DNA from: Clostridia bacterium
Lineage (GTDB): Bacteria; Bacillota; Clostridia; Oscillospirales; CAG-272
NCBI GenBank assembly: GCA_017466445.1
Contig: JAFTUC010000006.1
Location: forward strand, 1,451 to 65,450
DNA: 64,000 bases
Reading direction: 5' to 3'
Part shown: one piece after another, positions 1 through 64,000 of the stretch
Layout of the letters: each line of letters opens with the position of its first letter
How positions within the stretch are numbered: position 1 is the first letter of the stretch
Notes under the pieces: model-generated
Databases searched by the model: none
Seen by the model: only the letters and a program-made list of their open reading frames with translations
What the model was told of the DNA's origin: nothing
Position numbers and translations under genes: made by a program

Positions 1-1224
1 GACGATCGAGAGAACCATTCCGACCGCGATCGCGACCACGAGATCAAACGCAACGGTGAGCACGAAGGTGGTGACGAGCACGAGCACGTCGGCAAGCGGT
101 GCGGTCTTACAAAGATGAACGAATTCGCGCCACTCGCTCATATTATAAGCAACGACAAAGAGTATCGCCGCTATTATCGGCATCGGGATAAGAGATGCGT
201 ACGGCATAAGCACCACAAGGACGAGAAGGAGAACGAGCGCGTGAACGATTCCCGATATCGGAGTACGTCCTCCGTTTTTGACGTTCGCCGCGGTTCGAGC
301 TATCGCTCCGGTAGCGGGGATACCGCCGAAAAGTCCCGAGCAGATATTTCCGACGCCCTGAGCGATAAGCTCGGTATTGGAATTATGCTTATCCTTTATC
401 ATTCCGTCCGAGACGACGCAGGAAAGGAGCGACTCTATAGCGGCAAGTATCGCTATTGTGAACGCGTCGGGAAGGAGCGAGAGCACGGTATCAAGGCTGA
501 GTCCGGGGAAGGAGAAGGCCGGAAGCGAGCCGTTTATACTGTAAAGATCGCCTATCGTATTTACGGGGATACCCGAAAGTGCGACAACGAGAGATCCTAC
601 GAGCACAGCGATCAGCGAGCCGGGGATCTTTTTACTTATGTAAGGCCATATTATCAGAACAGCGAGTCCGATAGCGCCGACAAGAAGCGCCCACGGAGAG
701 ACGGTAGTTATCGATCTTACGACCGCGCCGAGCTTTTCGCTCGTTTCCACCGCGTGAGTTCCCGCAGGAAAGGTGAGTCCCATAAAATCCTTAAGCTGAC
801 CTATTATTATCGTGACCGCGATACCCGAGGTAAATCCGGTCGTTATCGTGCAGGGTATATATTTTATGAGCGAGCCGAAGCGAAGAAGTCCCATAATAAT
901 AAGGATAAGTCCCGCCATCAGGGTCGCTATAACGAGTCCCTCGATACCGCTTCTTGCGACAACGCCCGCAACTATGGTTGCAAACGCGGCGGTCGGACCC
1001 GAGATATTTACCCTGCTTCCGCCGAGCAGAGAAATAACAAATCCGGCAACGATTGCGGTATATATTCCCTTTTCGGGCGAGACTCCCGACGCTATCGCAA
1101 GCGCTATTGAGAGCGGCAGGGCGATTATTGCTACTATAAGTCCGGCTACGAGATCGGATGCGAGTTGCTTTACGGTATATCCCTTCATCGAGTCAATGAT
1201 CTTCGGTCTGAAAATCTTATTCAT
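1..1224 (-). CDS. SulP family anion (sulfate) permease, N-terminal 408 codons; the rest lies beyond the window start
   Basis: My own minus-strand translation from the ATG (complement of 1222-1224) gives MNKIFRPKIIDSMKGYTVKQLASDLVAGLIVAIIALPLSIALAIASGVSPEKGIYTAIVAGF..GGSRVNISGPTAAF, a typical SulP N-terminus. The frame stays open to position 1, so it is absent from the ORF track. Confidence 0.8.
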   Translation of the reverse strand, partial: MNKIFRPKIIDSMKGYTVKQLASDLVAGLIVAIIALPLSIALAIASGVSPEKGIYTAIVAGFVISLLGGSRVNISGPTAAFATIVAGVVARSGIEGLVIATLMAGLILIIMGLLRFGSLIKYIPCTITTGFTSGIAVTIIIGQLKDFMGLTFPAGTHAVETSEKLGAVVRSITTVSPWALLVGAIGLAVLIIWPYISKKIPGSLIAVLVGSLVVALSGIPVNTIGDLYSINGSLPAFSFPGLSLDTVLSLLPDAFTIAILAAIESLLSCVVSDGMIKDKHNSNTELIAQGVGNICSGLFGGIPATGAIARTAANVKNGGRTPISGIVHALVLLLVLVVLMPYASLIPMPIIAAILFVVAYNMSEWREFVHLCKTAPLADVLVLVTTFVLTVAFDLVVAIAVGMVLSIV

Positions 1225-1517
1225 TAAAAACATCTCTTTTCTTAAAAGTCTTTCAAATACCACTAATTATACAACACTTTTAGACAAGTTTCAAGACTTT
1301 TTGCATTTTCTCCTGAAAAGTATCATGCTACGAATCATACGACAAGTAAAGTCTTTCAAGAAAATCTGCATATCTTATGGCAATAAACAAAAACTCCTTC
1401 GCCCCGCCGTGTTTAATTTACTGCATATGATAACACAGACTCGGCTATTATAAGCGAGATCAAATTTACCGTTATCGGAAGACTATATTTACATTTAGTT
1501 TTTTAGCATCATCGTGT

Positions 1518-2408
1518 TTAGCGATCACTTTTTTGTGGTTTAAGTTTATTTTTTCTGTATTTTGCCGGTGTAGTGCCGTAATATCGTGTAAACTCACGGT
1601 AAAATCCCGAAGGAGAGGTAAATCCCACTTCTCTACCGACCTCTTCCACGGTAATATCGGTTGTTACAAGCAGTCTTTCCGCAGCCTGAACGCGCTTTTC
1701 CATCATAACACTATGAAGTGACTTGCCGTAACGTCTACGAACTATACGGTCAAGCTGACGGCCACTTATATAAAGTTCGGCTGCAATACACTCAAGACGT
1801 ATATCCTCTGCACAAAAATCGGCAATTATACTATCCAGACGCATCATCCTGTTGATATCATATCTGTCACTCTCGAACGATTTCTCAACACTCACAGTGT
1901 CGCGCATTCTATCGGATATCGATAGCAGAAGCTCCACAGCCCTTATTGCGGGCAATATCTCCGAGCCTTTTGAATCTTCTGACAAAACATTCATTGAGCT
2001 TTGGCAAAGATCGAGAACATCTCGATAAACCAATGGCCTATCACCCGAGACGTAACGATGCAGTTTTTTGTAAACGTCGCACACTCTGCCCCTATTACGC
2101 TTTTCACATATAAAGCTCCATACCGCGATCTCGCTTTTCGGAGTCGAGCAAAACATACAATGACGTACCCAAGGAGGAACTATCACAAGATCTCCTTGCT
2201 CGAGAATCAAGGTATTTTCATCGGTAATAATCTGCACTCCTCCCTTTGTCACGGCAAACAGCTCTGCCGAAACGTGGCTATGAAGATCGGGGAATTTCTC
2301 ATCCTTCTTACACTCTTCCGAAGATCCACTTATCAGCATGCGGAACTGTATGTTTTCTATAGCGATAGAATATTCTCTCCATTCGGTCGGAGCTATCTTT
2401 ATTTCCAC
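1518..2408 (-). CDS. AraC family transcriptional regulator (cupin sensor domain plus C-terminal HTH)
   Basis: 296-aa ORF. The N-terminal half is cupin-like (GDLVIVPPWVRH). The C-terminus has the AraC HTH signature (VGFTSPSGFYREFTRYYGTTPAKYR). Confidence 0.85.
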   Translation of the reverse strand: MEIKIAPTEWREYSIAIENIQFRMLISGSSEECKKDEKFPDLHSHVSAELFAVTKGGVQIITDENTLILEQGDLVIVPPWVRHCMFCSTPKSEIAVWSFICEKRNRGRVCDVYKKLHRYVSGDRPLVYRDVLDLCQSSMNVLSEDSKGSEILPAIRAVELLLSISDRMRDTVSVEKSFESDRYDINRMMRLDSIIADFCAEDIRLECIAAELYISGRQLDRIVRRRYGKSLHSVMMEKRVQAAERLLVTTDITVEEVGREVGFTSPSGFYREFTRYYGTTPAKYRKNKLKPQKSDR

Positions 2409-2579
2409 CGTACACCACCTCTATAAGATATTATACTTTTATTTTCAGACATCGTCAAGGTTTTTTCTTTTATTTTATGACATGTCATTTCGTAATTGTC
2501 GTAAATCTCTATTTACATATGTGCATTTTATCGTATATAATCGTTTTGATCTATTTCTCTTTACGTAAGGAGTCGTTTT

Positions 2580-4016
2580 ATGAAAAAAAATTTAAACATT
2601 GGACAAAATCGAGAAATGTTCTGGGACGATTATTTAATCGATACTCAAAAAAGCACTGTTTCTTTCAGAATTAACAACCCGATAAAAAAAGAGCTTTGCT
2701 TTGTTTTGGATGAAAAAAGGGAAAAAACAAGTATAAGCTACCCTTGCGTTGTAAAAGACAGCAAAGGTTTTAAAATGTACTATACACCGAGTGACGATCC
2801 AAACGTTTGGCCGCCTGTTAATTATATAAGCCTTATTGAAAGCAAGGACGGTATCAATTGGACAAAGCCTTCGCTTGATATTTTCGACCATCCCGAATTA
2901 AAAGTAAATAACGTCGTACTTGAAGGTCTTGCAGACAGTGCTTCCTTTTTCTACGATAACAACCCCAGCTGCCCCGCAGAAGAGAAGTACAAGGCTATCG
3001 GAAAAACCAAGGGCGAAGTAAACGGAGAAGAAAAAGAAGGACTTTGGTGCTGGACCTCGGCAGACGGATACAACTTCAAGCTTACACATTTTCTCACAGA
3101 CAAGGGACATTTTGATTCACTTAACACTATTGTTTGGCAGAGTGGCAGATATACTTGCTTTTTCAGAGGCTTCCATAACATCATCCCCGGCGGCGAGATA
3201 AGCTGGGCTACGCGTGATGTCAGAGTGATGCATTCGGATGACTTTAAGAATTGGTCTGACCCTAAAATGATAAAATTTTCCGACAATCTCGATTATGCAC
3301 TTTACACAAACAACGCTTTGCCCTATGAAAGAGCGTCACAATATATCGTCGGATTTCCGACCCGCTATTTTGAGCGCAAAGGCTGGACCGAAAATATAAA
3401 ACAAATGCCAAGCTACGGCACCAAAGTAAAGGCTGCGGAAAGCTATGCTCTGCAGGTAGATAAGGATAGAACGGGGCTTGTAAATACCGACTGTATATTT
3501 ATGTTCAGCAGAGACGGCGGCGATAACTGGCACAGATACAGCGAGGCTTTTTACACACCGGGCTATGAAAATGAGTCGAACTGGGTTTACGGTGACTGTT
3601 ATCCGTCCTATAATCTAGTGGATCTCGGCGACGAAAATTATTACTTTTATGACGTTACAGGTCATTTGAGTCACGGCGAGCCCAAATCTATTTACCGTTA
3701 TGCAATTCGCAAAGACGGTTTTGCTTACGCCACATCGGGCGGCGAGGAAGGTGTAATTGTAACAAAACCGCTGATTTTTGACGGTAAATATTTACACCTT
3801 AATTTCTCCACATCGGCTTATGGCTATATCTATATCGATATACTTGATGAAGAGGGCAATGAAATTTCAGGAAGAAGCTTTGAAATTTACGGCGATAATA
3901 TTGACCGAAAAATTACCTTTGAGGACGGAAGCGATTTTTCCGCGTTTGCAGGCAGGCCTGTGAGAATTCGTTTTAAGATCTTAGATGCAAAGCTTTATTC
4001 CATGAAGTTTGAATAA
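2580..4016 (+). CDS. Cytoplasmic BNR/Asp-box beta-propeller protein, glycoside-hydrolase-like (sialidase superfamily), with C-terminal beta-sandwich
   Basis: 478-aa ORF with an AAGGAG RBS 8 nt upstream. Asp-box-like motifs are present (ESKDGINW, SRDGGDNW). There is no signal peptide. It is divergent from the AraC gene. Confidence 0.6.
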   Translation: MKKNLNIGQNREMFWDDYLIDTQKSTVSFRINNPIKKELCFVLDEKREKTSISYPCVVKDSKGFKMYYTPSDDPNVWPPVNYISLIESKDGINWTKPSLDIFDHPELKVNNVVLEGLADSASFFYDNNPSCPAEEKYKAIGKTKGEVNGEEKEGLWCWTSADGYNFKLTHFLTDKGHFDSLNTIVWQSGRYTCFFRGFHNIIPGGEISWATRDVRVMHSDDFKNWSDPKMIKFSDNLDYALYTNNALPYERASQYIVGFPTRYFERKGWTENIKQMPSYGTKVKAAESYALQVDKDRTGLVNTDCIFMFSRDGGDNWHRYSEAFYTPGYENESNWVYGDCYPSYNLVDLGDENYYFYDVTGHLSHGEPKSIYRYAIRKDGFAYATSGGEEGVIVTKPLIFDGKYLHLNFSTSAYGYIYIDILDEEGNEISGRSFEIYGDNIDRKITFEDGSDFSAFAGRPVRIRFKILDAKLYSMKFE

Positions 4017-4028
4017 AGAGGAGAATCA

Positions 4029-4232
4029 ATGAAGCTACCTGAATTTGATCGCTATGCCATAGATATTCACTCCCATTTTAATCATGGAGTACCGGGCGAT
4101 CACATCAATTCCGGTATCGATATGCTTAATCTCAGTACACTAATATTTTTATACGTATGGGTTATACACCATATATTCCGAAGTTTCAAGATATTTTTGA
4201 ATTTTAACAAAAAAATCCGAAAAACATCTTGA
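4029..4232 (+). pseudogene. Truncated metal-dependent hydrolase (amidohydrolase/PHP-like) gene; only about 35 N-terminal codons look genuine
   Basis: Good RBS (GAGGAG). The N-terminus MKLPEFDRYAIDIHSHFNHGVPGDH carries the HxH metal motif. After about position 4135 the frame runs into AT-rich low-complexity sequence and stops at 67 aa. Confidence 0.45.
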
Positions 4233-4257
4233 AAAAGCCATTACCCTCTGTTATAAT
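4229..4257 (+). promoter_or_regulatory. SigA-type promoter for the aldolase gene
   Basis: TTGAAA (4229-4234), a 17-nt spacer, then TATAAT (4252-4257). It lies 30 nt upstream of the ATG at 4287. Confidence 0.55.
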
Positions 4258-4286
4258 TTATTTTATCCATCACACGGAGGTGTAAA

Positions 4287-5264
4287 ATGACAGTAAGAAA
4301 AGGTAATCTGATGTCCGTTCGTGACGATATAAAGCTTCTTGATGCTACGATCAGAGACGGCGGACTTTGCAACAATTTTGAGTTCAGTGACGAATTTGTA
4401 AAAGAGCTCTACAAGACAAACGTAAAGAGCGGAATAGACTATATGGAGTTCGGATACCGCGCAAGCAAGGCGATGTTCGACGAGAGCGAGTTCGGAAAAT
4501 GGAAATTCTGTAAGGAGGAGGACATCCGCGCGATCGTAGGTGACAATCCCTCGGACATGAAGATAGCGGTCATGGCAGACGTTGGAAGATGCGATTACAA
4601 GACCGATTTTCTTCCCAAGAGCGAGAGCGTGATCGACATGGTAAGAGTCGCGTGCTACATCCACCAGATCCCCACGGCAGTCGAGATGATCGAGCATTTT
4701 CATGCGCTCGGATACGAGACCACCTGCAACATAATGGCGGTATCTCAGGCAAACACCGATCAGATAACCCAGGCGCTCGACATGTTATGCAGCACGAGCG
4801 TAGACGTTATCTATCTCGTTGACAGCTACGGCTCTCTCTACCCCGAGAACGCCTCCGAGCTTTCAAAGACCTACATTGCAGCAGCCGAAAACACGGGCAA
4901 GAAGATAGGATTCCATGCACACAACAATCTGAACCTCGCATTTGCGAACACGATAGAGACCATGTCATACGGAGTTTCCTTCCTCGACGCGACCGTTCAA
5001 GGAATGGGCCGCGGTGCCGGTAACTGCCCGATGGAGCTCCTTCTCGGCTTCCTCAAGAATCCGAAATACAACCTTTACCACCTTCTCAAGTTCATCGAGA
5101 AGTATATGCTCATGCTCAGAGAGGAGGGCGTCGTGTGGGGCTACGATCTCCAGTATATGTTTACCGGGTTTCTTAACCGTCACCCACGCGAGGCCATCGA
5201 TTTTACGTCGAAGGACCGCAAGGATTATTCGGAGTTCTACAAGTCGCTGCTTGAAAATTACTGA
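4287..5264 (+). CDS. HMGL-like / DRE-TIM metallolyase family aldolase (pyruvate carboxyltransferase fold)
   Basis: 325-aa ORF with a GGAGG RBS. Family motifs are present: LLDATIRDGG near the N-terminus, HAHNNLNLAFANT, and MGRGAGNCPMELL. Confidence 0.8.
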   Translation: MTVRKGNLMSVRDDIKLLDATIRDGGLCNNFEFSDEFVKELYKTNVKSGIDYMEFGYRASKAMFDESEFGKWKFCKEEDIRAIVGDNPSDMKIAVMADVGRCDYKTDFLPKSESVIDMVRVACYIHQIPTAVEMIEHFHALGYETTCNIMAVSQANTDQITQALDMLCSTSVDVIYLVDSYGSLYPENASELSKTYIAAAENTGKKIGFHAHNNLNLAFANTIETMSYGVSFLDATVQGMGRGAGNCPMELLLGFLKNPKYNLYHLLKFIEKYMLMLREEGVVWGYDLQYMFTGFLNRHPREAIDFTSKDRKDYSEFYKSLLENY

Positions 5265-5274
5265 TTTCAAGTTC
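5214..5274. repeat. Direct repeat copy 1 (61 bp): last 16 codons plus stop of the aldolase gene, plus 10 nt
   Basis: Identical base for base to 7459-7519 (gaccgcaaggattattcggagttctacaagtcgctgcttgaaaattactgatttcaagttc). Confidence 0.95.
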
Positions 5275-5277
5275 AAA

Positions 5278-5305
5278 ACAAGCCTTCGTTGAGGGCTTGT
5301 TTTTT
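5278..5305 (+). terminator. Rho-independent terminator directly after repeat copy 1
   Basis: Stem acaagcc/ggcttgt with a 9-nt loop, followed by TTTTT. Confidence 0.6.
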
Positions 5306-5335
5306 GGATTTACGATTTAGAATAAGGAAAATGTT

Positions 5336-7435
5336 ATGAAAAATGACAAACAGGAAAAGGAATATATAAGTGATAATACGCAACTGATGCAAGAGTGGGA
5401 TTATTCCAAAAATCAAGGGCTTACGCCAACTTCAGTAGCAAAATACAGCAACAAAAAGATGTGGTGGATTTGTCCCAAGGGACATAGTTATCAGTCTCCT
5501 GCAGCTAGACGTGCTAGTGGTGTAGGTTGTCCGTATTGTAGTGGAAGACTTGTAATAGAAGGGGAAAATGACCTTGCAACACTAAGACCTGATCTGGCGA
5601 AACAGTGGAATTTTGAAAAAAACCATCCGCTATTGCCGTCACAGATTAAACCAAGAAGCGGAAAGAAGGTATGGTGGATTTGTGACAAAGGACACGAATA
5701 TGAGGATACCGTAACGCACAGAACGGGAGGAAGGGGTTGTCCATATTGTTCCAATAAAAGGGTTTTGAAGGGATATAACGATTTTGAAACGGTTTATCCG
5801 GAATTTGCAAAAGAATGGCATCCTACTAAAAATGGAGATTTGATGCCGCATATGATTGTGGCAGGTAGTCATTTAAGGGTGTGGTGGCAATGTGCTGCTT
5901 GTGGAAATGAGTGGGAAACTGCAGCAATGAAACGCCTTGGCTGTCCTGCTTGTTCTGCAAAAAGAACGACGTCTTTTCCCGAGCAAGCAATATTTTTCTA
6001 TATAAAGCAAGTATATCCTGATGCGATTAACAATTATAAATTCGAAGGTGTTGAGTTCGATATATATATTCCCTCCGTAAACACCGCAATTGAGTATGAT
6101 GGAGTTTTTTATCATAAAAATGTTCGAGTTATAAACAAGGATTTTAACAAAGATAATTTGTGCAAGCAAAACGGAATAACTCTTTTTAGATTCAGAGATC
6201 CGAAATTACCGAAAACAGATTATGCAACTGTAATAGTTTGTACGGATTCTTATCGTGATGAAGAGTTTGAAAACGCTATAAAAGAACTTTTTGGATATCT
6301 AAAACCAACAGTAATGCCAAACATTTCTTTGGAAGATGATAAAGCTATTATACTGAAAAGGAGTCAGCAACATCGCAAAGAAAACAATTTAATATCCCTT
6401 TTTCCGGCAATTGCCGCACAGTGGAATTATGAGAAAAACGCCCCCTTGACTCCTCAGTATTTTCCGCCGAAAAGCAACAGAAAGGTATGGTGGAAATGTG
6501 AAAACGGACATGAATGGGAAACGACTATCGGATCGCGTACTGCCGGAACAGGTTGCCCGTTCTGCAGTGGTAACAGAATGCTGGTAGGCGAAAACGATTT
6601 AGTAACGCTTCGTCCCGATATAGCGGCTGAATGGAATTACGAAAAAAACGGGGAACTTCTTCCAGAACAGGTGAGCGTGTTTTCCAATAAGAGAGTGTGG
6701 TGGAAATGCTCTGGATGTGGATTCGAATGGATAACTAGTCCGGGAAATAGAGACGATGTACTTTGTAAAAAATGTAAATCAAAGTTGCTCGGTGAAAAAA
6801 GAAGTAGGGTTGCTGCCGAGAAAAATCCTTTATGTGAGAAATATCCGGAAATTGCTGCTCAATGGCATCCCACAAAAAACGGGAATCTAACAGCTAAAGA
6901 CATCTCGTGCAGTTCTGGTTTGCGAGCATGGTGGATTTGCAGTAAAGGACATGAGTGGCAATCGTATGTAAGTAACAGAACAAAGGATAATTTGGGCTGC
7001 CCATACTGCGGGAATCAAAAAATCCTTCCCGGATTCAACGATTTGAAATCACAGTTTCCAAATTTAGCAAAAGAATGGCACCCCACAAAAAATGAACTCT
7101 TGTTTCCTGAGCAAGTTTTTCCCAAAAGCTCCAAAAAGGTATGGTGGATTTGTCAAAACGGACATGAATGGGAAGCGACTATCGGATCGCGTACTGCTGG
7201 AACAGATTGCCCATTCTGCTCGGGAAAAAGAGCGTGGGCAGGCGAGAACGATTTGTTAACGTTAAGACCTAATGTTGCAGCTGAATGGAATTACGCTAAA
7301 AATGGTCAACTTACACCTGAAAAGGTGACAGTGTTTTCCAACAAAAAAGTGTGGTGGAAATGTTCGGAAGACCACGAGTGGGAGGCAGTAATACAGCGTC
7401 GCAGTAAAGGTTTTGGAAAATGTCCGGTTTGTTAA
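5336..7435 (+). CDS. Multi-zinc-ribbon protein: 8 treble-clef-like modules (3 + 5) flanking a PD-(D/E)xK (Vsr/DUF559-like) nuclease core
   Basis: 699-aa ORF. The repeating unit is W(N/H)xxKN..LxP..V..SxKKVWWxCxxGHEW..(G)CPxC(S)G. Module starts fall at W21, W91, W161, W363, W433, W510, W581 and W651. The central segment FPEQAIFFYIK..VEFDIYIP..AIEYDGVFYHK resembles restriction-endonuclease-fold cores. Confidence 0.8.
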   Translation: MKNDKQEKEYISDNTQLMQEWDYSKNQGLTPTSVAKYSNKKMWWICPKGHSYQSPAARRASGVGCPYCSGRLVIEGENDLATLRPDLAKQWNFEKNHPLLPSQIKPRSGKKVWWICDKGHEYEDTVTHRTGGRGCPYCSNKRVLKGYNDFETVYPEFAKEWHPTKNGDLMPHMIVAGSHLRVWWQCAACGNEWETAAMKRLGCPACSAKRTTSFPEQAIFFYIKQVYPDAINNYKFEGVEFDIYIPSVNTAIEYDGVFYHKNVRVINKDFNKDNLCKQNGITLFRFRDPKLPKTDYATVIVCTDSYRDEEFENAIKELFGYLKPTVMPNISLEDDKAIILKRSQQHRKENNLISLFPAIAAQWNYEKNAPLTPQYFPPKSNRKVWWKCENGHEWETTIGSRTAGTGCPFCSGNRMLVGENDLVTLRPDIAAEWNYEKNGELLPEQVSVFSNKRVWWKCSGCGFEWITSPGNRDDVLCKKCKSKLLGEKRSRVAAEKNPLCEKYPEIAAQWHPTKNGNLTAKDISCSSGLRAWWICSKGHEWQSYVSNRTKDNLGCPYCGNQKILPGFNDLKSQFPNLAKEWHPTKNELLFPEQVFPKSSKKVWWICQNGHEWEATIGSRTAGTDCPFCSGKRAWAGENDLLTLRPNVAAEWNYAKNGQLTPEKVTVFSNKKVWWKCSEDHEWEAVIQRRSKGFGKCPVC
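6481..6710 (+). repeat. Intragenic DNA duplication, copy A (zinc-ribbon modules 4-5)
   Basis: Aligns with 7135-7364 at a constant in-frame offset of 654 nt. The first ~85 bp are about 90 percent identical (aaaggtatggtgga..aaaacggacatgaatgggaa.cgactatcggatcgcgtactgc). Confidence 0.85.
7135..7364 (+). repeat. Intragenic DNA duplication, copy B (zinc-ribbon modules 7-8)
   Basis: See copy A. The 654-nt (218-codon) offset matches W363->W581 and W433->W651. Confidence 0.85.
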
Positions 7436-7458
7436 AAACAAAAATAATATATATTAAA

Positions 7459-7519
7459 GACCGCAAGGATTATTCGGAGTTCTACAAGTCGCTGCTTGAA
7501 AATTACTGATTTCAAGTTC
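7459..7519. repeat. Direct repeat copy 2 (61 bp): orphan copy of the aldolase 3' end
   Basis: Identical to 5214-5274. It is not attached to any upstream aldolase coding sequence. Confidence 0.95.
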
Positions 7520-7548
7520 GGCAAGCGCTTTTAAGATCCAAATCTGAT

Positions 7549-7585
7549 CACCCGAGGGCAAAAACTCGCCTTCGGGTGGTTTTTA
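7549..7585 (+). terminator. Rho-independent terminator, probably the original aldolase terminator
   Basis: Stem cacccgaggg / ccttcgggtg (one mismatch), followed by GTTTTT. Confidence 0.7.
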
Positions 7586-7665
7586 TTTCCCGCGGATAGC
7601 GTACTTAGAAAATCTACGCATGCAAAATGTATATTTTTCGATATTCATGCATATTCGCACGATTT

Positions 7666-7683
7666 TATGCATTTTTATTCGCA
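7666..7683. promoter_or_regulatory. Distal ARG-box-like site
   Basis: tatgcatttttattcgca matches TNTGAATWWWWATTCANW at 14 of 16 defined positions. It lies about 190 bp upstream of the argG promoter. Confidence 0.3.
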
Positions 7684-7861
7684 CGTCCGATTCCCCGTTC
7701 CGAGGCGTCAAAAAAATGACAGTCCCTCCGTCTTTTACGCTCACAAGGCACTTCAAAGAGTCCAAAACCCCGTTTTTTATTGTTAATATGCACAATATTA
7801 GCAGTCTGTTATTGTGAAGAATTACAAAAAGAGACAAAAATAAAAAAAATCGCGAAAAGCA

Positions 7862-7910
7862 CTTGAATATTTATTCGCTTTGCGTTATAATCATAGCATA
7901 AATATTCACA
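7862..7910 (+). promoter_or_regulatory. argG promoter overlapped by two ARG boxes (ArgR/AhrC operator)
   Basis: -35 TTGAAT (7863-7868), 17-nt spacer, -10 TATAAT (7886-7891). Box 1 is cttgaatatttattcgct (7862-7879, 2 mismatches). Box 2 is atagcataaatattcaca (7893-7910, 3 mismatches). Both are scored against TNTGAATWWWWATTCANW. Confidence 0.6.
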
Positions 7911-7933
7911 GCGGTCACGGAGGCTATATAATA

Positions 7934-9166
7934 ATGGATAAGAAAAACATAAAAAAAGTCGTTCTTGCATACTCGGGCGGACTTGACACCTCGATAATAA
8001 TTCCCTGGCTCAAGGAAAACTACAACAACTGCGAGGTCATCGCGGTATCGGGCAACGTAGGACAGGCAGACGAGCTCGAGGGTCTTGAGGAGAAGGCACT
8101 TAAGACGGGCGCTTCCAAGCTCTACATCGAGGATCTCACCGAGGAATTCGTAAACGACTACATCATCCCCACCGTAAAGGCAGGCGCTCTTTACGAGGAC
8201 TACATGCTCGGCACCTCGTTCGCAAGACCGGTAATCGCAAAGAGGATCGCGGAGATCGCGATCGCAGAGGGCGCTGACGCCATCTGCCACGGATGCACCG
8301 GCAAGGGCAACGACCAGGTAAGATTCGAGCTCACCATCAAGGCATTCGCTCCCGACATGCCCATCATCGCTCCCTGGAGAGAATGGAACATCAAATCGAG
8401 AGAAGAGGAGATCGACTACGCAGAGGCGCACAACGTTCCTCTTAAGATAAACAGAGAGACCAACTACTCCAAGGACAAGAACCTCTGGCACCTCTCTCAT
8501 GAGGGTCTCGACCTTGAGGACGCAGGAAACGAGCCTCTCTACGACAAGGAAGGCTTCCTTGAGATGGGCGTTTCTCCCATCAAGGCTCCCGACGCTCCCA
8601 CCTACATCGAGCTTGACTTCGTAAAGGGTTCTCCCGTAGCACTGAACGGCAAGGAGATGTCCGCAAAGGATATCATCCTCGAGCTCAACAAGCTCGGCGG
8701 AGAAAACGGAATCGGACTTCTCGACATCATCGAGAACAGACTCGTAGGTATGAAGTGCAGAGGCGTATACGAGACTCCCGGCGGAGCTATCCTCTACGAT
8801 GCACACAAATATCTCGAGACCATGACTCTTGACAAGATGACCGCTCACAAGAAGCAGGAGCTTGCCATCACCTTTGCGGATCTCGTCTACAACGGACAGT
8901 GGTTCACTCCCCTCAGAGAAGCTCTTTCGGCGTTCGTTGACAAGACTCAGGAGAACGTTACCGGAAAGGTAAGACTCAAGCTCTACAAGGGCAACATCAT
9001 CAAGGCAGGCGTATGGAGCGACTATTCGCTCTATTCAGAGGAGATCGCGACCTTCGGAGAAGACAACGTTTACAATCAGGCTGACAGCGCCGGATTCATC
9101 AACCTCTTCGGACTCCCGATCAAGGTTCAGGCACAGGTAAACGCCAAGAACAGCAAGAAAAACTAA
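7934..9166 (+). CDS. argG: Argininosuccinate synthase
   Basis: [20 protein letters not shown]..., the classic ArgG N-terminus. A GGAGG RBS lies at 7919-7923. The track ORF start at 7880 lies upstream of this RBS and within the promoter/ARG-box region, so I reject it. Confidence 0.95.
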
Positions 9167-9216
9167 AAGCGCACAATTAACTTCAAATAAATATTTTTTC
9201 TGAAAGGAAACATGTC

Positions 9217-10089
9217 ATGAAAAAAATCTTAGCACTTATTCTCGCAGCAGTTATGCTCACACTCACCTTCACCTCTTGCGCAGGAAGCAAGACCAAAATC
9301 GGAGTTCAGTCCGGAACCACCGGCGAATTCTATGTAAAGGGAAACGCCGATATGGAGCTTCCCGGATATTCTAACATCGAGTGCAAGGCATTCGACAACG
9401 GCGGTCTTGCAGTAAAGGCACTTCTCGACGGTCAGATCGATTATGTCGTCATCGACAACGAGCCCGCAAAGCAGCTTCTGGCAAAGAATCCCGATGACAT
9501 AAAGATCATTGATATCGCTCTCACCACCGAGCAGTATGCTTACGGTGTTGACAAAAATCAGCCCGAGCTTCTCGAGGACGTAAACGAGATCATCGCAGAG
9601 ATCAAGGAAAACGGAACTCTCAAGGCTATTTTCGACAAATATGCAGCTCTTGAGTATGATGATGAAGGCAATGTCATCGGCGGTGACGAGGCTATCGAAG
9701 GCATCGCAAGTGCTTCTAAAAACGCATCCAAAGCAGCTCAGCAGCTTGTAGTTTCCACAAACGCAGCCTTTGCTCCTTATGAATACAAGAAGGGCGACAA
9801 ATTCGTCGGAATCGACATGGAGATCGCTAAGCTTATCGCTGACGAGCTCGGTCTCGAGCTTGTTATCGAGGACATGGCTTTTGAGTCGGTCGTTACATCG
9901 GTAGGCAAGAACAACGTCGACATCGCAATGGCAGGTCTTTCGGTCACCGCTACCCGTAAGCAGTCGGTCAACTTCTCTGATGCTTACTATGAGGGCGCTT
10001 ACCAGGTCCTCATCGTCAAAAAGGACAACACCGAATTTGACAAGTGCACCACCAAAGAAGACGTGGAAAAGATCCTTAAAACCAAATAA
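9217..10089 (+). CDS. Amino-acid ABC transporter substrate-binding lipoprotein (SBP type 3), circularly permuted domain order
   Basis: Signal peptide plus lipobox (LTFTSC). Residues ~27-150 match the C-terminal half of GlnH-type binding proteins. Residues ~177-270 (LVVSTNAAFAPYEYKKGDKFVGIDMEIAK..LSVTATRKQSVNFSDAYY) match the N-terminal half. Confidence 0.85.
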   Translation: MKKILALILAAVMLTLTFTSCAGSKTKIGVQSGTTGEFYVKGNADMELPGYSNIECKAFDNGGLAVKALLDGQIDYVVIDNEPAKQLLAKNPDDIKIIDIALTTEQYAYGVDKNQPELLEDVNEIIAEIKENGTLKAIFDKYAALEYDDEGNVIGGDEAIEGIASASKNASKAAQQLVVSTNAAFAPYEYKKGDKFVGIDMEIAKLIADELGLELVIEDMAFESVVTSVGKNNVDIAMAGLSVTATRKQSVNFSDAYYEGAYQVLIVKKDNTEFDKCTTKEDVEKILKTK

Positions 10090-10787
10090 TGAAGGCTTGG
10101 AATCTGTTCTATAAGCAGTTCATTACCTACGGCGGATACCGCAGCGTTCTCAACGGTCTTTTAGTGACTGTTGAGATCGCTGTTTTTGGACTTATTATCG
10201 GTATAGTCATAGGTACTTTGATCGCTTCTGTAAAAGTTACGCCCAAGACCCGACTTCTTCCTAAGATACTGGAAAAGATATGCGACGTTTACGTTGCCTT
10301 TTTCCGCGGTACTCCTATGGTAGTACAGCTCCTTATCGGATACTTTGTCCTCATGCCCTCGCTCGGTATCGCGATCGACGGCGTTATTGTCGCTATAATA
10401 GTATTCGGTCTTAACAGCGGAGCTTATGTATCCGAGATCATGCGTGCCGGTATCCAATCGGTAGACGCGGGGCAGCTTGAGGCAGGCAGAGCTGTGGGTC
10501 TTCCCTACTCTGTCGCGATGATGAAGATCGTCATCCCGCAATCTATAAAAAACATCCTTCCGACGCTCGGAAACGAATTTATCGTTCTCGTCAAGGAAAC
10601 ATCGGTGGTCAGCTTTATAGCGGTCGCTGACATTACAAAAGCATTCCGTTCGATCGGAGACGCAAACTACGAATACATAATTCCCTACTGTATACTCGCG
10701 CTTGTATATCTCGTTATGGTGCTCGGTATCACACTTGCTATCAAGCTGCTTGAAAGGAGGCTGAGACGAAATGAGCGAAAAGCATAA
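10089..10787 (+). CDS. Polar amino-acid ABC transporter permease (HisM/GlnP type)
   Basis: 232-aa polytopic ORF. Its start overlaps the upstream stop (TAATG). The family region [32 protein letters not shown] is present. Confidence 0.9.
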
Positions 10788-11628
10788 CGCATCTGAAACG
10801 CCTATCATTTCGGTAAAAGGTCTTACAAAAAGCTTTGGAAGCAATAATGTCCTGCGCGGTATAGATCTTGACATAGCAAACGGAGAAAAGATCTCGGTCA
10901 TCGGACCCTCCGGATGCGGAAAATCGACCTTTTTGCGTTGCCTCAACTGTATGGAGGATCCTACATCGGGAGCTATAATCTTCGACGGTGTTGATATTGC
11001 GGATATACGAGTCGATATCAACAAGCACCGCGAGCGCATCGGAATGGTATTTCAGCAGTTCAATCTCTTTAACAACAAGACGATCATAGAGAACATCATG
11101 CTCGCACCGACGTATGTGGCAAAAAGAGAGCTGCGCCGTACAAAGAGAAAGAATTTCTTTATAAAGCTCAAAAATATTTTCCGAAAAGAAAAAAAGGCAC
11201 TTCTGCCGATCACGACCACTAAAGCCGAAATAACGGAGAATGCCAAGAAGCAGGCCTATTCACTTCTCAAACGTATCGGTCTGGAGGAAAAGGCAGACGC
11301 TTATCCGTCCACTCTTTCGGGCGGACAAAAGCAGCGTATTGCCATCGTGCGTGCGCTTGCAATGAATCCCAAGGTCATACTCTTTGACGAGCCGACCTCG
11401 GCGCTCGACCCCGAAATGGTAGGTGAGGTCCTCGACGTTATGAAGGAGCTTGCACGCGAAGGAATGACGATGGTAGTCGTCACTCACGAGATGGGATTTG
11501 CGCGCGAGATCTCCGACCGAGTGATATTCATTGATGAAGGTCTCATTGCCGAAGAGGGAACGCCCGCAGAGATATTCGGAAACCCTCAGTGCGAGAGACT
11601 TCGCACCTTCCTTTCAAAAGTCCTCTAA
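10771..11628 (+). CDS. Amino-acid ABC transporter ATP-binding protein (GlnQ type) with a ~33-aa basic insertion
   Basis: Walker [10 protein letters not shown], signature LSGGQKQR, Walker [12 protein letters not shown]. There is an extra segment, [34 protein letters not shown]. Confidence 0.9.
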
Positions 11629-11658
11629 TAAAAACAACACAAAAACAACGGAAACAAT

Positions 11659-12591
11659 ATGAAAAAAGTATTTATTGACGGAAAAGCGGGAACTACCGGT
11701 CTGCGAATTGAGGAACGTCTGTCCTCTCGCGACGATGTGAACGTAATTTCCCTTCCCGAAGAGCTTCGCAAGGACATCGCGGCTCGAAAGCAGATAATAA
11801 ACGAATCCGATTTCGTTTTTCTCTGCCTGCCTGACGATGCAGCACGCGAAGCGGTATCACTCATAGAAAACGACACAACTGTCGTTATCGATGCGTCGAC
11901 CGCGCACCGCACAAATCCCGACTGGGCGTACGGATTTCCCGAGCTCGGAAGAGAGTTTGAGGAAAAGATCATAAATAGCCGCCGCATTGCAGTTCCCGGA
12001 TGTCACGCAAGCGGATTTATCGCTCTTGTATATCCTCTTATCAAAAACGGTTTCATATCGCCCGACACTCTTCTCAGTGTTTATTCTCTTACCGGTTACA
12101 GCGGTGGAGGTAAAAAGATGATCGCCGATTACGAATCGGACGAGCGTTCTGCGCTTCTCGGTGCGCCCCGTCAGTACGCACTCTCGCAGTCTCACAAGCA
12201 TCTCCCCGAAATGACAAAGATCACCGGTCTGTCCAATCCACCGATCTTTTCTCCCGTAGTTGCCGATTTTTATTCAGGAATGGAGGTCACGGTCCCGATA
12301 TTCGGCACGTGGCTCGAGGATCGCACGATAGATGACATAAGAGAACTATTCAATGAAGTTTATCCTTCTTCCGGCCTTGTGCGCTACACAGAAGGCACTG
12401 ACGAGGGCGGATTTATCAGCGCAGGCGCTCTTTCCTGCAAGGACTCTATGTCGATCGAGGTTTACGGAAACGACGATCGCATACTGCTCGTAGCGCGATA
12501 CGACAATCTGGGCAAGGGTGCCTCGGGCGCTGCTGTCGAGTGTCTGAATGTCAAGCTCGGATGCGACAAGACCAAGGGACTTGACGTCTAA
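11659..12591 (+). CDS. argC: N-acetyl-gamma-glutamyl-phosphate reductase (short, type-2 form)
   Basis: 310-aa ORF. MKKVFIDGKAGTTGLRI.. and the active-site region AVPGCHASG are present. Confidence 0.9.
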   Translation: MKKVFIDGKAGTTGLRIEERLSSRDDVNVISLPEELRKDIAARKQIINESDFVFLCLPDDAAREAVSLIENDTTVVIDASTAHRTNPDWAYGFPELGREFEEKIINSRRIAVPGCHASGFIALVYPLIKNGFISPDTLLSVYSLTGYSGGGKKMIADYESDERSALLGAPRQYALSQSHKHLPEMTKITGLSNPPIFSPVVADFYSGMEVTVPIFGTWLEDRTIDDIRELFNEVYPSSGLVRYTEGTDEGGFISAGALSCKDSMSIEVYGNDDRILLVARYDNLGKGASGAAVECLNVKLGCDKTKGLDV

Positions 12592-12609
12592 TATCAAAAT
12601 CAAAGCGGG

Positions 12610-12644
12610 ACTTATGCTCCTTTTTATAGAAAGGGAGCATAAGT
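12610..12644 (+). terminator. Hairpin after argC (weak terminator or attenuator)
   Basis: acttatgctcctt / aagggagcataagt with one bulge, followed by TTTC. Confidence 0.45.
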
Positions 12645-12751
12645 TTCTGCGCTGTCATAAAATGATTTTCCAAAGGCTTTAAGGACATTCAAAGCTCTCG
12701 GAAAGGTATTTTATGGCCTTAAAGTTTCTTATCCAAGAAAGGATCTTACAT

Positions 12752-13966
12752 ATGAAAATAATCGAAGGCGGAGTATGCGCTCCGAAGGGTTTCCTCGCAA
12801 ACGGAGTACACTGCGGAATCCGCAAGAACAAGACAAAGAAAGATCTTGCCTTAATATATTCCGAGTATCCCGCTTCCGCCGCGGCAGTATACACTACAAA
12901 CAAGGTCAAGGGAGCTCCACTAACCGTAACAAGGCAAAACATCTCCGACGGCTCTGCACGGGCAATAATCTGTAACAGCGGAAACGCTAACACCTGCAAC
13001 GCAAACGGCATAGAGATCGCAAGCCGGACCTGCGCTCTCATTGCAGATGAGCTTAACATCTCTCCCTCCGATGTCGTAGTAGCCTCCACGGGAGTTATAG
13101 GGCAACCTCTTGACATTGAGCCTATAAAAAATTCGGTATCCTCTCTCGCAGGCGGTCTGAACAAAAACGGAAGCCGCGACGCAGCCGAGGGCATTATGAC
13201 GACCGACACCCGTCTCAAGGAAATAGCTATATCTTTTGATATAGGAGGAAAAGAGTGCAGGATAGGCGGAATAGCCAAGGGATCGGGGATGATCCATCCC
13301 AACATGGCAACTATGCTCGTTTTTATAACCACCGACTGTGCGATAAGCTCCGAGATGCTCGGAAGAGCTCTTTCGAGCGACATTGCAAGCACCTTCAATA
13401 TGGTCAGTGTCGACGGTGACACCTCTACAAATGACATGGTGTGTGTTCTCGCCAACGGCGCGGCGGGAAATGACGAGATCGTTTCCGAGGGCGAAGATTT
13501 CAATGCATTTATGAAGGCGCTTAACACCTTGACCGTCGATCTCTGCCGCAAGATCGCAGGCGACGGCGAGGGTGCCTCAAAGCTCCTCGAATGCAAGGTC
13601 AGCGGAGCACTCGATCTTGAAAACGCTAAGATCATAGCAAAAAGCGTTATCTGCTCATCGCTCGTAAAGACCGCAATGTTCGGCTCGGACGCTAACTGGG
13701 GAAGGATCCTCTGCGCGATCGGATACAGCGGAGCATCGGTGGACGTTGACACAGTCGAAGTTTCCTTCGAATCGGCAAAAGGGGAGATCCTTGTGTGCAA
13801 AAACGGCGCGGGCGTCGATTTTTCCGAAGACAAGGCAAAGGAGATCCTGCTGGAAAACGAGATCGTAATAAACATCCGTCTCGGTGACGGAAATGCTTCT
13901 ACCACCGCATGGGGATGCGATCTTACTTACGAATACGTAAGAATAAACGGCGACTATCGCACTTGA
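12752..13966 (+). CDS. argJ: Bifunctional ornithine acetyltransferase / N-acetylglutamate synthase
   Basis: MKIIEGGVCAPKGFLANGVHCGIRKN.., with the autoprocessing region MATMLVFITTD. I chose the ATG at 12752 over the track start at 12713. Confidence 0.92.
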   Translation: MKIIEGGVCAPKGFLANGVHCGIRKNKTKKDLALIYSEYPASAAAVYTTNKVKGAPLTVTRQNISDGSARAIICNSGNANTCNANGIEIASRTCALIADELNISPSDVVVASTGVIGQPLDIEPIKNSVSSLAGGLNKNGSRDAAEGIMTTDTRLKEIAISFDIGGKECRIGGIAKGSGMIHPNMATMLVFITTDCAISSEMLGRALSSDIASTFNMVSVDGDTSTNDMVCVLANGAAGNDEIVSEGEDFNAFMKALNTLTVDLCRKIAGDGEGASKLLECKVSGALDLENAKIIAKSVICSSLVKTAMFGSDANWGRILCAIGYSGASVDVDTVEVSFESAKGEILVCKNGAGVDFSEDKAKEILLENEIVINIRLGDGNASTTAWGCDLTYEYVRINGDYRT

Positions 13967-13969
13967 CTT

Positions 13970-14053
13970 GTACGTCGGGCGGTACGTCGGGAGGTACGTC
14001 GAGAGATACGTAGGGCGGTACGTCGGGAGGTACGTCGGGAGGTACGTCGGGGC
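13970..14053. repeat. Tandem repeat, 12 bp x 7 (consensus GTACGTCGGGAG)
   Basis: The units are gtacgtcgggcg, gtacgtcgggag, gtacgtcgagag, atacgtagggcg, gtacgtcgggag, gtacgtcgggag and gtacgtcggggc. The array starts 4 nt after the argJ stop. Confidence 0.95.
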
Positions 14054-14069
14054 TCTGCCCCGAACCCCG

Positions 14070-14101
14070 CTTAAGAAACTTTTTGAAAAAAGTTTCTTAA
14101 G
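14070..14101. repeat. Perfect 15-bp-arm palindrome (cttaagaaacttttt ga aaaaagtttcttaag)
   Basis: Read directly from the sequence. It is part of the argJ-argB spacer element. Confidence 0.9.
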
Positions 14102-14206
14102 AATCTTCAAAAACTTTTAAACAAAAGCTTTGAGAGATCAGAACTTTTTTGAAAAGAACTCCAAAAAATAAAACCAAAAATCAGTTTATATCGAAAGGAC
14201 TAAGAT

Positions 14207-15091
14207 ATGTCACTCGAAATAAGTAACGCGCAGCGTGCCGAGGTGCTCACGCAGGCACTTCCGTATATTCAGAAATACAACGGCAAAATAGTCGTAATAA
14301 AATACGGCGGAAACGCTATGATAAACGAGCATCTCAAGGAACAGGTCATGGAGGACATCGTCCTTCTGCACCTCATTGGGGTGAAGGTCGTACTCGTTCA
14401 CGGCGGCGGTCCTGAGATCACAGAAACGCTTAACAAGATCGGTAAGGAATCGGTCTTCCTCGACGGACTTCGCGTTACCGACAAGGAAACGGTCGACGTC
14501 GTACAGATGGTCCTTGCGGGAAAGATCAACAAAAGTTTGGTAAACCTGCTTCAGATAAAGGGTGGAAACGCCATCGGACTTTCAGGTCTTGACGGACATA
14601 TGATAAAAGCCGAGATGAAGGATGAACGTCTCGGATACGTCGGAAGGATCACGGGTGTTGACGTCACTCCCATAACCGATCTTCTCGAAAAGGGCTATAT
14701 CCCCGTAGTTTCGACCGTCGGATGCGACGAAAAGGGCAATGTTTACAACATCAACGCAGATACCGCCGCTTCCCACATCGCGGGAAGTATGCATGCTGCA
14801 CGTCTCATAAGCATGACCGACATTGCGGGAATTCTCCGTGACAAGGACGACCCGGCCTCGCTCATCTCTTGCATTGATATAAACGAAGCCAAGGAGCTTT
14901 TTGACACGGGCGTGATCTCGGGCGGAATGATCCCAAAGGTCGAGTGCTGTATCGATGCTATCCACCACGGTGTAAAAAAAGTGATCATACTTGACGGACG
15001 CGTTCCGCACGCGCTGCTCATAGAGACTCTCACCGATGAAGGTGCCGGAACTATGGTAATAAAAGAAAAGAAGGACTCTCATGAATTCTAA
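14207..15091 (+). CDS. argB: Acetylglutamate kinase
   Basis: 294 aa. KIVVIKYGGNAM and VLVHGGGPEI motifs are present. Confidence 0.95.
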   Translation: MSLEISNAQRAEVLTQALPYIQKYNGKIVVIKYGGNAMINEHLKEQVMEDIVLLHLIGVKVVLVHGGGPEITETLNKIGKESVFLDGLRVTDKETVDVVQMVLAGKINKSLVNLLQIKGGNAIGLSGLDGHMIKAEMKDERLGYVGRITGVDVTPITDLLEKGYIPVVSTVGCDEKGNVYNINADTAASHIAGSMHAARLISMTDIAGILRDKDDPASLISCIDINEAKELFDTGVISGGMIPKVECCIDAIHHGVKKVIILDGRVPHALLIETLTDEGAGTMVIKEKKDSHEF

Positions 15092-16241
15092 AGCTAAAGA
15101 CAAAAAATACGTTGCCTCTACCTACGGAAGATTCGATCTTGAGCTCGTTTCGGGAAGTGGATCGCTCGTATACGATGAAAACGGCAAGGAATATATCGAT
15201 CTCTCGACCGGGATCGCGGTAAACACCTTCGGTCTTTGCGACAAGGTCTGGCAGGATGCCGTTTCCGAGCAGATCGGAAAGCTCCAACACACGTCGAATC
15301 TATACTATTCTTCCCCTTGCGCCGATCTTGCAGAGCTTCTCTGCCAGAGGACGGGAGCACGCAAGGTATTTTTCGGCAATTCGGGGGCAGAAGCCAATGA
15401 ATGTGCTATTAAGGTCGCCAGAAAGTGGGCTCAAGACACCTACGGAAAAGGCGACTACTCTATAATAACTCTCAAAAATTCCTTTCACGGACGCACAGTA
15501 ACGACCCTCAAGGCAACCGGTCAGGATATCTTTCACACCGATTTCGGGCCCTTCCCCGAAGGATTTCTCTACGCCTCAGCAAATGACACGGCGTCGGTGA
15601 GATCACTTCTTGATGAAAACAAATGCGCGGCGATACTTATCGAGCTCGTTCAGGGCGAGGGCGGAGTCCTTGCGCTTGACAAGAAATTCGTAAGCGAGAT
15701 CGCTTCTCTCGCAAAGGAACGCGGCGTTCTTCTTATGATCGACGAGGTCCAGACCGGAAACGGACGTACCGGAAGTCTGTACGCGTATATGCAGTACGGC
15801 ATATCTCCCGATGTTGTTACAACGGCGAAGGGACTCGGCGGAGGTCTTCCTATCGGTGCCACCCTCCTCTTTGACAGAGTTGAAAACACACTCTCGCCCG
15901 GATCTCACGGTTCTACCTTCGGAGGAAATCCGATCGCCTGCGCAGGAGCGATCAGCATAATAAAGCGTATCGACGAGGAGTGTCTTGCGGGAGTACGCGA
16001 GCGCTCGGATTATATATTCTCTTCTCTTTCAGGAGCAAAGGGAGTAAAATCGGTAAGCGGTCTCGGACTCATGATAGGCGTAGAGACCGAACGCGATGTG
16101 GGAGAGGTTATCGCAAAGTGTATGGAGCTCGGAGTTCTGCCGATCAAGGCGAAAAACAAGCTCAGGCTTCTTCCGGCACTCAATATTCCGATGGAAATTT
16201 TGCAAAAATCAATAGAGATAATAAAATCGGTCTTGGCTTAA
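15081..16241 (+). CDS. argD: Acetylornithine aminotransferase (class III PLP)
   Basis: 386 aa. Overlaps argB by 11 nt. LMIDEVQTGNGRTG and TTAKGLGGGLPIGA (PLP lysine region) are present. Confidence 0.92.
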   Translation: MNSKAKDKKYVASTYGRFDLELVSGSGSLVYDENGKEYIDLSTGIAVNTFGLCDKVWQDAVSEQIGKLQHTSNLYYSSPCADLAELLCQRTGARKVFFGNSGAEANECAIKVARKWAQDTYGKGDYSIITLKNSFHGRTVTTLKATGQDIFHTDFGPFPEGFLYASANDTASVRSLLDENKCAAILIELVQGEGGVLALDKKFVSEIASLAKERGVLLMIDEVQTGNGRTGSLYAYMQYGISPDVVTTAKGLGGGLPIGATLLFDRVENTLSPGSHGSTFGGNPIACAGAISIIKRIDEECLAGVRERSDYIFSSLSGAKGVKSVSGLGLMIGVETERDVGEVIAKCMELGVLPIKAKNKLRLLPALNIPMEILQKSIEIIKSVLA

Positions 16242-16395
16242 ATAATACGTTTGATGGGACATATCGGGGTATCGCCTCGAACCCCGCCTGCGGGACTTTA
16301 AAAGCTTTATTACGGTTTTAAATAAATCTTCAATTACTTTCTACTTTTTTGTCACAATAAAAGTTTTTGAGGGTTTTAGAGAAAGGATAATTACT

Positions 16396-17382
16396 ATGAA
16401 CTTAAAAAACAGAGATTTTTTAAAGCTTCTTGATTATACGAGCGAGGAAATAGCATATCTCATCGATCTCGCCGCTGAGCTCAAGTCAAAGAAAAAGGCG
16501 GGAGTCCCCCACAGGCTCTGCGAGGGCAAGAACATCGCTTTGATCTTTGAAAAGACGAGCACACGTACACGCTGTGCATTTGAGGTCGCCGCGCACGATC
16601 TCGGAATGGGAGTCACATATCTCGATCCGAGCGGATCGCAGATCGGCAAAAAGGAGAGCATCGCGGACACCGCAAGAGTCCTCTCGCGTATGTACGACGG
16701 CATCGAATACAGAGGATTCGGTCAGGAGATCGTCGAGGATCTCGCAAAATATTCCTCCTGCCCCGTTTGGAACGGCCTCACAAACGAATTCCATCCCACA
16801 CAGATACTCGCCGACTTCCTTACCATAAAAGAGCACTTCGGCTCGCTTAAGGGCAAAAAACTCGTATATATGGGCGACGCGCGATACAATATGGGCAACT
16901 CGCTTATGGTCGGAAGCGCCAAGATGGGAATGCATTTTGTAGCGTGCGCTCCAAAAAAATACTTTCCCAACGCCTCGCTTGTCGCCGAGTGCGAGAAAAT
17001 AGCCTCCGAAACGGGAGCTGTACTTGAGTTCATCGAGGATCCGATACTTGCGACCAAGGGTGCAGACGTCATATACACCGACGTCTGGGTATCGATGGGC
17101 GAGCCCGACAGCGTATGGCAGGAGCGTATCGACGATCTCACTCCCTACCGCGTAACATCCGCTCTTATGAAAAATGCAGGAGATCAGTGCAGATTTATGC
17201 ATTGTCTGCCCGCCTTCCACGATCTCGGAACGGGAATAGGCAAGCAGATCAACGAAAAATTCGGTCTCGACTGCATGGAGGTCACCGACGAGGTGTTCGA
17301 GAGTGAGGCTTCTATCGTCTTCGACGAGGCGGAAAACCGCATGCACACAATCAAGGCGGTCATTGCTGCAACTCTTGCCTGA
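16396..17382 (+). CDS. argF: Ornithine carbamoyltransferase
   Basis: 328 aa. [17 protein letters not shown] and HCLPA motifs are present. Confidence 0.95.
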
Positions 17383-17393
17383 GTTAGGTTACA

Positions 17394-17438
17394 AAAACCC
17401 CGAAAAAGGTGAAAAATCACCTTTTTCGGGGTTTTTTT
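17394..17438 (+). terminator. Strong rho-independent terminator after argF
   Basis: aaaaccccgaaaaaggtga / tcacctttttcggggtttt, a 19-bp stem followed by a T-run. Confidence 0.85.
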
Positions 17439-17536
17439 CGTTTGATTTTCAAAAACGTTCATACAATGTCTTTTTCCGATTAACATTATTTTGATATAAT
17501 TGGGTGACTTAATATATGTAAAGCAAGGAAAAAAGC

Positions 17537-18895
17537 ATGAAAAATTATTCTGAGATAACACCTTACATACAGAAAATGGCCGATATCTCCTGCGGCAGTA
17601 ACGGCATCCGTCCCGAAATGTATTCGGAGCACACCGTCTACAGAGGTCTTCGCGATCTCAAGGGTCACGGCGTCGTCACCGGTCTCACCGAGGTCTCGAA
17701 TATAAAGGCAAAAAACATCCTGCCGGACGGAAGCGAGGTCCCCTGTGAGGGAGAGCTTTACTACAGAGGCATCGACGTACGCGATCTCACAAAAGGATTT
17801 CGCAGTGATAACCGATTCGGTTTTGAGGAGACTCTGTATCTCCTGCTCTTTTCTCATCTTCCCACAGAGAGCGAGCTTTGCGAGTTCAGAGAGGCGATAG
17901 CCTCCTACCGTTCCCTTCCCTCCTCCTTTGTAAGAGACATGATCCTCAAGGCACCCGGCAAGGATATGATGAACATACTGTCGCGCAGTGTCCTCGCGCT
18001 ATACGCATACGACGAAAACCCTGATGACATATCCATTCCTAACGTTCTGCGCCAGTGCCTGCTACTCGCATCGGTATTTCCCATGCTCGCGGTCTACGGA
18101 TATCAGTCCTACCGCCACTACCACTGCGACAAGAGCCTTTATATACGCTATCCCGACCCCTCGCTTTCTCAGGCGGAGGTTCTTCTCAGCACTCTTCGCA
18201 AGAGCGGCGAGTATTCGGATCTTGAAGCAAAGATCCTCGACCTTGCGATGGTCCTCCACGCCGAGCACGGAGGCGGAAACAATTCTACCTTCACGACTCA
18301 CGTCGTCACCTCGTCGGGAACCGACACCTATTCCGCGGTATCGGCGGCTCTCGGATCGCTCAAGGGACCCCGTCACGGCGGTGCTAACATCAAGGTCGTC
18401 AAGATGTTCGACGATATGAAGGCAAATATCGACGTATCGAGTGAGGCTCAGATCGAGGATTATCTCGTTTCCCTGCTCGACAAGCGAGCGTTCGACCGTC
18501 TCGGCCTTATCTACGGTATGGGACACGCGGTATATTCGCTTTCCGATCCGAGATCGGACATTCTCAAGGAGTGCGCGAAGGATCTGTCAAGGGAAAAGGG
18601 CTGCGAGGAGGAATTCGCCCTCTACGAAACGGTCGCCCGTCTTGCCCCCGACATCATTGCACACAAGCGCAAGATGTACAAGGGTGTCAGTCCGAACGTC
18701 GACTTCTATTCGGGACTTATCTACCGCATGCTCGACCTTCCGAGCGAGCTCTTCACTCCGATCTTCGCGATATCTCGTATCGCCGGATGGAGCGCGCACC
18801 GCATTGAGGAGATACAGAACGCGGGCAAGATAATCCGCCCCGCTTACATCAATGTAAAAGAAGCACGTCCGTACGTTCCGATCTCAAAAAGATAA
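17537..18895 (+). CDS. Citrate synthase (citrate/2-methylcitrate synthase family)
   Basis: 452 aa. Family regions HAEHGGGNNSTF, GPRHGGAN and GMGHAVY are present. Confidence 0.9.
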   Translation: MKNYSEITPYIQKMADISCGSNGIRPEMYSEHTVYRGLRDLKGHGVVTGLTEVSNIKAKNILPDGSEVPCEGELYYRGIDVRDLTKGFRSDNRFGFEETLYLLLFSHLPTESELCEFREAIASYRSLPSSFVRDMILKAPGKDMMNILSRSVLALYAYDENPDDISIPNVLRQCLLLASVFPMLAVYGYQSYRHYHCDKSLYIRYPDPSLSQAEVLLSTLRKSGEYSDLEAKILDLAMVLHAEHGGGNNSTFTTHVVTSSGTDTYSAVSAALGSLKGPRHGGANIKVVKMFDDMKANIDVSSEAQIEDYLVSLLDKRAFDRLGLIYGMGHAVYSLSDPRSDILKECAKDLSREKGCEEEFALYETVARLAPDIIAHKRKMYKGVSPNVDFYSGLIYRMLDLPSELFTPIFAISRIAGWSAHRIEEIQNAGKIIRPAYINVKEARPYVPISKR

Positions 18896-18958
18896 AAAAT
18901 CACCCCGAAAGGAAGTCCGCATTAAAGGTGGGCTACCCTTCGGGGTACCGTTTTATAT

Positions 18959-19858
18959 TCATATCAAATTGATTATCAAAAGAGAGACAAACGCCACCGC
19001 GACTCCGACAAGGCACCTCAGAGTCGCTTTTTCTTTGAAGACGACCGATGCCATAACGACCGAGCTTATAAGAGTAAGTCCCTGATTGAGCGGATAGAGG
19101 AGCACTGCGTCGAGCTTTGCCGCGGCAAGTGTCTTGAAATACGAGTTGACGAAAAGCATTATCGCCATGATCGCAACGAAAACGAAGACTTTTTTCGCCG
19201 CGCCCGTTTTAAAAACGGAAACGGATCCCTTTTCTCCCCTTCTGAGTACGAGATACGCGATAAAAATCACTACCGTCGAGAAAAGATACGAATAGAAATT
19301 AAATGCCGCGACACCCGTTCCCTTTGAGGTGTGATTAAAAAGCTTCTGCGCGAAATCGGCAGTTCCGCTCGATGCTCCGCAAATGATAAGAAGAAGGAGT
19401 GACTTAAGCGACATTTTGCCGTTCAGCGTTTTATTATAGGAGCACATAATGTACGCCGCAATAACGAGAAGCGCAAATCCGAGGATCTGCGTCAGCCTCA
19501 CCTTCTCACCGAGCATTGCAGACAATACAAGAGTGACACCGACACCGAGGGTCAGAAAAACGTCGACCATAACGAATGATCCGCTTCTTATCGAAATTAT
19601 CCAGCTTATTATAAAAAATGCGGTCGCGACACCCGAAATGAGCGCCGAAACGAGCGCCATCGTATCTGCGTAAGGAAGTATCTCGCCTGTCTGCAATGCG
19701 GCGAGAACAAATCCGACAAGAGTGCATATGATCATTCTCACAAAGCTTGTGAGAGCGGCGTCACTGTTACCGACGAGATGTGAGCTGACCCTTTTTCCGC
19801 AGTAGCCCTTAGTGGCACCTGCTACCATCGCAAGAGCGATATAAAGATATCCTATCAT
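18959..19858 (-). CDS. DMT superfamily (EamA-like) membrane transporter
   Basis: 299-aa ORF, hydrophobic throughout with about 10 predicted TM segments. The substrate cannot be assigned. Confidence 0.6.
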   Translation of the reverse strand: MIGYLYIALAMVAGATKGYCGKRVSSHLVGNSDAALTSFVRMIICTLVGFVLAALQTGEILPYADTMALVSALISGVATAFFIISWIISIRSGSFVMVDVFLTLGVGVTLVLSAMLGEKVRLTQILGFALLVIAAYIMCSYNKTLNGKMSLKSLLLLIICGASSGTADFAQKLFNHTSKGTGVAAFNFYSYLFSTVVIFIAYLVLRRGEKGSVSVFKTGAAKKVFVFVAIMAIMLFVNSYFKTLAAAKLDAVLLYPLNQGLTLISSVVMASVVFKEKATLRCLVGVAVAFVSLLIINLI

Positions 19859-19899
19859 AACGTAACCCTGTAAAATCTATCGTGTTGCTTTTTAACAGC

Positions 19900-21084
19900 T
19901 CAGGCATCTATTGCCCTGCGGATCTCACGGATCCTCATAGACTCGAAGGCTCTGTCCTCAAGCGTCTTAAAGTCCATCTTCGCTTCCTCTGCAAGAACTC
20001 TGTCGAGCTCGGGACGGGTCTTCGGATGCCTCGGTGTAAAGACCGTGCAGCAATCCTCATAAGGCTGGATAGAGGTCTCAAAAGTTCCGATCTTACGGGA
20101 AATTTCGATGATCTCCTCCTTATCCATTCCGATAAGAGGACGAAGCACGGGAATATTCACCGCGTTATCGGTAGTAACGAGCGCGGGCATAGTCTGGCTT
20201 GCGACCTGACCGAGCGACTCGCCTGTAATAAGAGCCATGCATCCGCTTGCCTTGGCGGCGCGCTCGGCAAGGCGCATCATCGAGCGGCGCAGAAGAAGGG
20301 TGAAATATTCCTCGTTGACCTTTTTTGTCATCTCCTCCTGTATTTCGGTAAGAGATATGACCTTCATTCGCATACGTCCGGTATATTCGCAGACAAGAGA
20401 TGCGAGCTCAGCGACCTTTTCCTCGGCTCGCTCGCTCGTATATGGAAAGGACTCAAAATGGAGCGCCTCGATAAGCGCGCCTCTTCTCGCCATCATATAT
20501 CCCGCGACCGGAGAATCTATACCGCCCGAGAGCAGAAGGGTCGCCTTTCCGCAGGTACCGTAGGGTATGCCGCCTGCTCCTCTTTCGCTTCCCGCGTGGA
20601 TATAAGCACAGTTCTCTCTTATTTCAACAACTGCCGTGATCTCGGGATTTTTAAGATCGACGTCGACCTCGGGAAGAAGATCTCCGACAGCGGATCCGAC
20701 CGCCGTCGCTATCTCGGGAGAAGTGAGCGGAAAGCGCTTATCTCCTCTTTTTCCGGTCACCTTAAAGGATCTGTGACCTCTGATCTTATCGGGAAGATAA
20801 GCTACCGCGGTCTCGATTATCTTATCCATATCCTTTTCGCATTCAGCCGCACGCGCGACCGTCGCTATACCGAATACCTTCTTGGCAAGCTCAAGTGCGA
20901 GCTCGATATCGCACGAGTCATTTTTGGGAGTTATGTAAAGTATCGACTGCGAATGGAAAAATTCAAACTCCCCCGCAGGAGCGATGCGGAATTTCATTTC
21001 CTTTGTGAGAGCGCTCTCAAAGTAAGGCTTATTAAGTCCCTTTAAAACTATCTCTCCGTATTTACAAAGTATTATCTCTTTCAT
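19900..21084 (-). CDS. thiI: tRNA 4-thiouridine(8) synthase
   Basis: 394 aa. The THUMP-type N-terminus is MKEIILCKYGEIVLKGLNKPYFE. The PP-loop is LLLSGGIDSPVA. Confidence 0.92.
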   Translation of the reverse strand: MKEIILCKYGEIVLKGLNKPYFESALTKEMKFRIAPAGEFEFFHSQSILYITPKNDSCDIELALELAKKVFGIATVARAAECEKDMDKIIETAVAYLPDKIRGHRSFKVTGKRGDKRFPLTSPEIATAVGSAVGDLLPEVDVDLKNPEITAVVEIRENCAYIHAGSERGAGGIPYGTCGKATLLLSGGIDSPVAGYMMARRGALIEALHFESFPYTSERAEEKVAELASLVCEYTGRMRMKVISLTEIQEEMTKKVNEEYFTLLLRRSMMRLAERAAKASGCMALITGESLGQVASQTMPALVTTDNAVNIPVLRPLIGMDKEEIIEISRKIGTFETSIQPYEDCCTVFTPRHPKTRPELDRVLAEEAKMDFKTLEDRAFESMRIREIRRAIDA

Positions 21085-21326
21085 TTTATATCAGTTTCCT
21101 TCCGAGTAATTGTACGACCGTATCTTTTTCACAGCGCCGCATTTTACAGCTCTGAATATTCATTATAACTCCATTTCGGTGAAATTTCAAGTATTTTGAG
21201 TAATTTTATACCGACTGCGATCACTCTTTTATATAAAGCAGGGATATTTAATGTCATTTCCTGCATTGACTTTTCAAGGTATCTGTGATATACTCACTTA
21301 TAAAGATAAAAACGAGGTGATGTCAT

Positions 21327-22691
21327 ATGTACGCTGACGCGGATATCAAGAGATTTATCGGAAGCACCGATTCGGAAACCATCCAAAACGCTATCGATCA
21401 TGCCGAGAAGAGCGGCAAAAGCAGTGTAACAATACCCGAAATAAACGCTCGTACGGGTGAAAGAATCTGGACAATAGAGAAAACCATCCTCATCCCCTCG
21501 GGCATTACGGTAATACTTGACAGCGCACATCTTCGCCTTGCAGACGGTGTATTTGAAAACATCTTCCGAAACAAAAGCTGCAAGAGCGAGCTTGGAAACA
21601 CGCTTGCGGGCGAGGATCACGACATTCGCATAATAGGTATAGGAAACGCGATCCTCGACGGCGGCAATTCCAACGGTCTTTGCGAGCAGCTGCACCGTGA
21701 TGAGCCGGGAAAGCATCCTCCTATGAGCGTCAATCTGCTCGTTTATTTCAGAAACGTACGTGATTTCGAGCTAAGCGGTCTCACTGTCACAAACTCGCGA
21801 TACTGGGCATTTTCGTTTGAATTCTGCAGATTCGGAAAAATTCGCGACTGCGATTTCAAGGTATACGGAACGCTCGAAAACCAGGACGGCATCGATCTGA
21901 GAGTCGGATGCGAATATATAACGATAGAAAACATTACCGGATCGACAGGAGACGACACTATTGCGCTCACCGCTCTTCCCGGAAACTCGACAGTCGAGGG
22001 AAAGGGAATCGACATCCACGACATAACTATACGAAACATTATGGCATCCACCCACGGATGCGCCATAATCCGTCTTCTCAATGCCGACGGGGCAAAGGAA
22101 TACAACATCACGATCACGGACGTAAAGGACACGGGCATCTCGCTCTCGGGCGTCGGAATATTTATCGGTGACACCTATCCGTTTGCAAAAAAATCTCCCC
22201 GAAAAATGGGCGAGATGCAAAATATCGTGATAAGAAATTTCTCGACCTGCGCTCAGAAGGCCCTTCTTATCGCGGAGCCCGTACAGGATCTCGTTATTGA
22301 AAACGTAGTCACCTACGGAAAGAATCAGATCGGCATAGAATTTGCGGCAAACGCAGTTTTTGACAACTCGGTCATAAAAAATTTCGTCTATCGCCCGTAT
22401 GAGGAGGATGCAGACTGTCTGTTCTGGGTCAGCGGAGATGACGAGAGCCGCTTCGACGATCTCGATTTTGAAAACATCCGCGCGACGAAAACAAAACATA
22501 TCTTCAGGGTGATGAGACTTTCAAAGCTTGACGGCAGGATCTATCTCTACGACGAGCCGTCGATCTCCTATCATTCGCCCGAAAACCCGGAGCTTTATTC
22601 GGCATACGGAAGATATCATCGCCTTTTCTTCGGAAAGGTGATCGAAAACCGTCCGCCCGACAACCGATTTGCAAACGAAGAGAAGAAATAA
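21327..22691 (+). CDS. Right-handed parallel beta-helix protein (pectate-lyase/GH28-like superfamily), cytoplasmic
   Basis: 454 aa. The N-terminal region is IQNAIDHAEKSGKSSVTIPE, followed by repetitive beta-helix turns (NQDGIDL, GDDTIAL). No signal peptide. A TTGACT-17-TATACT promoter lies upstream. Confidence 0.6.
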   Translation: MYADADIKRFIGSTDSETIQNAIDHAEKSGKSSVTIPEINARTGERIWTIEKTILIPSGITVILDSAHLRLADGVFENIFRNKSCKSELGNTLAGEDHDIRIIGIGNAILDGGNSNGLCEQLHRDEPGKHPPMSVNLLVYFRNVRDFELSGLTVTNSRYWAFSFEFCRFGKIRDCDFKVYGTLENQDGIDLRVGCEYITIENITGSTGDDTIALTALPGNSTVEGKGIDIHDITIRNIMASTHGCAIIRLLNADGAKEYNITITDVKDTGISLSGVGIFIGDTYPFAKKSPRKMGEMQNIVIRNFSTCAQKALLIAEPVQDLVIENVVTYGKNQIGIEFAANAVFDNSVIKNFVYRPYEEDADCLFWVSGDDESRFDDLDFENIRATKTKHIFRVMRLSKLDGRIYLYDEPSISYHSPENPELYSAYGRYHRLFFGKVIENRPPDNRFANEEKK

Positions 22692-22704
22692 AAGGAGAAA
22701 ACAA

Positions 22705-23442
22705 ATGGATTTTAATGCTGAAAAGGTGCTTTGCGACGTCACAAAGTGGATAAAGGACTTTTTTGAAAAGAACGGAAAGGGCTGCAACGCCGTGATCGGA
22801 ATCTCGGGCGGAAAGGACAGCTCGGTCGCCGCCGCTCTCTGCGTGCGTGCGCTCGGAAAGGACCGTGTCATCGGTGTACTTATGCCAAACGGAGTGCAGA
22901 GCGACATCGACGTTGCCCGCGAGCTCGTGGATTTTCTCGGCATAAGGAGCTACGAAATAAACATAAAGGATGGCTACGACGCGCTTATGGGAACTATCGT
23001 CTCAAGCGTCGGTGAGATCTCAGATCAGACCAGGATAAATCTCGCACCGAGGATCCGTATGTCGGTGCTTTACGCGGTATCGCAGTCAAACAACGGAAGA
23101 GTGGTCAATACCTGCAATCTTTCCGAGGACTACGTGGGATACTCGACTCGCTACGGTGACGCGGCAGGCGATTTTTCGCCTCTTGCGAGACTTACCGTCG
23201 CAGAGGTCGTCGCGCTCGGACTCGAGGCAGGTCTTCCCGAGCACATCGTAAAGAAGGTCCCCTCGGACGGACTTTGCGGAAAAACAGACGAGGATAATCT
23301 CGGGTTCACCTACGATATGCTCGACAGATATATCCGCACGGGTGTGTGCGAGGACAGCGAGAAGAAGGCACGCATCGATCATCTCAACAAAATAAACAAA
23401 TTCAAGCTTGAGCTCATGCCCGTATTTCCGTACGAGGGCTGA
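22705..23442 (+). CDS. nadE: Ammonia-dependent NAD+ synthetase
   Basis: MDFNAEKVLCDVTKWIKDFF.. with PP-loop GISGGKDSSVAAAL. An AAGGAG RBS precedes the ATG at 22705, so I reject the track start at 22669. Confidence 0.9.
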   Translation: MDFNAEKVLCDVTKWIKDFFEKNGKGCNAVIGISGGKDSSVAAALCVRALGKDRVIGVLMPNGVQSDIDVARELVDFLGIRSYEINIKDGYDALMGTIVSSVGEISDQTRINLAPRIRMSVLYAVSQSNNGRVVNTCNLSEDYVGYSTRYGDAAGDFSPLARLTVAEVVALGLEAGLPEHIVKKVPSDGLCGKTDEDNLGFTYDMLDRYIRTGVCEDSEKKARIDHLNKINKFKLELMPVFPYEG

Positions 23443-23460
23443 GATATCGGAGAAATCAAA

Positions 23461-23961
23461 GTGAGATCAACTAAAAAACGCACACTTTCGTGGGTCTTGA
23501 TCCTCTTCACGGCGGCATCGATATTCTGCGCGGCAACCTTTTTTATCATCCGCGCTGACAGTACGTCTCCGATCAAAAGAGAGGACGCTATCCCGTATTC
23601 GGGAGAGTTTTTAAGCTACGAGATATCAGACGGCAGATATTTTCTTTCCTTCAAGGGCGGAAGAGTTGCCGAGCTTTATTCGGGGCACTCATCTCTTTCC
23701 GACCTTCTTGGGTCCCTCAAGGAGGGAGACAGGCTCGATCTGCTAATAAATCCGAAAAACAATTACGTTATAGAGATAAGCTCCGAAAACGGTGTGATCC
23801 TGCCGCTCGAGCGAGCCGAAAAAGAGATCGGATCAGGAAATAACGCCTTCCTGTGGCTTGGAATAATCGCCTACACCGTATTCGCACTTCTTTTGATCAT
23901 TATGCTCAGAGGGCTTGTAGATTCAGTAAAAAAACCACGTTCCAAAAAGGAGGACAAGTAA
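23461..23961 (+). CDS. Hypothetical membrane protein (2 TM)
   Basis: 166-aa ORF with a GTG start after a GGAGA RBS. It has N- and C-terminal hydrophobic helices and a basic tail. Confidence 0.55.
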   Translation: MRSTKKRTLSWVLILFTAASIFCAATFFIIRADSTSPIKREDAIPYSGEFLSYEISDGRYFLSFKGGRVAELYSGHSSLSDLLGSLKEGDRLDLLINPKNNYVIEISSENGVILPLERAEKEIGSGNNAFLWLGIIAYTVFALLLIIMLRGLVDSVKKPRSKKEDK

Positions 23962-24434
23962 TGTCAAAGCTTTTAAAAACACCCGAAGAATACAGAGAGA
24001 TCGCAAAAAACAATTTCACCGATGGCTTCAACTGCGCGCAGGCGGTCTGCCTTGCGTTTGCAAGCGACATCGGTCTTGACAGAGAGTCTGCGCTCAGGCT
24101 CTCATCTCCGTTCGGCGGAGGAATGGGTCGCCTTCGCGAGGTCTGCGGAGCATTCAGCGGATCGCTCTTCGTGCTCGGAGCATTTTACGGATATGACGAT
24201 CCGAACGCAGACGAGGAAAAGAAAGAGCTTTACCGAAAGGTACAGCAGCTCGCAAAAGATTTTAAAAAGGTAAACGGACATCTTATCTGCCGAAGCCTGC
24301 TCGAGCTTCAGTCGCAGGGAGCGGACTCCCCGGATCCCGAAAAGCGAACCGAGCAATATTATAAAGCGCGTCCGTGCGCAGAGATCGTTGCAGAGGCGGC
24401 GTACGTTACCGCACGCTTTATTTGCGAAAACTGA
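23961..24434 (+). CDS. C_GCAxxG_C_C family redox-active protein
   Basis: MSKLLKTPEEYREIAKNNFTDGFNCAQAV.. and the later GAFSG and CRSL motifs. The start overlaps the upstream stop (TAATG), so I reject the longer track ORF from 23853. Confidence 0.8.
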   Translation: MSKLLKTPEEYREIAKNNFTDGFNCAQAVCLAFASDIGLDRESALRLSSPFGGGMGRLREVCGAFSGSLFVLGAFYGYDDPNADEEKKELYRKVQQLAKDFKKVNGHLICRSLLELQSQGADSPDPEKRTEQYYKARPCAEIVAEAAYVTARFICEN

Positions 24435-24446
24435 AGCAAGATCGAA

Positions 24447-24487
24447 ATCACCCGACAGATCCGCTTGGATCTATCGGGTGATTTTTC
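24447..24487. terminator. Bidirectional terminator between convergent genes
   Basis: atcacccgacagatcc gctt ggatctatcgggtgat, a 16-bp stem with one mismatch. It is flanked by an A-run on one side and a T-run on the other. Confidence 0.8.
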
Positions 24488-24695
24488 ATATCTGCTTATT
24501 TACGCTCTTATATTCGTCGTAATATCGGTAATACGGGCACTGAGCACTGTCCCCCGAAAGAAATCTTATCTGCTCGTCCTGATCGAGATTCACTCTGCAC
24601 GAGTAGGATTCGTAAAATTCATCGTAGTCATAAAACTCGCAGCTCTCGCAGCTTGACGTGCGAGCTTTTTTTCTTTTAGCCTTAATATCCTGCAT
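24486..24695 (-). CDS. Small Cys4, Tyr/Asp/Glu-rich protein of a conserved clostridial type, function unknown
   Basis: 69 aa with an AAGGAG RBS. It starts 17 nt downstream of the CotH gene stop on the same strand. Motifs are CESCEFYDYDEFYESYSC..CPYYRYYDEY. Confidence 0.6.
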   Translation of the reverse strand: MQDIKAKRKKARTSSCESCEFYDYDEFYESYSCRVNLDQDEQIRFLSGDSAQCPYYRYYDEYKSVNKQI

Positions 24696-24712
24696 AAGAT
24701 CTCCTTCACGCT

Positions 24713-27559
24713 TCAGCTCTTGACGTATCCGCCGAGATATTCCTCACCGAAATATTTTATTATCGCCTCGTCATCAAGAGAAAAGCGGTCTATCAGCTGC
24801 TGAATGAGCGCTCTCGCGCGGCTTCCCTTTCCGAGATCGGTAACAAATCTGCGAAGCTCGTTCACGCTCGTTTTCCAGCTGTTATAGGAGGATCCCCAGC
24901 GCTTACGCTCTCTTTGAACCTCGCTGTCGATGACAGATGCGATCTCGTCTATCTTAGCAAGAATTTTCTCCTCGTCAAAGGTCTCCTTCATATGGTAGGC
25001 AAATCTCGAATAGAAAAGATCGACGAATTCCTCGTTCTTAAGAAGTCCGTTCATTATGGTGTTGAAATTCTCGCCCTTCTGCGAGCTCTTCAGGAAAAGA
25101 GACACTCCCGTATGGTAATAATTATTATAAAACCAGGTATACGCGTTAAATCCCCAATCAAGATCGTAAAGGATCCAGTTCCACTTGCCGTCGCTTCCCT
25201 TATAGTATCGGATATTTCCGAGATCCTGATTTCCGACGTACATCTGTATCACCATCCAGTCGATGATACTGTTAAGATTTATTCTTTCCTTAACGTACTC
25301 ATAATACTCGGTATTTGAAAGATCGTGATTTTTAATATATTTTACAAGCGCATTATACTCGGCAAGCGTTCCGTGCTCTGCCTTTCCGTAGCCCGAAAGA
25401 AGGGTGATATCGCTTACCGGATCGGAGGTGTGAGACGAGATAAAATGCTCGTCTATTCTCTCCTTAAAGCAGTATATTCCCCAGTATTTTCCGTTTATAT
25501 AGAGGGTACAGAATCTGTAATCCTGCGTGAGTATCTCCATTCCCGCCTGATCGGCTATCCATGTCTGGAGCTCGTCACGGAAGATGGCACGGTTATAATC
25601 CTCACCGCATCTCAGAACGAGAGAGTTGAAGTCGCGCACCTCTGAGTCGAAAAGATCGTATTCAAGTCGAGAAACGCCGTATTTTGCGCGAAATTTGAGC
25701 TGAAACGATTTTTTCGGGAGCTCTCTGCTTCCTCCGCCGAAGATCTTGAGTCCGCAGTTTACAGAAAACGCTTCCTTGCCGTTTTCAAACATCGTGACGT
25801 TCGCCTTTACCTCTTTGCTCGACGAATATTTCGTATATATACCCGACTCACCGAAGATATCGTCATCGGTCGCGCTGAGATAAACGACGGGAAGATCGTG
25901 GGTGTGAGCAATTATTATATAAGGCATCGTCACCATCTCGCTGGGTATCCTGTCTCCGTCGTAAGCGATGGCGCGGATAGCTCCGCTCGACTCAAGCGTG
26001 ATAGCCTCTCCCGAATAAAGGGTGGACTCGGTCGTCGGCTCGCTTCCGTCGGTGGTATAATATATATCGCCCTCACCTGACAGAGTAACGCTTACCGATT
26101 CAGAGTAAATACCGCTCGGGATACTCGCGAACGGTGTTTTTGTTATAGCCTCATATCCCCCAACGTTTGCTTTTCCGAGCGAGGGAGTTGTGAAATAAAC
26201 GAGCTTTCCTTCCGATCTTCCGTAGGAGCGGTTGAGCGGGATCGCGGGAAGAGAGAGTGCATCCGAAACGTATCCGTCCGCTCTCGAGAGCCATATCTCC
26301 TCTCCCGAGGAGGAAATACTTATGGGCGCCGCGCCGCTGACCTCATCGTCACAGTAGATGAGATAATATTCACCCGGCTTCAGCGTCACCTCGGGAAGTC
26401 GGTATTTCTGAAGATCGCTTCCCTTGTCAGAGAAGAAATAGTCGGAAAGAAGGATATCCCCGTCCGAATTATTGAATATCTCGACAACGTCGCAGTAATA
26501 TTTTTTATTGAAGAGAGCATATTTCGTATTGGAGGAGATGACCTCGGAGATAACAAGTCCTTTTCTCTCGCAGATCATAGCGATATGCTCATCGGGGGTA
26601 TTGGCTCTTCCGGGAGTCGGATAGTCAACAGCTCCGTTATCGCAGGTCAGCGAGGTATTCTTTTCCATTGCCTCATAGGTGAGTGAGGCGGTGAGGACTC
26701 CGTCATTTCTGGTTATATAGATGCTTTCCCCGTCCTTTGAAAGCTTGAACGGGAGATCTCTTTCACACGCGAGAAGGAAATATTCACCCGCCTCGAGAAT
26801 GACGTCGGGGAGCTTTACTCTGTACGGCTCGGTCGACTCGGTCGATATATACTGCTTTGAAAGATCTATCGGACTGTCCGAGGCATTGTAAAGCTCGATC
26901 CAGTCGCAGGTGTTTCCGTCGATCGGGTACAGTGAATTGCTCGACATAAGCTCGCTTATGACAAGCGAGTCCTTTTCCTTTACGTTTTCATATCCCGGAG
27001 TCGGGAAGGCGGTCTCGCTTCCGTTTTCGGCAACAAAGGAGTGATTTGCCGTCTTATTCACGTAAAGCAGAGACGAGCAGAAGAGCTCTCCGTGCATAAG
27101 AGTGATTATGCTCTTGGACGAAAGCTTAAGCTCCACCGAGTCATCCCCGATCTTGCCGTTTGCGAAAACGATCGCATACTCGCCCGGCGCAACCGTGATC
27201 TTGGGAAGTGGGACGAGCTCACTCTCTGTTGTCCTTATAAGGTATTCGGAAAGATCGACCTCTCTGTCGCTCACGTTAAGAAGCTCTATCCACGGCGAGG
27301 TCTTACCCTCGATATCCTCAGCGCCCACGGTATTTACTACCATAAGCTCGGTTATCTTTATCGCGGGATCCTCCTCAACGCTCGGTTTGTTATCCGTGTC
27401 GGGCGTGTTCGGCTTGTTTTCCGTATCTTCATTTTTTTCGTTGTAGGTATCCGAAGGCTTACCTTGCGACTCATTTGTCATGCACGAAGCAAGAAGTGAC
27501 AAAAGCGTTGAGAAAATAAGCGCTACGGTCAGAATTTTTACAAATATATTTTTCAGCAT
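24713..27559 (-). CDS. CotH kinase family lipoprotein with three lamin-tail (LTD) domains and a chitobiase/Fn3-associated domain
   Basis: 948 aa. Lipobox LLASC. LTD-like repeats (ISELMSSN..WIELYNASDSPIDLS). GEGDIYYTTDGSEPT is present. The CotH core is FCTLYINGKYWGIYCFKERIDEHF. Confidence 0.8.
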   Translation of the reverse strand: MLKNIFVKILTVALIFSTLLSLLASCMTNESQGKPSDTYNEKNEDTENKPNTPDTDNKPSVEEDPAIKITELMVVNTVGAEDIEGKTSPWIELLNVSDREVDLSEYLIRTTESELVPLPKITVAPGEYAIVFANGKIGDDSVELKLSSKSIITLMHGELFCSSLLYVNKTANHSFVAENGSETAFPTPGYENVKEKDSLVISELMSSNSLYPIDGNTCDWIELYNASDSPIDLSKQYISTESTEPYRVKLPDVILEAGEYFLLACERDLPFKLSKDGESIYITRNDGVLTASLTYEAMEKNTSLTCDNGAVDYPTPGRANTPDEHIAMICERKGLVISEVISSNTKYALFNKKYYCDVVEIFNNSDGDILLSDYFFSDKGSDLQKYRLPEVTLKPGEYYLIYCDDEVSGAAPISISSSGEEIWLSRADGYVSDALSLPAIPLNRSYGRSEGKLVYFTTPSLGKANVGGYEAITKTPFASIPSGIYSESVSVTLSGEGDIYYTTDGSEPTTESTLYSGEAITLESSGAIRAIAYDGDRIPSEMVTMPYIIIAHTHDLPVVYLSATDDDIFGESGIYTKYSSSKEVKANVTMFENGKEAFSVNCGLKIFGGGSRELPKKSFQLKFRAKYGVSRLEYDLFDSEVRDFNSLVLRCGEDYNRAIFRDELQTWIADQAGMEILTQDYRFCTLYINGKYWGIYCFKERIDEHFISSHTSDPVSDITLLSGYGKAEHGTLAEYNALVKYIKNHDLSNTEYYEYVKERINLNSIIDWMVIQMYVGNQDLGNIRYYKGSDGKWNWILYDLDWGFNAYTWFYNNYYHTGVSLFLKSSQKGENFNTIMNGLLKNEEFVDLFYSRFAYHMKETFDEEKILAKIDEIASVIDSEVQRERKRWGSSYNSWKTSVNELRRFVTDLGKGSRARALIQQLIDRFSLDDEAIIKYFGEEYLGGYVKS

Positions 27560-27745
27560 TTTTATACCTCTGTATGAATCCGAATTGTAAAAGCAGATAT
27601 TTCTACATTTTCGATTATAAAACGATTTCGCATGAAAGTCAACAGTTTTTATGGTTTATTATATGAATTTTTTGCTTTTTTATCGATCTTTCCCGAAAAA
27701 AAACGGCGGAATATATTTTTATTTTCCTCTATTTTTAAATTCTTC

Positions 27746-27774
27746 TTGACAAGAACGCAAAATAGCGCTATAAT
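27746..27774 (+). promoter_or_regulatory. Consensus SigA promoter of alaS
   Basis: TTGACA (27746-27751), 17-nt spacer, TATAAT (27769-27774). Confidence 0.7.
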
Positions 27775-27819
27775 AAAAGGTAATGTTTTATAAAACCTCT
27801 AACGGAAGGAAAAACTGTC

Positions 27820-30450
27820 ATGAAATGGACGTCTGTAAACGATATTCGCGAAAAATATCTTTCTTTTTTTGAATCCAAGGGTCATCTTCGCCACAAGAGC
27901 TTCCCTCTCGTGCCGATAAATGACAAATCTATTCTTCTCATAAACGCAGGTATGACTCCTCTCAAAAAGTATTTCACGGGAGAAGAGGAGCCTCCCCGTC
28001 ACAGAATGACGACCTGTCAGAAGTGCATCCGTACGCCCGATATCGACAGGGTAGGTATCACCGCGCGTCACGGCACCTACTTTGAGATGCTCGGAAACTT
28101 CTCGTTCGGCGATTACTTCAAGAAGGAGGCTATTCCGTGGGCTTGGGAATTCTGTACCAAGGTCATCGAGCTTCCCGAGGATCGCATCTGGGTAACCATA
28201 TACCTTGATGACGACGAGGCCTTCGACATCTGGACCAAGGAGGTCGGTGTTCCCGAAAGCAGAGTAGTCCGTCTCGGTAAGGAGGACAACTTCTGGGAGC
28301 ACGGAAGCGGTCCCTGCGGTCCCTGCTCCGAGCTTCACTTTGACCGCGGCGAGGCATTCGGCTGCGGAAAGCCCGATTGCAAGCCGGGATGTGACTGCGA
28401 CAGATACATGGAGTTCTGGAACCTCGTATTCACTCAGTTTGACAACGACGGAAACGGAAATTACACCCGTCTCGCAAAGCCCAACATCGACACCGGTATG
28501 GGTCTTGAGCGTCTTGCCTGCATCATGCAGGGTGTAAACAACCTCTTTGAGGTAGACACCGTTCAAAACATAATGAAGGCTATCGTTGACAAGGCCGGCG
28601 TAAAGTACGGTGACGATCCTAAAAAGGATATCTCGCTTCGAGTTATCACCGACCACGTCAGAGGCTCGACCTTTATGGTCTGCGACGGAGTGGTTCCCTC
28701 CAACGAGGGTCGCGGATACGTTCTGCGCAGGCTTCTCCGCCGTGCGGCAAGACACGGAAGAATGCTCGGTATAGAGGGCAGCTTCCTTGCCGACATCGCG
28801 ACCGTAGTGGCACGTGAGAACTATTCGGAATACCCCGAGCTTACCGAAAAGCTTGACTATATAAGAAAGATCATCTCCAACGAGGAGGCTTCCTTTGCCT
28901 CCACCATAAGCTCGGGGCTCGCTATCCTTTCCTCGGTCATCGAGAAGACCAAGGCCGAGGGCGGAAGCAAGCTTCCCGGCGACGAGATTTTCCGTCTGTA
29001 CGACACCTTCGGCTTCCCTATCGATCTCACCCGTGAGATCGCCGCAGAGGCAGGGCTCGACCTCGATGAGGAGACCTTCACCTCCCTTATGAAGGAGCAG
29101 AAGGCGCGCGCAAGAGAGGCAAGAGCCAACATCAGCGGTTGGAGCGACGCATCAAAGAGCCTTCTTGAAGGCTTTGATGCGACCGAGTTCGTCGGATACA
29201 CCGAGAGCTCGTGCGAGGCGAAGGTGCTCGGAATCATTTCGGGCGACATCCGTCTCGAAAGCGTAAACGAGGGCGAGTTCTCTCTCATCCTCGACAAGAC
29301 CGTGTTCTACGGCGAGGGCGGCGGTCAGGTCGGTGACACCGGTACAGTGACCGTCGGAGACACAGTTATAAACGTCTATGACACAAAGAAGACCGACGGA
29401 GTTTACATCCATATGGCTTCTATTGCAAACGGTATCCTCAACGTCGGCGACACCGTTAGAGCAAGTATAGACACCGAGCGCAGAAGCGCGATCGGCAGAA
29501 ACCATTCGGCTTGCCACCTTCTTCAGGCGGCGCTCCGCTCTGTTCTCGGCGCTCACGTCGAGCAGGCGGGCTCCTACGTTGACGACAGCAGACTCCGTTT
29601 CGACTTCTCGCACTACGAGGCAGTAAGTGCCGATCAGCTTGCAAAGGTCGAAGCTCTTGTAAACGCTCACATCCTTGCAGGCGAGTGCGTGGAGACTGTC
29701 GAGACCGACATCGAGAGCGCGAAGAAGGCAGGAGCTATGGCTCTCTTCGGAGAAAAGTACGGCGCAAAGGTCAGAATGGTCAAGATGGGCGACTTCTCGA
29801 CCGAGCTTTGCGGAGGTACTCACATAAACAACACCGCAAAGGCAGGACTTTTCAAGATAATCTCCGAATCCTCGGTAGCAGCAGGCGTTCGCCGTATAGA
29901 GGCGACCACAGGTCTCGGAGTTCTTGAGCTTCTCGCATCAAAGGAGGAGCTTATCGCCGATACCGCAAAGGAAATGAAGCTCGCAAATCACGCAGATCTC
30001 GCAAAGAAGGCATCTCAGATTCAGGGAGAGCTCAGAGGTGCCAGGTCGGAGATCGAATCGCTCGAAGGAAAGATCGCGGCTTACGAGTTCGGTGAGACCG
30101 AGAAATCGGCAATCGACGTAAACGGAGTAAGCGTTATCGCTCAGCGTCTTGACGGCGTAAGCGTTGATTCGGCACGTACTCTCTGCGACTCCGTAAGAGA
30201 CAAGAATCCCGCAAGCGTGACCGTCCTTGCTCTCGTTTCGGGTGACAGACTCAATTTCGTCTGCGTATGCGGAGCGGACGCGGTAAAACGCGGTGCCAAC
30301 GCAGGAAAGATAGTCAAGGAGATCGCGACTGTCTGCGGCGGAGGCGGAGGCGGACGTCCCGACAGTGCTACTGCGGGCGGAAAGGATCTCTCGAAGATCG
30401 ACGATGCTCTTGCGGCAGTTTGCTCGATAGTTGAAAAGTACGTAAAGTGA
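27820..30450 (+). CDS. alaS: Alanine--tRNA ligase
   Basis: 876 aa. The N-terminus is MKWTSVNDIREKYLSFFESKGHLRHKSFPLV. The editing-domain HSACHLL and the C-terminal DHHA1 region GGGGGGRPD are present. Confidence 0.97.
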   Translation: MKWTSVNDIREKYLSFFESKGHLRHKSFPLVPINDKSILLINAGMTPLKKYFTGEEEPPRHRMTTCQKCIRTPDIDRVGITARHGTYFEMLGNFSFGDYFKKEAIPWAWEFCTKVIELPEDRIWVTIYLDDDEAFDIWTKEVGVPESRVVRLGKEDNFWEHGSGPCGPCSELHFDRGEAFGCGKPDCKPGCDCDRYMEFWNLVFTQFDNDGNGNYTRLAKPNIDTGMGLERLACIMQGVNNLFEVDTVQNIMKAIVDKAGVKYGDDPKKDISLRVITDHVRGSTFMVCDGVVPSNEGRGYVLRRLLRRAARHGRMLGIEGSFLADIATVVARENYSEYPELTEKLDYIRKIISNEEASFASTISSGLAILSSVIEKTKAEGGSKLPGDEIFRLYDTFGFPIDLTREIAAEAGLDLDEETFTSLMKEQKARAREARANISGWSDASKSLLEGFDATEFVGYTESSCEAKVLGIISGDIRLESVNEGEFSLILDKTVFYGEGGGQVGDTGTVTVGDTVINVYDTKKTDGVYIHMASIANGILNVGDTVRASIDTERRSAIGRNHSACHLLQAALRSVLGAHVEQAGSYVDDSRLRFDFSHYEAVSADQLAKVEALVNAHILAGECVETVETDIESAKKAGAMALFGEKYGAKVRMVKMGDFSTELCGGTHINNTAKAGLFKIISESSVAAGVRRIEATTGLGVLELLASKEELIADTAKEMKLANHADLAKKASQIQGELRGARSEIESLEGKIAAYEFGETEKSAIDVNGVSVIAQRLDGVSVDSARTLCDSVRDKNPASVTVLALVSGDRLNFVCVCGADAVKRGANAGKIVKEIATVCGGGGGGRPDSATAGGKDLSKIDDALAAVCSIVEKYVK

Positions 30451-30454
30451 TCAT

Positions 30455-30499
30455 AAAATAAAAAGAGAGGGGATAGGACTGTACCCTAAAGGACAGTTT
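30455..30499. repeat. Inverted repeat, left arm (45 bp)
   Basis: aaaataaaaagagaggggataggactgtaccctaaaggacagttt equals the reverse complement of 31294-31339, except for 1 indel and 2 mismatches. Confidence 0.9.
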
Positions 30500-30502
30500 T
30501 CA

Positions 30503-30541
30503 AAAATACGGCATATCTCGAAAGAGGTATGCCGTATTTTT
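30503..30541 (+). terminator. alaS rho-independent terminator
   Basis: aaaatacggcata / tatgccgtatttt, a 13-bp stem with a T-rich 3' side. Confidence 0.75.
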
Positions 30542-30609
30542 GCGTTTGTAGACACAAATGCAGTGCTTGTCAAGAAAAGCAGACGGACTTTCGGGGAACA
30601 AAAATAAGG

Positions 30610-30664
30610 CTCCCTTGTGTATGAACAAGTCCGTTAAAAACGGACTTGTTCATACACAAGGGAG
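30610..30664. terminator. Perfect 26-bp-stem hairpin (bidirectional terminator-like)
   Basis: ctcccttgtgtatgaacaagtccgtt aaa aacggacttgttcatacacaagggag. An A-run lies upstream and gcTTTT downstream. Confidence 0.7.
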
Positions 30665-30722
30665 GCTTTTAGCAAATCCTGCATCTCTTGACAAATTGGA
30701 ATTTTTCGATTAGCACAATTTA

Positions 30723-31175
30723 TTAATCGGACTCTACCAGCAAATTCTCAATTTGTTGTTTTAGTTTTTTTGTTGGTTTTACGAAAGCAAAATGCAACAA
30801 CACCCATACAAAAGGAAACATAACAATAGTAAGTAATGAAACAACGTAGATAGGGACAAACAAAATCATTACAAGGATATGCATTCTCAACACCATTGAT
30901 ACGGATGTAATTCCGTTTTCCTCAATAATTTTTGCTTTTGCTATGGGAGCAAATGAATTTCGAGTGTGTCCACCTATAAAATGCTTTCTGTTCTTTTCTC
31001 CAATAAAGAATCCGTACTCTGAAACACTACCATAGTAGTCTGTATGTTCGTAATCAAGTAAGGATGTAACTCTGGTTAGTATTTGTTGTTTTGATAGTTT
31101 GGTTTTGATTTCGCATTTCTCAAAAAGAAACAGTCTTTGGAAAAATTTGTTCATATGTACTACCGTTGTCTCCAT
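30723..31175 (-). CDS. Hypothetical protein with a soluble N-domain and 2 C-terminal TM helices, in an AT-rich cassette
   Basis: 150-aa ORF, clearly lower in GC than its neighbours. Its own extended -10 (TGTGATATAAT, complement of 31236-31246) lies upstream. The start is ambiguous (M1 or M8). Confidence 0.6.
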   Translation of the reverse strand: METTVVHMNKFFQRLFLFEKCEIKTKLSKQQILTRVTSLLDYEHTDYYGSVSEYGFFIGEKNRKHFIGGHTRNSFAPIAKAKIIEENGITSVSMVLRMHILVMILFVPIYVVSLLTIVMFPFVWVLLHFAFVKPTKKLKQQIENLLVESD

Positions 31176-31293
31176 TCAAAAAAATCTTATTTATCGTAGC
31201 AAAATACTTTTATACATAGTATATTCACACACCCTATTATATCACAAAAACCGCAGAAAATCAATCTGCGGTTTCTGATTTTTGTCGTGGGCG

Positions 31294-31339
31294 AAACTGT
31301 CCTTTAGGGTACAGCCCTATCTTCCTCTCTTTTTATTTT
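31294..31339. repeat. Inverted repeat, right arm (46 bp)
   Basis: aaactgtcctttagggtacagccctatcttcctctctttttatttt. See the left arm. Confidence 0.9.
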
Positions 31340-31349
31340 CAAAAAGCTC

Positions 31350-32144
31350 TTATTTACACGAGCGGTCGATATCGCTTATCATTGCTTTCGCCTTCTCTGC
31401 TATCCAAAGCTTGTTTCCCGCAACTGAGACATGCTCGAGCATAATACGTGCCGCCGCGATCTTCCCGAGCGAAAGCTGCGCTCTTGCACAAAGAAAGGAT
31501 CTCTCCACATTATCACGCGCGTTTTTTGTCGGGATCCTCTCGCAAAGCGAAAGGGTATTTTCGTAATTACCCCTAATATATTCGATCTCGGCAAGCATCC
31601 ATAACACAAACGGCTCAAGCGACTCACGCTGCTTACGATTCTTGATACCTTCAATGATCCCCTTTGACTTTTCGTAATTTTCCTCTGCACCCTTAAGATC
31701 ACCGAGCACCGCATAAGCGCACGAAAGATCGTTATAGTATATCGCCCGAACTACGTCGTTCGTTCCCTTTTTCTCCACGTCGAGCTCTTTGAGGATCGCT
31801 ATCGCCCTTTCGGCATCTCCCGTGCCGATACAGGCAACTGCCTGATCGACCTTTACAAGCAGACGGTTTGGATTTTTTTCATTCAAACAACCAAGGATAA
31901 ATTCGCTTTCCTTTAAAAGATGAGTAGGGTCACATTCACCGTCAAATATTTTTTCCGCCCCGACAAGAAGTCGCACAGGCGCTGTCATGATCACGGCATA
32001 TCCCGAAAAGGCCACAAAAAAGCAGACGGCGACCGTGACTCCTATCGACACGTTCAAAACAGTAAGCACAAAGGCGCACAGCGCAACCAAAGCGAGCATC
32101 AACGCTCTCGATAAAACGCTCTTTTTTACAAAAAATCTGTCCAT
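31350..32144 (-). CDS. Membrane-anchored TPR-like repeat protein
   Basis: 264 aa. Two N-terminal TM helices are followed by helical-repeat sequence (AERAIAILKEL.., AEENYEKSKGII..). Confidence 0.6.
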   Translation of the reverse strand: MDRFFVKKSVLSRALMLALVALCAFVLTVLNVSIGVTVAVCFFVAFSGYAVIMTAPVRLLVGAEKIFDGECDPTHLLKESEFILGCLNEKNPNRLLVKVDQAVACIGTGDAERAIAILKELDVEKKGTNDVVRAIYYNDLSCAYAVLGDLKGAEENYEKSKGIIEGIKNRKQRESLEPFVLWMLAEIEYIRGNYENTLSLCERIPTKNARDNVERSFLCARAQLSLGKIAAARIMLEHVSVAGNKLWIAEKAKAMISDIDRSCK

Positions 32145-32309
32145 AGTACGTACTCTTTACCCCCTATACACCCTATTATAGCATTTTATTTAAAACAAGT
32201 CAACAGAAATCGTCTTTTTTGTAAACAGATGCCACACTTGATTGACAAAGGAGAGATCTTGCTGTATAATATATAAAAACACCTTATTTTCAAAGGAAAA
32301 GATGCAAAT

Positions 32310-33614
32310 ATGTCAAGATCAGCAAAAACAACATCTGCGATCGCGCTTTTTATCGCCTTATCATTACTGCTCTGCTCGTGCGGAGTCTTTGTGAGCTACG
32401 AGCTTAAGATCCCCGACTCTGTAGATAAGGACGACATAAACGATCTTCCGGATCCCGAAAAGGTCACTCCGGATACCGTCGAGACTATCGATTTCGGCTT
32501 TACCGACACCTTCGATCCGACAAAGATGCTCTCTCTTCTTCACAAATACAATTTCGGGTTTGATTATATCACTATCGCCATGGACATCGAGGATTGTGCG
32601 ATGTTCACACATTCCGAGCTTTACATCGACTCGGGAATATACGAGCGCAACTCGGCGCTTGAGGACACCTTCAGCTTTAAATTCAGCAAAATAAACGAGG
32701 ATGCGGACACTCTTCTCAAGAACATAAAATCGGCATCGGGATCGAGCGAAAATTACGCGGACATCCTTGCCATCTCGCTCGGAGAGGCGTACAAGCTTGA
32801 AGAGGCGAATCTTCTCACCGATCTCACGGGACTTCCGTTTATAAGCACAAATCAGGATTATTTTTCGGAGAGCGCCGACCTCGGACTCGATTCCGTTTAT
32901 CTGCTCGCGGGAAGCGCAAGCTATCTCCCCTCTCAGACAAGAGTACTCTTTTTCAACCGCTCCGAGCTGAAAAAGCTTGAAAAAAGCTCACCTTACTCGC
33001 TCATCACCTCTAAAAAATGGACTTGGGACGCACTTCTTACTTATCTTTCCGAGGACGCGACCCTTTCTACCGAGCAGGATCTCGCATCTCTTATAGGCGC
33101 GACCGTCAGAAACGGCGACGAGATCAAAAAAGCCAAGGCAAAGGAGCTCGCGGAGAGCTTTTCCGCGCTTTCGGTCACCGAAAAGGCAAAGGAATCCTTT
33201 CTTTCCGGCACTTCCCTTTTCTATCTCGGCACGTTTGCGGATCTTACCGATTTTATGGATCCCGAAAACCCTGTCGGCATAATGCCACTTCCCATTTTCG
33301 AGGAGGGAGACTCCTATTCAAATATCCGTCTTGCGAGCGAGGTGACCGTTTTCGCCTGCCCGAAGAATTCGTCCGATATCGAGCGCTCCGCATTTCTGAT
33401 ATCCGCGATAAATGCGGCATCAAACGACTATATCGAGAGCGTATTCTGTCGCATATCGAAAAACGGCATGCTGAGTGACAACGGATCTCAGCTTTCGCTC
33501 GGACACATCTACAGTGCCGACACCGTGATAATATATCCCGAGGGTCACCCGAAGGCTCCTGTCACCGAAGAAGAGCCCGAGGACACGGAGACCGAGGAAA
33601 AGGAAAAGACCTGA
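32310..33614 (+). CDS. Lipoprotein, extracellular solute-binding-protein-like, with an acidic C-terminal tail
   Basis: 434 aa. Signal peptide plus lipobox (LLLCSC). The tail is EEEPEDTETEEKEKT. No adjacent permease genes. Confidence 0.55.
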   Translation: MSRSAKTTSAIALFIALSLLLCSCGVFVSYELKIPDSVDKDDINDLPDPEKVTPDTVETIDFGFTDTFDPTKMLSLLHKYNFGFDYITIAMDIEDCAMFTHSELYIDSGIYERNSALEDTFSFKFSKINEDADTLLKNIKSASGSSENYADILAISLGEAYKLEEANLLTDLTGLPFISTNQDYFSESADLGLDSVYLLAGSASYLPSQTRVLFFNRSELKKLEKSSPYSLITSKKWTWDALLTYLSEDATLSTEQDLASLIGATVRNGDEIKKAKAKELAESFSALSVTEKAKESFLSGTSLFYLGTFADLTDFMDPENPVGIMPLPIFEEGDSYSNIRLASEVTVFACPKNSSDIERSAFLISAINAASNDYIESVFCRISKNGMLSDNGSQLSLGHIYSADTVIIYPEGHPKAPVTEEEPEDTETEEKEKT

Positions 33615-33624
33615 CACAAAAAAC

Positions 33625-33657
33625 AGATACGGGGAACGAACATCGTTCCCCGTATCT
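33625..33657. terminator. Bidirectional terminator
   Basis: agatacggggaacga aca tcgttccccgtatct, a perfect 15-bp stem between convergent genes. Confidence 0.8.
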
Positions 33658-33954
33658 TTATTTCATAAGCTCGTCAGTAAGGCGGATTATCTCGGGAGCG
33701 ATCCTTTCACGCTCCTTTTTCACTGTCAGATCATATACGGGATAGGCAAGTGACGCGACCGCCATTCCCAAAACGCCCAAAACGATACCGACAACAAGCG
33801 CTACGTCGGAGCTCATATGAATTGCCTTTGCCAGATCGGTCATGATAAGACTCATTCCCGTTCCCATAACGAGCGCTCCGATAATGCCCATAACAAGCGC
33901 TATGACAGTTGCCTTACTTGTTACGCTCTCATCAAGGCGGCGGAGCTTTGTCAT
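33658..33954 (-). CDS. Small 2-TM membrane protein; probably the C-terminal part of a frameshifted gene extending to 34067
   Basis: 98-aa ORF with a GGAGG RBS. An upstream 39-codon ORF (33951-34067) in another frame reads like the missing N-terminus. Confidence 0.6.
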   Translation of the reverse strand: MTKLRRLDESVTSKATVIALVMGIIGALVMGTGMSLIMTDLAKAIHMSSDVALVVGIVLGVLGMAVASLAYPVYDLTVKKERERIAPEIIRLTDELMK

Positions 33955-34084
33955 TCCGTCCTCCTGCCCTTTTCACTCAATACGTATTTATCTCTTATGT
34001 TTTTTATCTCCTCGCGCTCTTTTGCCGAATAGCTATAGCTAAAGGAGCTGTTTTCCCTATCCTTCAAGTGTTTTTTCTCCGTTC

Positions 34085-34954
34085 TTATCTTATTTTTTTA
34101 ATTTCCTTAACACTGCGTACTATCATATAGACCGCCATTGTGAGTATTACCGCCGAAACCGCTCCTCCCGTCAAAGCGAGAAAGAGCGTTCTCGTCAGCG
34201 CATCCACGCTATCGCTCCCGAAGGTGGTCAGCATAGTAGTCTCGAGCGTTATCATTGACACGCACGCCGCGGCAAGGCTGATCGCCTTTGACGCCGAGTA
34301 TACCGGACTGTTGTATTTTCTGTACTTTACTGCGTTTATTATTGCAAGAGTAAAGCTCACAAAGGTATATGCCGCCATCGTGATCGTGGTTATCTCATGA
34401 TGAACGAAGGTCCTTTGCCAGTATATCATAAAAAATATCATAAGCGACAGAGTTATGTTCATAACAAGAAAAACTATGCCGCACGCTCTGTATTTTACAA
34501 GCTCCTCTCTCATCTTCTCCCCCGGAGAATATCTTCTCGTATGCCTCAGAAGGAAAAACCTCATTGCGGCAAGCGATATATAGTATCCGAAAAGGGAAAA
34601 GAACCAAAACGACGAATGATAAAATCCGAGTCCGAGCTGCAAAAGCGCGTACGCAGTATTCCAAATGAGCGTTCCGTAAAGTGAGGCATTCATTCTGAAT
34701 CGGTGGTCGCTCAGCCATCTTTCGAGAAATTTATTCCCGCTTTTGATGCTCCTGAAAAACGCGATCATCCTCGGTATCCTCAGGCAGACCACCGTAAGCG
34801 CATAAAAGGCGATGACGTACGATCCTATCGAAAATGCCGAGTCGGTCCCCAAAAAGACCATAGAATAGATGAGAAGCACGATCGAGGTCGGCACAAGGAT
34901 TATGAGCAGCCATAGGCGCGGAAAGGCTATCGCCATACATATTCTTTTAAGCAT
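34085..34954 (-). CDS. Polytopic membrane protein of unknown function, co-transcribed with the two-component system
   Basis: 289 aa with about 8 hydrophobic segments. It starts 3 nt after the kinase stop. Confidence 0.65.
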   Translation of the reverse strand: MLKRICMAIAFPRLWLLIILVPTSIVLLIYSMVFLGTDSAFSIGSYVIAFYALTVVCLRIPRMIAFFRSIKSGNKFLERWLSDHRFRMNASLYGTLIWNTAYALLQLGLGFYHSSFWFFSLFGYYISLAAMRFFLLRHTRRYSPGEKMREELVKYRACGIVFLVMNITLSLMIFFMIYWQRTFVHHEITTITMAAYTFVSFTLAIINAVKYRKYNSPVYSASKAISLAAACVSMITLETTMLTTFGSDSVDALTRTLFLALTGGAVSAVILTMAVYMIVRSVKEIKKIR

Positions 34955-34957
34955 ACG

Positions 34958-36031
34958 TCACGCCCTTCTTATCCTTACGGTAAACACCGAGCCCTTGCCC
35001 GCAGTGCTTTCGACCGTTATCTCACCCTGCATTATATCTACAACGCGCTTTACAAGGGCAAGTCCGAGCCCGTTCCCCTGTGTGGCGTGCGAGCTGTCAC
35101 CCTGATAAAATTTTTCAAATATATGCGCTCCGACCTCGGGCGGCATTCCGCAGCCCGTGTCCTTTACCCTGACCACGGCGTACTTATCATGTGCCTCAAG
35201 GCTGACCGAAACGCTTCCCCCGCTCGGAGTGAATTTGAACGCGTTCGAGAAAAGATTGTTCCACACGTGGCTGAGAAGCTCCGCATCGGCTTCTATACTC
35301 ACATCCGGAGCTATATCGGTCTCGATAGATATATCCTTCCTTTCCCAGACGTTTTCGTACTGAACGAGACACTCGCAGATCTGCTCTCCGAGATCGTACT
35401 CGGCTTTTTGAGGATATATCTGCTGATTTTCAAGTCGGTTGAGCTTTAAGATATTCGTCATCATATCCGCCATACGTCTCGATGCGTCCGTGACCCCCTT
35501 TGCGTACTCTATACGCTTATCCTCGGGCAGATCCTCCTGCTGCAAAAGAGTTCCGTAATTCTGTATAACGGCAAGCGGCGTCTTCATCTCGTGAGAAACG
35601 TTCGAGATAAAATCACTGCGAAGGGTCTCGACTCCTCCGAGCTCCTCCGCCATTTTATTAAAGCATTCAACGACCCGATTGAAGGTCTCGTCGCTTCCGA
35701 ATCTGCTTTGCGGCTTTATTCTGACCGAAAAATCGCCCTTTATGATCTTTTCTGCCGCCTCGACTATTCTTTTTACGGGACGCTCAACGGTAAGCCTTCT
35801 GCGCAGAGTATCGATCAACGTAAAGATCAGGCTGAGAAGGGTCACGTTAAGAAAGGTTATCTTCGCCGCGAGCGTAATATTCTCCCTTGTAAGCGTAATT
35901 CCGAGCGTTTCGGAAAGGATAGAAACAAAAAGCATCGTGCAGCAGGTGATAACGAAGGCAACGAGCGTAAAAAATATAAAATAATGATTAAGCACCTTAA
36001 GAACGCTTTTTACATAGCGTCTCGATCTCAT
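34958..36031 (-). CDS. Sensor histidine kinase (2 TM with a minimal external loop, HAMP, HisKA, HATPase_c)
   Basis: 357 aa. H-box SNVSHEMKTPL. N-, G1- and G2-box regions are present (NLFSNAFKFT, DTGCGMP, GNGLGLALV). Confidence 0.9.
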   Translation of the reverse strand: MRSRRYVKSVLKVLNHYFIFFTLVAFVITCCTMLFVSILSETLGITLTRENITLAAKITFLNVTLLSLIFTLIDTLRRRLTVERPVKRIVEAAEKIIKGDFSVRIKPQSRFGSDETFNRVVECFNKMAEELGGVETLRSDFISNVSHEMKTPLAVIQNYGTLLQQEDLPEDKRIEYAKGVTDASRRMADMMTNILKLNRLENQQIYPQKAEYDLGEQICECLVQYENVWERKDISIETDIAPDVSIEADAELLSHVWNNLFSNAFKFTPSGGSVSVSLEAHDKYAVVRVKDTGCGMPPEVGAHIFEKFYQGDSSHATQGNGLGLALVKRVVDIMQGEITVESTAGKGSVFTVRIRRA

Positions 36032-36699
36032 TTTATCACCGCCTTATATCCGAGTCCGTGTACCGTTTTTATCTCAAAATCCTCGCAAAGCGAGAGCTTT
36101 GCGCGAAGCTTGGTCATATAGACGTCCACCGCTCTCGGGGCGGTCTCGGTATCGGCGTCCCAAAACTCATCCATAAGCTGAGTCCGTGTAAATGTCTTTT
36201 TCGGATAGCTGAGAAGCTTATACAAAATGCTGAACTCTCGGCTTGTGAGTGATATCTCCTCGCCGTCAAGGTAAGCGCTGTGCTCGTCGGCATCCATAAC
36301 AAAGCTTCCTATCTCTATTTTTCTGCTTGAGGCGATCTTCGCTCTTCTGAGAAGCGCACCTATCCTTAAAAAGAGCTCGTCGAGATCGATCGGCTTGACC
36401 ATATAGTCGTCAACACCGATGCGAAAGCCTCTCTGCTTTGCCGCCATATCGTCACGCGCGGACATAAAGAGTATCGGGATATCAGCGCTCAGCTCTCTTA
36501 CGTTTCTCGCAAATTCAAATCCGTCGATCCCGGGCATCATAATGTCCGACACTATAAGATCAAACGTGTTCTCGTAAAGAGCGTCGTACGCCGACGTAGC
36601 ATCAAGGCATCCGATAGCCTCGTATCCGCTTCGACTGAGAAATGAGCAAACCGTCTTATTCAGCTCTCTGTCATCCTCTACAACAAGTATCTTAAACAT
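36028..36699 (-). CDS. OmpR/PhoB-family response regulator
   Basis: 223 aa. The receiver domain is MFKILVVEDD..DLIVSDIMMPGIDG. The C-terminal domain is a winged helix (VHGLGYK). Confidence 0.92.
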   Translation of the reverse strand: MFKILVVEDDRELNKTVCSFLSRSGYEAIGCLDATSAYDALYENTFDLIVSDIMMPGIDGFEFARNVRELSADIPILFMSARDDMAAKQRGFRIGVDDYMVKPIDLDELFLRIGALLRRAKIASSRKIEIGSFVMDADEHSAYLDGEEISLTSREFSILYKLLSYPKKTFTRTQLMDEFWDADTETAPRAVDVYMTKLRAKLSLCEDFEIKTVHGLGYKAVIK

Positions 36700-36780
36700 T
36701 ACGATCCCTCCGACAGATCTTTATTTTTCTTTATTATAACACCCGAATGTTAAGATTTTGTTTTAATTTGCATATTTTTC

Positions 36781-36829
36781 AAAAAAAGACAGACCGAATC
36801 GGCAAAAAGCCGTTCGGTCTATCTTTTTT
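36781..36829 (-). terminator. Rho-independent terminator of the 36857-38167 gene
   Basis: On the minus strand: agaccgaacggc ttttt gccgattcggtct, followed by a T-run. Confidence 0.7.
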
Positions 36830-36856
36830 ATTGAGAATGTATCGGGTCCGGGTCTA

Positions 36857-38167
36857 TCAGTCGTCAAACTCAAGCTCATATCTCCAGCCCTCTCCGTAGA
36901 AGGGTCTTTCGACGTCAAACTGAGCAACCTTCGCAAGAGATATCTCAAGTCTTCCCGTCTCTCTGTCCTCAAGCATCCAGAAATTCGAGAGCTGAACGTA
37001 TGGCGCGTCCCCCTCTCGGCGGGTGTCGATAGTAGTAAGAGTCGACCTGATCGGCACACCGAGCTTTTCGTCTATCTCGGCTATGCAGAGCGGATATCTC
37101 GGATGATTGCCGTAAGCTCCCGGTCCCACGACGTTGCCTATCCAGTAGAGCTTGCCGCTTTTCTTGAGCCTTATAAAATCCGATATCGTCGCGCTCGAAT
37201 ATAAAAACTCTCCGTTGTCGAAATGCCATGGCTGAGGCTGAGTGAAGCTCTTTGCGCCGTCGTCCGAATAAGCGAACCATTTTACCGCGGGAGTTCCCTT
37301 CTCGATACGCGTATTCCAGCCGGGCTCTATCATATTCGAGCCTCTCATGACGAGCACGATCCGTCCGCTTTCAAGCTCGGCAAGAGTGGGCTCGTCGATG
37401 CCTCGCGAGGACTGAAGATCACTGAGTATTATCGGCTCGGAATAAGTGAAATCGTAAAGCTCTTTTTCGGTATCGAACCTTCCGCGAGCGACTATAACGC
37501 ATCTGAATATATCGGGACGGCTCGGGAATATTTTATTTACGTCAAGACCCGCACGGGCGCATCCAACACTTACAGGTACGCTCACGGCAACTATGATATC
37601 ACCGTTTTTAAGCACCACGGGAGGATTAACGTATCCTCTGTTTTTGGTGAGATATTCGGGGTTTCTCGGGTTATTTTCGTCAAAGTCAACGCCGTCCTCA
37701 TACATCATAAACTGCTGTGCGTAATGAGTATCCTCGTTTTCCCTGCGTATGCGGATATACTGATGATCATAATAGCCGCAAAGCTCTCCGGTCTTATTTC
37801 CCGACCAGAACTTCTCATACGCTTCAACGTGACCGTTTATAAAATATCTGAAAGCGTAAGTGGAAACGTAGTGCCTATGCACCGGATTCCACACGTCAAG
37901 GCAACGCTGCTCGTCGAGATTGTCTATCGCCTCGTCATTTCCGTAGAAAACGGAGGTGCTCTCCTTGGGGATCTCTACCCAATCGCCGTACGTCCTACCG
38001 TTATCACGGCTTATGCGGTATTTTCCGAAAGGAGGAAAGTCGCAGTCATCCTGGATGCGCACCATCTGCTTGCAGTCAAGTCCGTCATGATTTAAATAGA
38101 CTCTTACAACGGTCGTGATCCCGCCCTCGTGAGCATCCGATGTCTTGATAGCGTTTACCTTTATCAT
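36857..38167 (-). CDS. Cytoplasmic BNR/Asp-box beta-propeller protein (sialidase/GH33-like superfamily)
   Basis: 436 aa. Asp-boxes SRDNGRTYGDW and SDDGAKSF. No signal peptide. Confidence 0.65.
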   Translation of the reverse strand: MIKVNAIKTSDAHEGGITTVVRVYLNHDGLDCKQMVRIQDDCDFPPFGKYRISRDNGRTYGDWVEIPKESTSVFYGNDEAIDNLDEQRCLDVWNPVHRHYVSTYAFRYFINGHVEAYEKFWSGNKTGELCGYYDHQYIRIRRENEDTHYAQQFMMYEDGVDFDENNPRNPEYLTKNRGYVNPPVVLKNGDIIVAVSVPVSVGCARAGLDVNKIFPSRPDIFRCVIVARGRFDTEKELYDFTYSEPIILSDLQSSRGIDEPTLAELESGRIVLVMRGSNMIEPGWNTRIEKGTPAVKWFAYSDDGAKSFTQPQPWHFDNGEFLYSSATISDFIRLKKSGKLYWIGNVVGPGAYGNHPRYPLCIAEIDEKLGVPIRSTLTTIDTRREGDAPYVQLSNFWMLEDRETGRLEISLAKVAQFDVERPFYGEGWRYELEFDD

Positions 38168-38280
38168 AACCTATTCTCCCTGTGTGAATTCATTAAGATC
38201 TGTTTTCGAGTTTATTTTATCAAAAAATATTGCAAAGTAAATTGTGTTGTATGAACATATTAATTGCAAAAAATGAACTG

Positions 38281-39132
38281 TCACCTCTTTCTGAAATCGG
38301 CAGGAGAAAGTCCGATATGCTTTTTAAAGAGCTTACTGAAAAATCTCGGATCCTCGTATCCAACAAGGAGTGCGATCTGCTTTACGCTCATATCGGTATT
38401 TTCGAGCAGATCGCAGGCGCTGTTCAGGCGGAGCCTGACGATATACGCCATCGGCGAGAGACCGAACTGCTCGGTGAAATGGGCAACGTAGCGTGAATTG
38501 CTGAGATTTTCCATTTTCGCAAGCTCGGGGACACGCAGGTCGGTGTTGTAATAAGCGCCTATATGCTTGACCGAACGCTCAAACGAGCGCTTTTTTCTTA
38601 CCACCACCGAATTTGCCGCCGATATCACGAGTCTCTCGAGTGCGCAGGCAAGCTCTTGTCTGAAAAAAGAGCCCCTGCTTTCATATATCTCGAAAATTCG
38701 GTAAAATCTCGATATTATGCGGTTATTCTCCCCCGCATCGCTTATCAGCGGGAGCTCGGAAAATCCGCATTCGTCAAGAAATCTTTTTGCGTATGAGCCT
38801 GTAAAATGCACCCAATAATAGGAAAGCTGAGAGTCTCCCGAAAAGACGTATCTGTATCCGTATCTCGGCGGAAAGATTATTATATTTCCCGTGCTTGCAG
38901 AGCATTTTCCGTCAGGCATATCGAAGATCACCGTGCCGGTATCGATATACATAAGGTAAAAATCCTCTCTTCCGCTCACGTTATCGGTGACAAAGGGGAT
39001 CTCTGTCACGAAATTTCCCGCGCAGTTAACGACTATCGGATATTCATTTGACTCCCTGCTGAGGCAGTTTATTCCGAGTCCCTCGGTCGGTTCGTTGGTA
39101 TAATAGGAAACGTGCATATTATTATTCCTCAA
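38281..39132 (-). CDS. AraC family transcriptional regulator
   Basis: 283 aa. The N-terminal half is cupin-like. The C-terminal HTH is VGYEDPRFFSKLFKKHIGLSPADFRK. Confidence 0.88.
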   Translation of the reverse strand: MRNNNMHVSYYTNEPTEGLGINCLSRESNEYPIVVNCAGNFVTEIPFVTDNVSGREDFYLMYIDTGTVIFDMPDGKCSASTGNIIIFPPRYGYRYVFSGDSQLSYYWVHFTGSYAKRFLDECGFSELPLISDAGENNRIISRFYRIFEIYESRGSFFRQELACALERLVISAANSVVVRKKRSFERSVKHIGAYYNTDLRVPELAKMENLSNSRYVAHFTEQFGLSPMAYIVRLRLNSACDLLENTDMSVKQIALLVGYEDPRFFSKLFKKHIGLSPADFRKR

Positions 39133-39247
39133 AAAAAGTAAAAAAGTACACCTTATAGGTAAAAATATCTATTGACATTTTCTTAATGATATTATATGAT
39201 TAAATAAAAACAAAGTCAATACATTTTTGAAAGGAAGGTCAATTTAC

Positions 39248-40516
39248 ATGAAAAAGATCATAATTATCGGAGCCGGCGGACGAGGAACCGGATACGCCGA
39301 CATCGCAATGAAGGAGCTCGGTGATTTTGAGATCGTAGCGGTCGCAGAGCCCAAGGATGCAAGAAGAAACTACATTAAAAACACGTACAACGTTCCCGAG
39401 GAGATGTGCCACACCTCCTGGGAGGATATTCTTTCCCGTCCCAAGTTCGCTGATCTTGTGATCATTGCGACGATGGACAGAGATCATTTCGCTCCCGCTA
39501 TGGCGGCTATCGAAAAGGGATATGACCTGCTTCTCGAGAAGCCGATGGGCGCTACTCCCGCAGAGTGTTGCGCTATTGAGCGCGCGGCAAAGGAAAAGGG
39601 CGTTTTCGTGCTCGTATGCCACGTTCTCAGATTCACGAACTTCTTTATCACCCTCAAAAAGCTCATCAACAGCGGAAGGATCGGCAAGGTAGTTCACATC
39701 CAGCATGCGGAATGTGTAGGACACATCCATCAGAGCCACTCCTTCGTTCGCGGAAATTGGAAGAACAGCGACGAGACCACTCCCATGATCGTTCAGAAGT
39801 CCTGCCACGACATGGACATACTTCAGTGGCTCATCGGCAAGAAGTGCACCAAGGTACACAGCTTCGGCTCGCTTTCCTATTTCAGAAAGGAAAATGCTCC
39901 CGAGGGCGCTCCCGAATTCTGTATCGACGGTTGTCCGCACGCCGAAAGCTGCTACTACAACGCAGTAAAGGTCTACGGCGGCATGAGCAAGAGCAACTAC
40001 TTCCTCCAGTGCATGGCGGGAACCAACACTCCGACCGACGAGGACGTTCAAAGAGGCCTTCACGGAGATTTCGGACGCTGCGTATTCCGTTGCAACAACA
40101 ACGTAGTTGACCATCAGACCGTAAACCTCGAGTTCGAGGACGGCGCTACCGTAAGCTTTACTATGGCGGCCTTCAACAGAGGCGGACGTCACATCAAGAT
40201 AATGGGAACAGGCGGCGAGATGTATGCCGACATGGATTCGAATCACATCACCGTATTCGATTTCGCAACATGCAAGACTACCGATGTCAAGATCGCAGAC
40301 GTTATGTCCGACGATTCTATAAACGGCGGTCACGGCGGCGGAGACCAGGGCATTATGGTAGCCATCAGCAAGCGTCTTGACGGTGAGACCGAAAACGATT
40401 CGATCTGCCCGATAGAGGAGACCTGCACCAACCACCTCATCGCCTTTGCCGCAGAGGAATCGAGAGTTACGGGCAAGGTCGTCGATATGGACGAGTACCG
40501 CGCAAGATTCAACTAA
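39248..40516 (+). CDS. Gfo/Idh/MocA family NAD(P)-dependent oxidoreductase
   Basis: The Rossmann N-terminus is MKKIIIIGAGGRGTGY, with the EKP motif (LLLEKPMG). An AAGGAAGG RBS precedes the ATG at 39248, so I reject the track start at 39227. Confidence 0.88.
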   Translation: MKKIIIIGAGGRGTGYADIAMKELGDFEIVAVAEPKDARRNYIKNTYNVPEEMCHTSWEDILSRPKFADLVIIATMDRDHFAPAMAAIEKGYDLLLEKPMGATPAECCAIERAAKEKGVFVLVCHVLRFTNFFITLKKLINSGRIGKVVHIQHAECVGHIHQSHSFVRGNWKNSDETTPMIVQKSCHDMDILQWLIGKKCTKVHSFGSLSYFRKENAPEGAPEFCIDGCPHAESCYYNAVKVYGGMSKSNYFLQCMAGTNTPTDEDVQRGLHGDFGRCVFRCNNNVVDHQTVNLEFEDGATVSFTMAAFNRGGRHIKIMGTGGEMYADMDSNHITVFDFATCKTTDVKIADVMSDDSINGGHGGGDQGIMVAISKRLDGETENDSICPIEETCTNHLIAFAAEESRVTGKVVDMDEYRARFN

Positions 40517-40525
40517 TCGTCTTTA

Positions 40526-40557
40526 AGGGGACTTTTCGCAAAAAAGTCCCCTATTTT
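40526..40557 (+). terminator. Intra-operon hairpin (partial terminator)
   Basis: aggggactttt cgcaa aaaagtcccct, followed by ATTTT. Confidence 0.5.
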
Positions 40558-40574
40558 CAAAATCAGGAGTACTT

Positions 40575-42302
40575 ATGAACAACTACGTCAAATACATAGA
40601 AAACCGAATGAGTGACGACGAAAAGGAGATGCTCAAAAAAATATATTCTCCCACCGTCGTAGCAACTCCCCTTGCCGACTCAAGACGTGACGTCTGCGTT
40701 CTGCCGAGCGGCGAGATCCGCGCGTACAGCGAATATCACCCGATCGCAGGGCGTTCCGGAGATATCCCGAGGGGCACCTATCTTTCCTCCGTGGACGGCG
40801 GACTCTCCTGGAGCACGAAATATTCAAAGGGCATCGTCCATTCTTGCTCGTATTTTGAGGAGCCGGATATCTACCTTGCAGTGGACGAGTCGGACGGACT
40901 CTGCGTCTACCGCTCCAAGATCGGTCCGGATGACGAAGCTCCCGAAATAATAAGACTTGCCGAGAAATCGGAGGGCTTCCACTGCAGCTTCCTTCCGCAA
41001 AAATCGGATTTTTGCGATCGCGTATGGTTCACCTCCGAAATAGGAGACCGTGCCTTCTTTTTCTTCTCTGACGATTGGGGAAAAAGCTGGGAAAGACGTG
41101 AGATCGCACCCATAAAGCCGTTTGAGACGGTATTCCCCCACAAGGGCACCAGATGGTGCGTTGAAAGCGGACGCGAGCCTTATGCCATAGAGCTTTCCGA
41201 AGGCAAAATGATGATGATCCTTCGCACTCCGCTCGATTGCTTCTATCTGTCCTACTCGTACGATCGCGGAAACAGTTGGACCGAGCCCGAGGAGAGCATT
41301 TTCTACGGCACTGACACGACCGCATTTCTCCTCCGCCTTTCGGACGAAAGGATAATAACCTTCTGGAACAACACAAGACCCCTTCCCGAGCCGAATCACA
41401 ACGCCACCCTTCCGCCTGTCGGAGATCACGTTAAAAAAGGCTTTGGCGAGGACGCATTCACAAACAGAGACGCCGCTCACGCCGCTATCAGCGAGGATGG
41501 TGGCGAGAGCTTTATCGGATTTCGCGAGATAATTCTGAACCCGATAAGAAACAATGCCGATTTCAGACACGCGGGCGACGTAAGGACCTCGCTTGACAAG
41601 AGCGTCCATCAGTTTCAGGCGTTCGAGCTTCCCTTTAACAAGGTGCTCGTCAGTGCGGGACAGAATTCCGCGTCAAGAAGACTTCTGATATTTGACGTCA
41701 ATTGGCTCTACGAGACCTCGCGAAAAGAGGATTTCCTCGGCGGTCTCGGAAATATAACGGCTCACACCTACATAAAAAGCGTTTCCGACTCACACGCATG
41801 GCGCCTTGGCAACGGACACTGCGCGTGGAACAGAGCGATGAGCGCATACCCGATGCCCGATCCGGACGGAGAACCGAGCGAAGCGCTCCTAATCTCGAAG
41901 CATCACGATGAGCGTCTCATAAACGACATCGGCGGCGCGACTTGGAACTTCCCCGCATCGCCGCGCGGACGGGTCGATATAGTTACAAGGGTGATCGAAA
42001 AGCAGGCTCGATTCATTCTCAGCGACCGATGGTTCAACACCTGTGACCGATACGCTCACATCCTTTCGCCCTTCTTTTTTGAGATATCAAAGGAGGACGT
42101 CGGAGACCGATTTTTTACGCTGAGCATTATATACGATACCGTTGCGGGACGCGCGGACGTTCTTGTAAACGGCGAGAGGATCTTTTCTCTCAAAATGTCT
42201 CGCTCTGCACCGACAGGGCTCTCGTACCTGATAATGCAGTGCGATACCGACGGAGATTCAAAGGGATTTTACGTAAGATCGCTCGAAAAGACGACTTTAT
42301 AA
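40575..42302 (+). CDS. Cytoplasmic BNR/Asp-box beta-propeller protein with a C-terminal lectin/LamG-like domain (sialidase superfamily)
   Basis: 575 aa. Four Asp-boxes: SSVDGGLSW, SDDWGKSW, SYDRGNSW and SEDGGESF. No signal peptide. Confidence 0.7.
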   Translation: MNNYVKYIENRMSDDEKEMLKKIYSPTVVATPLADSRRDVCVLPSGEIRAYSEYHPIAGRSGDIPRGTYLSSVDGGLSWSTKYSKGIVHSCSYFEEPDIYLAVDESDGLCVYRSKIGPDDEAPEIIRLAEKSEGFHCSFLPQKSDFCDRVWFTSEIGDRAFFFFSDDWGKSWERREIAPIKPFETVFPHKGTRWCVESGREPYAIELSEGKMMMILRTPLDCFYLSYSYDRGNSWTEPEESIFYGTDTTAFLLRLSDERIITFWNNTRPLPEPNHNATLPPVGDHVKKGFGEDAFTNRDAAHAAISEDGGESFIGFREIILNPIRNNADFRHAGDVRTSLDKSVHQFQAFELPFNKVLVSAGQNSASRRLLIFDVNWLYETSRKEDFLGGLGNITAHTYIKSVSDSHAWRLGNGHCAWNRAMSAYPMPDPDGEPSEALLISKHHDERLINDIGGATWNFPASPRGRVDIVTRVIEKQARFILSDRWFNTCDRYAHILSPFFFEISKEDVGDRFFTLSIIYDTVAGRADVLVNGERIFSLKMSRSAPTGLSYLIMQCDTDGDSKGFYVRSLEKTTL

Positions 42303-42515
42303 GATCAAATTATGTAAACATTTTGTAAACAAAGCTCTTTTTACGTGCAATTTGCTTTCATATATGGTATAATGTTTCTCGCTTGCAAGTAAAAAACTTG
42401 CGGCAAACATAACTCGCAAAGCTTGGTTTACGGGTAAACGCCTTGTTTTCGGGCGATTCACCATGCCGCAGACTCGGTTTTGGACGAGAATAAATCTAAA
42501 GAAAGGTGAAAAACT

Positions 42516-42782
42516 ATGCTCGCAAAGGAAAAGAAGCAGGAAATAATTCTCGCTAACGCTATGCACGAGGGTGACACCGGCTCGCCCGAGGTTCAGATCG
42601 CTATCCTTACTCAGCGCATCAACGACCTTAACGCGCATCTCGCTAACAATCAGAAGGATTTCCACAGCCGCCGCGGACTTCTCAAGATGGTAGGTAAGAG
42701 ACGTAACCTTCTCAAGTATCTCCAGAATACCGACATTGAGCGTTACCGCGCAATAGTTAAGAAGCTCGGACTCAGAAAGTAA
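42516..42782 (+). CDS. rpsO: 30S ribosomal protein S15
   Basis: 88 aa. [44 protein letters not shown]. Confidence 0.97.
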
Positions 42783-42811
42783 GTTCGCGCCTCGAAAACG
42801 ACGTTTTCACG

Positions 42812-42842
42812 AAAATGGGAGGCCTCTCGCCTCCCATTTTTG
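42812..42842 (+). terminator. rpsO terminator
   Basis: aaaatgggaggc ctctc gcctcccatttt, followed by T. Confidence 0.8.
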
Positions 42843-42893
42843 AGGTAAAACGATACAAAAAGTCAAACCTACGGTCTTGACCGGATAAATTCA

Positions 42894-42947
42894 ATAATGA
42901 ATAACGAATGCCTCCGAAGGCTTCGGGAGTATCCGCTATTCATTATT
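42894..42947 (+). promoter_or_regulatory. Long irregular hairpin in the pnp 5' leader (candidate processing or autoregulation structure)
   Basis: Outer stem aataatgaata / tattcattatt. Inner stem ctccgaag / cttcgggag. It lies 48 nt upstream of the pnp ATG. Confidence 0.4.
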
Positions 42948-42994
42948 TTCCGGTTAAGGCTGATAAAATCAATATCAAAGAAAGGTAAAGAAAA

Positions 42995-45154
42995 ATGTTC
43001 GAAAACTACAAGGTATTTGAAACAACTCTTGCAGGCAGACCTCTTACCGTTGAAACCGGAAAAATGGCAGGTCTCGCAAACGGCTCGTGTCTCGTAAGAT
43101 ACGGTGAGACCTCGATCCTCGCTACCGCTACCGCTTCGGCTAAGCCTCGCGACGGAATCGACTTCCTTCCCCTCTCGGTAGACTTTGAGGAAAGACTCTA
43201 CGCAGTCGGAAGGATCCCCGGCGGATATCTCAGACGTGAGGGCAGACCCTCCGAAAAGGCGATACTCACCTCCCGTGTTATCGACCGTCCTATCCGTCCC
43301 CTCTTCCCTAAGGATCTTCGCAACGACGTCGCTATCAGCCTGATGGTACTCAGCGTTGACAACGACTGCTCCCCCGAGATCACCGCTATGCTCGGTGCCT
43401 CCATCGCTCTTTCCATTTCGGATATTCCGTGGAACGGACCTATCGCAGGTGTGTTCATGGGTCTCGTCGACGGCAAGATCGTCGTTAACCCCACCTCCGA
43501 GCAGAGAACGAGAAGCGATCTCGAGCTTACCGTAGCAGGCTCGGCAAAGAAGGTCGTTATGATCGAGGCAGGCGCGAACGAGGTAGACGACGACACCATG
43601 TTCGAGGCTATTATGCAGGCTCACGAGGAGATCAAGGTGCTCTGCTCCTTCATCGATTCGATCGTTGCAGAGGTCGGAAAGGCTAAGTTCGATTACCCCT
43701 CCTGCGAGCTTGATCACGACATGTTCGACAAGATCTTCGATTTCTGCGAGAAGGACGTTATGGTCGCTCTCGACACCGACGACAAGACTGTCCGTGACGC
43801 GAGAATGCAGCCCATCACCGACGCTATCCTCGAGAAATTCTCCGAAGAATATCCCGAGCTTCCCGACATCATCGGCGAGCTCGTATACAAGATCCAGAAG
43901 AAGATCGTCCGCAGATGGCTCCTTCAGGACAAGAAGCGTGTTGACGGCAGAAGAATGGACGAGATCCGTCCTCTCGCCGCTGAGGTAGACCTTCTTCCCA
44001 GAGTTCACGGCTCGGGTATGTTCACCAGAGGTCAGACTCAGGTTCTCACGATCGCCACCCTCGGAACCGTAGGTGACGCGCAGATGCTCGACACCATCGA
44101 CGAGGAAGAATCCAAGCGTTATATGCACCATTACAACATGCCCGGCTTCTCGACCGGTGAGGCAAAGGCAAGCCGTAGCCCCGGACGCCGTGAGATCGGA
44201 CACGGAGCGCTCGCAGAGCGTTCGCTCATCCCCGTGCTTCCCTCTGTTGAGGAGTTCCCCTACGCTATGCGTCTCGTTTCCGAGGTAATCTCCTCGAACG
44301 GATCGACCTCTCAGGCATCGGTCTGCGGATCCACTCTCGCTCTTATGGCGGCAGGCGTTCCGATCAAGGCTCCCGTAGCAGGTATCTCCTGCGGACTTAT
44401 CACCGCCGAGGACGGCTCTTGGGACACCATGATCGACATTCAGGGTCTCGAGGACTTCTACGGAGATATGGACTTCAAGGTAGCAGGTACTCACAAGGGT
44501 ATCACCTCAATTCAGATGGACCTTAAGATCGACGGACTTACCCCCGAGATCATCAAGGCGGCATTCGAGATGACTCACAAGGGTCGTGACTATATCATCG
44601 ACGAGATCATTCTCAAGGCCATCCCCGCTCCTCGCGCAGAGGTCAACAAGTACGCTCCCAAGATGATCATCATGCACATCAACCCCGACAAGATCCGCGA
44701 GGTAATCGGTAAGGGTGGCGAGGTCATCCAGAAGATCGTTGCGGATACAGGCGCCAAGATCGACATTGAGGACGACGGAACCGTTTATATCGCAGCAGTC
44801 AACCGCGACAGCGGTCTTGCCGCTCAGTCTATCATCGCAGGCATTTGCTTCGAGCCCGAGATCGGCTGCAAGTACAAGGGAAAGGTAACGAGAATCGCAG
44901 AGTTCGGCGCGTTCGTTGAGATCGCTCCCGGAAAAGAGGTTCTTTGCCACATCTCCAAGCTTGCAGACCACAGAGTTGACAAGGTAGAGGACGTTGTTAA
45001 TATCGGCGACGAGTTCACCGTCAAGTTCCTCGGCGTAGGCGCAAAGGGACCCGATTTCGCATATGCGGATTATGAGGTCAGAGAGCGCGCTCCCCGTGAG
45101 CACAGAGAGTCTCGCGACGGCGCAAGAAAGCCTTTCAGAAGAAAAGAAGACTGA
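42995..45154 (+). CDS. pnp: Polyribonucleotide nucleotidyltransferase (PNPase)
   Basis: 719 aa. Two RNase PH domains are followed by KH (VIGKGGEVIQKI) and S1 (GKVTRIAEFGAFVEI) domains. Confidence 0.97.
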   Translation: MFENYKVFETTLAGRPLTVETGKMAGLANGSCLVRYGETSILATATASAKPRDGIDFLPLSVDFEERLYAVGRIPGGYLRREGRPSEKAILTSRVIDRPIRPLFPKDLRNDVAISLMVLSVDNDCSPEITAMLGASIALSISDIPWNGPIAGVFMGLVDGKIVVNPTSEQRTRSDLELTVAGSAKKVVMIEAGANEVDDDTMFEAIMQAHEEIKVLCSFIDSIVAEVGKAKFDYPSCELDHDMFDKIFDFCEKDVMVALDTDDKTVRDARMQPITDAILEKFSEEYPELPDIIGELVYKIQKKIVRRWLLQDKKRVDGRRMDEIRPLAAEVDLLPRVHGSGMFTRGQTQVLTIATLGTVGDAQMLDTIDEEESKRYMHHYNMPGFSTGEAKASRSPGRREIGHGALAERSLIPVLPSVEEFPYAMRLVSEVISSNGSTSQASVCGSTLALMAAGVPIKAPVAGISCGLITAEDGSWDTMIDIQGLEDFYGDMDFKVAGTHKGITSIQMDLKIDGLTPEIIKAAFEMTHKGRDYIIDEIILKAIPAPRAEVNKYAPKMIIMHINPDKIREVIGKGGEVIQKIVADTGAKIDIEDDGTVYIAAVNRDSGLAAQSIIAGICFEPEIGCKYKGKVTRIAEFGAFVEIAPGKEVLCHISKLADHRVDKVEDVVNIGDEFTVKFLGVGAKGPDFAYADYEVRERAPREHRESRDGARKPFRRKED

Positions 45155-45178
45155 TCTCTGAAAAAACAATAAAAAAAT

Positions 45179-45216
45179 AGCAGGGAAGCTTTAAAAGCTT
45201 CCCTGCTTTCTTTTAT
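45179..45216. terminator. Bidirectional terminator (pnp and the convergent lipoprotein gene)
   Basis: agcagggaagcttt a aaagcttccctgct, followed by TTTCTTTT. Confidence 0.8.
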
Positions 45217-45223
45217 TCTACTG

Positions 45224-45730
45224 TCAGTCTGCAAATTCTACCGACTTTGCCCACTTTATAAACGAATCTCTGTTTTCATCGTAATCATCTTCAACGCAGG
45301 AAAACTGTACGAGCCAGAATGCGTCCGACGATTTGTACATAACGCTGAGATATTCGTAGGTCTGGTCATATTCCTCGTTAAAGAAGGTATATTCCATAAT
45401 GGTAAGCCCATCCTCCGAGGTAATGTCAGAGGGATTCTTTGAAGCGTTATTGGCATAGACAAGATCGGCATACTCAACAACGGAAAGATCCTCGAGGCCC
45501 TCCTGAAGGGTGAACTCCTCCTTAAGAGCAACGACCAACACGTCTTTTGCTGAATAGCATACGGTGTATCCCTCCTGCTCGGTCTTTTTGAAGCTGTCGG
45601 TAAGGGTGATGGTCATTCCTTCCGCGGTGAATTTCTTGGACTCGCCCTCGGTCGCCTCTTCGGATCCGAAGCACGAAGCAAACGAGAGAAGCATCGTCAA
45701 CGCGAGCACTACAGATAAGATTTTTTTCAT
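45224..45730 (-). CDS. Hypothetical lipoprotein
   Basis: MKKILSVVLALTMLLSFASC (lipobox). A GGAGG RBS favours the ATG at 45730 over the track start at 45742. Confidence 0.7.
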   Translation of the reverse strand: MKKILSVVLALTMLLSFASCFGSEEATEGESKKFTAEGMTITLTDSFKKTEQEGYTVCYSAKDVLVVALKEEFTLQEGLEDLSVVEYADLVYANNASKNPSDITSEDGLTIMEYTFFNEEYDQTYEYLSVMYKSSDAFWLVQFSCVEDDYDENRDSFIKWAKSVEFAD

Positions 45731-45766
45731 TTTTTCCTCCAAATATTAAATTTATTTTGTTTTTTC

Positions 45767-45795
45767 ATTATAACACTGTAAAAAAACTTTGTCAA
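45767..45795 (-). promoter_or_regulatory. Consensus SigA promoter (minus strand)
   Basis: On the minus strand: TTGACA (45795-45790), 17-nt spacer, TATAAT (45772-45767). Confidence 0.65.
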
Positions 45796-45843
45796 CAGTT
45801 TGAAGATAATGTATCTGTCTCGCCGTAAATTCCAAGGCTTTAT

Positions 45844-46596
45844 TTAACCCTTGTAAACATCCTGCGCACTTTCAATTATCCTTCTGATGATAGATTTATT
45901 AAAACTACCTTCGACAAGATAGTAGGTATACTCTCCGGTCTTTTCGTCGCAAACCTCGATATAACAATGACCGTCCTCGGTCTCTCCGATAACAAACGCG
46001 TCTTTTTTGAAAACTCCGCTTTCCGTGCAGCTATAAATAGCAGCACTCTTCTTGAAAATAATGACCATACCGCCCGAAAGCGTGACGATATTCTTTTCTG
46101 TCATAAAACTGTCGAGCGCATTGCTATCACCTTTTGAAAGCACGACGTTTTTTATTTCCATATCATATTCGTCACCGTATATAACTACCTCGTATCCGTA
46201 ACGGTCGAGCTTTACGCCACGGTTTAATTCCTTTACCACCTGATCATAAAGATCTGCGATACAGTAGACCTCGGGCTCGCCGTCGTACGTGACCGTCTCG
46301 ATAAGGAAGTTTCCGTCAAGGCTTATATCAAAAAAATCGCCGAGCATTTCGGATAAAAGCACGGGAACGTCGGATGCGGTAACGTAGACTGTATCCTTAG
46401 CGTTTGTCGCGATCTCCAGATCTCCGAGGGAGGGGAGCTTCTTAAACTCCTTCCCCTTATAGGTTATGACTCCGTCGTCGGTATAAATCGCGTGAGCCTC
46501 TCTCATCTCCTTCAGAGAGCCCGAGCAGGAGGTAAAGCAGGTACACAGAAGAATAAGCGTCATCGCAAGCGCGATTATTTTAGCGTTTCTTTTCAT
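45844..46596 (-). CDS. Hypothetical lipoprotein
   Basis: 250 aa. Signal peptide plus lipobox (CFTSC). AGGAGG RBS. Confidence 0.7.
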   Translation of the reverse strand: MKRNAKIIALAMTLILLCTCFTSCSGSLKEMREAHAIYTDDGVITYKGKEFKKLPSLGDLEIATNAKDTVYVTASDVPVLLSEMLGDFFDISLDGNFLIETVTYDGEPEVYCIADLYDQVVKELNRGVKLDRYGYEVVIYGDEYDMEIKNVVLSKGDSNALDSFMTEKNIVTLSGGMVIIFKKSAAIYSCTESGVFKKDAFVIGETEDGHCYIEVCDEKTGEYTYYLVEGSFNKSIIRRIIESAQDVYKG

Positions 46597-46608
46597 TTTT
46601 CACCCTCC

Positions 46609-47409
46609 TTATTCAAGATTGAGCTTGTTTTCCATCGTCTTACGCGAGATACTGAACATAAGCGCAGCAAGACCGAACATAGTAAATATCATTATGACAA
46701 GCGTGACGTGTATCGAGGCAATCGGAGCCTTTACAAATAACAAAAGTATATCGTCCACTCCGAGTCCAACGCCGATTATCATAAGCACGGTATATATCAC
46801 CTGTGTTATTAGGTAATAAACGAAATAAGCAAGCACCGACTTTCCGACACGACCCTTTTTCGCCCTCTGACCGAAGCAGATGCACGCATAGTAAACGAGT
46901 ATCGCATAGGCAAGCGAAAGAAGGAGCAGAACAAGCATTTCAATAATATAGAATATTAAATGACCGCCAATAATCGAAAAGCTCTTCTTAAATATATATC
47001 CGATCGCCTTGAATATCTCGGGAGTCAGCTCTCCCGCTGTCATTATGAGCACCGCCACAATCGAGCTTACAAAGCCGATCACGATAAAGAGCATCGCCGT
47101 CAACAGCTTTACCGTTATGTGCTGAGACGCAGTCACGGGAAGAGTGAAGCTGAGATATCCCTCGGCTGTGAAGAGATTTTTATAGAATCTCTTGATCGCA
47201 AGCACGAGCATCATGATATTCGCCGCAAACAGTGCACTCACGAAGAAAAACACCGAGGAGCCGAAGGCAAGATTATAAATTACACTTTCGCCGTTTTCGA
47301 AAAACTGTATTATCCGTCCGACGATCGAGATAGCAAGCAGCGCAAGATTTATTACAAGCGACGTTTTCAGGTAAGCTCCTATCTCATATTTAAAAAGCTT
47401 CTTTACCAT
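46609..47409 (-). CDS. ABC-2-type membrane permease component of the YtrA-like module
   Basis: 266 aa with about 6 TM segments. It overlaps the ATPase stop by 7 nt. Confidence 0.7.
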   Translation of the reverse strand: MVKKLFKYEIGAYLKTSLVINLALLAISIVGRIIQFFENGESVIYNLAFGSSVFFFVSALFAANIMMLVLAIKRFYKNLFTAEGYLSFTLPVTASQHITVKLLTAMLFIVIGFVSSIVAVLIMTAGELTPEIFKAIGYIFKKSFSIIGGHLIFYIIEMLVLLLLSLAYAILVYYACICFGQRAKKGRVGKSVLAYFVYYLITQVIYTVLMIIGVGLGVDDILLLFVKAPIASIHVTLVIMIFTMFGLAALMFSISRKTMENKLNLE

Positions 47410-48101
47410 CTGAACACCTCCCTGAAAAGCTCATCCACACTCATTGAGTGCTCCTGTCTTATATCGTCAACGCTCTTATGGAGCACGATATTTCCGTCCT
47501 TTATAAAGATGACCTCATCAAGCACCTGCTCGATATCAGATATAAGGTGAGTCGAGATGAGCACGCTCGCCTCGGGGTTATAGTTATTTATGATCGTCTG
47601 AATAACGTAATCGCGCGCCGCGGGATCTACTCCGGCGATCGGCTCGTCGAGAACGTAGAGCCTTGCGTTTCTGCTCATAGTCAGGATCAGGCACACCTTT
47701 TCCTTGTTACCCTTTGAAAGGGTCTTCAGCTTACTGTCCGCCGATATTCCGAGGCGAGTGAGCATCTCGTACGCGAGCTCTTCTCTGAAATCCTCATAAA
47801 AGTCCTTGAAAAAGGTCACGATCTGACCTACTGTCATATAAGAATTAAGATAATTATTATCGGGAAGATAGGAAACTATCCTTTTGCTTTCCACGCCGGG
47901 ACGTATTCCGTCCACGAGCACGGTCCCGCTATCGGGTGTAAGGAGTGTGTTGATTATTTTTATGAGTGTAGTCTTTCCCGAGCCGTTCGGTCCGAGAAGA
48001 CCTATTATCTTACCGCTTTCGATACTAAGATTGATACCGTTAAGCGCAACTGTCGATCCGTAACGCTTGGTAAGCTTACTCATTTTAAGTATTTCAGCCA
48101 T
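47403..48101 (-). CDS. ABC transporter ATP-binding protein
   Basis: 232 aa. Walker A GPNGSGKTT, signature LSKGNKEK (degenerate), Walker B LYVLDEPIAG. Confidence 0.9.
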   Translation of the reverse strand: MAEILKMSKLTKRYGSTVALNGINLSIESGKIIGLLGPNGSGKTTLIKIINTLLTPDSGTVLVDGIRPGVESKRIVSYLPDNNYLNSYMTVGQIVTFFKDFYEDFREELAYEMLTRLGISADSKLKTLSKGNKEKVCLILTMSRNARLYVLDEPIAGVDPAARDYVIQTIINNYNPEASVLISTHLISDIEQVLDEVIFIKDGNIVLHKSVDDIRQEHSMSVDELFREVFRW

Positions 48102-48116
48102 AATTTCATTCCTTTC

Positions 48117-48491
48117 TTAATTGTCATTAAAATCATTTACGTACTTCTTTATCTCGCCCACGTCCATTCCCAGTGCCGTCATCTGATCAAAATAAAGTCG
48201 TGTCTTTTCCCTGTAAAGCTCCGAGAGCTGCTCCTTTGCCATGGACGTATCCTCGCAAACGTACCATCCCGAGCCTCTCTGTGAATAAAGTATGCCTTTG
48301 TTTTCGAGAATATCAAAGGATTTTTGCACCGTGTTCGGATTAACTCCCGCCGCGAGCGCGATCTCTCTCACCGACAGAAGCTTATCGTTTGGCAAAAACT
48401 CTCCGAGAACTATAGCAAGGCAGACCTGCTCGCATATCTGCGGAGATATCGGTCTTCCTTTGTCAAGGTCCCATTTCAAATCTACTTTCAC
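48117..48491 (-). CDS. GntR family (YtrA subfamily) transcriptional regulator
   Basis: 124 aa. The winged HTH is KLLSVREIALAAGVNPNTVQKSFDILE. The start is uncertain: GTG at 48491, or TTG at 48479 after a GAGGTG RBS. Confidence 0.85.
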   Translation of the reverse strand: MKVDLKWDLDKGRPISPQICEQVCLAIVLGEFLPNDKLLSVREIALAAGVNPNTVQKSFDILENKGILYSQRGSGWYVCEDTSMAKEQLSELYREKTRLYFDQMTALGMDVGEIKKYVNDFNDN

Positions 48492-48519
48492 CTCGATTCT
48501 GTACTACCTCACTAATACA

Positions 48520-48548
48520 ATAATACACTTTCATTTTTAATTTGTCAA
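48520..48548 (-). promoter_or_regulatory. Promoter of the GntR-ABC operon
   Basis: On the minus strand: TTGACA (48548-48543), 17-nt spacer, TATTAT (48525-48520). Confidence 0.6.
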
Positions 48549-48570
48549 GTATTTTTTAAAAAAAATCAAA

Positions 48571-48606
48571 AAAACATCCGCAAAAATACTTTTTTGCGGA
48601 TGTTTT
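48571..48606 (-). terminator. Terminator of the phosphosugar mutase gene
   Basis: aacatccgcaaaaa / tttttgcggatgtt, a 14-bp stem flanked by A/T runs. Confidence 0.8.
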
Positions 48607-48620
48607 GATTTTCACCGATC

Positions 48621-50345
48621 TCAGTTCCAAAGCTTTATGCACTCGGAGCAGGCGTCCATAAGCTTTTCGCACTCGTCCGAGGAGCTTCCGTTAAGCAGGA
48701 GATAGATCTTTATCTTCGGCTCGGTTCCGGACGGACGGATAACGAGCACGTTCGAGTCCTCAAGCTCGAAATAGACAACGTCGGACGCAGGAAGTCCCGT
48801 TCCCGTGACCTTGCCGGTCGCAAGCTCCGTGACCGTCTCTGCGAGGTAGTCGCGGATCGCAAGCACCTTCTTTCCGCCGATGCTCTCGGGAATGGAGGCT
48901 CTTATGTTCTTCATAAAACTGCTCATGCGCTCGTTAGCGTCAAAGCCGTCGAAGACGAGATTTACCGTGCGCTCCTTATAATATCCGTACTTTTCATACA
49001 TAGCGCAGAGCGCATCGTAGAGCGACATTCCCTTTGCCTTATAGTACGCCGCCATCTCTACGATGAGCATAACGGCAACAACGCTATCCTTATCTCTCGC
49101 GTAGGTTCCCTTAAGATATCCGTAGCTCTCCTCGAATCCGAAGAGGTAATGACCGTTTCCTATATCGTCGTGATTCTTTATTACCTCACCGATAAACTTA
49201 AAGCCGGTAAGCACGTTGAAAAGATCGACGTTGTGGCTCTTACAGATCTTGGTGCAGATCTCGCTCGTAACTATCGTCTTGACCGCATAGGGATCGCTCG
49301 GCATAGTATTTGTATTTTCATAAGCGGTGATTATATATTCGAGAAGGAGAGCTCCTATCTGGTTTCCCGTCATGGGAACGAAGGTTCCGTCGTGACGGCG
49401 GACCATAACGCCTGCGCGGTCTGCGTCGGGGTCGGTTCCGATAACGAGATCGCTGTCTACTTTTTTCGCAAGCGCGGTGCCGAGCTCGAGTGCGGTGGGA
49501 TGCTCCGGATTGGGTGAAACAACGGTCGGGAAGCTTCCGTCAAGCACCATCTGCTCGTAAACGGTATAGAGATGCTTGAGTCCGCAAAGGCGAAGCACCT
49601 CGGGAACGAGTCTGTATCCCGCACCGTGAAGAGGCGTATATACGACCCTGAGATCGTCTGCGACCGCCTTTATCGCGCTCGGATCGACGAGCTGCGCGGT
49701 AACGTTCTTTATATATTCGTCATCGATGACAGTTCCGACGATCTCGACTATCCCGCTTTCGACCGCCTTATCGAAATCCATACGCATTACGCCGTCAAAA
49801 ATATCTGTCTCGTCAATAGCGGCGGAAACTATCTTAGCGTGCTCGGGCGGAAGCTGAGCGCCGTCCTCCCAGTACGCCTTATATCCGTTATATTCCTTGG
49901 GGTTATGCGAAGCGGTGACGTTTACTCCGCCGATGCATCCGAGATGTCTTATCGCGAATGAAAGAACCGGGGTCGGACGGAGCGACTCAAAGAAGTAGGT
50001 CTTTATTCCGTTTGCGGCAAAGACCTCGGCGGCAACCTTGGAAAAGAGCACCGAATTGTTACGGCTATCGTACGCGATCGCAACTCCTCTTTCGCAAGCC
50101 TCCTTGCCCTCCTGCTTTATGAGACTGGCAAAGCCCTGCGATGCGTGCGCGACCGTATGAACGTTCATCGCGTTCGTTCCCGCGAGCATCTTTCCGCGCA
50201 GACCTGCCGTTCCGAAGCTCAGATAGCTCGAAAAGCGGTATTTTATCTCTTCCTCGCTCTCCGAAATGGCGCGAAGCTCTGCTTTAAGCTCCTCGGACAC
50301 GCTTTTTTCCGAGAGCCAACGCTGATAATTCTCTTTGTAATTCAT
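48621..50345 (-). CDS. Phospho-sugar mutase (phosphoglucomutase/phosphomannomutase family)
   Basis: 574 aa. Active-site loop TASHNPKEYNGYK. Metal loop GTDPDADR. Confidence 0.92.
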   Translation of the reverse strand: MNYKENYQRWLSEKSVSEELKAELRAISESEEEIKYRFSSYLSFGTAGLRGKMLAGTNAMNVHTVAHASQGFASLIKQEGKEACERGVAIAYDSRNNSVLFSKVAAEVFAANGIKTYFFESLRPTPVLSFAIRHLGCIGGVNVTASHNPKEYNGYKAYWEDGAQLPPEHAKIVSAAIDETDIFDGVMRMDFDKAVESGIVEIVGTVIDDEYIKNVTAQLVDPSAIKAVADDLRVVYTPLHGAGYRLVPEVLRLCGLKHLYTVYEQMVLDGSFPTVVSPNPEHPTALELGTALAKKVDSDLVIGTDPDADRAGVMVRRHDGTFVPMTGNQIGALLLEYIITAYENTNTMPSDPYAVKTIVTSEICTKICKSHNVDLFNVLTGFKFIGEVIKNHDDIGNGHYLFGFEESYGYLKGTYARDKDSVVAVMLIVEMAAYYKAKGMSLYDALCAMYEKYGYYKERTVNLVFDGFDANERMSSFMKNIRASIPESIGGKKVLAIRDYLAETVTELATGKVTGTGLPASDVVYFELEDSNVLVIRPSGTEPKIKIYLLLNGSSSDECEKLMDACSECIKLWN

Positions 50346-50393
50346 TTTGACAGTTCCTCTTTATTATAAAAATGTAATTTCCTTTTTAATGCC

Positions 50394-50654
50394 TCAGTTG
50401 TCCTGCTTCATGCTTGCCAGCGCTTTGGCAAGCTGATCGGGGCACGAGGTTGCTTTAAATCCGCATCTGATACCCGAAAGTCTTTCTATAACGTCGTCCA
50501 CCTTCATCCCGCACGCGAGAGCGGCAACGCCCTTGGTGTTTCCGTTACATCCGCCGATATATTCGACAGACTCGACGACATCATCCTTTACGCTTATCCT
50601 TATTTCACGGGAGCAGACTCCCGAGGTACGGTAGGAGATCGTTTTCGTCATCAT
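50394..50654 (-). CDS. TSCPD-domain small protein (TIGR03905-like)
   Basis: 86 aa. Motifs GGCNGNTKG and KATSCPDQLAKAL. Confidence 0.8.
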   Translation of the reverse strand: MMTKTISYRTSGVCSREIRISVKDDVVESVEYIGGCNGNTKGVAALACGMKVDDVIERLSGIRCGFKATSCPDQLAKALASMKQDN

Positions 50655-50663
50655 TATATTCCT

Positions 50664-51113
50664 CTATTTCTTTTGAAGTTCCTTGATCTCGGAAAGGAAG
50701 GTATCTATATCCTTAAACTCCCTATAGACCGATGCAAATCGAACGTACGAGACCTCGTCGAGCGCCTTAAGGCGCTTCATGACCATCTCACCGATCTCGG
50801 TGGACGGGATCTCGGCGCGAAGCGAGTTATAGAGATCCTGCTCGATATTATCAACGAGTTCTTCAAGCTGGGGCACCGAAATAGGACGCTTGTAGCAGGA
50901 TTTTATAAGTCCTCCGAGAAGCTTCTGCTTATCAAAGATCTCCTTCGATCCGTTCTTCTTGACTACGAGCAAGGGGATGACCTCCACTATCTCGTAGGTC
51001 GTGAATCTGTATTTACAGACCCGACATTCTCTTCTTCTGCGAATGCTTCCGCCCTCGGTCGGGCGCGAATCTATTACCTTACTGTCTTCATTTGAGCAAA
51101 CGGGACATCTCAT
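50664..51113 (-). CDS. nrdR: Transcriptional repressor NrdR
   Basis: 149 aa. The zinc ribbon is [29 protein letters not shown], followed by an ATP-cone. Confidence 0.95.
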
Positions 51114-51144
51114 ATTTTGTATTTTCCTTTCTCAGGGTCATAGT

Positions 51145-51738
51145 TCAGAGATCCGCAAGATCGAGATCTCTGACAGTCTCCTCGTACAGATCCCTTCCGC
51201 CGAGGATATTTATGGCGTCAACAAGAAGCTTTGTATTGACCGTTTTGGGAAGTCCGAGCGCTTTTGCGAGCAACTCCCTCTTTTTTGACGAGTTCTCCGA
51301 GCCCGAAAAGCCGTCGAGCGCAAGATCCGCGGCGCTTACCGGGTCGGTATCCTGCCTGTCTGTGCCCGATTCAAAGGGCAAAAACATCTCGCGCAAAAGC
51401 TGCGCATCCATTCCCTCCACGCCGAGCTTGCCCTCCTTTGACGGAGCGTCCTTCCGGCGTTCCTTTCCGTATATCTCGGGAATATAGAGGTTTATACGGT
51501 CGTTTTTCGGGATCATCGAGTTCAGATGTCCCCGTATGACTGTGCCTCCGCCGTCGCTGTCGCAAAGAATGATCGCGCCCTTTTTCGCAGCGAGCGCACG
51601 GAGAGTCTGTTTTTTATCGTTATCTCTAAAAAGTCCGAAGCCGTTGACCGCTATCACGGTCGCATCGAGTATAGAATCGAGCTTTATCTTATCGTAACGT
51701 CCCTCGACTATCACGATACGGTCTATTTTTATCTTCAC
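51145..51738 (-). CDS. Toprim-domain protein, RNase M5-like
   Basis: IVIVEGRYDKIKL and ILCDSDGGGTVIRG Toprim motifs. I prefer the GTG start at 51738, just after the holA stop, over the track start at 51798, which overlaps holA. Confidence 0.7.
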   Translation of the reverse strand: MKIKIDRIVIVEGRYDKIKLDSILDATVIAVNGFGLFRDNDKKQTLRALAAKKGAIILCDSDGGGTVIRGHLNSMIPKNDRINLYIPEIYGKERRKDAPSKEGKLGVEGMDAQLLREMFLPFESGTDRQDTDPVSAADLALDGFSGSENSSKKRELLAKALGLPKTVNTKLLVDAINILGGRDLYEETVRDLDLADL

Positions 51739-51745
51739 TCTTTTC

Positions 51746-52765
51746 CTACCTTCTCGACAGCGAAAGTATGAGTACCTCGAGAACCGTGTAATCGTCAAGG
51801 CGGGTCGTTTTCAGCTTGACGTCGGCATCGCAGCAGCTCTTCACCGCCGCTTCGAGAGAGGAACGACTCTTTTTCGCAACGGCCGCCATTCTGAGCGAGA
51901 CCGGATACTCGTGCATCTTCATTTTTTTCGCAATATCCTGCTTCGAGCATCCGCTGTCGACGAGGATCTTGACCGTGAGAAGCTCTCCGCAGATCCTCGA
52001 CACCGAGGAGAGTATATTCTCGGGTCGCTCCTTACGAAGCTTCATATCGGCAAATATCGCAAGTGCGGTCTTTATATCGCCGTCGGTTATAGCGTTGGCA
52101 AAATCGAACGCGCCGTAGACCGTATTCGGCGAGCAGACGAGATATATCATATCCTGCGTTATCACGCTTTGTCCGTTTTGCAGAGCGTACGAGGCGACCT
52201 TGTCTATCTCGGAGGCGAGAACGAACATATCGTTCTTGCAGTAATCGATCAGGCACTTACAGACCTGCGGATCGGCGGCACACGAGTGAGAGGCAAAATG
52301 CCTGCCCGCCCAGCCGATTAGCTTCTGTGGGGTCTGCTTTTCAAAATTCACAAGATTTGCGCTTTGGGAAAGCTTCTTAAAATGAGCGCTCGGAGATTTT
52401 TTCGTTCCCTCCGAAAATTCGTCGGGGCGGCAGTAGATCACAAGAGTATCGTCACTGACCTCGGAAAAGGCGAGCGCGAGCTCGTCGAGCTTTGAATCGT
52501 TCAACGAATTGAAATCGACTCCGCGAAGCTCTATGAGGCGGCCTCCCGCGCTTCCGAAAAGAGGGGTCCCGACAAGCTCGTCACCGAGTCTGTCAAGCTC
52601 TCCGTCAAGCACGACGTGATTAAACACCGCATCGGTCTCGTCGGTAATGAGAGTCTCGCGCATCTTTTCGAGATATCTGCGCTTTAAATACTCCTCCTCA
52701 CCGTAAAAAACATAGACCCCGCTCGGAGCGTATTTGATTTTATCGTCAAGCTCCTTCAGCGTCAC
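51746..52765 (-). CDS. holA: DNA polymerase III delta subunit
   Basis: 339 aa. The N-terminal region is GVYVFYGEEEYLKRRY, with the usual length and helical C-domain. Confidence 0.8.
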   Translation of the reverse strand: MTLKELDDKIKYAPSGVYVFYGEEEYLKRRYLEKMRETLITDETDAVFNHVVLDGELDRLGDELVGTPLFGSAGGRLIELRGVDFNSLNDSKLDELALAFSEVSDDTLVIYCRPDEFSEGTKKSPSAHFKKLSQSANLVNFEKQTPQKLIGWAGRHFASHSCAADPQVCKCLIDYCKNDMFVLASEIDKVASYALQNGQSVITQDMIYLVCSPNTVYGAFDFANAITDGDIKTALAIFADMKLRKERPENILSSVSRICGELLTVKILVDSGCSKQDIAKKMKMHEYPVSLRMAAVAKKSRSSLEAAVKSCCDADVKLKTTRLDDYTVLEVLILSLSRR

Positions 52766-52792
52766 GGTGCTTTCCTCCTTCCCAAGTACTGC

Positions 52793-53437
52793 TTATTTTT
52801 CAGCGTTCTTTCCCATAATGAGAGGCACGTACTCCTTAAAGTAGATGACTCCCGAGATGACGGTCATTGCCGCCATTATCGCCATAGATACGAAGGTCGC
52901 TATCCAGAGATCCCAGATAATAGGCTCTACGAGCGCGACTATGATAAACACCATCTGAAATACCGTCTTCATCTTGCCCGCAAAGTTTGCCGCAAGCGCG
53001 TGTCCGCCCTTGTTTGAGAAGAGCAGTCTGAGAGAGGTAACCGCTATCTCACGGGTGAAGAATATAAACGTCGCAAATATCAGGCAGATCTCGAAGATAT
53101 AGGGGATCCCCTCGCTTCCGCCCATAAATGTGATAAGAGAGATCATCGCGCCGAAAACGAGTATCTTATCGGCGAGCGGATCGAGGAATTTTCCGAAATC
53201 GGAAACGTAGTTGTACTTTCTTGCTATTTTTCCGTCGATCATATCGGTAAGCGAGATAAGTCCGAAGAGTCCCGCACCTACAAGTCTCATTATGATCTCA
53301 CCGCTTGGCATATCCTCTCCGTAGACCCCTCTGGGTGCGAAGATGATGACCACCATAAAGACGGGAACCAGTACCGCTCTTATGACGGTAAGTATGTTGG
53401 GAATGTTCTCTTTTCTGAAAATCTTCTTGTTTTCCAT
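52793..53437 (-). CDS. pgsA: CDP-diacylglycerol--glycerol-3-phosphate 3-phosphatidyltransferase
   Basis: 214 aa. The CDP-alcohol transferase motif is DMIDGKIARKYNYVSDFGKFLDPLADK. Confidence 0.9.
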   Translation of the reverse strand: MENKKIFRKENIPNILTVIRAVLVPVFMVVIIFAPRGVYGEDMPSGEIIMRLVGAGLFGLISLTDMIDGKIARKYNYVSDFGKFLDPLADKILVFGAMISLITFMGGSEGIPYIFEICLIFATFIFFTREIAVTSLRLLFSNKGGHALAANFAGKMKTVFQMVFIIVALVEPIIWDLWIATFVSMAIMAAMTVISGVIYFKEYVPLIMGKNAEK

Positions 53438-53458
53438 AATCCTTCTCCAAAAAATATT

Positions 53459-54823
53459 TTACTTTGTGAGATCTCCGAGGAGATCGTAATCAAGCACGTT
53501 TCCTATTATCACCTTGACAAGCTCGCCCTCCTCGACCTTGCGATCTGAGGAAAAGTATATCTTTCCGTCTATTTCGAGGGCATCCGCGGCGCTTCTGCCG
53601 TAGTAGATCTCGGAGACGGTGTCATAGCCCTCGCAAATGACGTCAAATACCTTTCCGAGCTTTTCCTCATTCTTTTCAGCCGAGATATCGCCCTGAATTC
53701 TCATTACAAGATCGTATCTGTCCTGCTTTGTCTGCTCGTCCACCTGAGAGTCCATCTCGGCGGCGGGAGTTCCCTCCTCGGCAGAATAGGTGAACGCTCC
53801 GAGTCTGTCAAATCTTGCTTCCTTGATAAACTCGCAGAGCTCCTCGAAATCTCCGTCCGTCTCTCCGGGGAATCCGACGAGAACGGTAGTGCGAAGGGTG
53901 ATGTCGGGGCATGCCCTTCGAAGGCGCGAGATCGCATCCTTTATGACCTCGCTTCCGCCGTGTCGGTTCATTCTGTCAAGAACACTGTCCGAGATATGCT
54001 GTATCGGCATATCAATATATTTCACAAGTCTGTCGTTGTTTTTAAATTCCTCGCAGAGCTCGTCTGTTATCTTATCGGGATAGCAGTAAAGAAGCCTGAT
54101 CCACGGTATCGAGGTCTCATTTGTGATCGCGCGAACGAGCTTTGCAAGCGAGTACTCGCCGTAGATATCAAGTCCGTATCTCGAGGTGTCCTGAGCGACG
54201 ATATTAAGCTCCTTCACGCCGAGCTCCTCAAGAGTTTTCGCCTCCGCGACTATATCCTCTATCGGGCGGCTCCTGAATTTACCTCTTATATTTCCGATAA
54301 CGCAGTAGGTGCAGTGATTGTCGCACCCCTCCGCGACCTTTATGTACGCACTGTACTCGGGAGTCGTGACAACGCGATCGCCTCCGAGCGGCATGGTGTT
54401 TTTATCGTCGAGGCAGCAGTATTTATCCTCTGCGCGACCCTTTCTGTTGCGAAATCCCGCCTCGTACGCCGCGTCGACCGCCTCGCAGATCTTGGGAAGT
54501 CCTCCGACGCCGACTATGGCATCGACCTCGGGAAGCTCCTCAAGTATCTCTTTTCCGTATCTTTCGGCAAGGCATCCGCAAACGACGATACCCTTAAGAT
54601 CCTTGTTCTCCTTGAGCCACGCAATATCGAGAATATTGTCTATAGCTTCCTTCTTCGCGCTTTCGATAAAAGCGCAGGTATTGATTATAACTACGTCCGC
54701 CTCGGTCTCGTCCGCGGTGATCTCATATCCCGCCTCGAGCAGAGTGTGGAGCATTACCTCGGTATCTATCCTGTTTTTGGAGCAACCGAGCGATACGAAT
54801 CCTACCTTTATCTGTTTTGCCAT
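53459..54823 (-). CDS. rimO: Ribosomal protein S12 methylthiotransferase
   Basis: 454 aa. N-terminus VSLGCSKNRIDTE. Radical-SAM motif CDNHCTYC. C-terminal TRAM domain. Confidence 0.85.
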   Translation of the reverse strand: MAKQIKVGFVSLGCSKNRIDTEVMLHTLLEAGYEITADETEADVVIINTCAFIESAKKEAIDNILDIAWLKENKDLKGIVVCGCLAERYGKEILEELPEVDAIVGVGGLPKICEAVDAAYEAGFRNRKGRAEDKYCCLDDKNTMPLGGDRVVTTPEYSAYIKVAEGCDNHCTYCVIGNIRGKFRSRPIEDIVAEAKTLEELGVKELNIVAQDTSRYGLDIYGEYSLAKLVRAITNETSIPWIRLLYCYPDKITDELCEEFKNNDRLVKYIDMPIQHISDSVLDRMNRHGGSEVIKDAISRLRRACPDITLRTTVLVGFPGETDGDFEELCEFIKEARFDRLGAFTYSAEEGTPAAEMDSQVDEQTKQDRYDLVMRIQGDISAEKNEEKLGKVFDVICEGYDTVSEIYYGRSAADALEIDGKIYFSSDRKVEEGELVKVIIGNVLDYDLLGDLTK

Positions 54824-54847
54824 AACGACTCTCTCCTTTGTTTTCCT

Positions 54848-55324
54848 TTACTTCTCTTCCGATCTGCCGACCGTATCTAGCGCGTATCTTATCGACAGCG
54901 AGTCGTGACCGAGCCTTTGGAGCTTTCTTATGAGCTTTTCTCTGTCTGTACCCTTACTTTTTTCCTTGATCGCAAATTCAGAAGCGAGCTCTTTAAAATC
55001 GACGCACGCGCAGGCGCCGTCGAGCGCTCTGTCTACGCTTTCCCGGTCAAATTTCGAGAGCAGCTCGAGCTTTATGCGATATCTTCCGAAATATTTACGC
55101 CTTGAGTAGTAAGAAACGAGATTTTCTATGAGTCTGTCATCAGATATATATCCCTTTTCTCTGAGCGCATCAAGAACCCGTCCGATCTCGGACTCGGAAA
55201 AGCCCTTCGAAAGCAGCTTTTCGCGCAGTCTTCTCTCGCTCATATCGGAAAGAGCGAGCAAGGACATCGCCTTTACGTATACCGGATCGTTTTGCATGTT
55301 TTGCATGTTTTGCATATTTTGCAT
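54848..55324 (-). CDS. recX: Recombination regulator RecX
   Basis: A RecX-like helical-repeat protein. An AAGGAG RBS 8 nt upstream favours the ATG at 55324. The N-terminus is (MQN)x4, encoded by the 9-bp repeat. Confidence 0.8.
   Translation of the reverse strand: MQNMQNMQNMQNDPVYVKAMSLLALSDMSERRLREKLLSKGFSESEIGRVLDALREKGYISDDRLIENLVSYYSRRKYFGRYRIKLELLSKFDRESVDRALDGACACVDFKELASEFAIKEKSKGTDREKLIRKLQRLGHDSLSIRYALDTVGRSEEK
55289..55324. repeat. Tandem repeat, 9 bp x 4 (minus strand ATGCAAAAY), at the recX start
   Basis: Plus-strand units are gttttgcat x3 and then attttgcat. Each unit contains an in-frame ATG. Confidence 0.95.
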
Positions 55325-55514
55325 CCGACGCACTCCTTACTGATTTTGTCCCATTTCTCAAATGCGAGCAAAAAGATATCCACTATCTATTATAGCGAAG
55401 CGCCAAGTGATTGTCAAGTAAAAAAGCGAGAAATACCGAAACTTTTTAAACAAAAGGACCCATTTACGCAGCTTAGCGCAAACGAGTCCTTTTTATCTGT
55501 ACGTATTAAAAATC

Positions 55515-57686
55515 TCAGTCAACCTTTTTAATGTGGTAGGTCACTGTCGAAAAGTCGCGTGGCGCGAAAGGAACTATGATGCCGAGATTCATAAGAGTCG
55601 AGCCCTTTTTCGTAAGATTGCCTTCGCGAACGAAGTAGGTCGCATCATCATCAAGACCTCTCGGATAGACTCTGATTGCCGCCGCGTTCGGTATGGCAAG
55701 CGGGCGCATAACGGTCACAAGAGCCTTGCTCCTGTCCTTAGAAACGAGCTGCTCGGCAAAAAGATTTTCCTTTTGAGGATCGTTGAGCCTGTAAAGATCT
55801 CCAAAGAGCACGAGATCCTCGATCTCCTTGTAATCGTCGACCTGCGCCTTTATCTCGGCAAGCTCATCGGGATCCATTTTCGTGGTATCGAGCTCATATC
55901 CGGTAGCTCCGAGATGCGCTATGCTCGCGCGCGATGCGTACGGAGTGACCCTTCCGCACTGATGGTTGGGAACCGCCGAAACGTGGCAGGAATGGGTAGA
56001 GAGAGGATAGCACATTGAGGTTCCGTACTGAATAGCGGTACGCAGATATGCGTCCGAGTCGTCGCTCGTCCAGATCTGCGGGAAATAGTAGAGCATCGCG
56101 GGATCGAAGCGGCATCCGCCCGAAGCGCATCCCTCGAAGAAGACATGCGGAAATCCGTTTATAAGCGCCTCGCAGATCTTATAGAAGCCGAGAACGTATC
56201 TGTGGTGAAGCTCCTTACCTCTCTTTCCGAGAGACGCCGAGTGATTATCGGTCATCGTTCGGTTCATATCCCACTTTACGTAATCGATGGCGTTGTTTTT
56301 GAGTATATCCGAAACTACTTTTATGATATAGTCGCAGACCTCGTCTCTTGAGAGATCTAAAATAAGCTGATCACGTCCCGTGCAGGGCTCGAGTCCGGGT
56401 GCGTGGATCGCCCAATCGGGGTGCGCACGGTAGAGATCCGAGTTTGCGTTGACCATTTCGGGCTCAAACCAAAGTCCGAATTTCATACCCTTCTTATGCG
56501 CGTGCTCGATTATCGGGGTGAGTCCATGCGGAAGCTTCTCCATATTGACGAACCAATCGCCGAGTCCCGCGCGGTCGTTAAGGCGCTTTCCGAACCATCC
56601 GTCGTCAAGCACGAAGGTGTCTATCCCGGTTCCCTCGACGCTGTCGATGATAGCGCAGAGCTTCTCTGTATCGAAATTAAAGTAGGTCGCCTCCCAATTG
56701 TTTATTACTATCGGATGGCTCTTTTTAACGAATCTCGGGTTTACGAGGTTTTCTCTGTAGAGATCGTGGAAGGTGCGGCTCATCTTTCCGAGACCCGCAT
56801 CCGAATAGACCATTACCGCCTCGGGGGTAGTGAACATATCGCCCGGCAGAAGCTCCCATGCAAAATCGTGATCGTTTATACCGCCGACGACGCGGAGCTC
56901 ATCATTCTGCTCGACCTGCGCCTTGAAGGCGAAATCTCCGCTGTAAACGAGGTTGTACCCGTACACCTCTCCGCTCTCCTCGGTAGCATTTTTCCTGAGC
57001 ACGGCGAGGAAGGGATTCATCTGTCCCGACGACACGCCTCTTTTACTGTCCACCGTAAATATCCCGTGAGAAAGGGGAGATCTTTCCGCAAAGCGCTCTC
57101 TGAGATGTGCTCCGGGAAGGGCGAGAACATCCCAATTTGCGTCCGGCATATCGACTGCGAAGGAGTAGGCTCTGTCGAGAGTCAGCGCGACGCTTCCGAG
57201 ATTTTTGATCTCGGCGTGGCGAAGGATGACGGGAAGCTCCTCGAAGACCGTGTAGAAAAGCTCCACGCTGACAGAGTTAAGCGAGTCCCAAAGCTCTATA
57301 ACAAGCGTTTCTCCGCCCTTTACCGAGGGCATACCGCAAAGCTCGGGCTTTTTATCAAGTATCCTATGGTTCTTATAGACAAGATCGCTTACTCTCGATC
57401 CGTTTTCAAAGAAGAATGCGAGCATGCTTTCACGGTAGTCGCTTCTTCCGTAAGTCGGGCACTCGTTCATATAGACGTTGAGAGACTCATATCTCGGTCT
57501 TCCCGCGATATTACTTCCGTGCCCCCTGTCAACAAGATAGACGCTATACGTAAGATCCTCTCTTGCTATCCTTTTTCCGTAGTAAAGATGATTAAGAAAG
57601 CCGTTTTCATTTATTCTGAAGACATAGCTCGTATCCTTGCTCTCAAGGTAAAAGGTCTTCAGCGCCTCATCAAAAAATATTGCCAT
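55515..57686 (-). CDS. Alpha-galactosidase, GH36
   Basis: 723 aa. GIDTFVLDDGWF and the catalytic region YVKWDMNR, with the typical GH36 length. Confidence 0.9.
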   Translation of the reverse strand: MAIFFDEALKTFYLESKDTSYVFRINENGFLNHLYYGKRIAREDLTYSVYLVDRGHGSNIAGRPRYESLNVYMNECPTYGRSDYRESMLAFFFENGSRVSDLVYKNHRILDKKPELCGMPSVKGGETLVIELWDSLNSVSVELFYTVFEELPVILRHAEIKNLGSVALTLDRAYSFAVDMPDANWDVLALPGAHLRERFAERSPLSHGIFTVDSKRGVSSGQMNPFLAVLRKNATEESGEVYGYNLVYSGDFAFKAQVEQNDELRVVGGINDHDFAWELLPGDMFTTPEAVMVYSDAGLGKMSRTFHDLYRENLVNPRFVKKSHPIVINNWEATYFNFDTEKLCAIIDSVEGTGIDTFVLDDGWFGKRLNDRAGLGDWFVNMEKLPHGLTPIIEHAHKKGMKFGLWFEPEMVNANSDLYRAHPDWAIHAPGLEPCTGRDQLILDLSRDEVCDYIIKVVSDILKNNAIDYVKWDMNRTMTDNHSASLGKRGKELHHRYVLGFYKICEALINGFPHVFFEGCASGGCRFDPAMLYYFPQIWTSDDSDAYLRTAIQYGTSMCYPLSTHSCHVSAVPNHQCGRVTPYASRASIAHLGATGYELDTTKMDPDELAEIKAQVDDYKEIEDLVLFGDLYRLNDPQKENLFAEQLVSKDRSKALVTVMRPLAIPNAAAIRVYPRGLDDDATYFVREGNLTKKGSTLMNLGIIVPFAPRDFSTVTYHIKKVD

Positions 57687-57713
57687 TTTCTATTCCTCCA
57701 AATCAGGCTTATT

Positions 57714-58856
57714 TTAAAATTCCTCCGAATAGGTTCCGAGATAGCGAAGCTCCTCGCATTCGCCCTGAAGCTCGGCAAGAAGGGTCGGAAGCTCGGGAGA
57801 ATATGCCGAAATATCGGCATCAAGATAGAACATTATCTGGAAATCCTTGTCGGGAAGAGGTCTCGACTCGAGCTTTCTCATATTTATTCCGCAGGCATTC
57901 AGCTTGGAAAGTATGCGGTAGAGCGATCCCGGTCTCTGCGATATTACCATCATAAAGCTCGTGCGATCGGCTCCCGGATATATCTCAAGCTCCTTTGAGA
58001 TACAGATAAATCTCGTATAGTTCGCGCCCCTGTCCTGTACCGAGGAGGCAAGGCACTCGAGTCCGTAAATATCTCCGCACGCACGTGAGGAGAGCGCTCC
58101 GAGATCATGCCTTCCCGATCTCTTGACCGTCTCGGCGGCGATCGCTGTATTTAAAACGGGAGTCGCGCGCACGTTTTGAAGCGAGGCTATATAGTCTGCC
58201 GACTGAGAGAGCGCCTGCTCGTGCGAGACTATCTCACGTATGTCGGAAAGCTTCGTTCCCGGGAGCGCGAAAAGATTGTGCTCTATGCGTATGCGCATTG
58301 AGCGCACGATGTAAAATTTGTGCGTCCTCATAAGATCATAGACCTTATTTACCGATCCCGCCGTACTGTTTTCTACCGGAAGCACGGCGTATTTGCACTT
58401 TCCCTCGTCAAGCGCGGTAAAGACATCCTCGAAGGTATTATAGTAGCTTATCGATGGCAGCCTGAAGAGACCCTCGGCAGCGATCTGCGAATACGCGCCC
58501 TCAACTCCCTGGCAGGCTACGCTCGCCCTCTCGGGAAAGAGCTTTCCCGTCTGCTCTCGCGAGTCTGATATCTCGCTATAGAGCGAGGTCGCGATCCCGA
58601 GCTTTTTGTCTTGATAAGCCCTGGAGGTCGCGAGGATGCTTTCGTAAAGCACGCGCGCATACCTTTCAAGCTCATCTCCCGCAAGATCGCTTATCTTATC
58701 GAGCAGCTCCCTTTCTCTTTTATGATCGAGCACGGGAAGTCCGTTCTCTCTTTTATAATCCGCGACCTGAGAGGAGACCGCCATACGCTCTGCGTAAAGT
58801 CTTACTATCTCCTTATCTATACCGTCTATTTTATTTCTAAGTTCCTTTATATCCAT
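57714..58856 (-). CDS. pheA: Bifunctional chorismate mutase / prephenate dehydratase
   Basis: 380 aa. The CM_2 N-terminus is LRNKIDGIDKEIVRLYAERM. The PDT domain (ENSTAGSV) and a C-terminal ACT domain are present. Confidence 0.9.
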   Translation of the reverse strand: MDIKELRNKIDGIDKEIVRLYAERMAVSSQVADYKRENGLPVLDHKRERELLDKISDLAGDELERYARVLYESILATSRAYQDKKLGIATSLYSEISDSREQTGKLFPERASVACQGVEGAYSQIAAEGLFRLPSISYYNTFEDVFTALDEGKCKYAVLPVENSTAGSVNKVYDLMRTHKFYIVRSMRIRIEHNLFALPGTKLSDIREIVSHEQALSQSADYIASLQNVRATPVLNTAIAAETVKRSGRHDLGALSSRACGDIYGLECLASSVQDRGANYTRFICISKELEIYPGADRTSFMMVISQRPGSLYRILSKLNACGINMRKLESRPLPDKDFQIMFYLDADISAYSPELPTLLAELQGECEELRYLGTYSEEF

Positions 58857-58871
58857 TTTTTCTCCTGCAAA

Positions 58872-61022
58872 TCAGACAATATGTATTCTTTCAAGCGCCG
58901 AAACGAGCTCCTTGATATCGCATCCGTGCAGATATCCTCTGTCGGACACCGTGATCTCGATCCCGCCGTCCGTTTTATCGATCGTAAGCCGCTCTCCTCC
59001 GAGTTCTCTTTCGTACGTAAGATCTCCCGAGATCGGAAGAAATACTCTGTCGCTTCCCTTTGTGTGCCATACGGACGCGTATGCCTTTCCCGCGCGCTCG
59101 AAGATATAGGCGCATATCGGAAGGCTTTCGGATACGCCCTCCGGAAGTATCCTTTGACACTTGACGAGCTCGTAATCGCCACTCTCGTTTACAAGGAGGG
59201 TAAATTCCCGCTCGCTATCCTTCAAAAGTGCCTTTTGCTCATCGCTAAGCCATTTTTTCCGTCTGACGTCCTCCCATCTGCGGTACACCTCAAGGTTGTC
59301 CGCGGTGCGGGGATTTGTGTCGAGAGCTCCGAGCGAGATCTGTACGGCGACCGGGCAGTCGCACGCTGCCGCCTTACTCGTTCCGTACTCAATGATATCG
59401 GGCATCGTATCCTCACGGTACGCCCACCATCCGAAATTTATTCGGGTCATATCGTTTCTCATGCGCTCTATCTCCTCAAGAGGATGCTTTGCTATCATCT
59501 TCTTGAAGATATCGGTAGGGAATATATCAAACGCGTTTCCGCCGCTGAGCATATGCCAGGAAAAATGCGCCTTTGCGGCACCCTCGCAAAATCTCGGGCT
59601 CCGTCCGAACCTTTTGTACACTCTGTACTGTGCCATCGGAACGTATATCTCAAACGGGGGATTCGTACCCTCAGAGCCGTCAAAATAAGCAAACTCAAAG
59701 CCTGCGTTATACGCTTTTGCGATCTTCTCCGCTACCTCGTCGGCAAGAGACGTATCCTGATCGAGATATATGCTTGTCGCGCCGTATTCGCTGATATCGG
59801 GTATTCCGCCGATCGTTCCCATCTCATGCTCTGTTATATCGGTGCCGAAACATCCTCTCTCGCAGCCGAGGAAGGCGTACGGCGGCTCGGTTGTATAGCT
59901 TTCGTATCGTATCATCTCGCCACCAAACTGCAAAACTCGGCAATTCGGATGCATAACGGTACCCTCGGTGCTCTGCTCAACGTAGAGAGTCGTGTCATCC
60001 CTTCCGAGCGCTTTCGCGAGAGTAAAATGACGCACAAGGCGAAGTCTGTGGTCGGCTCTCGGAGTGACGTATCTGCTCTTTATTCCGATATGGGTCTGAA
60101 GAACGTGCAGACCGGGTATTATTCCCGCCGCCTTTATCTTCGCTATAGCCGCCCGGACACTCTCGTATCCGTCGGGATAATCATTGTTAAAATCGTAATT
60201 TCCGCAAAGAGTGTATCCCTCTCCCTCGCAAAACAGGGCGGTATAGTAGACGAGCATAAATTCAAAGCCACCCTGAAGTGCGCGCTCTATATGCTTATCT
60301 ATCTCATCGGGCGCGAGGGTGGGAGTCCAGTAGACCGATCTGTTTATATCGTCCGAACGTCTGCTCTCAACTCCGAGAGGCAATGAATTTTCTCTCTCAA
60401 ACGAGTCCATAGCGTCAAGGAACGCCTCTTTTCCGGGAGAGACTATAAGACTTGCGGCGCATCCCTTAAGACGTATGCCCCTGATAGCGTCTGCCTTCAT
60501 GATATAAAATCCGTCCCTCTCCTCGGCATCCACACGGGCGTACGGAGAGTCTGCGGTAACGCAGACGGCAGTCTTATCATCCCAGACGATATTAAGCCAC
60601 TCGCCGAATCTTTCTCTTTTCTTTATCGGAAGCTGAAGAAGACAAAATTCGGAAACGGGAGGAGGGGTCATCGACAGATCGGGAAAATCGTCGGGACCTA
60701 CGATAAAATCCTCAAGCCTGAAGGTCACGTAAGTAGGCCTTTCAATGATCGACACCTCCGCCTTGAATCCCACCTTTTCAAATCCGACCGTGAGTCGGTC
60801 ACCTCTGCGCGAGAGCGAATTTGCCTTGAAGACGGTGCGTTTATTCGGATGCGCAAGCTTTATCTCATTGTTGTACGGGCGCTCCTCGGTCAGCGAAAAG
60901 AGGGGAATATTTGCGTTTTCATAAAGAAGCTCCTCTCCCGAGCGCTTACAAATCAGGCTTTTCGGTACGCAGTCATCACCGACAGTGAGCCTCAGAAGCT
61001 CATTTTCAATTATCACGTTCAT
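58872..61022 (-). CDS. Large cytoplasmic hypothetical protein, possibly a TIM-barrel glycoside-hydrolase-like enzyme
   Basis: 716-aa ORF with an AGGAG-type RBS, tightly packed between the HAD and pheA genes. I recognise no diagnostic motif. Confidence 0.5.
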   Translation of the reverse strand: MNVIIENELLRLTVGDDCVPKSLICKRSGEELLYENANIPLFSLTEERPYNNEIKLAHPNKRTVFKANSLSRRGDRLTVGFEKVGFKAEVSIIERPTYVTFRLEDFIVGPDDFPDLSMTPPPVSEFCLLQLPIKKRERFGEWLNIVWDDKTAVCVTADSPYARVDAEERDGFYIMKADAIRGIRLKGCAASLIVSPGKEAFLDAMDSFERENSLPLGVESRRSDDINRSVYWTPTLAPDEIDKHIERALQGGFEFMLVYYTALFCEGEGYTLCGNYDFNNDYPDGYESVRAAIAKIKAAGIIPGLHVLQTHIGIKSRYVTPRADHRLRLVRHFTLAKALGRDDTTLYVEQSTEGTVMHPNCRVLQFGGEMIRYESYTTEPPYAFLGCERGCFGTDITEHEMGTIGGIPDISEYGATSIYLDQDTSLADEVAEKIAKAYNAGFEFAYFDGSEGTNPPFEIYVPMAQYRVYKRFGRSPRFCEGAAKAHFSWHMLSGGNAFDIFPTDIFKKMIAKHPLEEIERMRNDMTRINFGWWAYREDTMPDIIEYGTSKAAACDCPVAVQISLGALDTNPRTADNLEVYRRWEDVRRKKWLSDEQKALLKDSEREFTLLVNESGDYELVKCQRILPEGVSESLPICAYIFERAGKAYASVWHTKGSDRVFLPISGDLTYERELGGERLTIDKTDGGIEITVSDRGYLHGCDIKELVSALERIHIV

Positions 61023-61049
61023 TTCACACCTCTGCTATAATCACTCGAA

Positions 61050-61685
61050 TTAAAGGAGCTCGGAAAAATCGTAGATATATCTGTCGCATATCGACTTCAT
61101 CTCGTCGATATATTCCCTCGAGCTGTCGTCGTAGATCCCGTACACTGTCATTCCCGTCGATTTTGCGGTGCGGTCTGCCTCGGGATTATCGTCGATAAAA
61201 ATTATTTCGGATACGTCCTTTCCGAGCCTTTTCGCCGCCATTTCGTATATTTTCGGATCGGCCTTCGTCGTGGAAAAATCGTCGCACGACCAGACGTTAT
61301 TTACGAGCTTATCGAGTCCGAGCCTTTTCACGCAGGGATCGAGCGTCAGATGCGGACTTGCGGTGAGGATATTAAGATCGCATCCTCTCTCTTTAAGAGC
61401 CGCAAGCGTTTCAACAACCTTCTTTTTAGCGGGCACCGTTTCTGAATATACCTTAAAAAGCTTATCTCCGAGATCCCGGGCAAGCTCCTCTATAGTAAGA
61501 GGCACCCCTAGCGAGATGAAATATTTCGCCGTTCCCATAAATCCGAGCGGAGTTATTATCTTGAGTATATCGTCTCCGTACTCTATACCGTGCTCGTCAA
61601 GGACAGAGACCATCGCCTTACCGTAATAGGGCATCGAATCGACGAGCGTTCCGTCAAAATCAAATATATAAGTGTTCATTTTCAC
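61050..61685 (-). CDS. HAD superfamily hydrolase (phosphatase)
   Basis: 211 aa. Motif I is YIFDFDGTLVDS. The C-terminal DD motif is FIDDN. Confidence 0.88.
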   Translation of the reverse strand: MKMNTYIFDFDGTLVDSMPYYGKAMVSVLDEHGIEYGDDILKIITPLGFMGTAKYFISLGVPLTIEELARDLGDKLFKVYSETVPAKKKVVETLAALKERGCDLNILTASPHLTLDPCVKRLGLDKLVNNVWSCDDFSTTKADPKIYEMAAKRLGKDVSEIIFIDDNPEADRTAKSTGMTVYGIYDDSSREYIDEMKSICDRYIYDFSELL

Positions 61686-61702
61686 CTCAAAGAGATTTTC
61701 CT

Positions 61703-62647
61703 TTAATTTACCCTGTTTTTGGGCATTCCTGCAAGGAATGCCTTCAGATTTTCCTCAACTATGCCTATAAGCCTGCGTCTTGTCTCGATCGGGATCCATG
61801 CGGTGTGCGGAGTCACGGTAAGATTTTTCGCTCCGATGAGCGGACAGTCGCTGCGCATCGGCTCGGTCGTGAGAACGTCGAGCGCGGCGCCCGAAAGCTT
61901 GCCTCTGTTAAGCGCGTCCGCAAGCGCTCTCTCGTCCACCACTCCACCACGCGAGGTGTTGACGAAAAAGGCACCGTCACGGCATTTTTCAAACGCTTTT
62001 GCGTCAAAGAGATTTGCGGTCTTATCGGTCAGCGGACAGTGCGCACTGATATAGTCCGACCGCTTAAGAAGCTCATCAAAGCTGACAAACTCCACCCTGC
62101 CGTCATTTTTCGGGGTTCTCGTGCTGACAATCACCTTCATACCGAAGGCGAGCGCGATATCGGCAACCGCGCGTCCTATACTTCCGTATCCGATGATTCC
62201 GAGCGTTTTTTCATACAGCTCGCAGGTGGAAAACTCGAACGAGGAGAAGAGAGGCGAGCGTATCCATCCCCCCTCCGCTACGAAGTCGGAAAATTCGGCA
62301 ACTCTGCTTGCCTGCCTCAGTATAAGAGCGAAGGTGTGCTGAGCGACGGCGTAGGTCGAATACTGACCGGCGTTACAAACCGCTATACCGCGCTCTCTCG
62401 CATACTCGATATCGATATTGTTATATCCGGTCGCAAAAAGCAGGATGCACTTAAGCTCGCTTGCGCAGTCGATCTCCCTTTTCCCTATAAGAGTTTTATT
62501 GCATATCACTATCTGCGCGTCCCGTATGCGATCGCAGACCTCGTCCTTTGAGGTATGACCGTACGCGACGGTCTCTCCGAGTGCCTTTATTGCCGATATA
62601 TCGGCATTTGTTCCAAGTGTTGAAAGATCGGTTATTACTATCTTCAT
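61703..62647 (-). CDS. D-isomer-specific 2-hydroxyacid dehydrogenase (glycerate dehydrogenase-like)
   Basis: MKIVITDLSTLG.. with the NAD motif GIIGYGSIGRAVA and the catalytic region TPHTAW. I reject the track extension to 62779. Confidence 0.88.
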   Translation of the reverse strand: MKIVITDLSTLGTNADISAIKALGETVAYGHTSKDEVCDRIRDAQIVICNKTLIGKREIDCASELKCILLFATGYNNIDIEYARERGIAVCNAGQYSTYAVAQHTFALILRQASRVAEFSDFVAEGGWIRSPLFSSFEFSTCELYEKTLGIIGYGSIGRAVADIALAFGMKVIVSTRTPKNDGRVEFVSFDELLKRSDYISAHCPLTDKTANLFDAKAFEKCRDGAFFVNTSRGGVVDERALADALNRGKLSGAALDVLTTEPMRSDCPLIGAKNLTVTPHTAWIPIETRRRLIGIVEENLKAFLAGMPKNRVN

Positions 62648-62911
62648 TTCATAAATTCCTTTAGAAAAATCGTTACTTAGGTATTTTATCACAGTTTTTT
62701 TAAAAAGTCTACCTCTCTTTTCAAGAAAAGCTCTCACAAAGCAAAATTTTTGTACGCAAAATACACAAAATACAAACAAAAAAAGCTCTCTTTTGCTACG
62801 AAGAAGAGATTTTGACGAAATTTAAAAAAATTTATCGAAACATGTTCACAAAACAAAAAAAGTGTGGTAAAATAAGCATACGGATCTAAAAATACTTTTT
62901 TCGGAGGAATT

Positions 62912-64000
62912 ATGTCAAACGAATTGTACGGTCAGCTCAGCGTTATAACCATGCGCGGAGGCGAGGATTTCGCAAAACAGGTAGACAGTTATCTTATGGG
63001 ATGGAGAAGCTCGGTCAACAGCTTTGTGGTTGACGCTGAGTGCCCCCGTTTCGGAAGCGGTGAGGGAAAGGGCTTCCTTCACGAATCTCTCAGAGGACAC
63101 GACGTCTTCATCATCTGTGACGTTTTCAATCACGGTGCCACCTACAAGATGTACGGAAAGACCGTACCTATGAGTCCCGACGATCATTTTCAGGACCTTA
63201 AGAGAGTCATCGGAAGTATCGCGGGCAAGGCGAGAAGGATTTCGGTAATCATGCCGATGCTCTACGAGGGAAGACAGCACAAGCGCTCCTCGAGAGAGTC
63301 TCTCGACTGTGCTATGGCTCTTCAGGAGCTCGTACGCATGGGTGTTACCAACATTCTCACCTTTGATGCGCACGACCCCAGAGTGCAGAACGCTATCCCG
63401 CTTTGCGGCTTTGACGATATCCGTCCTACCTATCAGATGATCAAGGCGTTCATAAAGGACATCCCCGAGCTTTCTCTCAACGAAAACGATATCGCCATCG
63501 TATCTCCCGACGAAGGCGGCATGAACCGAGCTATGTACTATTCCTCGGTCCTCAAGCTCGATCTCGGTATGTTCTACAAGAGACGCGACTACACCACCAT
63601 AATCAACGGAAGAAACCCGATCGTTGCTCACGAGTATCTCGGACGTGACGTAAAGGGCAAGGATATAATCGTCGTTGACGATATGATCTCCTCGGGCGAC
63701 TCGATAATCGAGGTCGCCACCCACCTTAAGAAGATGGGCGCCAAGAGGATCTTCGTATTCGCCACCTTCGGTCTCTTCTGCAACGGATTCGAGACCTTTG
63801 ACAAGGCTTTCGAAAACGGCGACATCACACGTATCTTCACCACCAACCTGATCTACCGTCCCGAGGAGCTCAAGGCTAAGCCCTGGTACCGCGAGGTCAA
63901 TATGTGCAAGTACGTTTCGCTCCTTATCGACACTCTCAACCACGACGAGTCGATAAGCTCTATACTTAACCCCGTAAAGAAGATCCACGCTTACGTAGAT
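62912..64000 (+). CDS. prs: Ribose-phosphate diphosphokinase (PRPP synthetase), 3' end beyond the window
   Basis: My own translation from the ATG at 62912, after a GGAGG RBS, gives MSNELYGQLSVITMRGGEDFAK..ISVIMPMLYEGRQHKR..VVDDMISSGDS. The frame stays open to the window end, so it is absent from the ORF track. Confidence 0.85.
   Translation, partial: MSNELYGQLSVITMRGGEDFAKQVDSYLMGWRSSVNSFVVDAECPRFGSGEGKGFLHESLRGHDVFIICDVFNHGATYKMYGKTVPMSPDDHFQDLKRVIGSIAGKARRISVIMPMLYEGRQHKRSSRESLDCAMALQELVRMGVTNILTFDAHDPRVQNAIPLCGFDDIRPTYQMIKAFIKDIPELSLNENDIAIVSPDEGGMNRAMYYSSVLKLDLGMFYKRRDYTTIINGRNPIVAHEYLGRDVKGKDIIVVDDMISSGDSIIEVATHLKKMGAKRIFVFATFGLFCNGFETFDKAFENGDITRIFTTNLIYRPEELKAKPWYREVNMCKYVSLLIDTLNHDESISSILNPVKKIHAYVD

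Follow-up and report, generated by a model that had tools for sequence, protein, structure and literature searches.

A single-gene nuclease insertion at the 3' end of an aldolase gene in a Clostridia bacterium: a candidate free-standing homing cassette

Overview

The window (the whole stretch of DNA analysed, 64,000 nucleotides from a Clostridia bacterium) contains a short, repeat-bounded insertion at the 3' end of an aldolase gene. The best reading is that of a free-standing cassette for a homing endonuclease, which supplies the target gene with a surrogate end; we give this reading a probability of about 0.55. The evidence comprises a polymorphism between filled and empty alleles, the nuclease fold modeled for the only cassette protein, the lack of any recombinase, tracts of mosaic identity around the element, and a pattern that recurs across the family of related genes. 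An earlier sequence-only reading of this DNA had already proposed a homing-like or otherwise uncharacterized insertion mechanism. Homing is the best supported explanation, and we infer it from an identity tract that resembles co-conversion, from recombination breakpoints at the repeat boundaries and from the behavior of the family elsewhere. All features of the window described here are on the plus strand.

Direct repeats and terminators at the aldolase 3' end

The target gene encodes an HMGL-like aldolase of 325 aa (4287–5264 in the ORF list; Pfam HMGL-like, E = 7.8e-25). Its nearest NCBIfam family is 4-hydroxy-2-oxovalerate aldolase, with a score under the cut-off of that family. Sequence comparison confirmed the perfect 61-bp duplication that had been noticed at the end of this gene. 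Positions 5214–5274 (copy 1) are identical to 7459–7519 (copy 2), with the copies spaced 2,245 bp apart, and the repeat grows to 64 nt (5211–5274 and 7456–7519) if one mismatch, AAG versus AAA, is allowed. Identity over 61 nt within 6 kb cannot be a matter of chance. Copy 1 completes the aldolase frame; as first described, and as the ORF list and the sequence bear out, it covers the last 16 codons (DRKDYSEFYKSLLENY), the TGA stop and 10 nt beyond. Copy 2, an orphan piece of the aldolase 3' end, is perfectly conserved in the diverged allele L096.

A terminator scan and RNA folding placed a different terminator after each copy. The one following copy 1 is carried by the element (5275–5310) and has a 13-bp stem and a T run; its hairpin at 5275–5303 folds with –19.8 kcal/mol (z about –5.3), and the stem also pairs with the final bases of copy 1. 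An AAGGA ribosome-binding site and a 699-aa ORF (5336–7435) come next, in the order originally reported, and this ORF is the only one between the copies. From its stop to copy 2 runs an AT-rich spacer (7436–7458) that forms the right end of the inserted DNA and is missing in the empty allele. The right flank (7520–7660), defined also by allele alignments, includes the native aldolase terminator at 7546–7581 (–25.3 kcal/mol, z = –4.0). That this was the original terminator had been suspected, and in the empty allele it does come after the only copy of the 61-mer. The segment is also richer in AT than its surroundings, as stated before: its GC content is 0.31–0.45, against 0.50–0.52 in the aldolase and 0.52–0.57 in argG. 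The latter gene (argininosuccinate synthase, Pfam; 7934–9166) lies downstream, outside the element, and was used as a marker of host background. The gene context of the window is bacterial, with argG, an ABC transporter and argC in the ORF list.

Filled and empty alleles

The empty site predicted by the sequence-only reading, in which the aldolase stop and ctgatttcaagttc are joined to ggcaagcg, was searched for and found in L002 (NCBI GCA_045532225.1). This conspecific genome has an identical aldolase with one 61-mer, and then the native terminator and argG; the cassette is therefore an insertion. Filled alleles are present in the window, L001, L003, L004 and L096, which together with L002 amounts to a presence/absence polymorphism at one fixed site with a precise empty allele. 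The flanks of filled and empty strains are 98.6–99% identical, and the argG of L002 is about 98.6% identical to that of the window. At two positions in the flank, 7528 and 7546, the filled alleles have C and G in common while the empty allele has T and T.

A repeat mis-joined during metagenome assembly could mimic such a duplication, and the length of the Logan unitig L006, 2,244 nt (the insert + 30 + 30), reveals the repeat to be a break point in a k = 31 graph. Nevertheless, the two-copy structure was recovered in three independent metagenome assemblies (L001, L003 and L004/L005), two of which are MEGAHIT k141 contigs, where 141-mers bridge the 61-nt repeat. In the diverged allele L096, too, copy 2 comes after the element. 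As the three assemblies agree, two of them with k = 141, the duplication is no assembly artefact, and the chance of a mis-join is negligible.

The cassette gene and its nuclease domain

In the 699-aa protein, a Vsr-like nuclease domain separates two sets of treble-clef zinc fingers of the DUF4379 type, three before it and five after it (Pfam DUF4379 ×8, E = 4.3e-150). The fingers presumably read a long DNA site. The nuclease domain (aa 202–340, 5939–6355) was delimited by family alignment, an AlphaFold2 model and Foldseek, and this central domain is common to 113 of the 120 best homologs. Its model has a pLDDT of 90.3. The best Foldseek matches in the PDB were 3r3p_B and 3r3p_A, the catalytic domain of I-Bth0305I (probability 1.00, E = 2.6e-3 and 6.1e-3, TM to target 0.61–0.69), followed by Vsr (1cw0 and 3hrl). 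A PDB sequence search gave no match. As modeled, the domain has the Vsr-like fold of the EDxHD/Vsr-like homing endonucleases. Residues E216, Y222, E240, D242, E253, D255, G256, H260, K272 and R285 are invariant in the family alignment. The conserved acidic/His pattern, E240-x-D242, E253-x-D255-G256 and H260, differs from the literal EDxHD motif, whose absence from the domain, as judged by family alignment, weighs against the homing reading. PHROG families that match the protein carry HNH or homing endonuclease annotation. A nuclease-domain protein had been named as the only cargo; this holds, with a predicted fold closest to that of a characterized homing endonuclease.

No promoter-like site was found between the terminator of the element and the ORF, which is a point against the homing reading. 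A search of 4000–8200 for group I and group II ribozymes gave no Rfam match at E ≤ 1, and an intron-borne ORF was rejected because no intron RNA surrounds the gene.

The prototype of the EDxHD/Vsr-like enzymes, I-Bth0305I (PDB 3R3P), is likewise a multidomain protein with extra DNA-binding modules; its footprint is long, at about 60 bp, and its cuts leave 2-nt overhangs (PMC3239194). It is encoded in a group I intron of phage recA, with a C-terminal nuclease domain and without DUF4379 fingers. In contrast, the cassette gene is free-standing in a bacterial chromosome, its nuclease is central between 3 + 5 fingers, and ExD…ExDG…H takes the place of EDxHD. The combination of DUF4379/CapR-like (CapR/DUF4379/DUF723) repeats with a Vsr/EDxHD-like nuclease was described in 2025 as a large, unrecognized group of phage-intron genes for homing endonucleases, and the authors mention thousands of unannotated relatives (PMC12350094). 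Those genes also encode several zinc-ribbon-like modules of ~60 aa and a Vsr/EDxHD-like nuclease. They reside in phage group I and II introns and have a C-terminal nuclease domain, whereas the cassette is intron-less by Rfam, chromosomal and flanked by a duplicated target end.

Related loci and the origin of the repeats

At 27 of 74 related genomic loci (36%), a distance of 59–564 nt separates the nuclease ORF from a tRNA or tmRNA 3' end, and at several loci (for example L015, L080, L030, L054, L081 and L086) a copy of the tRNA or tmRNA 3' end recurs past the ORF. At L015, 46 nt of tRNA-Arg are duplicated with a period of 2,613, and no other gene of any size lies between the copies. The closest homolog, P0034 (66% aa identity), is a solo ORF between 35-nt repeats, here duplicating the –10 box and leader of the following gene. 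Exact flanking repeats of at least 15 nt were found around 8 of 61 nuclease ORFs compared with 1 of 96 control ORFs (p = 0.002). About 47 of the 61 testable loci have no flanking repeat of at least 13 nt, and that most loci lack one counts against homing. Where repeats do occur in the family, they are 13 to over 300 nt long, and some copy pairs differ at several positions. A profile of the nuclease domain collected 26,061 clusters at 50% identity (E ≤ 0.001), and the source labels of family proteins read 'zinc-ribbon domain-containing protein' or 'hypothetical'. The cassette family is large and barely described, and its members often lie at tRNA and tmRNA 3' ends.

Integrase-driven islands and cis-mobilizable elements at the 3' ends of genes or of tRNA/tmRNA genes depend on a tyrosine or serine recombinase. 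The hallmark of these islands, which prefer tRNA/tmRNA 3' ends, is a pair of direct repeats that restores the target 3' end. The 61-bp repeats could thus be the attL and attR of a minimal satellite or decayed remnant (CIME-like), moved by a recombinase encoded elsewhere and carrying the nuclease as mere cargo. The repeats at tRNA and tmRNA genes are att-like in where they start, namely in the anticodon loop in L015 and L080 and near the 3' end in L030, L086, L081 and L054. Their lengths and positions resemble classical integrase att sites, an observation unfavorable to homing. So is the position of L097, a close relative (60% homolog), beside a tyrosine integrase gene (Phage_integrase). Larger repeat-bounded segments also occur (L079, 5.1 kb; L024, 4.1 kb).

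Nevertheless, no recombinase was found in the element or, in what is a limited test, in the 64-kb window. The ORF list, Pfam, and repeat and homology searches agree with the initial description of a cassette that has no integrase, transposase or terminal inverted repeats. Among the 134 ORFs neighboring 74 family members no family recurs, Phage_integrase included, and only two are serine recombinases. Integrase-like ORFs were detected by phmmer at only three family loci, all at least 2.5 kb away, and L097 itself has no flanking repeat. The common denominator over at least eight different target sites is the nuclease gene, often as sole cargo, so that many different trans-acting integrases would have to be invoked. 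The repeats expected of an integrative element or CIME are present, but a recombinase is found neither in the element nor recurrently near it, and we consider this origin unlikely.

The repeats might also be a very long target-site duplication left by a transposon-like insertion, in which the strands are nicked at two points about 61 nt apart and the gaps are filled in. The inserted DNA is indeed bordered immediately by identical repeats. Vsr-type enzymes are nickases, and distant nicks could in principle be within reach of a protein with many fingers; the footprint of I-Bth0305I spans about 60 bp (PMC3239194). However, Pfam detected no transposase domain, terminal inverted repeats are lacking, I-Bth0305I leaves short overhangs of 2 nt (PMC3239194), and a fixed stagger would not predict the range of repeat lengths in the family or copies that differ. 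This route is very improbable.

Mosaic identity tracts

The host of the L096 contig is more diverged, yet the element it carries and about 140 nt of adjoining flank are almost identical to those of the window. Compared with the window, the left end of the element, the N-terminal fingers and the nuclease domain are 99.5–100% identical. Roughly 76 of the ~90 differences within the element fall in a variable block over about two zinc fingers (6461–6860; mismatch histogram and protein alignment), and elsewhere the element stays at 99.5–100%. Identity is 100% over copy 2 and the 81 nt that follow it, and the right flank (7520–7660) has one mismatch, at 7622. Past about 7660, identity is 64% in the intergenic region and 95.4% in argG. 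The pattern fits lateral transfer with co-conversion, with the reservation that L096 is a single 3-kb metagenome contig that could be chimeric.

A second tract (5097–5210) abuts the left repeat boundary, as seen in pairwise and multi-allele alignments. It has one mismatch in 114 nt relative to the aldolase gene of L179, which is otherwise about 84% identical and has four mismatches inside the repeat. The tract is read as the product of recombination or co-conversion. At L087 the gene is 84.5% identical, yet 67 identical nt span the repeat. Mosaic breakpoints coincide with the repeat boundaries, and alleles of every context part ways straight after AAG(T/C)TC.

Tracts such as those of L096 and L179 indicate homologous exchange, which is not necessarily nuclease-induced. 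A circular or linear fragment with 61 bp of homology might have integrated once by RecA-type (Campbell-like) recombination and then been passed among strains by ordinary homologous exchange, the nuclease having some other role, for example in restriction-like defence or competition, without driving its own spread. Exactly this structure results when a circle and the chromosome cross over once, the variable repeat lengths in the family suit homology-based events, and at L054 the nuclease gene is paired with an AbiTii-like ORF. This account leaves unexplained, however, why 36% of the family sit next to tRNA/tmRNA 3' ends in the right orientation and why repeats are enriched around this gene only. 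In addition, the nearest characterized relatives are homing enzymes, and PADLOC gave no meaningful match among defence families. A known anti-phage defence system was rejected, the only match being a weak, partial one to DruE (E = 0.0012, 14 bits). Passive integration of this kind is a rather unlikely source of the cassette.

Proposed homing mechanism and its precedents

In the homing reading, the enzyme would break the unoccupied aldolase 3' end, probably near the left repeat boundary (codons K|D, about 5211–5216). Repair of the break by recombination from an occupied allele would copy the cassette in. Copy 1 would then be the element-borne surrogate 3' end, and copy 2 the displaced native 3' end left downstream. 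Because the cassette carries its own last 61 bp and a terminator, the aldolase would stay intact and terminated. The duplication that founded the cassette most likely goes back either to one-sided homologous repair finished by end joining or to recombination of a circular copy holding one 61-mer. As the two copies do not differ, a site that is shorter than the repeat would remain intact in the occupied allele, which counts against the homing reading. Self-immunity might come from a site exceeding 61 bp, from the two SNPs in the flank, or from low expression.

The geometry of the cassette has a precedent in the mobile endonuclease ORFs (mORFs) of fungal mitochondria that come with a C-terminal duplication, known from Allomyces atp6 and Glomus atp6, atp9, cox2 and nad3 (PMC3630166). 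The order of parts is the same: the 5' part of the host gene, an in-frame replacement 3' end, an endonuclease ORF and the displaced native 3' end. Such an arrangement, with the native end downstream, is present at the aldolase. The mORFs are mitochondrial, encode LAGLIDADG or GIY-YIG enzymes and insert a C-terminus that has usually diverged from the native one, whereas the cassette has a bacterial host, a Vsr-like zinc-finger nuclease, identical copies and a terminator separating gene and ORF. Membership of the LAGLIDADG/GIY-YIG organelle mORFs was rejected on the grounds of nuclease type and bacterial context.

Free-standing homing endonucleases are also encoded by phages, as with the Seg and Mob enzymes of T4, among which SegB lies in a tRNA gene region. 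Like the cassette in the homing reading, these are intergenic single-gene selfish elements with a weak promoter or none of their own; they spread by break repair with co-conversion of flanks, and some target tRNA regions. They act in phage co-infection and not in bacterial chromosomes, and none is known to duplicate its target end.

Implications

On a tentative wider reading, which we hold at somewhat less than even odds, the family would consist of widespread, unrecognized single-gene mobile elements of bacterial chromosomes. These zinc-finger-array, Vsr-type nuclease cassettes would home to conserved-gene ends (tRNA, tmRNA and protein-gene 3' ends, promoters or leaders), carry a copy of the disrupted end and be retargeted by finger swaps. 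Insertion would be silent because of the copy carried. Retargeting would proceed by finger change, since nuclease domains 72–93% identical adjoin different tRNAs. The duplication could reflect an integration route that is new, one where the part of an integrase is played by recombination, stimulated by the nuclease, of a target copy that the element itself carries. The aldolase/argG locus, which has filled, empty and differently filled alleles, is suited to a direct test.

If the reading is true, bacteria, especially gut and rumen Clostridia, harbor a very large unannotated family of selfish single genes. It would account for many small, integrase-less insertions beside tRNA/tmRNA genes that resemble integrase sites, and the 'bring your own gene end' strategy of fungal mitochondria would extend to bacteria. 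The proteins join a compact cleavage domain to arrays of zinc fingers of about 60 aa that differ from allele to allele. Should each finger recognize a few base pairs, these proteins would offer a natural, evolvable and programmable nuclease scaffold, in effect a natural zinc-finger nuclease.

Structure of the cassette and its alleles

The HMGL-like aldolase gene (4287-5264, 325 aa) overlaps a 61-nt sequence that occurs twice without a mismatch, at 5214-5274 and 7459-7519, with a spacing of 2,245 bp. Allowing one mismatch (AAG vs AAA), the repeat reaches 64 nt, starting at 5211 and 7456. Copy 1 contributes the final 16 aldolase codons (DRKDYSEFYKSLLENY), the stop and 10 more nt. It is directly followed by a hairpin terminator (5275-5303; -19.8 kcal/mol, z = -5.3), an AAGGA ribosome-binding site and the sole ORF of the segment, which encodes a putative nuclease of 699 aa (5336-7435). 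An AT-rich spacer of 23 nt separates this ORF from copy 2, and 3′ of copy 2 lie a second terminator (7546-7581; -25.3 kcal/mol) and argG (7934-9166). GC content is 0.31-0.45 within the segment vs 0.50-0.57 in both flanking genes.

No inverted repeats were found at the cassette ends, and no promoter-like site between the cassette terminator and the nuclease ORF. A limited search revealed no integrase in the cassette or the rest of the window, and the window holds no second copy of the nuclease gene. The search for intron RNA gave no Rfam match within 4000-8200 at E ≤ 1. Upstream of the aldolase gene, the plus strand at 115-1453 has long ORFs (331 and 213 aa) that overlap one another and are unusual and of low complexity in composition (R/K/Y/D-rich). 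They lie opposite a sulfate-transporter gene called in other assemblies and are probably not genes.

An exact look-up of the aldolase protein returned four kinds of contig. Those from three different samples (L001, L003 and L004/L005) are filled: they match the window at 99.97-99.98% identity over 11.3 kb and contain both 61-mers. The duplication reported in the sequence-only reading was thus confirmed as an exact, two-copy structure in three samples. Two of the filled contigs are MEGAHIT k141 assemblies, so that the repeat is spanned by the assembler k-mers; an assembly artefact is extremely improbable.

The same reading had predicted an empty site, and one exists. In L002 (NCBI GCA_045532225.1), whose aldolase protein is identical to that of the window and whose flanks are 98.6-99.0% identical, a single 61-mer is joined directly to GGCAAGCG(T)TTTTAAG, the same native terminator and argG. 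That the second copy in the filled alleles is a long target-site duplication is considered very unlikely. A 2,244-nt Logan unitig (L006) was considered as a circular form of the element and rejected, as its length equals 2,184 + 30 + 30, which is expected where a k = 31 graph breaks at the repeat. A metagenome contig collection scanned with the last 40 nt of the 61-mer gave no match; the lineage is present in ENA/NCBI/Logan data.

A second presence/absence polymorphism was seen at 1226-4140, where a 2.9-kb block in the window is replaced by about 16 nt in L002. The block encodes an AraC/cupin regulator (1518-2408, minus strand), a 478-aa protein without a Pfam domain (2580-4016) and a 67-aa ORF, and showed no obvious flanking repeat.

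The cassette protein and its relatives

The protein has eight DUF4379 'treble clef zinc finger' units (Pfam, E = 4.3e-150), three before and five after a central stretch at about residues 202-340. This stretch matches phrog_559, phrog_3339 and phrog_9084, phage families annotated as HNH or homing endonuclease, and the central domain was found in 113 of the 120 best database homologues. Across an alignment of 29 homologues E216, Y222, E240-x-D242, E253-x-D255-G256, H260, K272 and R285 are invariant.

A PDB sequence search with the central domain gave nothing useful and NCBIfam has no family for it, so a fold search was needed. The AlphaFold2 model calculated from the 29-homologue alignment was confident (pLDDT 90.3). 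Its best PDB fold match was the catalytic domain of I-Bth0305I (3r3p, probability 1.0), and Vsr endonuclease (1cw0) and a DUF559-like protein (3hrl) were the other top matches. I-Bth0305I is a Vsr-like homodimer with a footprint of about 60 bp that produces 2-nt 5′ overhangs (PMC3239194). The combination of zinc-finger modules with a Vsr-like nuclease is shared with phage intron-encoded proteins described in 2025, which have several CapR/DUF4379/DUF723-like modules and a Vsr/EDxHD-like nuclease (PMC12350094).

Relatives are abundant. A word-indexed search returned at least 7,961 proteins at E ≤ 1e-10, and a nuclease-domain profile matched 26,061 clusters (50% identity) at E ≤ 0.001 and 5,567 at E ≤ 1e-10. 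They are present in at least 448 IMG/VR viral contigs and in 127 GenBank phages, some labelled 'homing endonuclease'. Among PADLOC defence families no meaningful match was obtained; the sole hit was weak and partial (DruE, E = 0.0012, 14 bits).

Probable recombination at the aldolase 3′ end

A second allele of the same filled locus is present in a 3,063-nt JGI contig (L096). Compared with the window it is 100% identical at the left end of the element, in copy 2 and in the 81 nt after copy 2, 99.5% in the N-terminal fingers and 99.8% in the nuclease domain; identity is 64% in the intergenic DNA past about 7660 and 95.4% in argG. Two flank SNPs, 7528 C and 7546 G, are common to L096 and the window, and the empty L002 has T at both positions. 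In this single short metagenome contig, which may be chimeric, the pattern is as expected if the element and a short flank tract had been copied into another background. Inspection by eye also picked out 16 bp of the empty allele that resemble a palindrome (TAAGATCCAAATCTTA) and are altered by the 7546 T-to-G SNP; no claim is made that this is the target, as dyads of this length would arise by chance.

Inside the element, L096 and the window differ almost exclusively within a single 400-nt block (6461-6860) that corresponds to about two of the eight fingers. This block (about L096:1201-1600) is hypervariable between alleles that are otherwise 99.5-100% identical. Some of its changes bring it closer to the paralogous C-terminal finger pair (7088-7365), suggesting gene conversion within the gene or a swap of fingers.

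In other lineages (L087-L095) the aldolase gene lies in the neighborhood ffh-rpsP-KH-aldolase-GFO and is 83-84.5% identical to that of the window. Between the L087 and window aldolase genes the longest identical run, 67 nt, spans precisely the repeat, and no other run exceeds 31 nt. The opposite pattern was seen in L179/L181, where the gene order is aldolase, GDSL-lipase gene, argG: identity to the window aldolase gene is about 84% over the first 800 nt, with one mismatch in the 114 nt before the repeat and then four inside the 61-mer. The state thus changes at the left repeat boundary in two independent comparisons. On the right, five contexts (window, L002, L087, L095 and L179) all part ways directly after AAG(T/C)TC, the boundary on that side. 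From these alignments, both boundaries appear to be recurrent recombination breakpoints.

Other material also occupies this interval. L087 (4989-5460) and L088-L090 have about 370 extra nt directly after the aldolase 3′ end that are absent from L095 (4989-5100). This insert starts at the same AAGTTC boundary, contains many direct and inverted repeats of the AGTGATATT type (MITE- or REP-like) and does not resemble the nuclease. A GDSL-lipase-like gene lies between aldolase and argG at L179:5606-6253, L181:1819-2466 and L098:2086-2730. Since some lineages have the lipase there, the interval can be empty or contain cassette A, the lipase, or cassette B with the lipase, which makes at least four states. 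Judged by gene content, the aldolase-argG interval is a local hotspot of change.

Cassette B encodes the closest homologue of the window nuclease (P0034, 66% protein identity), found in another lineage within the same general neighborhood, immediately 5′ of the GDSL-lipase gene and argG. Two 35-nt repeats (97% identical, period 1,956) enclose P0034 as their sole ORF; by comparison with the unoccupied L179/L181, these repeats are copies of the lipase gene's -10 box and leader. In the P0034 and aldolase cases the duplication therefore 'heals' whichever functional end the insertion would sever.

Related nuclease loci

A scan of one genome per species, starting from a 10-sequence alignment, gave 80 loci, 74 with a complete ORF. 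Most are gut or rumen Clostridia MAGs; the remaining hosts include Bacilli, Saccharibacteria, Lentisphaerae, Bacteroidales, Elusimicrobia, Gastranaerophilales, Eggerthellaceae and Alphaproteobacteria. At 27 of these 74 loci a tRNA or tmRNA gene adjoins the nuclease ORF, which is 59-564 nt away from the 3′ end of the RNA gene and in every case on its 3′ side (22 RNA genes upstream on the same strand, five downstream on the opposite strand).

At several loci a copy of the tRNA or tmRNA 3′ end is present again past the nuclease ORF. At L015 the copy starts at the anticodon loop and takes in 46 nt of tRNA-Arg and a further 9 nt (94% identical, period 2,613). The interval between the copies has no gene, large or small, besides that of the nuclease; its remaining ORFs are at most 95 aa and mostly overlap the nuclease gene. 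L080 has a degenerate 44-nt copy of tRNA-Met, L030 the final 15 nt of tmRNA, and L035 and L062 13 nt of tmRNA; L054, L079, L081 and L086 also have a 3′-end copy after the ORF.

Repeats were counted between the 600 nt upstream and 1,500 nt downstream of each ORF, using ORFs of at least 400 aa from the same loci as controls. Exact repeats of at least 15 nt flank 8/61 nuclease ORFs vs 1/96 controls (Fisher p = 0.002), and those of at least 13 nt 14/61 vs 4/96 (p = 0.0005). Most family members show no repeat. General recombination carrying the nuclease gene as passive cargo would account for the structure and the mosaics at the aldolase locus. Nevertheless, it leaves both this gene-specific enrichment and the tRNA/tmRNA association unaccounted for, and is rather unlikely.

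An integrase acting in trans is also unlikely, even though the tRNA repeats look att-like and an integrase adjoins one 60% identical homologue. The targets are diverse, and neighbor analysis detected no recurrent integrase: among 134 genes flanking nuclease genes no family has more than three members, Phage_integrase is absent from the 25 most frequent neighbor families, and two neighbors are serine recombinases. A phmmer search with a tyrosine integrase gave three distant matches, each at least 2.5 kb from the nuclease gene. The 60% homologue is P0028 (L097:114-2057), which has the tyrosine integrase and a PBECR4-domain protein as neighbors. A search for flanking repeats in L097 gave none, and P0028 may be inside a larger integrative element.

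Individual loci showed further arrangements. In L054 (9709-10701), within a tRNA-Pro-associated segment bounded by repeats (period about 3.5 kb), a 330-aa ORF whose N-terminus resembles AbiTii (Pfam E = 8e-7) overlaps the nuclease gene; this may be a two-gene variant of the cassette. In L018 the intact tRNA-Ser(tga) gene and a partial duplicate of it (8933-8984 / 9125-9176; 52 nt, 100%) are 192 nt apart, and a 40-nt perfect repeat (5295-5334 / 9093-9132) surrounds a 3.8-kb segment holding the nuclease gene. The arrangement looks like the product of insertions, nested or in succession, at a single tRNA. L079 has two related ORFs of about 82 aa on the minus strand (8984-9238 and 12424-12669) with a shared motif, LNLCYLSP-IV-DILEY-NP, and no Pfam match. 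Each comes after a copy of the tRNA-Pro-end repeat, and the first unit of this tandem pair appears to be the insertion site of the nuclease gene.

Proposed mechanism

A free-standing homing endonuclease cassette is the preferred reading, with a probability of roughly 0.55. The insertion by a homing-like nuclease suggested in the sequence-only reading gains support from the empty allele, the nuclease fold and the lack of an integrase; its course we infer as follows. The enzyme would cut an unoccupied site, and repair off an occupied allele would bring in the cassette with a surrogate 61-bp gene end and terminator. The native gene end would remain downstream. Mobile endonuclease ORFs of fungal mitochondria in atp6, atp9, cox2 and nad3 have the same architecture of surrogate gene end, endonuclease ORF and displaced native end (PMC3630166).

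The first duplication could have arisen from a break in a genome without right-flank homology, by donor repair on one side and end joining on the other, or from a circle with one 61-mer that recombined with the chromosome. As any site shorter than 61 bp is reconstituted, the occupied allele would have to escape re-cutting in some other way. The recognition site might reach beyond the repeat on either side, the two flank SNPs might protect the allele, or the nuclease might be expressed at a very low level. Read-through expression of the ORF would be typical of free-standing homing genes. For family members without a repeat, decay or ordinary homing without duplication could account.

The domain combination is already known from phage introns (2025) and the geometry from mitochondria. 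A literature search with limited full-text coverage found nothing relevant on bacterial homing endonuclease genes with 3′-end duplication or tmRNA association. Nor did it yield an account of solo cassettes of this family in bacterial chromosomes that regenerate gene ends by duplication and prefer tRNA/tmRNA genes; this does not prove absence.

Target-specific clades were considered and rejected, as tmRNA-adjacent nucleases are not monophyletic in the nuclease domain and only those of L035 and L062 are near-identical. Nuclease domains that are 72-93% mutually identical adjoin tRNA-Pro(tgg), tRNA-Pro(ggg), tRNA-Leu(cag), tRNA-Ser(gct) and tmRNA. This would fit a conserved cleavage module joined to changing recognition modules.

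Follow-up and report, generated by a model that had tools for sequence, protein, structure and literature searches.

I-Bth0305I, encoded in the recA intron of Bacillus phage 0305phi8-36, is an EDxHD homing endonuclease of known structure (PDB 3R3P; PMC3239194). It is an enzyme of about 266 aa with NUMOD/HTH-type N-terminal regions, a C-terminal nuclease and no zinc modules, and its accessory DNA-binding regions give it a DNA footprint of about 60 bp (PMC3239194). The Vsr-like family also includes the phage U5 enzyme Hef (PMC3239194), which cleaves nrdB (PMC2988022). Hef and Hef-like genes are phage-borne, free-standing and positioned between conserved genes, and their products are much shorter than the protein described here, with one to three degenerate modules. 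One phage protein, gp03 of Salmonella phage Jersey, has CapR/DUF4379 and REase_MTES_1575 signals and aligns to modules 1-3 and the nuclease core of our protein with 25% identity.

In 2025, proteins that combine CapR/DUF4379-like modules with an EDxHD/Vsr nuclease were proposed to be a large unrecognised group of homing endonucleases (PMC12350094). The same domain combination, with modules resembling CapR, DUF4379 or DUF723, was reported in phage group I/II introns, and thousands of unannotated relatives were noted (PMC12350094). Giant-virus proteins with '4 DUF4379 + restriction endonuclease' have been described as well (PMC5513546). The homing-endonuclease idea for this combination of domains has thus been partly published (PMC12350094, PMC5513546).

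The T4-type seg and mob genes are intergenic selfish nuclease genes, which lie beside a conserved gene and spread by break repair (PMC2988022). They resemble the present gene in these respects, but their nuclease folds, GIY-YIG and HNH, are unrelated, and no target duplication bracketing them is described in the literature consulted. Engineered zinc-finger nucleases and TALENs, with their tandem small modules tethered to a nuclease, may be compared to the protein in logic only. Their module fold is different, and the nuclease is fused at the end there and embedded here. To our knowledge, no multi-module member of the family has been characterised biochemically.

The gene described here is situated in a window of 64,000 nt (the whole stretch of DNA that was analysed) from a Clostridia bacterium. 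It shares both building blocks and the proposed role with the group of PMC12350094. However, in members of that group a C-terminal nuclease comes after three to five modules and the genes reside inside introns, whereas the window gene encodes eight modules, with the nuclease placed after the third, and is found in a bacterial chromosome for which an empty site is available. Unlike in I-Bth0305I, the nuclease has DUF4379 modules on both sides, eight in all, and its gene stands free in an intergenic position. This departure is a difference in architecture; the catalytic domains are alike.

Zinc modules and the nuclease core

The gene occupies positions 5336..7435 of the forward strand (stop codon 7433-7435), is preceded by an RBS-like AAGGAA at 5324-5329 and encodes 699 aa. 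DUF4379 (PF14311) is matched in eight stretches of the protein (E 4e-150, 488 bits; the Pfam gathering cutoff is 24.5 bits). The open reading frame, the eight modules and their assignment to DUF4379, all of which had been predicted from the sequence, are borne out by the Pfam matches and by reading of the ligands. Modules 1-3 (5372..5953, forward strand; aa 13-82, 83-152 and 153-206) are on the N-terminal side of the core and modules 4-8 (6398..7432, forward strand; aa 355-424, 425-494, 502-572, 573-642 and 643-699) on the C-terminal side. The modules start at W21, W91, W161, W363, W433, W510, W581 and W651 and follow the pattern (E/Q)W..(K)N, L.P, (V)WW.C-x2/3-(H/C) and a distal C-x2-C. All eight retain four metal ligands, six of them having C-x3-H and modules 3 and 5 having C-x2-C. 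One zinc would be bound per module. In module 3, the CPAC abuts the nuclease core directly. Chance is excluded as the origin of the module repeats because the protein-level domain matches are far above threshold and there are thousands of protein homologs.

The modules had been called zinc ribbons, but Pfam classes DUF4379 as a probable treble clef. The model of a single module (pLDDT 81) has one hairpin and a short helix and does not settle the fold. The only solved DUF4379 structures, those of the kinetoplastid proteins mt-SAF33 and mS66 (6SGA, 7PUA, 6HIW), resemble this model with a TM of 0.73, but these proteins function in ribosome assembly or as structural components and contain no nuclease. 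The fold search with the single module returned mitoribosomal proteins exclusively; a complex with DNA was not among the matches.

The nuclease core consists of about 150 residues (5954..6397, forward strand; aa 207-354). The stretch between modules 3 and 4 reads TSFPEQAIFFYIK..VEFDIYIP..AIEYDGVFYHK..GITLFRF, and residues ~213-320 had been read as fitting a Vsr/DUF559-type fold, an assignment that the profile and fold comparisons uphold. The best PDB match of the family profile is I-Bth0305I (3R3P, E 1.6e-4), whereas a PDB search with the core sequence alone gave only noise. The AlphaFold2 model of the core has a pLDDT of 88.5, and its top Foldseek matches are 3R3P_B/A (prob 1.00, TM 0.67 to target), followed by the DUF559 protein 3HRL (prob 0.75) and Vsr. 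Among proteins of solved structure, the homing endonuclease I-Bth0305I is thus closest to the core in both sequence profile and fold. The model also bears a weak resemblance to Toxoplasma mitoribosomal proteins.

The catalytic block (nt 6053-6151, forward strand) contains E240, D242, E253, D255, H260, D269 and K272. In the HMMER alignment to 3R3P, core residues correspond to D196, N208, H213 and D222 of I-Bth0305I (numbering from PMC3239194), D255 being aligned to N208; equivalents of these and of the E of the motif are conserved here. D242, H260 and K272 are present in each of 114 homologous cores, D255 and E253 in 113 each and E240 in 109, while position 269 is D in 77 and E in the other 37. 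The composite E-D-x-H-D motif of EDxHD homing endonucleases is therefore present and conserved in the core family, and the core is shown to be a Vsr/EDxHD-type nuclease with an intact catalytic set of E240, D242, D255, H260 and D269 plus K272. It is also matched by PHROG 'homing endonuclease' families. Searched alone against Pfam, the core stays below threshold, with 17 bits to DUF2726 (PF10881; cutoff 24.7) and 17 bits to REase_MTES_1575 (PF18741; cutoff 38.2); some of its relatives barely pass for DUF559 (PF04480), with 21-25 bits against a cutoff of 20.6. Judged by sequence, the core is placed in a superfamily related to DUF559, MTES_1575 and DUF2726, without being a member of any of them by the Pfam rules.

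The insertion and its empty site

The target of the insertion is the 3' end of an HMGL-like (aldolase-type) gene (4287..5264, forward strand), which is intact in the filled allele. The insert is bracketed by two direct copies of a 64-nt segment, earlier taken to be 61 bp long, which are identical at 63 of 64 positions. The left copy (5211..5274, forward strand) comprises the last 17 codons, the stop codon and 10 further nt of the HMGL-like gene. The right copy (7456..7519, forward strand) has one difference, at 7458, and is contiguous with native downstream DNA. Between them lie the 2,181 nt of inserted DNA proper (5275..7455, forward strand), composed of a terminator-like hairpin (5275-5303), a leader, the gene and an AT-rich trailer of 20 nt (7436-7455). 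The nuclease is the only gene of the insert, and terminal inverted repeats were not among the repeats reported around it. In this it differs from transposons that generate target-site duplications, which have a transposase, terminal inverted repeats and a duplication of fixed length.

A sister strain of the same species (L169), with 99% identity in the flanks, has the empty allele (positions 5880-6130 of L169). The alignment to it consists of two blocks that overlap by exactly 64 nt, so that the window allele exceeds the empty one by exactly 2,245 nt, made up of the insert and one copy of the repeat. The left copy is identical to the single copy of L169, which is followed directly by the native intrinsic terminator of the HMGL-like gene (7546..7581 in the window, forward strand). 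The comparison shows that the gene is an insertion, which keeps the upstream HMGL-like gene intact and provides it with a new terminator. Because the sister strain retains the exact empty site, the gene appears to be a selfish mobile gene that arrived in a recent 2.2-kb insertion. L169 itself could be either ancestral or a revertant. The gene is missing at 80 orthologous loci, next to 80 HMGL-like orthologs, and its GC3 is 0.349 compared with 0.663 and 0.692 for the neighboring genes, a codon composition that looks foreign. What is new here is the same-species empty site. The intact gene, with its intact active site, and the natural empty target, with 99% identical flanks, make a rare testable pair.

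No divergent co-conversion tract was seen beside the insert, and both copies are nearly identical to the empty allele; the suggestion that the left copy came from a diverged donor and the right copy is native is therefore not supported. A scan of metagenomes for the right junction, using a 38-nt exact pattern, gave no matches, and no donor genome carrying the cassette in another species was found. A 2,244-nt Logan contig (L002) was considered as a circular form of the element, but its ends, at 5245 and 7488, are breaks of the k=31 graph at the repeat. A hyperconserved 3' end of the HMGL-like gene, as would be typical of a homing target, was likewise rejected, since in 78 of the 80 orthologs this end has diverged more than the gene.

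Relatives of the gene

The original prediction took single or double copies of the module to be common and set an array of eight around a nuclease apart from them. In 114 of the 120 best homologs, however, a single core lies internally within an array of 7-16 modules. About 27,000 cluster representatives fall in the core family. The core-in-array layout is thus the norm in the sequences of a very large family, and the eight modules of the present protein are near the low end.

The closest homologs occupy differing genomic contexts, and homologs are not confined to conserved housekeeping loci. Two loci (L116 and L121) are 96% identical to each other over the open reading frame only, their flanks being unrelated. 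No leader or trailer common to the element and its nearest relatives was found. Some relatives are in mobile-element settings next to integrases or recombinases, and others are carried by phages, often several per genome, where they are located between conserved genes and annotated as Hef-like homing endonucleases. Bracketing direct repeats are not a hallmark of the family; they were found for two of 61 family open reading frames and for two of 157 control frames, a phosphoglucose isomerase and a permease. The repeat match at a further locus (L117) is due to the modules of an adjacent second family gene rather than to a flank repeat.

Mode of spread and alternative functions

Homing had been one of two functions proposed for the protein, and it is strongly favored by the empty site, the foreign codons, the absence of the gene from 80 loci, the ORF-sized copies in unrelated contexts and the annotated phage relatives. 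The locus is probably a homing-type endonuclease gene that is free-standing, belongs to the Vsr-like (EDxHD) lineage and recently entered the chromosome of an uncultured gut Clostridia bacterium. The module array would align the protein with a DNA stretch of several tens of base pairs and provide site specificity, while the central domain would cleave by the Mg-dependent Vsr mechanism. The empty allele would be cut in or beside the 64-nt segment, and repair would then copy the gene in. Several points speak against this reading. Classical homing does not leave a target duplication, a divergent co-conversion tract was not seen, the filled allele retains two undamaged 64-nt copies and would be expected to be re-cut, and the solved DUF4379 proteins are ribosomal.

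The 64-nt segment is identical (64/64) in one other species (L003, site 6834-7080), the only one among the 80 orthologs, although the upstream gene of that species is only 83% identical (P about 1e-6). The longest perfect run between the window and L003, 5209-5275, coincides with the repeat. Therefore, the segment seems to travel with the element. Tentatively, and with somewhat more doubt than confidence, the two copies may be viewed as short homology arms that the element brings along for break repair. Such arms would admit the cassette to genomes that have only the 64-nt piece in common, and later recombination between the copies would remove the gene. One converted copy would then be left, which is the state of L003 and possibly of L169.

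A rather unlikely alternative, which retains the same enzyme and the selfish character of the gene, is an ectopic, transposition-like insertion. The two strands would be nicked 64 nt apart by one nuclease or by two molecules; end joining would then capture the gene as a linear copy, and filling of the gaps would result in a 64-nt target-site duplication. The filled allele is just what such an event would produce, being the empty allele plus the insert and a host duplication (63/64), with no co-conversion tract. The closest relative (L166) and another one (L156) are likewise bracketed by duplications of adjacent host DNA, of 35 and 30 nt, respectively. Furthermore, nicking is the activity of Vsr, and I-Bth0305I often goes no further than a nick (PMC3239194). 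Similar 12-mers, GATTTTACGTCG at 5199-5210 and GATTTCAAGTTC at 5263-5274, with 8 of 12 positions matching, precede both edges of the duplication. These 12-mers are, however, directly oriented, which for an asymmetric monomer would put both nicks on the same strand. The lengths of 64, 35 and 30 nt at the three loci imply no fixed stagger, most family loci lack a duplication, and ordinary genes are bracketed at a similarly low rate. Ectopic insertion also leaves unaccounted for the identity of exactly these 64 nt in another species.

The other function proposed originally is that of a nuclease directed against mobile elements. As a horizontally acquired defence nuclease that benefits the host and recognises the DNA of phages or mobile elements through its zinc array, the protein would account for the accessory nature of the gene and for those relatives that are situated beside integrases or recombinases, and restriction-fold nucleases are common in defence. 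This is nevertheless quite improbable. PADLOC gave no significant match (only 14 bits to DruE, over one module), no partner methylase, ATPase or immunity gene is present, and the neighborhood is not conserved. Relatives are carried by phages themselves and by introns (PMC12350094), and of the characterised nucleases a homing endonuclease is the closest. Even more improbable, to a degree that leaves it very little room, is an RNA-acting protein with an RNA-binding array and a Vsr/RAP-like RNA endonuclease. The solved DUF4379 modules are indeed mitoribosome components and not DNA binders, the core model has the weak likeness to Toxoplasma proteins mentioned above, and eukaryotic organellar Vsr-like domains of the FASTKD4/RAP type act on RNA (PMC11879112). 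The catalytic set, however, matches those of the DNA-cutting Vsr and I-Bth0305I, and an RNA enzyme does not explain mobile-DNA behavior with a precise empty site.

It had been suggested that the array recognises a long target in a modular fashion, which is conceivable by analogy with engineered nucleases. It is unlikely, though worth stating, that the DUF4379 array is a true modular DNA reader flanking a nicking domain, and that the 64-nt copies of the cassette are portable homology arms or the result of widely staggered nicks made for insertion. Each 70-aa module would then touch a fixed number of base pairs, using the hypervariable positions that follow KNG and those that separate the two pairs of ligands. 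Such a reader would be a natural counterpart of the engineered zinc-finger or TALE nucleases and the family a possible source of long-target nucleases or nickases; portable arms or staggered nicks would mean that a homing gene can jump between species via a short common sequence. If recognition is not modular, one more family of selfish nuclease genes is annotated, and thousands of proteins labelled 'zinc-ribbon domain-containing protein' would still receive a corrected label. Within the array, the blocks 6434-6711 and 7088-7365, corresponding to modules 4/5 and 7/8, are 78% identical to each other.

A recent insertion beside an HMGL-like gene

The nuclease gene (5336-7435, plus strand) is an intact ORF encoding a 699-residue protein, and an RBS-like AAGGAA lies 6 nt 5' of its ATG. 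The gene is a recent insertion with exactly defined boundaries. In L169 (GCA_045532225.1), a contig of the same species found via the exact HMGL-like protein, argG directly follows the aldolase-type HMGL-like gene. Window positions 4141-5274 correspond to L169 positions 4855-5988 at 99.0% identity, and 7456-12509 to 5925-10978 at 98.7%. Because these two blocks overlap by exactly 64 nt, a segment that is single-copy in L169, the window allele is the empty allele plus 2,245 nt, comprising 2,181 nt of new DNA (5275-7455) and a second copy of the segment. The two copies (5211-5274 and 7456-7519) consist of the last 17 codons of the HMGL-like gene (4287-5264), its stop codon and 10 further nucleotides; the original prediction had put the repeat at 61 bp.

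The new DNA carries a terminator-like hairpin (5275-5303), which starts at the first base past the left copy, a leader, the nuclease gene and a 20-nt AT-rich trailer. The native terminator (7546-7581) is 3' of the right copy. GC3 is 0.349 in the nuclease gene, compared to 0.663 in the HMGL-like gene and 0.692 in argG. In 80 genomes that carry an HMGL-like orthologue (79-92% amino acid identity; uncultured Clostridia, Oscillospiraceae and Ruminococcus-like gut MAGs), the nuclease gene is in every case absent within 6 kb of that orthologue. In at least four samples the filled alleles are nearly clonal: they differ by no more than 3 SNPs over 10 kb, and the cassette itself is free of them. One Logan contig (2,244 nt) containing only the gene was considered as a circular form and rejected, because an assembler break at the repeat explains it.

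A second accessory segment of 2,915 nt (1226-4140) is also missing from L169, where 16 unrelated nucleotides replace it, so that the HMGL-like gene is flanked by two strain-specific insertions. This segment encodes an AraC-family regulator (1518-2408), a 478-residue ORF (2580-4016) that has no Pfam match, and a 67-residue ORF. Divergence from L169 climbs sharply just left of its junction (1099-1219). Further downstream, the arginine-biosynthesis neighborhood (7880-13966) contains argG, an amino-acid ABC transporter (binding protein, permease and ATPase), an argC-type semialdehyde dehydrogenase and argJ, and is syntenic in filled and empty strains alike.

The zinc-module array and its nuclease core

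Pfam assigns DUF4379 (PF14311, 'probable treble clef zinc finger') to eight stretches of the protein with an E-value of 4e-150. The ORF call, Pfam and the written-out sequence bear out the original prediction of eight such modules beginning at W21, W91, W161, W363, W433, W510, W581 and W651. The modules have a period of 70 residues, and three of them precede and five follow an insert of about 150 residues. The four residues claimed as metal ligands in each module, which are candidates, are present in all eight. The first pair is WW.C-x3-H in modules 1, 2, 4, 6, 7 and 8 and WW.C-x2-C in modules 3 and 5, and the distal pair is C-x2-C throughout; the modules probably bind zinc. A model of a single module (pLDDT 81) shows two short helices with, between them, a hairpin that bears the first ligand pair, and its sole matches are DUF4379 proteins of the kinetoplastid mitoribosome (TM 0.73). 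The scaffold conserved among 1,341 modules of 120 homologues is EW, KN, WW.C, GH, CP.C and NDL, and variability is concentrated downstream of KNG and in the stretch separating the ligand pairs. Because no DNA-bound structure of the module fold exists, we infer DNA binding by the array from its fusion to a DNA nuclease, from the basic charge of the protein (98 K+R versus 79 D+E) and from the role proposed for similar modules (PMC12350094). A 278-nt internal duplication of 78% identity (6434-6711 and 7088-7365) covers modules 4/5 and 7/8, and the array has grown by duplication of this two-module block. If the modules read DNA, the target might hold a matching repeated sub-site.

The core is below Pfam's own thresholds for DUF559, MTES_1575 and DUF2726; searched alone, it gives only sub-threshold matches to DUF2726 and REase_MTES_1575 (17 bits each) and only noise among PDB sequences. 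A search with the core finds short relatives, one of which is named DUF559. With an HMM built from them, 114 of the 120 best full-length homologues show a single core each. When 28 cores are aligned, the columns S, E.D, E.DG, H and K are invariant, and the top PDB match of the alignment as a profile is 3R3P (E 1.6e-4), the catalytic domain of the homing endonuclease I-Bth0305I, crystallized as a D196A/H213A mutant (PMC3239194). In the HMMER alignment D242, D255, H260 and D269 fall on I-Bth0305I D196, N208, H213 and D222 (Vsr D51, H64, H69 and D97), respectively. E240, two residues ahead of D242, completes the E-D-x-H-D pattern. D242, H260 and K272 are kept in all 114 cores, E253 and D255 in 113 and E240 in 109; position 269 is always D or E. 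AlphaFold2 models the core with confidence (pLDDT 88.5, pTM 0.84), and the best Foldseek matches of this model in the PDB are both chains of 3R3P (probability 1.00, target-normalized TM 0.67), with the DUF559 protein 3HRL and Vsr ranking lower. PHROG families labeled 'homing endonuclease' also match the core. By predicted fold and catalytic motif, the central domain is thus a Vsr/EDxHD-type nuclease, which upholds the Vsr/DUF559-type assignment made originally.

A large family with signs of mobility

Searched as a whole, the protein has at least 7,961 matches at E ≤ 1e-10. For the core profile, exhaustive searching gives 27,358 cluster representatives (clusters at 50% identity) at E ≤ 1e-3, a number that falls to 6,104 at E ≤ 1e-10. 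The best 120 homologues have 7-16 modules (median 11), and in nearly all of them the core is internal to the array, with about 2-9 modules before it and about 3-12 after. An array split around a nuclease is therefore the family norm, and eight modules are near the low end. The locus is less surprising than the original prediction supposed, because the layout is common and the idea is partly in print.

Published work on DUF4379 is sparse, with 7 papers naming the domain. Genes carried in introns that combine 3-5 CapR/DUF4379-like modules with an EDxHD/Vsr domain at the C-terminus have been called 'a large unrecognized outgroup' of homing endonucleases (PMC12350094), and marseillevirus proteins with '4 DUF4379 + restriction endonuclease' have been described (PMC5513546). 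The 699-residue protein does not have the 'modules then C-terminal nuclease' layout of the 2025 phage-intron genes (PMC12350094). It shares its catalytic lineage with I-Bth0305I, but not the layout. The family is matched by 127 phage-genome records. A 'Hef-like homing endonuclease' of Jersey-group phages, located between the portal and terminase genes, has CapR/DUF4379 and REase signals, and a DUF4379 protein of Sporosarcina phage Lietuvens lies between the helicase and primase genes. Three phage records (MT835483.1, MT104122.1 and KX190835.1) have three matching places apiece. Selfish nuclease genes typically occur in multiple copies within one genome.

Signs of mobility are seen elsewhere in the family. 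The genes of two loci, L116 (965-3306) and L121 (6004-8345), are 96% identical in unrelated flanks, the homology beginning 3 nt 5' of the start codon and ending about 40 nt short of the stop. The L121 flanks resemble a mobile element, with XRE-type regulators and a serine-recombinase-like ORF (9067-10710). In three further locus pairs homology breaks at the gene or at most 0.5 kb upstream. Each of the three nearest homologues (66, 60 and 54% identity) has a different genomic context. A homing and an anti-mobile-element role had both been put forward. The empty site, GC3 and mobility speak for homing; defence is not supported, because PADLOC gives no significant match and partner genes are absent. 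The catalytic domain places the protein in the Vsr-like EDxHD lineage, with fold, motif and mobility in agreement, and the gene works like a free-standing homing endonuclease gene.

In one pair of loci (L104 1-1793 and L137 4654-6442) 90% identity extends through the upstream DNA and ~440 nt into the family gene, after which the sequences diverge inside the array, suggesting that arrays are reshuffled by recombination. Another locus, L117, has two family genes in tandem (2908-4878 and 4901-7609).

Origin of the 64-nt duplication

Classical homing leaves no duplication, so the 64-nt repeat, both copies of which are intact in the filled allele, needs explaining. No divergent co-conversion tract was found beside the insert. 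Direct repeats of adjacent host sequence bracket two other family genes. In the closest relative, L166, the repeat is 35 nt long (34/35; 91-125 and 2047-2081) and corresponds to the leader of a GDSL-lipase gene downstream. In L156 it is a 30-nt coding repeat (27/30; 709-738 and 2521-2550) for W(T/I)IVNKVD, part of a short membrane-protein-like ORF that is interrupted; the stop codon of the nuclease gene falls inside the downstream copy. Most family loci have no bracketing repeats, and the same detector reports them for 2 of 157 ordinary large ORFs, one encoding a phosphoglucose isomerase and the other a permease. Bracketing repeats recur, yet they cannot be shown to characterize the family.

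Among orthologues, conservation is lower in the segment (0.635) than in the remainder of the HMGL-like gene (0.734). Nevertheless, a different species (L003, sheep-rectum Clostridia MAG RGIG6466) has one uninterrupted copy (6925-6988) identical to the left copy at 64 of 64 positions, whereas the gene upstream is only 83% identical and the DNA downstream is unrelated. The longest perfect run between the two genes, 67 nt (5209-5275), coincides with the repeat, and the runner-up is 31 nt. Given a third-position identity of 0.61, the chance of such identity is ~1e-6. The L003 copy is a candidate natural target or former host site, and the comparison suggests that exactly the 64-nt segment has moved between species.

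Ectopic capture of the gene at a pair of nicks separated by 64 nt, with fill-in afterwards, would account for the exact duplication but not for the L003 identity; it is the main, less probable rival to the model favored below. Campbell-type integration of a circle via the 64 nt is a possibility. As the cross-species identity is confined to the segment, we favor, tentatively and at somewhat under an even chance, spread of the cassette as repeat-gene-repeat. The enzyme would break a naive, empty site, the two copies would act as short arms of homology for its repair, and a later recombination between them would remove the gene and leave one converted copy. The natural empty site allows direct tests of target length, of how many base pairs each module reads, of the positions of the cuts and of how the duplication arose.

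Similar 12-mers in direct orientation, GATTTTACGTCG (5199-5210) and GATTTCAAGTTC (5263-5274), lie directly 5' of the two duplication edges. They are 64 nt apart and identical at 8 of 12 positions, a weak signal (chance about 1 in 100 by a rough binomial estimate), and could mark two recognition or cut positions.
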